Part shown: positions 1 through 23,471 of the stretch, in pieces
Layout: each line of letters opens with the position of its first letter
Numbering within the stretch: position 1 is the stretch's first letter
Assembly: GCA_963777155.1 (NCBI GenBank)
Contig: CAVZPM010000010.1
Coordinates: 1 to 23,471 of the forward strand
Direction: 5' to 3'
Length of the DNA: 23,471 bases
DNA from: Candidatus Bathyarchaeota archaeon
GTDB lineage: Archaea; Thermoproteota; Bathyarchaeia; Bathyarchaeales; Bathycorpusculaceae
Made by a program: the position numbers and the translations under genes
Notes under the pieces: generated by a model
Seen by the model: the letters and a program-made list of their open reading frames with translations, nothing else
What the model was told of the DNA's origin: nothing
The model's database searches: none

Positions 1-892
1 CCGTGTTCTCTAAACGTACCCGAAGACGCGTCTGCCCAAGAACTGAATCCTGCACTTCTGAAGCTAGACCCGAGACCCCAGCCAAACCCCGCAGACTATT
101 TACTTGTGCCTCAGACATGTTCTTGACTATGATGTCAGCGACTTCACCCTTCTTCGTCATAGCCTTGAGGGCATCGGGAGTGTCTAAAGCGATAATTTTG
201 CCTTTGTTCATTATGCCTACGTGGTCACACATTTGGGAAACCTCCTCGATGTAATGGGTGGTGTAGAGGATGGTTTTGCCATGTTTCTTGCTGAGATCGT
301 TTTTTATAAAGTCCCTGATATTTCTTGACGAAGTGATATCCAATCCTGTAGTTGGCTCATCCAACAAAAGAATAGGTGGGTCAGCCAGCAAAGCCCTCGC
401 TAAGGCAAGTTTTCTTTTCATGCCGCCTGAATATTTCTGAAAAATCTCAAATGCCTTCTCTTGCATTCCTACGAGCTCCAAAACCTCCATGATTCTTCGT
501 TGTCTGCCACTTCGGGGAACATTGTTTATGGCCGCGAAGAATTCCAAGTTGCTGTAGCCACTTAACCTCCAAAAGAAGCCGCGTTCACCAACGCTGAAAA
601 TAGTGCCGATTGACCGTTTTACTCGCATCTGCTCCTTGACAACATCAAAGCCGTTTACAGTGGCGGTTCCATAGTCAGGGGGCAACAGGGTGCATAGTAT
701 TTTAACGAGAGTGGTCTTGCCTGCCCCATTGAGTCCAAGGAGTCCAAAGAGTTCGCCTTTTTTTATGTTGAGGTTGAGGTTGTCGACGGCGTTTATTGAG
801 AAGGTTTTACGGTGCAAAAGGTTGCTGTTGAGGGGTTTGGTTTTGTATGTTTTTGTCAAATTCATTGTTTGGATGGCGTAATCGTTCTGCAA
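1..892 (-). CDS. ABC transporter ATP-binding protein (multidrug/ABC-2 export type), 3' end runs off the window
   Basis: Absent from the ORF track. Manual minus-strand translation from TTG at 892 (alternative ATG at 865) gives Walker A GLNGAGKTT, signature YSGGMKRKL, Walker B ILLLDEPTTGLD and H-loop YTTHYIEE. The frame is open to the window edge. Confidence 0.93.
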   Translation of the reverse strand, partial: MQNDYAIQTMNLTKTYKTKPLNSNLLHRKTFSINAVDNLNLNIKKGELFGLLGLNGAGKTTLVKILCTLLPPDYGTATVNGFDVVKEQMRVKRSIGTIFSVGERGFFWRLSGYSNLEFFAAINNVPRSGRQRRIMEVLELVGMQEKAFEIFQKYSGGMKRKLALARALLADPPILLLDEPTTGLDITSSRNIRDFIKNDLSKKHGKTILYTTHYIEEVSQMCDHVGIMNKGKIIALDTPDALKAMTKKGEVADIIVKNMSEAQVNSLRGLAGVSGLASEVQDSVLGQTRLRVRLENT

Positions 893-1129
893 CCGTTAAC
901 CCCTTTTACCCAAAATTTCTATGAAATCTCAAAGAAAATTTTTGGTCAATTCTGTTAGAGTTTAATGCAACAATTAAGTATTTCTGCCTTAGAGCAAAAT
1001 ACCCCTTTCCGACATTTCACTGGCAGCAAAAAGCCAATGGAGCTACTTTTCATAGATTCTTAACACTGATATTTGGTTTTAGATTCGTTTAGTCAGCATT
1101 TAATTAGGACTTTTGAATCACAATCTTGT

Positions 1130-1663
1130 ATGTTTCGCTTCGTAGCTTTCTTGAGGGGAATTAATGTTGGCGGTCACATAGTTGTTAAAGAAAAACTACA
1201 AGACACCTTCAGCTCTCTAGGTTTTCAAAACGTTTTCACCTACAAGCAAAGTGGAAACGTTGTTTTTGAGACTGATTCTACAGACTCTCAAGACGTGAAG
1301 TCAAAAATTGAGGAAAAACTCGCTATCACTTTAGGGTACAAGGTCCCAGTGTTTTTGCGGACATTTTCTCAGCTCAAAAGTATAATCAACCTCGACTCGT
1401 TTAAAAACCAAAACATAGAAGGCACAAGTTTTCTGGTAACTTTTCTACCATACCCCCTATTCACTTTTCCGTTGCAGCTCCCCCTAACAATTCCCAAGTC
1501 TACAGCACAGGTAATTTCAGTCGTTGGCGACGAGGTTTTCAGTGTAACACATGGTGGTGGAGAAGGTGCGCTGCCTAACCCTTTTTTAGAATCAAAACTG
1601 AAAGTGAAAACGACCACTCGAAACCTAAATATTATTAAGGAAATTATCAAAAAATACTCTTAA
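1130..1663 (+). CDS. DUF1697 family protein
   Basis: N-terminal FVAFLRGINVGGH, TYKQSGNVVF and C-terminal TTRNLN are family motifs. ATG at 1130 is preferred over the ORF-track TTG at 1073. Confidence 0.85.
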   Translation: MFRFVAFLRGINVGGHIVVKEKLQDTFSSLGFQNVFTYKQSGNVVFETDSTDSQDVKSKIEEKLAITLGYKVPVFLRTFSQLKSIINLDSFKNQNIEGTSFLVTFLPYPLFTFPLQLPLTIPKSTAQVISVVGDEVFSVTHGGGEGALPNPFLESKLKVKTTTRNLNIIKEIIKKYS

Positions 1664-1730
1664 AGTCGGATTTTAAGATTGACAGGTTCTTATACCTCTA
1701 CTAAAGCATTTGTTGCATCGGTGTTAGGGT

Positions 1731-2723
1731 TTGCTTGGCTTACTTGAACCTTTAGAAGTGAAGGGTTACACTCTTCGTAACCGTATTGTATTGCCGCCTA
1801 TGCAGACGGGCAGAGCTAGTTTTGAAGGAGAAGTTACCAAGAGGCTAATAAATTTCTATGTCCGACGCTCAGCCCATACTGGGTTGCCTATTGTCGAGCA
1901 CGCCTATGTTTTACCCACTGGCAAAATAGGACCCAAACAACTAGCAATCGACGACGACTCATTAATAGACGGTTTTAAGGAACTCGCAGACGCGTTGCAT
2001 ACGGTTGGGGCTCCAGCGATCGTGCAGATTTCTCATGCAGGAGCTGTAACCAACAAAAGAGCTATCGGGGTTGAGCCTGCTGGTCCTTCACCAAGAGAAA
2101 AAAGCCGAATGTTAGATGTACCGGAAATCTTTGCTATAGCGGATGCGTTTGCTTCGGCTGCTGAGCGGGCAGTTAAGGCTGGGTTTGACGGAGTCGAGTT
2201 GCATGGGGCACATGGGTACTTGCTAAACCAATTCTATTCTCCATTGTTCAATAGACGCGAAGATGAGTTTGGCGGATCCCTTGAAAAGCGGATACGTTTC
2301 CCTCTCTTGGTTGCAGAAAAGATACATAGGGTCCTTGATGGCCAGCTTTTTTTATACAGGTTGGGCTCAGACGATTTAGCACCATATGGAACACATATTG
2401 AAGATTCTATTGTGTTTGCTCGCAAGCTTGAAGCGATTGGAGTAGACATACTCGATGTGTCTGGGGGTATGTGTGGAAGCGAACCAAAACAATTACGGCA
2501 AATGAAAGGGTATTTTGTTCCACAGGCTGAGGCTATTAAGAAATCCATTAGAATCCCTGTTATCGGGGTGGGTGGAATCACCACCCCAGAATTCGCTGAT
2601 GAGTTAGTGAGTAAGGGACGAATAGATTTTGCAGCTGTAGGTAGGGCGTTTTGGAGTGATGCAGACTGGGCAAAAAAAGCCATAGAAATTCTGGAAAAAA
2701 ACAAAAAAGCTCTTATGTTATAG
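1731..2723 (+). CDS. NADH:flavin oxidoreductase / Old Yellow Enzyme family
   Basis: Motifs LRNRIVLPPM, QISHAG, AGFDGVELHGAHGYLLNQFYSP, NRREDEFGGSLEKRIRF and AVGRA. Confidence 0.93.
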   Translation: MLGLLEPLEVKGYTLRNRIVLPPMQTGRASFEGEVTKRLINFYVRRSAHTGLPIVEHAYVLPTGKIGPKQLAIDDDSLIDGFKELADALHTVGAPAIVQISHAGAVTNKRAIGVEPAGPSPREKSRMLDVPEIFAIADAFASAAERAVKAGFDGVELHGAHGYLLNQFYSPLFNRREDEFGGSLEKRIRFPLLVAEKIHRVLDGQLFLYRLGSDDLAPYGTHIEDSIVFARKLEAIGVDILDVSGGMCGSEPKQLRQMKGYFVPQAEAIKKSIRIPVIGVGGITTPEFADELVSKGRIDFAAVGRAFWSDADWAKKAIEILEKNKKALML

Positions 2724-2818
2724 AACACTATTACTGAAAAAGAGGATGATGCGCTTTTAGCCCTAAAAAAAGAGCCCCAAGAAACGCCAAAAACAAAGGC
2801 AGAGGAATAGCTTACCCC

Positions 2819-2995
2819 ATGGAAATCGGTGAAGAATTCGAAGTTGACGTAATTGATATGAGCCCCAACGGAGAAGGTGTCGCCAAAATCAAAGGGTTCC
2901 CGGTTTTCATTAAGAACGCAAAAGCCAACGAGCACTTAAAAATAAGGATAACAAATTTAATCAGCGGTTGTGCAGACGCAGAAGCCGTCCGTTAG
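2819..2995 (+). CDS. Single TRAM-domain protein (small archaeal RNA-binding/cold-shock type); true start may be ATG 2746/2749 with a +1 indel
   Basis: Manual translation MEIGEEFEVDVIDMSPNGEGVAKIKGFPVFIKNAKANEHLKIRITNLISGCADAEAVR fits the TRAM pattern (GEGVAK..GF.VF). It is below the ORF-track length cut-off. Confidence 0.85.
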   Translation: MEIGEEFEVDVIDMSPNGEGVAKIKGFPVFIKNAKANEHLKIRITNLISGCADAEAVR

Positions 2996-3159
2996 AAAAA
3001 GGCTAACTGCTAAGCTTAAACTGATTTACCCCAAATATTTAGGGAATTGTTATTCATATTTCAATTCTTAATATTTCTTATTTTTTTCCTTATTGAGTTT
3101 AATGTGCTTATAAATCCAAAGGAAAAATAGAGAAAATTATTTGGTCGAAAAATGGGCAT

Positions 3160-4623
3160 TTACCCTTTTAAGGAAGCTGCAAACCCTTGCAAAACATCTC
3201 TGATTGATTGAATCAGTGGATGTTTAATCGTTGTATCCCTAAGCGACTCTAGACGGTCCACTCTGAAGTAAATAGGCGGATGCGAATCTAATCCAACCCA
3301 TTCTTGTAGGCGGAAGTTGGGTGTTCGCTCAAATAGTAGCCTGTGAAAACCGATTTTCTCAAGTGCTTTCGCCATAACTTTGGGTTGCCCCATCATCATA
3401 GCTGACGTCAGGTCTGCGCGTGCTTCAAAAAATTTTGCAATGAAGAATATGAGGGTCATGACTGCGAAGAAGTAGACAAAGAACAGAAAAGACGAAAATA
3501 TGACTGGGAACAAAGAGAGCAGCACATAGAACCTGAATAAGAACTCTGCGCTTAATAGCCCGAACAGAATTAGTGGGTCTCTGCCTTTTAGGTGACCAAA
3601 TTCGTGACCCAAAACGCTTACGACTTCAGGCTCTTCCAACTGGACAAGTAATCCAGTTGTTATCAAAACTATGCCTCTACTTGGACTGGGACCGGAAGCA
3701 GCGGCATTAGGAACCATCGTGTTTGAAATCACGATTTTAGGTACTTTATATCCGAAGCGGTCGGCGACTTTCTTTACCATTTCGTAGACATTGATTTTCT
3801 TAGCGGATAAGTTACCTAGTCTACAGGATACATTGTATTTAGCGAAAATTTTTTCTGCTTCTTGGCAATCGATAGCGCCGTGTTTAGCTATTATTTCTTC
3901 GTAGACTTCCTTCTTTAAAGTGGCTAGCTTTTCGGGCGGAATCTGTTTGTAGTCGTCAAGGGTGCCTAAAGAACCAATTGGGGGTTGATATTCCAAGAAG
4001 TGAATGATGGGGTTATCTTTGGTGATTGTCCAGTCGCTTGAACGAGCAATTATCTTGTTGGAGAAAAAAACGAATACGAACTGCGAAGCAATCAAAAGTA
4101 TTGGAACAGTCCAAAAGTAGGATGGATAGAACGTTTGAACAATAAGGAACAGCACAAGACCCAGTCCTATGAATACAAAGGTTAGCAGCACTTGGGTTTC
4201 CAGGAAAAGTCGGTTGAAGCTTTTTTCGTGAAGCGTGACTTTTTCTGGTACGATTTCTTCGCCTTCCCGCCATGCAAAATACCAAGTTAGTTTGCGGGCC
4301 TTTTCCTCAAACAACTCTGTAGCAATCAATACATCCTGTCTTGCTTCTTTGACGGTTGCATCTGAAACATCGGTTTCTAGCGGTGTTATTAATGCGTTTA
4401 CTCTGTCTGTGCCTTCTACTTCAACTTTTATTATTTGTCTCCCCTGTGCATCAAGGACAGAATATGAGATCCTATTGCCCGTCGTAGTTGTTTCTCTAGA
4501 TAAGTTTGCAAATCGCTGTTTTTGTGGAACAAGGTACTGTGTGTAGATGAATTCAAATAGCTTCTCGAAGTAGATTGATGGAACTTCAGTTTCTATCGAG
4601 TAAGAAATGGGTGCAGAAACCAT
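3160..4623 (-). CDS. M48 family (HtpX/Ste24-like) membrane zinc metalloprotease with long N-terminal extension
   Basis: Motifs PNAAASG, LITTGLL, HEFGH (HExxH), FEARAD, ALEKI and SHPPIYFRV, plus several hydrophobic helices. ATG at 4623 is preferred over TTG at 4653. Confidence 0.88.
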
Positions 4624-4836
4624 ATGTCCAAAACCAGTTGTAATATAATCCAAATTGTTTTTTCTAAGTTATAACTTTATTGTTAACAGGCTTACTTTAG
4701 GATTTACCAAGGGGGATAGCGTTTATTAATCTCGGAAAACACTGTTAGGATTGCCCAATTCCAAGGGATAAAGCTTTGTTGACTGCAAATCAACTGTTAG
4801 TTTGGTTTGTTGCCAATGTTATAAATACGAAATGGG

Positions 4837-5244
4837 ATGTTAGAAGTGGCGGCGCCTAAAAAAACCATACTTGTTGTTGACGATGATAAATCGATCCTTC
4901 GCACCTTCACACGGATTCTCCAAAAGAGCGGTTACGAGATTGAAACAGCAGAAACAGGCAAAGAAGCAACAGAAAAAGCAGAAAAAAACCACTATGACCT
5001 TGCACTGGTAGACATCAGGCTTCCAGACATGGATGGAACGGATCTGCTCGCAAAACTCAAAAAGCAGCTTCAGCACACTGTTAAGATAATGATTACTGGT
5101 TTTCCATCACTCGAAACTGGCGTTAAAGCCCTCGATGAAGGCGCTGATGCTTATTTGGTTAAGCCTGTGAAGCCTCAGGAACTGCTTGTTCTGTTGGAAG
5201 AGAAACTTAAGAACCGCGAAGAGGCTACTGAATTAAGCCATTAA
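4837..5244 (+). CDS. Stand-alone response regulator receiver (CheY-like) protein
   Basis: Motifs ILVVDDD, phosphoacceptor DIRLPDMDG, IMITG and YLVKP; no output domain. Confidence 0.93.
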   Translation: MLEVAAPKKTILVVDDDKSILRTFTRILQKSGYEIETAETGKEATEKAEKNHYDLALVDIRLPDMDGTDLLAKLKKQLQHTVKIMITGFPSLETGVKALDEGADAYLVKPVKPQELLVLLEEKLKNREEATELSH

Positions 5245-5370
5245 TGGCTACCTATTTCAGACTGAGATATTGTCTCCTGTTTACTAAATGCTATTTGTAA
5301 AGGGTTATTACCGTAGGGTATTTGCAATATTCCCATCCAAGCATCAGGCTCGAATTTACAATGACGCTTC

Positions 5371-8253
5371 CTACTCCAGATAAATCGCTGGTTGATACGG
5401 CATAGCCATCACTGCGCGATTCTTAGGATCAAAGCGTTCCTTGTCGTCCTCACTATTAACGGATACATCTGCATTGAAACGTTGCCCTAAGAAACTAACT
5501 GCGTTAACCAAAATTGTGTGCTCATCGACCATTTTGATTTTTTGCATGTTAGCTTTTCTTTCACCTGAAACCTTCGTTAGTGCCTTCATGATTCTTGGAA
5601 CCATGCCCGCGATGTCCTTCATATGGGGTTTTAGGTCTTTGTCGGCCGCGAATTCCTTCATTAACTCGTTGATTTTTGCATCGCCAGCAACCGTTTTGTC
5701 TAGGATTTTTAGGTAGATCTGCCATTTCCAGGGTGAAGCAGTGTAGAAGCATATGCGTTTTGGTGTAATCTTTGTTGCTTTTACAATGTTCGTTGTGTCG
5801 TTCATTATATCAGTGATTAGAGTCTCTTGTTCTTCAGCGGCTACATCAATCTTGCTAGAATCAAAGATAGGCCACTTGGCTATACTGATAAATCCTTGCT
5901 CGCCAGTTTGACTCCAAAGCTCCTCGCAAAGGAACGGTGCGAAAGGCGTAAGCATCTTTAGCCAAGTCTTCAACGTTTCACCTAACACTTTGGCTTGGGT
6001 GTTACCTTTTCGCTGGATGTACCAGCGCAGATCGTTCCAAATCTCAAATAGGGCAACCTGCAGGGCAGTTCGGGTTTTAAGCTCTTCTATGTTTGCGGTG
6101 ACTTCTTTTATTCGGCTCTGAAGCTTGCTTTGAAGCCAACGCTCAAGCGTAGTGTTTTCGTCGTTTTTAGTAGAGGCAAATATTCCGCTTACAAAACCCA
6201 TTAAGGCTTCAAATTTGTTTTTCAGGTCGCTTATATTTTCGGCTCGCCAATCAGGGTCATCCATGCCCTCAGCACCCAAGAGCAAACCGCAACGTGTTGC
6301 GTCAGCGCCATACTTTTCAACGGCTCCCTTCATAGTTATGAAGTTGCCTTTGCTTTTGTGCATCCCTTGCCCCTCAATCATGAGCATACCGTTAACACCT
6401 ATGGCTCTGGGCCAATGCTCAGGCGGAAAGAGGGCCGCATGGTGGAAAATACAGAAAGAAAGGTGATTAGGTACGAGCTCCTTTGCAGAGTTTCGTAGAT
6501 CAAAGGGATACCAATAAAGGAATTCACTTCGCATCGCATTGAGTAAGTCTGCGCCTAATCTAGTTGTGATTCCAAGCTTGTCGGCATCACCTTTTCCGTA
6601 AAAAATATAATCGAAAACTTCAGGAGTCAACATTTCTGCTTTTACATTGTTTTGTCTTATGTGCTTGTTTACAGTGTAAAATGCCATGTAAACAGTGGAG
6701 TCGCTTAATGTTTCAATTATCCAGCCTTTGCCCCAGGGTAGCGGGGTTCCAAAACCGGTGGTTCTGGCACAAGCCCATTCTCTAAGCCAATCTATAACTG
6801 TGTAAAAGTTTTGTTTTGCTGATTCTGGAAGAATCATCGTTTGAGCTATAACTTGTTTGGCTTTCTCTTTCCACTGCTTGTCAGAGTAGTTTAGGAACCA
6901 TTGGTCAGAAAGGATTTTTACAATGCATTGCGTCATGCATCGACAAATCACGGGTTCAGCTAAATCGTACATAGAGTCAGCAGCCCCAAGTTTGCGGAAA
7001 TCAGCAATTAAGATGTCTTTAGCCTCGCGGATAGTTTTTCCTGCGTATGGTCCACAGTTTGCCTTTAGGATGCCGTTGTGGAATTCTTTTTTGTAAAGTT
7101 CTTTGGTGGCTTGGTCTGCTTTGGGGTCGTTTTGGTCTTTTATGCCCATTTTCTCGACGATTTCAACGGCTGGGTACTCACCGAAACCTTCCACCTTTAT
7201 GATTGAGATTGGCTTGATTTGCGTGACAACAACTGAGTCCACACCAAATTGTGCGAGAACTTCCGGTTTCTGCTGTAAGTCTCTTAAGGCTAAATAATCG
7301 TAGGGTGCATGGGCAGGAACACTGTAAACGACCCCCGTAGCGGTTTTGGGGTCAACAAACCAACCCGGCAAAATGGGAAACTTGAGCTTTGTTATGGGGT
7401 TCTCGAAATATTTGCCTATGAGTTCTTTACCTAAGAAGCTACGTTTGACTTCTATTTTTCTTTCCTGTTCTTTTAACTTCTCTGCAGCTTCTTGACTAAT
7501 TATCCAGTTTTCACCGTTAACTGCAGCTTCCACGTAGGTGGCTTCGGGGTTTATCCACATGTTAGTTATGCCGTAGACAGTTTCAGGGCGGAAAGTTGCT
7601 GCTGGCAAGAATGTTTTTTCATCAAGCTTGTATTTTATTAGGGTGTATTCTTCGGCGGTAACGCCTTCACCACTTTGGCGGTCATGGTCCCCTGTGGGGC
7701 TTTTGTCTTTGGGACACCAAACCACTGGGTGTGTTCCGCGGGTAACGTAGCCTTTTTCTTTAAGGTTTTTGTATTGCCACTCAATGAATTTCTGGTAAGT
7801 AGGCATTATAGTAGTAAATTCGCGTCGCCAATCTACAGAGAACCCGATACTCTTTACAGCTAAGCGACCTTCATTGGTGTAGTATTGAGCCATGTAGAAG
7901 GGATCAACGAATTTTTTTAACTCTTCTTCTGGGACACCGTCTACTTCTCGGAGAACCTTGATGTAGTCTTCATCACCTCGAGCTACACGTTGACTTGCAC
8001 CAAGCAACGGTTGACCTGTCCAATGCCAACCCCAAGGCCAAAGTACATTGTAACCTTGCATGCGTTTAAAACGTGCGTAAACGTCAACACGAGCAGCAGT
8101 AAATGTGTGCCCAACATGCAAGGGACCATTCATGTAAGGGTAGGGAAAAGTAACCATCTTTTTCTTGCGATTAGGGTCTGGGTCTGCTTCGAATAGGTGA
8201 GCGGTTTCCCATTTCTGTTGCCATTTCTGCTCGATTTGCTTGGTCTGGCTCAT
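5371..8253 (-). CDS. leuS: Leucine--tRNA ligase, archaeal type
   Basis: TFPYPYMNGPLHVGH (HIGH), DWRREFTT, editing-domain ATFRPET and GTG-like TATGVVYSVPAHAPYD, IETLSDSTVY, KELVPNHL, and MHKSKGN (KMSKS-equivalent). ATG at 8253 (MSQTKQIEQKW) is preferred over 8373. Confidence 0.97.
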   Translation of the reverse strand: MSQTKQIEQKWQQKWETAHLFEADPDPNRKKKMVTFPYPYMNGPLHVGHTFTAARVDVYARFKRMQGYNVLWPWGWHWTGQPLLGASQRVARGDEDYIKVLREVDGVPEEELKKFVDPFYMAQYYTNEGRLAVKSIGFSVDWRREFTTIMPTYQKFIEWQYKNLKEKGYVTRGTHPVVWCPKDKSPTGDHDRQSGEGVTAEEYTLIKYKLDEKTFLPAATFRPETVYGITNMWINPEATYVEAAVNGENWIISQEAAEKLKEQERKIEVKRSFLGKELIGKYFENPITKLKFPILPGWFVDPKTATGVVYSVPAHAPYDYLALRDLQQKPEVLAQFGVDSVVVTQIKPISIIKVEGFGEYPAVEIVEKMGIKDQNDPKADQATKELYKKEFHNGILKANCGPYAGKTIREAKDILIADFRKLGAADSMYDLAEPVICRCMTQCIVKILSDQWFLNYSDKQWKEKAKQVIAQTMILPESAKQNFYTVIDWLREWACARTTGFGTPLPWGKGWIIETLSDSTVYMAFYTVNKHIRQNNVKAEMLTPEVFDYIFYGKGDADKLGITTRLGADLLNAMRSEFLYWYPFDLRNSAKELVPNHLSFCIFHHAALFPPEHWPRAIGVNGMLMIEGQGMHKSKGNFITMKGAVEKYGADATRCGLLLGAEGMDDPDWRAENISDLKNKFEALMGFVSGIFASTKNDENTTLERWLQSKLQSRIKEVTANIEELKTRTALQVALFEIWNDLRWYIQRKGNTQAKVLGETLKTWLKMLTPFAPFLCEELWSQTGEQGFISIAKWPIFDSSKIDVAAEEQETLITDIMNDTTNIVKATKITPKRICFYTASPWKWQIYLKILDKTVAGDAKINELMKEFAADKDLKPHMKDIAGMVPRIMKALTKVSGERKANMQKIKMVDEHTILVNAVSFLGQRFNADVSVNSEDDKERFDPKNRAVMAMPYQPAIYLE

Positions 8254-8370
8254 GAGCCTTGAAATTAAAAGATTAGCTATTAAGAGTTTTGCTTGGCAGA
8301 AAGTAAGTGCCAAATTAGGGTAAGTGAACTTTTTGCTAATGCATGACGCGGTTAAATTTCTGCATATATA

Positions 8371-8389
8371 CAAAATGTTATATTAACCT
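8371..8389 (+). promoter_or_regulatory. Putative BRE/TATA promoter of the prenyltransferase gene
   Basis: CAAAATGTTATATTAACCT ends 18 nt before ATG 8408, a spacing consistent with a leaderless or short-leader archaeal transcript. Confidence 0.5.
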
Positions 8390-8407
8390 AAAGAATAATG
8401 AACGCGT

Positions 8408-9400
8408 ATGCCAGTCCAAAGCAATGCTGAAAAAGCATTAGCCTTATTTTATCAAAAAAGTATTCAAGCTCATGCTCTTGCAAAACAGGAAATTATTAAT
8501 CAAAAAATTGGTTTAGAAAAGCAGGATGAAGCAATTGAACAATATCTATCGATATGGAATGATAGTATCAGGCAAGGAATAGTGTCGATTGCTTTTGAGG
8601 CGGTAGGGGGAAAGTTAGAAGATGTGATTCCCTTACAGGTTGCTTTGTCTTTTATTGATGCAACTATGGACATTCATGACGACATAATTGATGGTTCAAT
8701 GAAAAAGAAAGGAACCAAAACAGTCTATGGCAAGTTAGGAATATCATCTACTTTACTAATAGGAGACATATTCCTGGTCAAGGGGTTTCATCTACTTCAT
8801 CGAGTTATCGAAAATATTTCTAAAGAGCAACAATCACAAATAATGGATACTGCAAACAACTTTCTATCGGAAGTTGTGAAAGCTCATATCGCAGAAACCG
8901 ATCTACAGTTAAAAAAGTGGAAAGTGAAACCTCAAACATACTTGGGCATTTTGACTCAGAAAGCCGCAGAAATTGAAGGAAGAATGAAAATTGCTGGAAT
9001 CTATGGAAGGGCAACAGAAAAACAAATTCAAGCATTAAGCAAATGCGGAAGAACCCTGGGAACTTTGTTGGCAGTTAGAGCAGAATATACCGATTTGTTT
9101 GAACCCATCGAACTTTCAAATAGGGTTAAGAACGAATGTTTGCCTCTTCACGTCCTCTACGGTCTCCAAAAGAGAGGGTATAAGGAAAAGATATTTACAC
9201 TGTTATCAAAATCGAATCTAACAAATAAGGACTGTACGGAACTTCTGCGAATCCTTGAGAAAACAGGTACACTTACTTCCTTGAATAATCAATTGAGGAT
9301 TATGCAGAAAGAAGCCGCAAGTGCACTATGTATTCTGCCAAACAATAAAGAAAAGGAGCATTTGAAGCTAATCCTCACATCACTATTAGAGGATATGTGA
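8408..9400 (+). CDS. Polyprenyl synthetase (isoprenyl diphosphate synthase)-fold protein with degenerate second Asp-rich motif; candidate ComQ/PalQ-like peptide tryptophan prenyltransferase
   Basis: First Asp-rich motif DIHDDIID and LLIGDIFL are present. RRG is replaced by KKG, KT by KA, and the second motif (FQxxDDxxD) by LAVRAEYTD. The fold call is firm; the substrate call is inferred from context. Confidence 0.8.
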   Translation: MPVQSNAEKALALFYQKSIQAHALAKQEIINQKIGLEKQDEAIEQYLSIWNDSIRQGIVSIAFEAVGGKLEDVIPLQVALSFIDATMDIHDDIIDGSMKKKGTKTVYGKLGISSTLLIGDIFLVKGFHLLHRVIENISKEQQSQIMDTANNFLSEVVKAHIAETDLQLKKWKVKPQTYLGILTQKAAEIEGRMKIAGIYGRATEKQIQALSKCGRTLGTLLAVRAEYTDLFEPIELSNRVKNECLPLHVLYGLQKRGYKEKIFTLLSKSNLTNKDCTELLRILEKTGTLTSLNNQLRIMQKEAASALCILPNNKEKEHLKLILTSLLEDM

Positions 9401-9407
9401 GAATCAC

Positions 9408-9461
9408 TTACCAGGTAAAAACGACTGGTTTCTGCACCTTTTTATTTGAAGACTTACTCAT
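9408..9461 (-). CDS. 17-aa small peptide MSKSSNKKVQKPVVFTW, copy 1 (candidate prenylated-peptide precursor)
   Basis: ATG(9461)...TGG TAA(9408). SD-like AGGAGAAGTGA lies 6 nt upstream and a TATA-like box further upstream. The ORF is exactly duplicated, and repeat homology stops precisely at the stop codon. Confidence 0.75.
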   Translation of the reverse strand: MSKSSNKKVQKPVVFTW

Positions 9462-9513
9462 CCTTTCTCACTTCTCCTGTATCTCGCTAATTGTATATGT
9501 GTACAACAAGTCC

Positions 9514-9527
9514 TTTTAAGCTTTGTG
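9514..9527 (-). promoter_or_regulatory. Putative BRE/TATA promoter for peptide copy 1 (same element at 9736-9749 for copy 2)
   Basis: Minus strand reads CACAAAGCTTAAAA, an A-rich BRE-like segment followed by a TTAAAA TATA-like box, about 53 nt upstream of the ATG. Confidence 0.55.
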
Positions 9528-9610
9528 TTCAACAGACATACAGTTAACTTGCCTGCAGGTTATTCTTCATATTGCACAATAACTCACCGTAGAAATCGGC
9601 ATCCAACGAC

Positions 9611-9626
9611 AAAGAAAAAATAAAGG
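9611..9626 (-). terminator. Oligo(T) archaeal terminator downstream of peptide copy 2
   Basis: Minus strand reads CCTTTATTTTTTCTTT starting a few nt after the TAA at 9630. Confidence 0.5.
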
Positions 9627-9629
9627 TTT

Positions 9630-9683
9630 TTACCAGGTAAAAACGACTGGTTTCTGCACCTTTTTATTTGAAGACTTACTCAT
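9630..9683 (-). CDS. 17-aa small peptide MSKSSNKKVQKPVVFTW, copy 2
   Basis: Nucleotide-identical to 9408-9461, with its own SD-like site, TATA-like box and downstream T-tract. Confidence 0.75.
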   Translation of the reverse strand: MSKSSNKKVQKPVVFTW

Positions 9684-9767
9684 CCTTTCTCACTTCTCCT
9701 GTATCTCGCTAATTGTATATGTGTACAACAAGTCCTTTTAAGCTTTGTGTTGAACAGATATACAGTT
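9630..9767. repeat. 138-bp direct repeat, copy 2
   Basis: See copy 1; offset 222 bp. Confidence 0.97.
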
Positions 9768-9856
9768 GATTTTTGCTATATGAACCCTTAATACTTATTA
9801 AGAAAACACAAAGTTAGTATTAACCTGGCAGCAATCAAACATAGAAGAGCTCTACT

Positions 9857-11203
9857 ATGTGGAAAGCTAAATTACAAGCCGTACCTTCCCTTTTCATAGT
9901 AGCAAACAGCATCTCTTGGTTCTTACTAACTCTTTTCCTCATAATAGACATTCTATACAGTAGTAATCAATTACCATTTGACCAAGTATTAGCAATATCC
10001 GCTTGCTATTTTGGGGGACTAATTCTTTCCTCCATAATTGGCGGTACTCTATTGGCAAAAATATTGTTAAAAAAAAATGCCTTATTAGTTTGGAATATTG
10101 CGGGTGTTTTTTCATGCTTGCTTTTCTATTTCTTCTATTCCCCAACTAATTTAGTTACAACAAGTGCATTATCATTATTACTTAGCTGCTCGATCGGCTT
10201 GGGGATTCCAACTTGTCTTTCACTTTTCGCCACACAATCAAAAACTGAAAAAAGAGGACGTCTTGGGGCAGTTGTTTTCTTCACAATACAGATTCTAGCA
10301 GCATTGATTCTATTACCTCTCGGTGGGGAAGCAATACCGTTTCAGTTTCTAGTCCTGGCTGTGTGGAGGCTGTTATGTATCGGAGGTTTCTTATTTTATA
10401 AACCTGAAGAAAAAAGACCTGAAGAGCAAAAAACTTCACTCTTATCCATTATTAGAGAAAGAAGATTCATTCTTCTATTTTTACCCTGGTTCTTGTTTGC
10501 TTTAATAAATTATATAGAAAACCCCGTTCTGGAACTTGGAATGAGCAAAATAGGACCTGACTTATACAATAATTATGTAGTGATAACTAACGTGATATCA
10601 AGCATAGCTGCCATACCAGCTGGAATACTCTGCGATCTTAAAGGGCGAAAAATAACGGGAATTGCAGGGTTTGTTTTCTTAGGGTTGGGGTACGCATTTC
10701 TCAGCGTCTTCTCAGGTGCAGGAATACTTGCGTACATTTTCTTTATGGTATTTGATGGTATTGCTTGGGGGATCTTATATGTGAACTTTATTTTCGTGAT
10801 TTGGGGTGATCTCTCAGAAGGAAGAAGCAGAGAAAAATATTATGTTCTTGGCGGATTGCCTTTTCTACTTTCAGGTCTAATACAAGTGTTGGTTCAACCA
10901 TTTGCCCAGTACATAAACATAGGTCTTTCATTCTCATTTGCAAGTTTCTTCTTATTTATCGCCATTTTACCATTGGTTTTTGCTCCGGAGTCTTTGTCTG
11001 ACAAAATAATGAAAGAACGAGAACTAAACAGCTACATACAAAAAGCCCTCAACGCAGTTAACAAAACAAAACCAGATGAGAAGAAACAAACTGAGGAAAA
11101 AGAAGACAAGAATTCAGAGCAATCCAAGGGTGAAGAAGACGAAAATAGTCAAGAGACTGAACAAGATAGGAAAGCGCGTGAATTAGCAGAAAAATACTAT
11201 TAA
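9857..11203 (+). CDS. MFS-like multi-pass membrane transporter with a charged C-terminal tail
   Basis: About 12 hydrophobic segments, MFS motif-A-like GILCDLKGRK, EKRGRLGA loop, and PES after the last helix, followed by a Glu/Lys-rich tail of about 70 aa. Confidence 0.8.
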   Translation: MWKAKLQAVPSLFIVANSISWFLLTLFLIIDILYSSNQLPFDQVLAISACYFGGLILSSIIGGTLLAKILLKKNALLVWNIAGVFSCLLFYFFYSPTNLVTTSALSLLLSCSIGLGIPTCLSLFATQSKTEKRGRLGAVVFFTIQILAALILLPLGGEAIPFQFLVLAVWRLLCIGGFLFYKPEEKRPEEQKTSLLSIIRERRFILLFLPWFLFALINYIENPVLELGMSKIGPDLYNNYVVITNVISSIAAIPAGILCDLKGRKITGIAGFVFLGLGYAFLSVFSGAGILAYIFFMVFDGIAWGILYVNFIFVIWGDLSEGRSREKYYVLGGLPFLLSGLIQVLVQPFAQYINIGLSFSFASFFLFIAILPLVFAPESLSDKIMKERELNSYIQKALNAVNKTKPDEKKQTEEKEDKNSEQSKGEEDENSQETEQDRKARELAEKYY

Positions 11204-11228
11204 GCCAGACATTGGTTGATTAAACTTC

Positions 11229-12359
11229 ATGTTCTTCCATGTAATCCTAACCAGTGACTGCAACCTGCAATGTAAATATTGTTTTGGCGAGAGCCTTGAC
11301 GATTTTGACGAAGAATTCGGCGACGACATAGAAGTGGATTACGATTTACCGCGTAAATTGAACTATGATGTGACCTTGCTGGATAACTTCTGCCGCCAAG
11401 ACCCTGATTGTGTTTTGACCTTCTATGGCGGCGAACCTCTACTGCAGATGGATAAGCTAAGGCAAATCATGGATAAAGTATCTCCTAAGTACTACATGAT
11501 GCAAACAAACGGTTTGCTCCTCGATAAACTGGAGTCCAAATATGTCAACCGTTTCCACACAATCCTTGTTTCGATTGATGGACAAGAAACCTTAACTGAT
11601 TCTTATCGTGGCGCAGGAACTTACCGAAAAGTCATCGACAACCTAAAATTGATAAAGAAAAATGGGTTTGCTGGAGAATTAATTGCTCGCATGACTATAA
11701 TGGAGCAAACCGACATAGAAAAACAAGTTAACTATCTCCTGGATAACCCGGACTTTTCGTTTACCTCGATTCATTGGCAACTTAACGCAGGTTTCTGGGG
11801 CAATGATTACCAAAGACGTAACTTTGAAGAATGGACCAAAACAAGCTATATTCCTGGTGTGGAACGTCTGGTGCATTTCTGGGTTGACCAAATACAAAAC
11901 AAAGGAACAGTGCTTAAACTCTACCCAATATTAGGCATAGCCAACTCACTTTTACACCAAGAAAAAGATTGTTTGATGCGTTGTGGAGGTGGCTGGATAA
12001 ACTATGCTATCCAAACTGACGGATACATTATTCCTTGCCCAACCATGTGGGGAATGAAAAAATACTATTTGGGGCATATCAAAGATTCAAACCCGCTTAA
12101 ATTAAACAGACTTTTTGTTAGCGAAAAACCCTGCAGTCACTGCTCAATCCTTGGTGTCTGTGGTGGTAGATGTCTCTACACTAACATAACGAAACGTTGG
12201 ACTGATGAAGCCTACAGTAAAGTTTGCTTTACGGTCTCACAACTAATCAAAGCTGTAGAAAGCGAAATTCCACGCATCCAGATGATAATTAAGAGCGGAA
12301 AAGTCAGGCTGGACGATTTTGACTACCTAAAATATAACGGTGCTGAAATTATCCCATAA
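11229..12359 (+). CDS. Radical SAM/SPASM protein, resembling the AF0577 (TIGR04084) putative peptide-modifying family
   Basis: CNLQCKYC (CxxxCxxC), FYGGEPLL, QTNG and VSIDG. The C-terminal SPASM-type Cys pattern is CGGG...DGYIIPC...CSHCSILGVCGGRC, and the protein ends in AEIIP. The subfamily call is from recognition, not an HMM run. Confidence 0.88.
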   Translation: MFFHVILTSDCNLQCKYCFGESLDDFDEEFGDDIEVDYDLPRKLNYDVTLLDNFCRQDPDCVLTFYGGEPLLQMDKLRQIMDKVSPKYYMMQTNGLLLDKLESKYVNRFHTILVSIDGQETLTDSYRGAGTYRKVIDNLKLIKKNGFAGELIARMTIMEQTDIEKQVNYLLDNPDFSFTSIHWQLNAGFWGNDYQRRNFEEWTKTSYIPGVERLVHFWVDQIQNKGTVLKLYPILGIANSLLHQEKDCLMRCGGGWINYAIQTDGYIIPCPTMWGMKKYYLGHIKDSNPLKLNRLFVSEKPCSHCSILGVCGGRCLYTNITKRWTDEAYSKVCFTVSQLIKAVESEIPRIQMIIKSGKVRLDDFDYLKYNGAEIIP

Positions 12360-12502
12360 TCTTAGATTTTTGATGCTTTTGAGAAAATTTTTAGAACTAT
12401 CTGGATCTTTTGTTTTAAGGTATTTTACTTGGAGAGATCATTCGGACTATTGCTAAGAAGTTAATTACTCTTAAGAGAATTATAACTAAATTGAGCGAGT
12501 TA

Positions 12503-12781
12503 TCATTTATTTTCAGCATTAAAGATCTCTTTGTTTTCGCTTTCTGTTATTGATTTGTTGGTTCTTTGCCAGCGAAGTTGAATCTGCACTCTTTTGATGC
12601 AGCCCTGCTTTTCTAAGGAAATTATGCTACGGTGAACGGAAGCATATTCTTTTGATTTGTACTTTATGATTTTGCCAAAGATCATCTCCGCAATTTCCTT
12701 AGTTGTCATGTCAGGTTTTATCTCTAACATATCTAGAATTCTTTTTTGGTTCTTAGACAGACCGCCCAAATCCCGCATCAC
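12503..12781 (-). CDS. Small winged-helix DNA-binding protein
   Basis: LSKNQKRILDML..MTTKEIAEMIFG..ASVHRSIISLEKQGCIKR fits a wHTH pattern. Confidence 0.75.
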   Translation of the reverse strand: MMRDLGGLSKNQKRILDMLEIKPDMTTKEIAEMIFGKIIKYKSKEYASVHRSIISLEKQGCIKRVQIQLRWQRTNKSITESENKEIFNAENK

Positions 12782-12949
12782 ATCTTAAATCGTTTGAGTT
12801 ATTGCCAATATTAACTTGTTGGGTTGTTTTATATTTGAAGTTCTGGCTGTCATAACATATCAAAACGTGAAATATATGACAAGTACAAAAATGCTAGAGT
12901 TTCTTGTAGATAACGTCTTTTTCTCGTGCTTGCTGCATGATTTTTAATC

Positions 12950-13147
12950 CTACGCTTTGTCCATTTTCGGCTCTTTGGAGTTCTTCGTGATCAATCTACC
13001 AGCATACCTACAGAATTTCACCTCAGCAGTTTTTCTTCTAACATCCGAAGTTGAATCGTCGCCTGTTTGTTCCAAAGCTTTCTTTTTTTCCTCTCCAACA
13101 TCGAAGGCTCCTTTCTCGCCATTATCTGAAAAAGATTTTACCTCCAA
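12950..13147 (-). pseudogene. Possible decayed gene fragment (degenerate zinc-ribbon-like end)
   Basis: Charged ORF with EVKFCRYAG, which resembles a KFCxxCG zinc-ribbon half-site that has lost a Cys. No convincing start. Confidence 0.25.
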
Positions 13148-13320
13148 AATGCCATAAAATACTCATTAAAAAAATAAAATGGAAAAGTCACCATATTAAC
13201 CTGAGTGACTTCATCTGCAACAGAAAAATATGAAATTAGAAATTCAACTGCGATTTCTCACTAAACTTCTTATTTCTACTATCAATAATATGTCGAATAT
13301 TTCAAGAGGCAAGAGCTGGA

Positions 13321-14691
13321 TTAGTTTTTTGTTTTTTTGATGGGCAATGATATGGTAAATCTTGTTCCTTTGTTAGGTGAACTTTCGACGGCAATTTTGC
13401 CTTCATGTGCTTCTATCATGCGTTTACAAATTGCTAATCCAAAACCCATCCCTTGCGCTTTTGTAGTAAAGAGAGGCGTAAAGATTTTTCCGATGACATC
13501 TTCAGACATTCCGATGCCATTGTCAGCAAATAAAAAATCAACCATTTCACTATTTTCACTGCTACTTATCTCAAGGGTTCCACCATTAGGCATTGCATCA
13601 AAAGCATTCTTAATGAGGTTTGTAAACACTCGTTCAATTTTGTTGGCGTCCACCCAAATAACCGATTCACTGGGAATCTTTTGGATTATTTTGACATTAC
13701 TGGGTATCTTTATTGAGAGCAACACATAGTTTATCAGAGATTTGGGCGAATACTCTTCGAGGTCTAAATGGATTTCACGGCTAAAATCGAGCAAGTCAGC
13801 AACGATGCTATTTGCGTGGTCAACTGCCCTTTCGATGGTGGTGAGCATTTCATAACTGGTTTCGTCAATATTTGACCCTTGTTTTTTTCTAACAAAATAA
13901 GTGGCGTTCTTAATTGCAGCAAGCGGATTGCGAAGGTCATGACCAACCATACCCGCCATCTCGCCTACAGTAGCTAACCGCTCGGACTGGATAAGACGTG
14001 ATTGAGCCTCGACTAAGTCTTTGGTTCTTTCTACAACCAGCACTGATAATTGATCTGCATGTCGTTGTATTTCATCCTGCAAAGCTTTGCGCTGAATAGT
14101 TTCGCGGTAGGTACTTTTACGATAGGAATGCATCCGCCAAGCGCTAAAGGCAGCGATCAAATTCGCTACGAGCATGCTGAAAATAAGTGTATAGACAACT
14201 GATGCAGTCGCATTGTTTGATGGGTTAAGAATAATTATTGATTCACCAATTGAGGCTAAGGAAGCCAAAAAAACTTGGTACTTAAATTTGAATGGAACAA
14301 CCAGATAAAGAACGAACACGGACACGATTGTTATTACGCAACTGATGACAAAGTTCGAGGGGCGGGTAGCGTTAATGATTCCTCCACCGATAGTAATTGC
14401 AATCACTGACCAGAATATGATTTTATCATATGATCTGTAGTTTTTTACTCTTCCAATATAAATGAACTCTAAAACGATTACAAGTAAGAGCCCGAGTCGA
14501 ATAGAAACTAGTCCATAAAAAATGTTTGATAGCCCAAAAAAAATGTAATCGTTAAAGACAAAGCCAACCAGGGGAATTACAAACAGCAAAATTGCTACTC
14601 TTGACTGAAGAATATCAGCTTTGAGGTATGACTCACGATAGCCTCTTTCTTGGTCTTCCTTTTCTACCCCTGAAATTGGGTTATCCAACAT
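13321..14691 (-). CDS. Membrane-bound sensor histidine kinase (about 5-6 TM helices + HisKA + HATPase)
   Basis: H-box MVGHDLRNPL, N-box NLIKNAFDAM, G1 DNGIGM, F-box IFTPLFTTK, G2 GMGFGLAIC. ATG at 14691 is preferred over GTG at 14709. Confidence 0.95.
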   Translation of the reverse strand: MLDNPISGVEKEDQERGYRESYLKADILQSRVAILLFVIPLVGFVFNDYIFFGLSNIFYGLVSIRLGLLLVIVLEFIYIGRVKNYRSYDKIIFWSVIAITIGGGIINATRPSNFVISCVITIVSVFVLYLVVPFKFKYQVFLASLASIGESIIILNPSNNATASVVYTLIFSMLVANLIAAFSAWRMHSYRKSTYRETIQRKALQDEIQRHADQLSVLVVERTKDLVEAQSRLIQSERLATVGEMAGMVGHDLRNPLAAIKNATYFVRKKQGSNIDETSYEMLTTIERAVDHANSIVADLLDFSREIHLDLEEYSPKSLINYVLLSIKIPSNVKIIQKIPSESVIWVDANKIERVFTNLIKNAFDAMPNGGTLEISSSENSEMVDFLFADNGIGMSEDVIGKIFTPLFTTKAQGMGFGLAICKRMIEAHEGKIAVESSPNKGTRFTISLPIKKTKN

Positions 14692-14869
14692 CTTAGCGCT
14701 CTCTCGCACAAGAATCTGCTAAGAGGTATTTGTGATTTGCTCCAATTCAAAGGAGTAAATTCAATTGATAGAGCGTAGTTCTTTGCTTCACTATAGAGTT
14801 TGTCCGGCAAGGATCATACGACAACTTTCTGTATCATTAACACATCTGAAAACGGTAATGGTTGGGCGG

Positions 14870-15130
14870 TCACTGAAAAGTCGGTGAGTGAAGCTTTGCC
14901 TTCATTGAAGAAGGTGCCATTGGGTATTGGTCCCGATTACAAGTTTGACCAGCATTATAATACCGCAACAGCATAATCCCATCGAGTAATAAAATTTTTG
15001 ATTTTCGATGTCTTCTAAACAGTAACGATGAAGCGGCTATGGCTACAAATGGTATTACAATGATGCCAATAATAGTTTTAGTAAGCGTATTAAGCTCTAT
15101 TGGCGCCGAGTACGTTATAGAAGAATGCAC
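14870..15130 (-). pseudogene. Possible remnant of a C-terminally anchored surface protein
   Basis: One TM helix followed by a basic stop-transfer stretch (IIGIIVIPFVAIAASSLLFRRHRK), typical of archaeal surface-protein C-termini. The upstream frame is interrupted. Confidence 0.3.
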
Positions 15131-15439
15131 AATGACTTTAACAGTGTTGGGAGAATCGGTTAAGAAAATTTCGCTTTTCCAAAGAGCTACGTTGACGATG
15201 TGCTACCCAGTGCTAAGGATGCGTCGGTTTTTTTTTCTAAATACGTCAAAGTTAATGTCTGAAATTACGAGCGTGACTTAGCTGACCTGTTTCTCATAGA
15301 GTACGTTTCTGTCAACTTGATGATTTGGTAGCTTCTGCTTTGGGCGTTGTTTCTCATTGCCAAAATGTGTTAATTATCTCTTCCTCGGTTTTGGGGTAGA
15401 TAGGTTTTTTATTCTCGGTTGGGAAGCATGTATCCACGT

Positions 15440-15518
15440 GGGGCCGTCGTCTAGCATGGTTCAGGATACATGCCTGGGGCGTATGCGATCCTGGGTTCAA
15501 ATCCCAGCGGCCTCACCA
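15440..15518 (+). tRNA. tRNA-Pro(GGG), intronless, CCA encoded
   Basis: Acceptor stem GGGGCCG/CGGCCTC, D-arm GTCTAGCATGGTTCAGGAT, anticodon arm CATGC-CTGGGGC-GTATG, T-arm CTGGG-TTCAAAT-CCCAG, and an ACCA end. Confidence 0.95.
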
Positions 15519-15586
15519 CTTCACTCACGCACATAAAGAGACAAAACCACTTCAGCATTTTTGCGTGCAAAGACCGTCTGCTCTGT

Positions 15587-15620
15587 TCTGGTTGTAGAAC
15601 GTGCCTGTTCTATAACCAGA
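15587..15620. promoter_or_regulatory. 34-bp inverted repeat, putative operator
   Basis: TCTGGTTGTAGAAC-gtgcct-GTTCTATAACCAGA has 14-bp arms with 13/14 matches and ends 36 nt before ATG 15657. Confidence 0.6.
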
Positions 15621-15656
15621 GCTAAATGCATCTTTGCCCTAAAGCAAAGCAGGGAC

Positions 15657-16688
15657 ATGAAGATGAATCTGCATTGGAAGCAAATCTTGGTCGCCGTGCT
15701 CGCGATTTTGGCAGGTTTAGCGTTGGCTACTCCACTTCTAATCTCGCATGTTGTGCCTGTTGTTATAACTGTTCAGGGACCGAAAGCCGATTTAAGCCTC
15801 GACCCCGTCTACGCCAGCTTCACTGTACAGCCCGCCAATGCGGATATGGCGCTTCCAGACTGGTATGACAGAAACCGTGACGGCGTCCCCTCGCAGATTT
15901 CATACAACGTTGTTTTGAATGTAACAAACAACTCAAACGAAACTGCCCTGGTGGATTTGCTATACATCAGTGCAGGTCCTACTTATGTGCCTGGTCCAGT
16001 AACGTGGACACCCCCCAAATCAACAATCGAGCGAACTGTCGAAGGCGTGTATCTTGACGGTAAATGGGTTAACACCACCTGGATACCCTCTAATCAGTCA
16101 ATAGTTGGAGGCTACTGGCGCCAAGGTGTGGACGTCCAAAGCGTCTACATGAAGGGAAACCTGACCCAAACATACATGCGCATCGATGGCCAATGGGTTG
16201 ACGTTACAGGACGCGTTACAGTGCCGGGACAGGAACAATCAATCCCCGACGATCGAATTACTATGCTTGGCCCCTTTATGACAGAAAGCCTCAGCTTTAC
16301 CCCAGGAAATTCTAGTATTTCACAGACTGATAGTTATGCAAGTGTTCAAGTAAACAGTGGGAAAGATGGATTCAACAATTTCTGGGCTCCAAACCAATCG
16401 CGCCTGATAATGCTAAACGGCACCGTATTCGCAACCGCTCGCAACATCGCAGACTTGAAATTAACCCCAACCTACCTGCACCTCCAAGTCTCAGCAATGC
16501 TACAGCAAAGCTACGCTAACACTGACCCCACTCGTTTTATCGATACCTCTTCCCTGCGCAACCAACTCTGCCAAATCCAGCTCACTCCAAACAACAACCG
16601 CTATGAATACAATATAGCGTTAACAGCCAACCAGACATTTCAGCCCGACCAGTTCGGAGTAGAAGCGTTCATAGAAAACCGGAGTTAA
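15657..16688 (+). CDS. Secreted or N-terminally membrane-anchored beta-rich protein of unknown function, probably N-glycosylated
   Basis: N-terminal hydrophobic helix (KQILVAVLAILAGLALATPLLI), a Thr/Asn/Val-rich body and many N-x-S/T sequons (NVT, NNS, NET, NTT, NQS, NLT, NSS, NGT, NQT). ATG at 15657 is preferred over TTG at 15561. Confidence 0.75.
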   Translation: MKMNLHWKQILVAVLAILAGLALATPLLISHVVPVVITVQGPKADLSLDPVYASFTVQPANADMALPDWYDRNRDGVPSQISYNVVLNVTNNSNETALVDLLYISAGPTYVPGPVTWTPPKSTIERTVEGVYLDGKWVNTTWIPSNQSIVGGYWRQGVDVQSVYMKGNLTQTYMRIDGQWVDVTGRVTVPGQEQSIPDDRITMLGPFMTESLSFTPGNSSISQTDSYASVQVNSGKDGFNNFWAPNQSRLIMLNGTVFATARNIADLKLTPTYLHLQVSAMLQQSYANTDPTRFIDTSSLRNQLCQIQLTPNNNRYEYNIALTANQTFQPDQFGVEAFIENRS

Positions 16689-16694
16689 ACAGGC

Positions 16695-17168
16695 TTGACA
16701 AACCCAGACATCGAACTCCTCGAAGGAAAAACACTCAACGTCTACGCCTACCTAGTCAAAGAAGACAAACCAATCGGACCCCGAGAAGTAATGCGGGGCG
16801 CAAACCTATCTAGCCCCAGCGTCGCCCACTGGCACCTCCAAAAACTCGAATCCGCAGGTTTACTGGAGAAAAACGCTTATGGCGAGTATATGGTTAAGCA
16901 GAAAGTCAACGTTTCTGGGCACCTTTGGATCGGCAAAACCCTCGTTCCCCGCCTGATTTGCTATGCCCTGTTTTTTTTGGCTATTGTGGCAACTGAAGTG
17001 GCAATCATCTTAACCCAATATGTTTTCCAGAGTAAAGCGCCCGGCATCGACTTAACCTATTTAGCAATCACGAATGCGGTGGCGACAGCGATTTTTTTGG
17101 CTGAAGGGTTGCAGCTTAGAAGAAAAACCCGCTCAGAAACAGCCAAACCAGCAAAGCACAACGCCTAA
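16695..17168 (+). CDS. Membrane-tethered transcription regulator: N-terminal wHTH + two C-terminal TM helices
   Basis: LEGKTLNVYAYL..GPREVMRGANLSSPSVAHWHLQKLESAGLLEK is a wHTH, followed by two hydrophobic helices. It starts 6 bp after the upstream stop codon. Confidence 0.85.
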   Translation: MTNPDIELLEGKTLNVYAYLVKEDKPIGPREVMRGANLSSPSVAHWHLQKLESAGLLEKNAYGEYMVKQKVNVSGHLWIGKTLVPRLICYALFFLAIVATEVAIILTQYVFQSKAPGIDLTYLAITNAVATAIFLAEGLQLRRKTRSETAKPAKHNA

Positions 17169-17742
17169 CACTACTAAGTGTTATTGCTTCGACTTTAGTT
17201 AGCCGCTTTGTCACCAGCAGACAGAAATAAACTGATTGTTCTCAAAGGGACCAGCGGAATCTTTTTAGTATGAAAAAGGTATAAGACAGAACCGCAATGG
17301 TCCCCGATGAGATGTAAAAGAAATAGAATTGTTTGCATGCTCCCACACTCACATCCACACTGCCCAACATAGCGTCAATGATATCTGTGTGGATCAACCG
17401 CTCTTCCCACACTCAAACCGCAAGAGAAAAGCAATGCAAACCAAAAAAGCAACCAATTCCAAAGCCTCAAGTGTGGTGTGCAATTTATTAGCCCCACACC
17501 CACACAAAGAGAACAAAAGGAATCTTGCGATTTTTTTCAAGAAGCAAACAGGTAAATTTGGATAAAGGCGAACCAAAATGGGCTTAAGAATCTGTTCAAT
17601 TTGTAACTAAAAAAGAATTGCTGTAAGATAGGGAAAAGTATTTCTGGTCACATGCGCTACTCGGTTGATTTGTCTTTCGAAATCCTTATCCGTTTGCCAA
17701 AGTTCTATTTTACTTGAAAATAATTCTGGAGATCTAGCACTT

Positions 17743-18766
17743 ATGAGTTATTCTGTTGAGTTAATTGGTCCTGAAGAGAAAGATAAGCTCTTTGAAGTCT
17801 ATGGATCTCAATTACTTTACACGAGCAAGGTTGAAATCTACGGCTGTTGCATCAAAATAAGATAAGCTCTTTGAAGTCTATGGAGCTCAATTACTTTACA
17901 CGAGCAAGGTTGAAATCTACGGTTGTTGCATCAAAATCTTAACTGACTCTGAGGTAACCAAGAACAAATGGGAAGACAACTTTTACAGTGCCGATGAAAA
18001 CACACGTTCGCATGGGCGCATTATCGTTTTGTCTATCCCGGGTGCTCCTTTTAGTGTTAAGTATGATCCCTATACAAAGACGGCTTTTCTTTTTAACGTA
18101 GATTATTACGGTTGGGTAAAGAGCATTGCTTTGGCGGTTGCTGGTGACGTTTTGGAAGATGAGCACCATATTTATTCCGTACACGGAGCAATGATAGAAG
18201 TCGAACGTTTAGGTGTTTCAATTATTGCACCGTCAGGCACTGGCAAAACAACTCATTCTTGGGGTCTGCTACGCAATCCAACAGCACGCCTAGTCAGCGA
18301 CGACTGGTATTTCGTGCGACTTAGTAGCCGTGAACCATTAGCGTTTGGCTCGGAAAAGAATACTTACATTCAAGCGGACATCGGCAAGATCTGGAACGAA
18401 TATGAACGTTTAGTTGATAAAGCACAGTTTGACCAGCGTGGCAGGGCAATTGTTAACGTTAGGTGGATTGTTGGCAACGGCGGCGTAATTCCGATGGCAA
18501 CGATGCATAAAATAATCCTGCTAAAACGTGACCCTGCAGACAAGAATATTGCTAGAAAATTGGACTCACAAGAAGCAATTCAATACTTACTAGCTCAAAA
18601 CTTCTGCAACCCACATCAACTGGTAAAGGACCAAAGAAAAATCGCGCTCAGAACAGACTTCTTCAAGAGGCTCTTTGAACAAACAGACGTTTACCTTGTA
18701 AACACAACTTCAACTCCACAAGTGAGCCAAAATGAAATCCGGTCGGTTCTTTCCCTAAAAAAATAG
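17743..18766 (+). CDS. HPr-kinase/PEPCK-like P-loop protein, interrupted by a 79-bp tandem duplication (real pseudogene or assembly artefact)
   Basis: Motifs SVHGAM, Walker A APSGTGKTT and LVSDDW. Removing one 79-bp copy joins ORFs 17743-17865 and 18029-18766 into one 314-aa frame. Confidence 0.75.
17780..17937. repeat. 79-bp tandem duplication (17780-17858 / 17859-17937)
   Basis: Direct visual match with 2 mismatches (GGATCT/GGAGCT and GGCTGT/GGTTGT). Confidence 0.95.
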
Positions 18767-18827
18767 GGCGCTAATGCAAAAAATAATAAACTACCAAGTA
18801 AGCTCTACCATTAGCGAGGCAAACACT

Positions 18828-20106
18828 TTGAAACTTATCTATGTCGCAATAGATGGCATGGGAGATTTGCCGATTAAATCTTTAGGCAATAAAACTCCTC
18901 TTGAAGCAGCCGAAACTCCCAACATGGATGCGCTTGCTAAAGCGGGGAAAACTGGTTTAATGTACACGGTCAAGAAGGGTGTGGCGCCTGAAAGTGATGT
19001 TGCGGTTATTTCACTCCTTGGCTATGATCCATTCAAGTATAGTACGGGCAGAGGCGTAATCGAAGCTGCTGGTGTGGGTTTGAAGATGAAGGACGGGGAT
19101 TTAGCGCTGAGATGCAACTTTGCTACGTTAGGTGAAGGCAAAACAATTCTTGACCGCCGAGTTGCCCGAACCTTAAGTACCGAAGAAGCGACCGAGCTAA
19201 CTAAGGCAGTAAACAAGGAAGTCAAATTAACCTCTTACCCTGCTACCTTTGAGTTCTGCAACACTTTGGGGCACAGGGCTGTTTTGCTTATCAAGAGCAA
19301 AGCTAAGCCTCTTTCAAGCGACATAACCAACAGCGACCCAGCCTACATAGTAGTCAACGGCATTGGTGTAGCCAAACTCGATGTGGAGATGGTACTCAAA
19401 ACTTGTGAGCCAACCAATAAAACGGAAGCTGCTAAAGTCTCTGCCGGATTGGTCAACGAATTCATCGAAAAATCGCATAGGCTTTGGGAAAACCACCCCA
19501 TAAATGTGAAGCGTGCTGCTGAGGGTAAACTGAAAGCAAACGTTGTCTTGACCCGTGATGCTGGGCACTTGCTTCCAAGGTTCTTCAACATTAATGAACG
19601 GTACCACGTCAACTTTGCTTGTTTAGCGGATATGCATGCGGAACGTGGCATAGCTCAACTGGCTGGTATGGAGTCGTCTTTGCTTCCGCCTCCATCGGGT
19701 AACCTGCAGAAAGACTGTGAAGTCAGGGTAAAAGCGCTTCTTGAAGCCCTGCCAAAACATGATTGTTTCTATATCCACCTCAAAGGACCCGACGAACCGG
19801 GACACGACGGCAACTGCACACTAAAAACCCAGATTATTTCTGCCATAGACAAATACTTCTTTGGACCACTGTCTAAAACAGATTTCACTCAAAGACAACC
19901 TTATCTGCATAACCACCGATCATGCAACACCATGCGCTCTGAAAGTACACAGCGATACACCCGTTCCAATACTTATCTCAGGCGACCATGTAGACAAAGG
20001 AAAAGCTGTAAAGTTCTGTGAGAAAGAATGCGCAAAAGGTAGTCTTGGCACCATTGAGCGTGGTTGTGAACTCATGCCTAAATTGATGGAAATGATCAAA
20101 AAGTAA
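18828..20106 (+). CDS. apgM: 2,3-bisphosphoglycerate-independent phosphoglycerate mutase (archaeal ApgM type), apparent +1 frameshift near 19872
   Basis: Motifs IDGMGD, KTPLEAAETPNMD, PESDVA, GRGVIEAAG, RCNFAT and HLKGPDEPGHDG. The C-terminal TDHATP..HSDTPVP continues in the frame of ORF 19861-20106. Confidence 0.9.
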
Positions 20107-20128
20107 GCTTTTCTTTCTTTTCCATTTT
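20107..20128 (+). terminator. Oligo(T) terminator after apgM
   Basis: GCTTTTCTTTCTTTTCCATTTT lies directly after the stop codon. Confidence 0.5.
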
Positions 20129-20212
20129 GTATTGGTGGATTTATACTGAGCCATTCATGTTTGAGGGTTTAAATAAGTAGCTTCAACTAAACATGATAGA
20201 AGTGATAGCTTG

Positions 20213-21079
20213 ATGATTCAGCCACTGAGGATTTATAGTGATGGTGGAGCAAGAGGTAACCCTGGATCTGCCGCCATAGCCTTTGTAGCGTTAAACGAGC
20301 AAGGCGAAATCGTGAAGTCAAATTCACGTTTCATAGGCATTAGAACCAATAATCAAGCAGAATATGAAGCGCTCTTGATGGCTTTGCAGTTTGCTATCGA
20401 GGTTGGCATCGAAGAGGTGGTTTGTCACCTTGACAGTGAACTTGTTGTAAAACAGCTAAATGGCCAGTATTCTGTTAAAGACCATGAATTGCAGCAACTT
20501 TGGAGGAAAGTGATACAATTGAAAGGCTGCTTTAAAAAAATCAGTTTCGTTAACGTTCCCAGAGAACATCCCCAAATCCAAGTTGCAGACGAGTTAGTTA
20601 ATGAAACCTTAGACCAAGAAACTCGACATCCCAAAACCAACGAACTAATGACACACCAACCATTACTTATTGAGAAGAGTGAGGCAAAGACTTTGTTTGT
20701 TCACACGAGCATTCGTACAAGCAATATGGAGCGTTCCATAGATTTCTACTCCAGATTTCTGGGTTTGAGACTTCAAAGTCGCCGAGAAATCAAGCAAACC
20801 AACGCTGAAATCGCTTTCCTACAGGACCCAGAAAACAAAGGTTGCACGCTGGAGTTAACACTCTACCATAAACAGAAGAGGTTTGCTCAACCAGATTATG
20901 AAGAACGGTTATTTGACCATCTTGGGTTCGAAGTTGCGGACATCAATAAAACACTCGAAGCCATGCGCAAGGAAAACATAACCGTCACCGACGAACCATT
21001 CAAGCTAAACGAAAAAACAACAATAGCCTTCATCGAGGACCCAGACGGAACCCTTATCGAACTAATCGAACGTAGATGA
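20213..21079 (+). CDS. rnhA: Ribonuclease HI-like domain fused to a glyoxalase I (VOC/lactoylglutathione lyase) domain
   Basis: N-terminal half has YSDGGARGNPG, TNNQAEYEAL, DSELVVKQLNGQY and ADELVN. C-terminal half has HTSIRTSNMERSIDFY, LELT, HLGFEVADI and AFIEDPDGTLIELIE. Confidence 0.88.
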   Translation: MIQPLRIYSDGGARGNPGSAAIAFVALNEQGEIVKSNSRFIGIRTNNQAEYEALLMALQFAIEVGIEEVVCHLDSELVVKQLNGQYSVKDHELQQLWRKVIQLKGCFKKISFVNVPREHPQIQVADELVNETLDQETRHPKTNELMTHQPLLIEKSEAKTLFVHTSIRTSNMERSIDFYSRFLGLRLQSRREIKQTNAEIAFLQDPENKGCTLELTLYHKQKRFAQPDYEERLFDHLGFEVADINKTLEAMRKENITVTDEPFKLNEKTTIAFIEDPDGTLIELIERR

Positions 21080-21106
21080 CTTTTTCTTAGAATCTGTGCC
21101 CTGCCA

Positions 21107-21769
21107 TTAAGACACAAAAAATATTAAAAGACACTTCCATGTAGCGACAATTATTCTCCAGTTTGCCCTGATCGTTCCGCCGATTCGAGGCTTACTACGT
21201 CTAGGCGGAGCTTCATACACCAACTCTCCAACCTTAAACCCTTTCTTCTTGGCAACAACTAGCAACTCTCCACCGAATGTTTCGCCACCTTTCAAAAAGA
21301 CGTTAACTATTGTTTCTTTTTTGTAGGCTCTAAAATTAGAGTAAAAATCTGAAACCCCACATTTCTTGCCTAGTGTTCTGGCGGCCCAACGCTCGGAAAA
21401 GCGGGGCACATGTGTCCTAGAAGCAACGACAACATCGTAGATATCAAGTTTCTCAATCAGAGCGGGGATAAGTTCAGGACTATTTTCCAAGTCAGAATCA
21501 ATTGTCACTATGATAGGGTACTTGGCTATTTTTGCTCCATACAGTAAACCTTTGGTTTGTCCCTCCCGAACCTTTCCAACCGCCACATCCGCTACGCATT
21601 TAGCGACTTCAAGAGTGCCATCTGACGAGCTGTCGTCGACAACGATTGCTTCATGGGGAACGGTTTGGAGGGTTGAGTGGATTCTGCGGATTAGTTCTTC
21701 AATGTTTTCTTTCTCGTTCCAGGTTGTGGTAACTACTGATATGCCCTGAGCTACCTTAGTTATGCCCAT
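21107..21769 (-). CDS. GT2 family glycosyltransferase (dolichol-phosphate mannosyltransferase-like)
   Basis: Motifs ISVVTTTWNEKENI, IVVDDSSSDGT, TIDSDLENSPELIP, DVVVASR and FRAYKK. Confidence 0.88.
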   Translation of the reverse strand: MGITKVAQGISVVTTTWNEKENIEELIRRIHSTLQTVPHEAIVVDDSSSDGTLEVAKCVADVAVGKVREGQTKGLLYGAKIAKYPIIVTIDSDLENSPELIPALIEKLDIYDVVVASRTHVPRFSERWAARTLGKKCGVSDFYSNFRAYKKETIVNVFLKGGETFGGELLVVAKKKGFKVGELVYEAPPRRSKPRIGGTIRANWRIIVATWKCLLIFFVS

Positions 21770-21993
21770 GAGTTACCCATGGTTGCTTGAAGTTATAAGC
21801 TGTTTTGTCATTCCCACCAGCTATCTCTTTCAGAGAAAATCATAATCTCGAACGTTAACGAAAAAAAGTAAATTATTCTTCAATTGTGTGTAAGCAGTCT
21901 GGAAAGCTTGAACAATTTAGAACTCTGATAGCCAACCACATACCCAGAAATCGAATAGTCAGCCCCATGATCCTTGATTCGGATAAAGAAAAT

Positions 21994-22176
21994 TTATCTT
22001 CTGAAATAAATGTAGTAGGAAAAACAGATGAAACTAGACAGACAAGTGCAGCCGATGAATATAATGTCGCCTAATGCAGTGAATAAACCAAAAAAAGCAA
22101 TAAGTAAAATCACTATGTAAATTATTGCGACGGCATGTTCTGGTTTTTGCACTGCAAGATTTTGTTTTTCAATCAT
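21994..22176 (-). CDS. Small two-helix membrane protein, hypothetical
   Basis: ATG start, two hydrophobic stretches and a basic C-terminus; it fills an otherwise empty gap. Confidence 0.45.
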   Translation of the reverse strand: MIEKQNLAVQKPEHAVAIIYIVILLIAFFGLFTALGDIIFIGCTCLSSFICFSYYIYFRR

Positions 22177-22534
22177 ATTGGTTCCTTTCCTTATTGAGAG
22201 CTAAGATTCAAGAAATTGAATATAAGGGATGTTTCGTAATACGACATATTATTTCTATTAAATGTTCTTTTTCAACTTGTCAATATTTGACTCTGCTGTT
22301 TTTTTGGTTAGCTATAATATATTCGTATTTTTTCAAACGATTTTTACATGGATGACCTTTCAACCACAGAAATTTCATTTCCATTTTTTAATAAAATAAT
22401 CAGGCGAAAGATAACACGAATAAGAAACAGACGATAACTTGACAGAACCCAACATCGCAATATTAAAATAATGGGAGGACTGATGTGTTAACGAATTCAC
22501 AAAAATTAGGATAAACTAATAGAGGATATGAAAA

Positions 22535-23471
22535 ATGAGCAAAAGTGACAAACCACACCTAAACATCATCATCATGGGGCATGTTGACAATGGAAAATCA
22601 ACAACCACCGGACACTTACTTTACCTAGCAGGTGTAATTGACCAACGAACAATCGACGCTTACAAAGAAGAAGCCGAAAAAATGGGCAAAGCAACATTCC
22701 ACTTCGCCTGGGTTTTAGACAACTTGAAGGAAGAACGAGAACGAGGTGTCACAATTGACCTTCGATTCCTGCAATTCCCAACCAAGAAATACAACATGAC
22801 TGTCATCGACGCACCAGGCCACAGAGACTTCATCAAAAACATGATTACCGGCGCAAGCCAAGCCGACGCAGCAGTCCTTTTCAGCTCAGCCAAAAAAGGC
22901 GAGTTCGAAGCAGGAATTGGAGCAGGCGGTCAAACTCGTGAACACGCATTCTTAGCATTCACCTTAGGTATACGCCAACTAATCGTTGCCATTAACAAGA
23001 TGGATGACGCCTCCGTTAACTGGAGTAAAGAAAGATACGATGAAATGAAGAACGAAATTTCAAGAATGCTCAAAATGGTCGGCTACAAGATCGAGAAAGT
23101 TAACTTCATACCAGTTTCAGGTTGGACAGGCGACAACTTGATCAAGAAGAGCGAAAAGATGCCGTGGTACACTGGTCCAACCCTGATGGAAGCATTCGAC
23201 CTTACTCGAGATTCCGGCAAAACCAACCAACAAGCCACTACGCATTCCCATCCAAGACGTCTACAGCATCACGGGTATCGGTACAGTCCCAGTTGGTAGA
23301 GTCGAAACAGGTATTCTAAAACCTGGAGCAAACCTAGTCTTCATGCCATCCAACAAGACAGCTGAAGTTAAATCCATCGAAATGCACCACACACAAATCC
23401 CAATGGCTGAGCCAGGCGACAACATCGGAATGAACATCAGAGGCATCGCAAAGACTGACATCCACCGCGGA
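22535..23471 (+). CDS. tuf: Translation elongation factor EF-1alpha (aEF1A); apparent +1 frameshift at about 23200; runs off the window
   Basis: Motifs [43 protein letters not shown] and SGWTGDN. After removing one C at 23200-23201 the frame continues [37 protein letters not shown]...EMHH...PGDNIG. Confidence 0.97.

Follow-up and report, generated by a model that had tools for sequence, protein, structure and literature searches.

Genes and features of the locus

The window is the whole stretch of 23,471 nucleotides that was analysed, from one contig of a Bathyarchaeia genome; the genes and other features of the locus are given in Table 1. A gene for a protein with the fold of a trans-isoprenyl diphosphate synthase (IPPS) is followed by a spacer whose minus strand carries two copies of an unannotated micro-ORF, MSKSSNKKVQKPVVFTW; beyond this spacer the gene of an MFS transporter starts divergently from the micro-ORFs. 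The reverse complement of copy 1 reads ATG...TGGTAA, and 7 nt (9401-9407) lie between its stop and that of the convergent synthase homologue (9398-9400). The two direct repeats that carry the copies have a start-to-start distance of 222 nt, which places the ORF of copy 2 where Table 1 gives it. Within each repeat, the micro-ORF comes with its own SD-like stretch, TATA-like box and pair of operator-like 17-mers. A sequence-only reading of the same DNA had described the convergent, Trp-ending 17-aa ORF in two copies, each with its own promoter- and SD-like elements and divergent from the MFS gene, and all of this stands. The duplication is known from the assembly, as none of the related-strain contigs examined spans both micro-ORF copies. 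Separate duplications of the micro-gene unit are found in the related loci L027 (spacing 263) and L039 (spacing 309).

Table 1. Coordinates of genes and other features in the window.
Feature	Position	Strand	Remarks
IPPS-like protein (trans-isoprenyl diphosphate synthase fold), 330 aa	8408..9400	+	PF00348 63.7 bits; proposed peptide prenyltransferase
Micro-ORF copy 1	9408..9461	-	17 codons + stop, MSKSSNKKVQKPVVFTW; homologous ORFs in related loci, coding signatures
Tandem duplication	9408..9772		two 143-nt direct repeats, 9408-9550 and 9630-9772, 97% identical
SD-like stretch of copy 1	9467..9477	-	minus strand GGAGAAGTGAG; copy 2 equivalent 222 nt further on
Copy 1 promoter/operator	9492..9542		17-mer TGTATATGTGTACAACA 9492-9508; TATA-like TTTTAAGC 9514-9521; inverted 17-mer 9526-9542, minus strand TGTATGTCTGTTGAACA
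Micro-ORF copy 2	9630..9683	-	peptide identical to copy 1
Copy 2 promoter/operator	9714..9764		17-mers 9714-9730 and 9748-9764 around TATA-like box at about 9736-9743
MFS transporter, 448 aa	9857..11203	+	PF07690 56.7 bits, cut-off 33.4; proposed exporter
Radical SAM/SPASM protein, AF0577 family	11229..12359	+	TIGR04084 308 bits, cut-off 225
Small winged-HTH protein, 92 aa	12503..12781	-	MarR_2/HTH_24 matches weak, below cut-offs
HisKA histidine kinase	13321..14709		2 kb from the module

Distribution and coding signatures of the micro-ORF

For the family survey we used the best 80 related Bathyarchaeia loci from genome contigs. A convergent micro-ORF occupies the matching position in about 76 of them: the filter gave at least one candidate in 75 loci, of which L086 was judged spurious, and L060 and L073 were added, whose micro-ORFs are K-rich and have no Pro motif. 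In nearly all loci the distance to the stop of the enzyme gene is 2-53 nt, with a few small overlaps. In four genomes of the same genus, the spacer between synthase and MFS gene holds a single convergent ORF, MKKATKKEMRKPVVFAW, MEKRRAIRKKPKVLAW, MEKKRTVRRKPKVLAW and MKATKEVRKKPVRFSI, respectively. Two loci, L083 and L086, lack micro-ORF and promoter though the enzyme gene is kept. The MFS and radical SAM genes of these two loci also look damaged.

The micro-ORF is a real, conserved coding gene under protein-level selection. The Arg of a conserved P-x-R motif is written with all six codons (AGA 18, CGA 14, CGG 8, AGG 7, CGT 6, CGC 5; 58 distinct contexts) and the conserved Pro with four, and among 17 sequences synonymous changes account for 0.30 of the codon differences when these are read in the ORF frame, versus 0.10 and 0.09 in the other frames of the same strand. 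Canonical starts occur in 70 of 72 micro-ORFs (ATG 59, GTG 6, TTG 5), and 59 of 71 show an SD-like 4-mer or longer within -18..-3; among random 16-mers drawn from these loci the share is 9.5%. A net deletion of 3 nt inside the micro-ORF, seen at a depth of about 3 in related-strain contigs (one study, runs X1 and X2), is weak evidence in the same direction. Because the arrangement recurs in related loci with its amino-acid pattern conserved, the layout is more than chance.

The encoded peptides are leaderless, Lys/Arg-rich and 12-22 aa long, with a net charge of +3 to +9. In their N-terminal half they are polybasic; a core of P-[VI]-R or KKP follows, and the tail is short and either hydrophobic or aromatic. 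The window's own peptide lacks the Arg of P-x-R, as do about half of the peptides in its clade. The sequence-only reading took Trp for the prenylated residue and suggested a search of homologous flanks for small ORFs with Trp at or near the C-terminus. The small ORF does recur in the related loci, but only 18 of the 69 distinct peptides end in W; 41 contain any W, 28 contain none, and 12 are devoid of aromatic residues altogether. Even in the window's clade, 12 of 17 aligned peptides end in W and 5 in I or L, although the peptides are conserved. Trp is not a conserved feature of the peptide family. Cys occurs in only two of the 69, and no single nucleophilic residue is common to all of them.

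A remodelled isoprenyl diphosphate synthase

The best NCBIfam match of the 330-residue protein is IdsA, with no more than 90 bits where the cut-off is 468. The genome encodes a canonical IPPS elsewhere (contig C7:38520-39491, IdsA 177 bits), of which the family enzyme is a paralogue. Remodelling was judged by alignment to this protein and to the GGPP synthase 1wy0, the closest archaeal relative in the PDB (E 1e-39 and 2e-36); the entries 9v4g, 9v4h and 9v4i, named there only "prenyltransferase", match the family profile no better than ordinary synthases do (E 5e-26, 1e-23). The first Asp-rich motif, the binding site of the allylic prenyl diphosphate, is intact in the window enzyme (DIHDDIID) and invariant in the family. 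Elsewhere, GGKRxRP is replaced by W-x-D-x-x-[HR]-P (W in 78 of 78 members), RRG by a single invariant K100, GQxxD by A-[HE]-x-x-E163, FQ by [LAM]-[TAS] and DDxxD by [DEAS]-[ED]-x-x-D. The GK..G.D stretch is deleted, an invariant W50 and D88 are added, and the C-terminus reads LEDL (LEDM in the window copy). To judge from its sequence, the enzyme is an IPPS with most canonical IPP-site residues lost.

The loss of the second Asp-rich motif, a trait of ComQ, holds for the window's clade, where the first Asp is A or S as in pseudo-SARM enzymes, but not for the family: 56 of 78 members have D or E at position 225, and 18 have A or S. An acidic [DE][DE]xxD persists in most members, as would be expected if metal binding and some diphosphate chemistry were retained.

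Predicted docking of the peptide

Co-folding of enzyme and window peptide, a check suggested earlier, came out in favour of an interaction, with ipSAE values of 0.67, 0.67 and 0.66 against 0.02 for the best of three controls; these were unrelated 17-mers rather than other polybasic peptides, and the score may reflect no more than a general pull of the acidic groove on cationic peptides. Among solved complexes, 58 of 80 reach the mark used, as do 2 of 110 mismatched pairs; these counts apply only roughly here because we used our own alignments and the calibration was made without proteins below 30 residues. The runs share at least 92% of contacts, with a partner pLDDT of at least 63.

Peptide residues 8-17 are placed by the prediction in the rebuilt former IPP/pseudo-SARM site, in contact with enzyme residues 5-11, 51-55, 221-232, 280, 284 and 325-330. 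These include the conserved residues D52 (62 of 78), R224 (70), F231 (68) and E232 (67) and, at the C-terminus, E328 (69), D329 (63) and L330 (63). The enzyme is thus predicted to bind the peptide, and while the tails of the peptides vary strongly, the groove is conserved. The first Asp-rich motif lies outside the predicted contacts, so the model represents docking beside the donor site and not a catalytic pose.

Neighbouring genes and regulators

In 78 of the 80 loci, the synthase homologue is followed directly by the MFS gene. Directly behind it in the window lies a radical SAM/SPASM gene, which the sequence-only reading did not mention. This gene follows the MFS gene in 59 of the 80 loci; of the 61 whose downstream sequence extends for at least 3.5 kb, 49 have it and 12 do not. 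It is missing from genome G041, whose locus L097 carries a chromosome-record title, it stands alone in G043 and G045, and in several loci an oppositely oriented winged-HTH gene separates it from the MFS gene. The winged-HTH gene travels with the radical SAM gene, beside which it is found in 10 of the 80 loci (34-89% identity). TIGR04084 exceeds its cut-off in only two of five genomes whose module lacks the gene. The protein is 57-92% identical among loci with hypervariable peptides, and it begins at CxxxCxxC and hence has no N-terminal RRE. Its second-best NCBIfam match is the ranthipeptide maturase PapB (7.8e-32), and the cyclophane-forming YhhB and DynA are also listed. The radical SAM/SPASM gene is a facultative neighbour outside the module core.

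PadR-family regulators commonly control efflux pumps, and their genes are found in 40 of the 80 loci, one of them immediately upstream of the enzyme gene in the same orientation. In the genome studied here, a PadR pair resides on contig C32, and the 17-mer of the micro-gene promoters recurs just upstream of one PadR start. The operator motif has eight matches genome-wide, four of them in the spacer of the window, and the succession of operator, TATA box and operator is conserved across the family.

A histidine kinase similar to that of the window occurs near the module in only 6 of the 80 loci, and it is the catalytic half alone that matches, not the sensor half. On these sequence comparisons, the proposal of a ComP-like receptor sensing the peptide is unsupported, and so is the quorum-sensing role attached to it.

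Comparison with known systems

Canonical archaeal IPPS/GGPP synthases (IdsA, 1wy0) are the best sequence relatives and share fold and first Asp-rich motif with the family, but GGKRxR, RRG, GQ, FQ and GK..G.D are lost or replaced in the latter, and W50, D88 and LEDL are added. PadR-regulated MFS or efflux modules, of which the LmrR type is an example, resemble the locus in the PadR pair by an MFS gene and in the palindromic operators at the promoter; we know of no PadR-MFS module with an IPPS-derived enzyme and a conserved micro-gene.

The genes of ComX (Bacillus) and StheX (Sphaerobacter) are possibly co-oriented with their enzyme genes, whereas the pair in the window is convergent. As described in bioRxiv 10.64898/2026.08.29.745113, ComQ/ComX and StheQ/StheX are like the window in that an IPPS homologue is encoded next to a peptide gene, with the pseudo-SARM side binding the peptide and not IPP. 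They differ in that ComX and StheX are precursors of 55-70 aa with an internal or penultimate Trp, in contrast to the leaderless 12-22 aa here, and in that most members of our family, unlike ComQ and StheQ, keep the acidic [DE][DE]xxD.

The likeness to PalQ/PalX of Paenibacillus alvei (PMC10853753) comprises the IPPS fold, the intact first Asp-rich motif, an adjacent small gene, the Trp-ending window product and a prediction that puts the C-terminal part of the peptide on the acceptor side of the active site; that study used the same kind of structure prediction. In that source, PalX is an NHLP-type precursor with a leader and a conserved Trp, and the cluster holds a histidine kinase, whereas our peptides have no leader and often no Trp, and the kinase is rare. 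The family further differs from PalQ in its archaeal origin, nearest to archaeal GGPP synthases, and in the missing Gln upstream of the second motif. This Gln is common to the Trp-directed trans-IDS-like prenyltransferases according to the review PMC13290415; in our alignment, the family has T, A, S, V or I instead. According to the same review, every characterised trans-IDS-like peptide prenyltransferase targets Trp (PMC13290415), and a non-Trp acceptor would therefore be unprecedented. We found no archaeal case in the published literature. Of the ComQX/PalQX-like reading, the conserved small gene, the remodelled IPPS and the predicted docking are retained, while Trp, Gln, leader and kinase speak against a close correspondence.

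Alternative explanations

Our favoured interpretation, to which we give a little less than an even chance, is that the micro-gene encodes a peptide which the enzyme binds and lipidates. Alternatively, the micro-protein could bind the IPPS-like protein unmodified, as a regulatory or structural subunit that, for example, plugs or shapes the former IPP site, sets activity or product, or, through its polybasic half, tethers the enzyme to the anionic membrane; the product of the enzyme would in that case be a small isoprenoid handled by the MFS protein. The co-fold score, with the caveats named for it, suits such a subunit, as do the want of a universal acceptor residue, the first Asp-rich motif outside the contacts and the acidic [DE][DE]xxD of most members. 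However, variable tails on a conserved groove form a pattern more typical of substrate cores than of a fixed subunit, repeated duplication together with the promoter fits a consumed product better than a stoichiometric partner, and a subunit of 12-22 aa that regulates an IPPS is not known to us; we consider this explanation unlikely. Much the same holds for a micro-protein independent of the enzyme, acting unmodified as a cationic, Trp- or hydrophobic-tailed membrane-active peptide or as a regulator of the MFS pump, with the gene order reflecting only shared regulation in a PadR-controlled efflux or stress module. Charge and tails of the peptides, the control region shared with the divergent MFS gene and the frequency of PadR genes are in agreement with it, but the micro-ORF abuts the enzyme stop in nearly all loci, family-specific enzyme residues make up the predicted interface, and nothing about an efflux module would call for an IPPS without IPP-site residues, which leaves this explanation doubtful.

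It is improbable that the peptide is the precursor of a RiPP whose tail is cross-linked or otherwise modified by the TIGR04084 protein, with the IPPS as an accessory: the strong TIGR04084 match, the PapB, YhhB and DynA matches and the frequent position behind the MFS gene are outweighed by the loci and genomes that have the module without the gene, its stand-alone occurrences and the intervening winged-HTH gene, its conservation next to hypervariable peptides, the near absence of Cys and the missing RRE. Still further from likely, and indeed very improbable, is an untranslated ORF, in which case the conserved DNA would serve as a terminator, with a T-tract behind the synthase gene, and as duplicated regulatory sequence. 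The Lys codons do form a T-rich tract on the synthase strand, a possible archaeal terminator, and the repeat unit carries promoter and operator DNA, yet six Arg and four Pro codons at fixed peptide positions, the synonymous excess in the ORF frame, the canonical starts and SD-like stretches and, weakly, the frame-preserving indel argue for translation. Within lipidation itself, the strict version, namely a Trp17 prenylated as in ComX/PalX to give a quorum-sensing pheromone sensed by the nearby kinase, is unlikely. It draws on the W that ends the window peptide and most peptides of its clade, on the A or S in the second motif there, on the need of PalQ for a C-terminal Trp (PMC13290415) and on the kinase 2 kb away; the clade peptides ending in I or L, the many family peptides without W, the absent Gln and the rarity of the kinase with its unmatched sensor half stand against it.

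Proposed function of the cassette

Part of the Bathyarchaeia share a conserved cassette, of which the locus is one copy. Three genes form its core, namely that of an IPPS-derived enzyme, the micro-gene convergent with it and the MFS transporter gene divergent from the micro-gene. We tentatively interpret the cassette, at odds slightly short of even, as a peptide prenyltransferase acting on a leaderless substrate, with the MFS protein as exporter and an operator of the PadR type. The IPP site would have been rebuilt as an acidic, aromatic groove formed by W50-x-D52, R224-[DEAS]-[DE]-F-x-D229-x-F231-E232 and the C-terminal L-E-D-L, in which the C-terminal half of the peptide would dock and replace IPP as the prenyl acceptor. 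In the window, this acceptor could be Trp17 (or Phe15); since Trp is dispensable in the family, the chemistry would not be Trp-specific, or the acceptor would differ between clades. A regulator, probably the PadR pair, would gate the micro-gene via the two inverted 17-mers that flank its TATA box. The resulting cationic lipopeptide would then be exported or flipped by the MFS protein.

Locus architecture in the window

All elements on which the sequence-only reading of 8408-11203 had been built are present in the window: a PF00348 gene, a small ORF that converges on it at a distance of 7 nt, a second copy of this ORF, and a divergent MFS gene. In the following, the first of these is called the enzyme gene, the small ORF is called the micro-ORF or micro-gene, and the three genes together are called the module. 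The radical SAM/SPASM (rSAM), wHTH and HisKA genes nearby were absent from that account. A scan with Rfam at gathering thresholds revealed a tRNA gene as the sole match in the window, and thus no known RNA family in the synthase-MFS spacer. Sequencing runs matching the window number 23, all of them DNA contigs with at most 0.15 of its words. At 90% likeness, runs X1, X2, X3, and X5 contributed short contigs of related strains, none of which spans both repeat copies.

Features of the window discussed in the text
Feature	Position	Strand	Remarks
M48 (Ste24/HtpX-type) peptidase gene	3160-4653		
Stand-alone receiver-domain gene	about 4837-5244		
Enzyme gene, 330 aa	8408-9400	+	PF00348, 63.7 bits
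Micro-ORF copy 1, 17 codons	9408-9461	-	MSKSSNKKVQKPVVFTW; 7 nt beyond the enzyme stop codon
Direct repeat	9408-9550 and 9630-9772		143 nt, 97% identical, spacing 222
Operator-like 17-mers, copy 1	9492-9508 and 9526-9542		
Micro-ORF copy 2	9630-9683	-	identical peptide MSKSSNKKVQKPVVFTW; within the second repeat copy
Operator-like 17-mers, copy 2	9714-9730 and 9748-9764		
MFS gene	starts 9857		PF07690; divergent from both micro-ORF copies
Radical SAM/SPASM gene	11229-12359		TIGR04084 (AF0577 family), 308.2 bits vs cut-off 225
Small wHTH gene	12503-12781		
HisKA kinase gene	13321-14709		
tRNA gene	15440-15515		Rfam

Distribution and composition of the module

Among genomes reduced to one per species, 234 tblastn-confirmed relatives of the enzyme were found. 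The 80 loci discussed below (L-numbers) are the best-scoring of these and no random sample. 79 of them are titled Bathyarchaeota, Bathyarchaeia, Bathyarchaeales or Thermoproteota. The remaining one, L048 (contig DBOM01000026.1), carries the full cassette under the title Caldiserica bacterium UBA646 and was probably mis-binned. Sampled evenly across Bathyarchaeia, 38 of 201 genomes contain family members (E <= 1e-50), as do 33 of the 121 of high quality. They cluster in the window's own family (21 of 27 genomes) and in some neighbouring families, one of which (f7) has them in 7 of 7 genomes.

An MFS gene accompanies the enzyme in 78 of the 80 loci. Less regular neighbours are the radical SAM/SPASM gene (59 loci; 49 of the 61 in which 3.5 kb or more follows downstream), PadR-family genes (67 genes in 40 loci), LeuRS (25 loci), and the wHTH gene (10 loci). 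A histidine kinase was considered as a ComP analogue and rejected as a module member, as a kinase similar to that of the window is found in six loci and the match is limited to its catalytic half (residues 206-458). The M48 peptidase, a candidate for a CaaX-like processing protease, recurs in none of the 80 loci and a similar receiver in four; thus, neither belongs to the module.

The rSAM gene was likewise discarded as a core component or main maturase, being facultative in the loci and stand-alone in other genomes (G043 and G045). Of five genomes whose module has none, two contain an rSAM above the family cut-off; none above the cut-off was found in G041, whose locus L097 bears the title of a chromosome record. 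Across loci, the rSAM is 57-92% identical and the synthase homologue 30-56%, while the peptides are hypervariable. Two traits of radical SAM/SPASM RiPP systems (ranthipeptide/PapB-like, cyclophane-forming) are not seen here: the maturase is not obligately linked, and there is no fixed core Cys, this residue occurring in 2 of 69 peptides. The rSAM gene, of an uncharacterised family, and the wHTH gene (11229-12781) look like a separate conserved unit, and no publication on TIGR04084/AF0577 was among the matches listed.

The micro-ORF is a conserved gene

The synthase-MFS spacer (about 190-200 bp) of four same-genus genomes contains one convergent ORF, with the products MKKATKKEMRKPVVFAW, MEKRRAIRKKPKVLAW, MEKKRTVRRKPKVLAW, and MKATKEVRKKPVRFSI. 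Distant loci, with 27-36% enzyme identity, likewise have a convergent micro-ORF. In nearly all of the 80 loci, a K/R-rich ORF on the minus strand ends 2-53 nt from the enzyme stop or overlaps it slightly.

Our filter retained at least one candidate in 75 of the 80 loci, that of L086 being judged spurious and excluded. Four loci were lost to the motif regex: L081 and L091, despite plausible ORFs, and L060 and L073, whose K-rich ORFs lack the Pro motif. L077 and L088, without a canonical start, stand outside the resulting set of 69 distinct peptides; the K/R-rich frame of L090 likewise lacks a canonical start, and L037 is unscored, as its synthase frame extends across the peptide region.

One could read the ORF as merely a T-rich terminator combined with regulatory DNA. 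Within the window's clade (17 sequences), synonymous changes make up a share of 0.30 of the codon differences when the ORF frame is read, versus 0.10 and 0.09 in the other same-strand frames; the opposite-strand frame that shares the wobble positions reaches 0.24. All six Arg codons are used in the P-x-R motif (AGA 18, CGA 14, CGG 8, AGG 7, CGT 6, CGC 5), and its Pro makes use of four codons. Starts are ATG in 59 cases, GTG in 6, TTG in 5 and none in 2, and an SD-like motif at -18..-3 precedes 59 of 71 micro-ORFs versus 9.5% of random windows. In the window, an in-frame stop lies three codons upstream of the ATG. Contigs of a related strain (two runs of one study) show a 1-nt and a 2-nt deletion within the ORF, net 3, and a 4-nt insertion upstream of it, which is weak evidence because the depth is only about 3. 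Judged by this strong protein-level signal, the micro-ORF is a real coding gene; coding signals and conservation together make the terminator reading unlikely.

Some loci deviate. In the spacers of L016, L018, and L019, a GGAGG-like stretch precedes the conserved frame (reading ...TKKPLGPIRGVWF in L016 and ...ITNKPLRPIRSWWM in L018), which has no ATG, GTG or TTG; thus, a non-canonical start codon may be used. L083 and L086 have kept the enzyme gene, followed by an AT-rich spacer (about 200 nt past the synthase stop) from which micro-ORF, promoter and operator are gone. L083 shows a partial MFS match and a split rSAM match. Both loci may carry cassettes in decay.

The window, L027:7002-7312, and L039:7001-7357 each carry the micro-gene unit as a tandem pair. 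As the spacings differ (222, 263, and 309 nt, respectively), duplication occurred more than once. A whole-genome regex for further paralogues with P-[VILM]-R gave three unconvincing matches, none beside an IPPS gene, and is a weak test, since the pattern fails on the window's own peptide.

Features of the peptide family

The 69 peptides comprise 12-22 residues (median 16) and carry a net charge of +3 to +9. They share a common plan, in which the N-terminal half is rich in Lys and Arg, the core reads P-[VILM]-R (KKP-x4-[W/I/L] for the clade of the window), and the tail is short and either hydrophobic or aromatic. Trp is the C-terminal residue in 18 of the 69 and lies among the last three residues in 38. 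Among the 17 aligned peptides of the window's clade, the last residue is W in 12 and I or L in 5. Twelve of the 69 have no aromatic residue at all, e.g., ...EVPVRVLP and ...KPIRLSI.

The sequence-only reading had called for a scan of homologous archaeal loci for small ORFs with Trp at or near the C-terminus and an MFS-like neighbour. The survey bears out the small ORF and the transporter. The presumed acceptor Trp is not conserved in the family, as 41 peptides contain a Trp anywhere and 28 contain none. The survey thus weakens the Trp-centred wording of the reading.

Promoter and PadR-family regulators

Conservation is striking in the promoter of the micro-gene, where a TATA-like box lies between two inverted 17-mers (consensus TGTAT-N3-TGTT-N-AACA), followed by an SD-like stretch and the start codon. 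A loose form of the motif has eight matches in the 2.29-Mb genome, approximately the number expected by chance on a rough estimate, and four of these lie in the synthase-MFS spacer. One match is found in the 250-bp spacer of a PadR pair on contig C32 of the same genome, just upstream of a start codon.

In typical loci, one PadR gene is located directly upstream of the enzyme gene in the same orientation, and a second one is divergent. The divergent pair on C32 (9910-10852, with the two genes at 9910-10230 and 10481-10852), unlinked to the module here, is 62% and 73% identical to module-adjacent pairs elsewhere. Because the operator 17-mer is common to both, we infer that the PadR pair may act on the micro-gene promoter. 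Its presence in the pair's own spacer further suggests that the C32 pair is autoregulated.

A remodelled synthase

The genome encodes a canonical IdsA-type IPPS on contig C7 (GGKRLRP, DDMID..RRG, DDLRD; IdsA 177 bits). We aligned the family to this protein and to PDB 1wy0, the closest relative of solved structure (E 1.2e-39 and 2.1e-36), and assessed conservation in 78 rows, i.e., 77 loci and the window, with L089, L037, and L084 excluded. The first Asp-rich motif (FARM) is intact: all 78 rows have D88, H90, D91, D92, and D95, in the pattern D-[IL]-H-D-D-x-x-D. Elsewhere, the canonical motifs are rebuilt. GGKRxRP has become W-x-D-x-x-[HR]-P (W50 in all 78, D52 in 62), RRG a single invariant K100, GQxxD A-[HE]-x-x-E163, KT K-A, FQ [LAM]-[TAS], and DDxxD [E30 D26 A9 S9]-[E/D]-x-x-D229; the GK..G.D stretch is deleted, and the C-terminus has a conserved L-E-D-L. 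In elongating synthases, the replaced residues bind IPP and diphosphate. The family does not carry the signature of chain-elongating trans-IPPS (GGKRxR, RRG, GQxxD, KT, FQxxDDxxD, GKxxGxD..GKxT), and all NCBIfam IPPS equivalogs score far under their cut-offs (best 90 bits vs 468).

In ComQ-type enzymes, the second Asp-rich motif (SARM) is lost. Here it reads A-E-Y-T-D in the window, and replacement of its first Asp by A or S is specific to the window's clade. Across the family, 56 of 78 rows have D or E at position 225, all 78 have E or D at position 226, and D229 never varies.

At C13:15281-18274 (locus L112), the same genome has a further, divergent IPPS-like gene, accompanied by a 170-aa membrane ORF and another MFS gene. 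The FARM of this IPPS-like protein is intact, REELQD stands for the second motif, and the LEDL end is lacking. A 75-aa ORF ending in ...PRGPHFW converges on the gene and overlaps its stop; this ORF was rejected as a partner peptide, as it was not found in 40 relatives and has no NCBIfam match. As the best matches of the C13 gene in 40 relatives are main-family loci with at most 38% identity, the gene stands alone as a divergent copy.

Predicted docking of the peptide

We co-folded two enzyme copies (78-row alignment) with the peptide (17-row alignment). The ipSAE scores were 0.67, 0.67, and 0.66, while the best of three controls, unrelated and not polybasic 17-mers, scored 0.02. In calibration, the mark was reached by 58 of the 80 solved complexes, as against 2 of the 110 mismatched pairs, a guide that is only rough for the present pair, since the alignments were our own and no calibration protein had fewer than 30 residues. 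The runs agreed in at least 92% of contacts, with a partner pLDDT of at least 63.

In the model, peptide residues 8-17 contact enzyme residues 5, 7-8, 10-11, 51-52, 54-55, 221, 224-225, 227-228, 231-232, 280, 284, 325-326, and 328-330. The interface therefore takes in the region of the rebuilt IPP site, the helix of the pseudo-SARM and the LEDL at the C-terminus, and many of the predicted contact positions are family-specific conserved residues. The FARM is outside the contact list of this model, which comprises enzyme and peptide only. The prediction supports putative binding of the peptide to the enzyme.

Comparison with known systems and interpretation

To our knowledge, IPPS-fold enzymes that prenylate peptides have been described in a few bacterial systems only, namely ComQ, PalQ, ChrPC, and StheQ. 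No archaeal or Bathyarchaeial peptide prenylation system was among the matches of our literature searches. According to a 2026 review (PMC13290415), all of them act on Trp, and Trp-directed trans-IDS-like prenyltransferases share a Gln just upstream of the second motif, said there to recognise the indole NH. In the present family, the column aligned with the Gln of canonical FQ (A222 in the window) has no Gln among its five most frequent residues, which are T 28, A 17, S 7, V 5, and I 5 of 78.

By analogy, the present system may work like ComQ/ComX, PalQ/PalX or StheQ/StheX, with which it shares the IPPS fold and an intact FARM. In contrast to these, its peptides have no conserved acceptor Trp, and they are leaderless with 12-22 residues, whereas the precursors of the known systems have 55-70 aa and a cleaved leader or recognition domain (NHLP for PalX). 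Unlike in ComQXPA, neither a sensor kinase nor a response regulator is conserved with the enzyme-peptide pair. As the enzyme is nearest in sequence to archaeal GGPP synthases, it would be an independent invention relative to ComQ and PalQ.

The simplest account is that the enzyme would use the peptide as acceptor instead of IPP and that the MFS protein would export the resulting lipopeptide. This is suggested by the micro-gene, which rigidly abuts the enzyme gene across enzymes only 30% identical, by the kept donor motif combined with an acidic aromatic groove where IPP should bind, by a docking prediction that places the peptide precisely there, and by the dedicated transporter. The main weakness of this account is that no nucleophile is common to all peptides. 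The acceptor may vary by clade, the chemistry may be new, the peptide may be a ligand of the enzyme rather than its substrate, or it may work independently of the enzyme. The predicted docking would suit a non-substrate ligand as well; we consider such a ligand unlikely. A peptide acting on its own would need neither the rigid abutment nor a fitting groove, and we give this reading an equally low chance. In its full form, the acceptor account describes a new class of archaeal lipopeptides, in which a GGPP-synthase-derived enzyme, independent of ComQ/PalQ, would accept a leaderless polybasic peptide of 12-22 residues in place of IPP, without restriction to Trp, served by its own MFS exporter and a PadR-gated promoter. 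We put forward this class tentatively, as a possibility still open to considerable doubt. If true, Archaea would have their first described peptide-prenylation system and perhaps also their first peptide signal or antimicrobial lipopeptide.

If the enzyme lipidates the peptide, the product would be the first archaeal ribosomal lipopeptide, and the peptide, with 12-22 aa and no leader, a substrate of naturally minimal size for enzymatic lipidation, possibly with a new acceptor chemistry. The system would also open a direct, testable way to study cell-cell signalling or antagonism among the members of this abundant and largely uncultured class of archaea. Even without lipidation, the micro-genes constitute a conserved family of 16-codon genes with their own operator-controlled promoter, unannotated so far and missed by gene callers.
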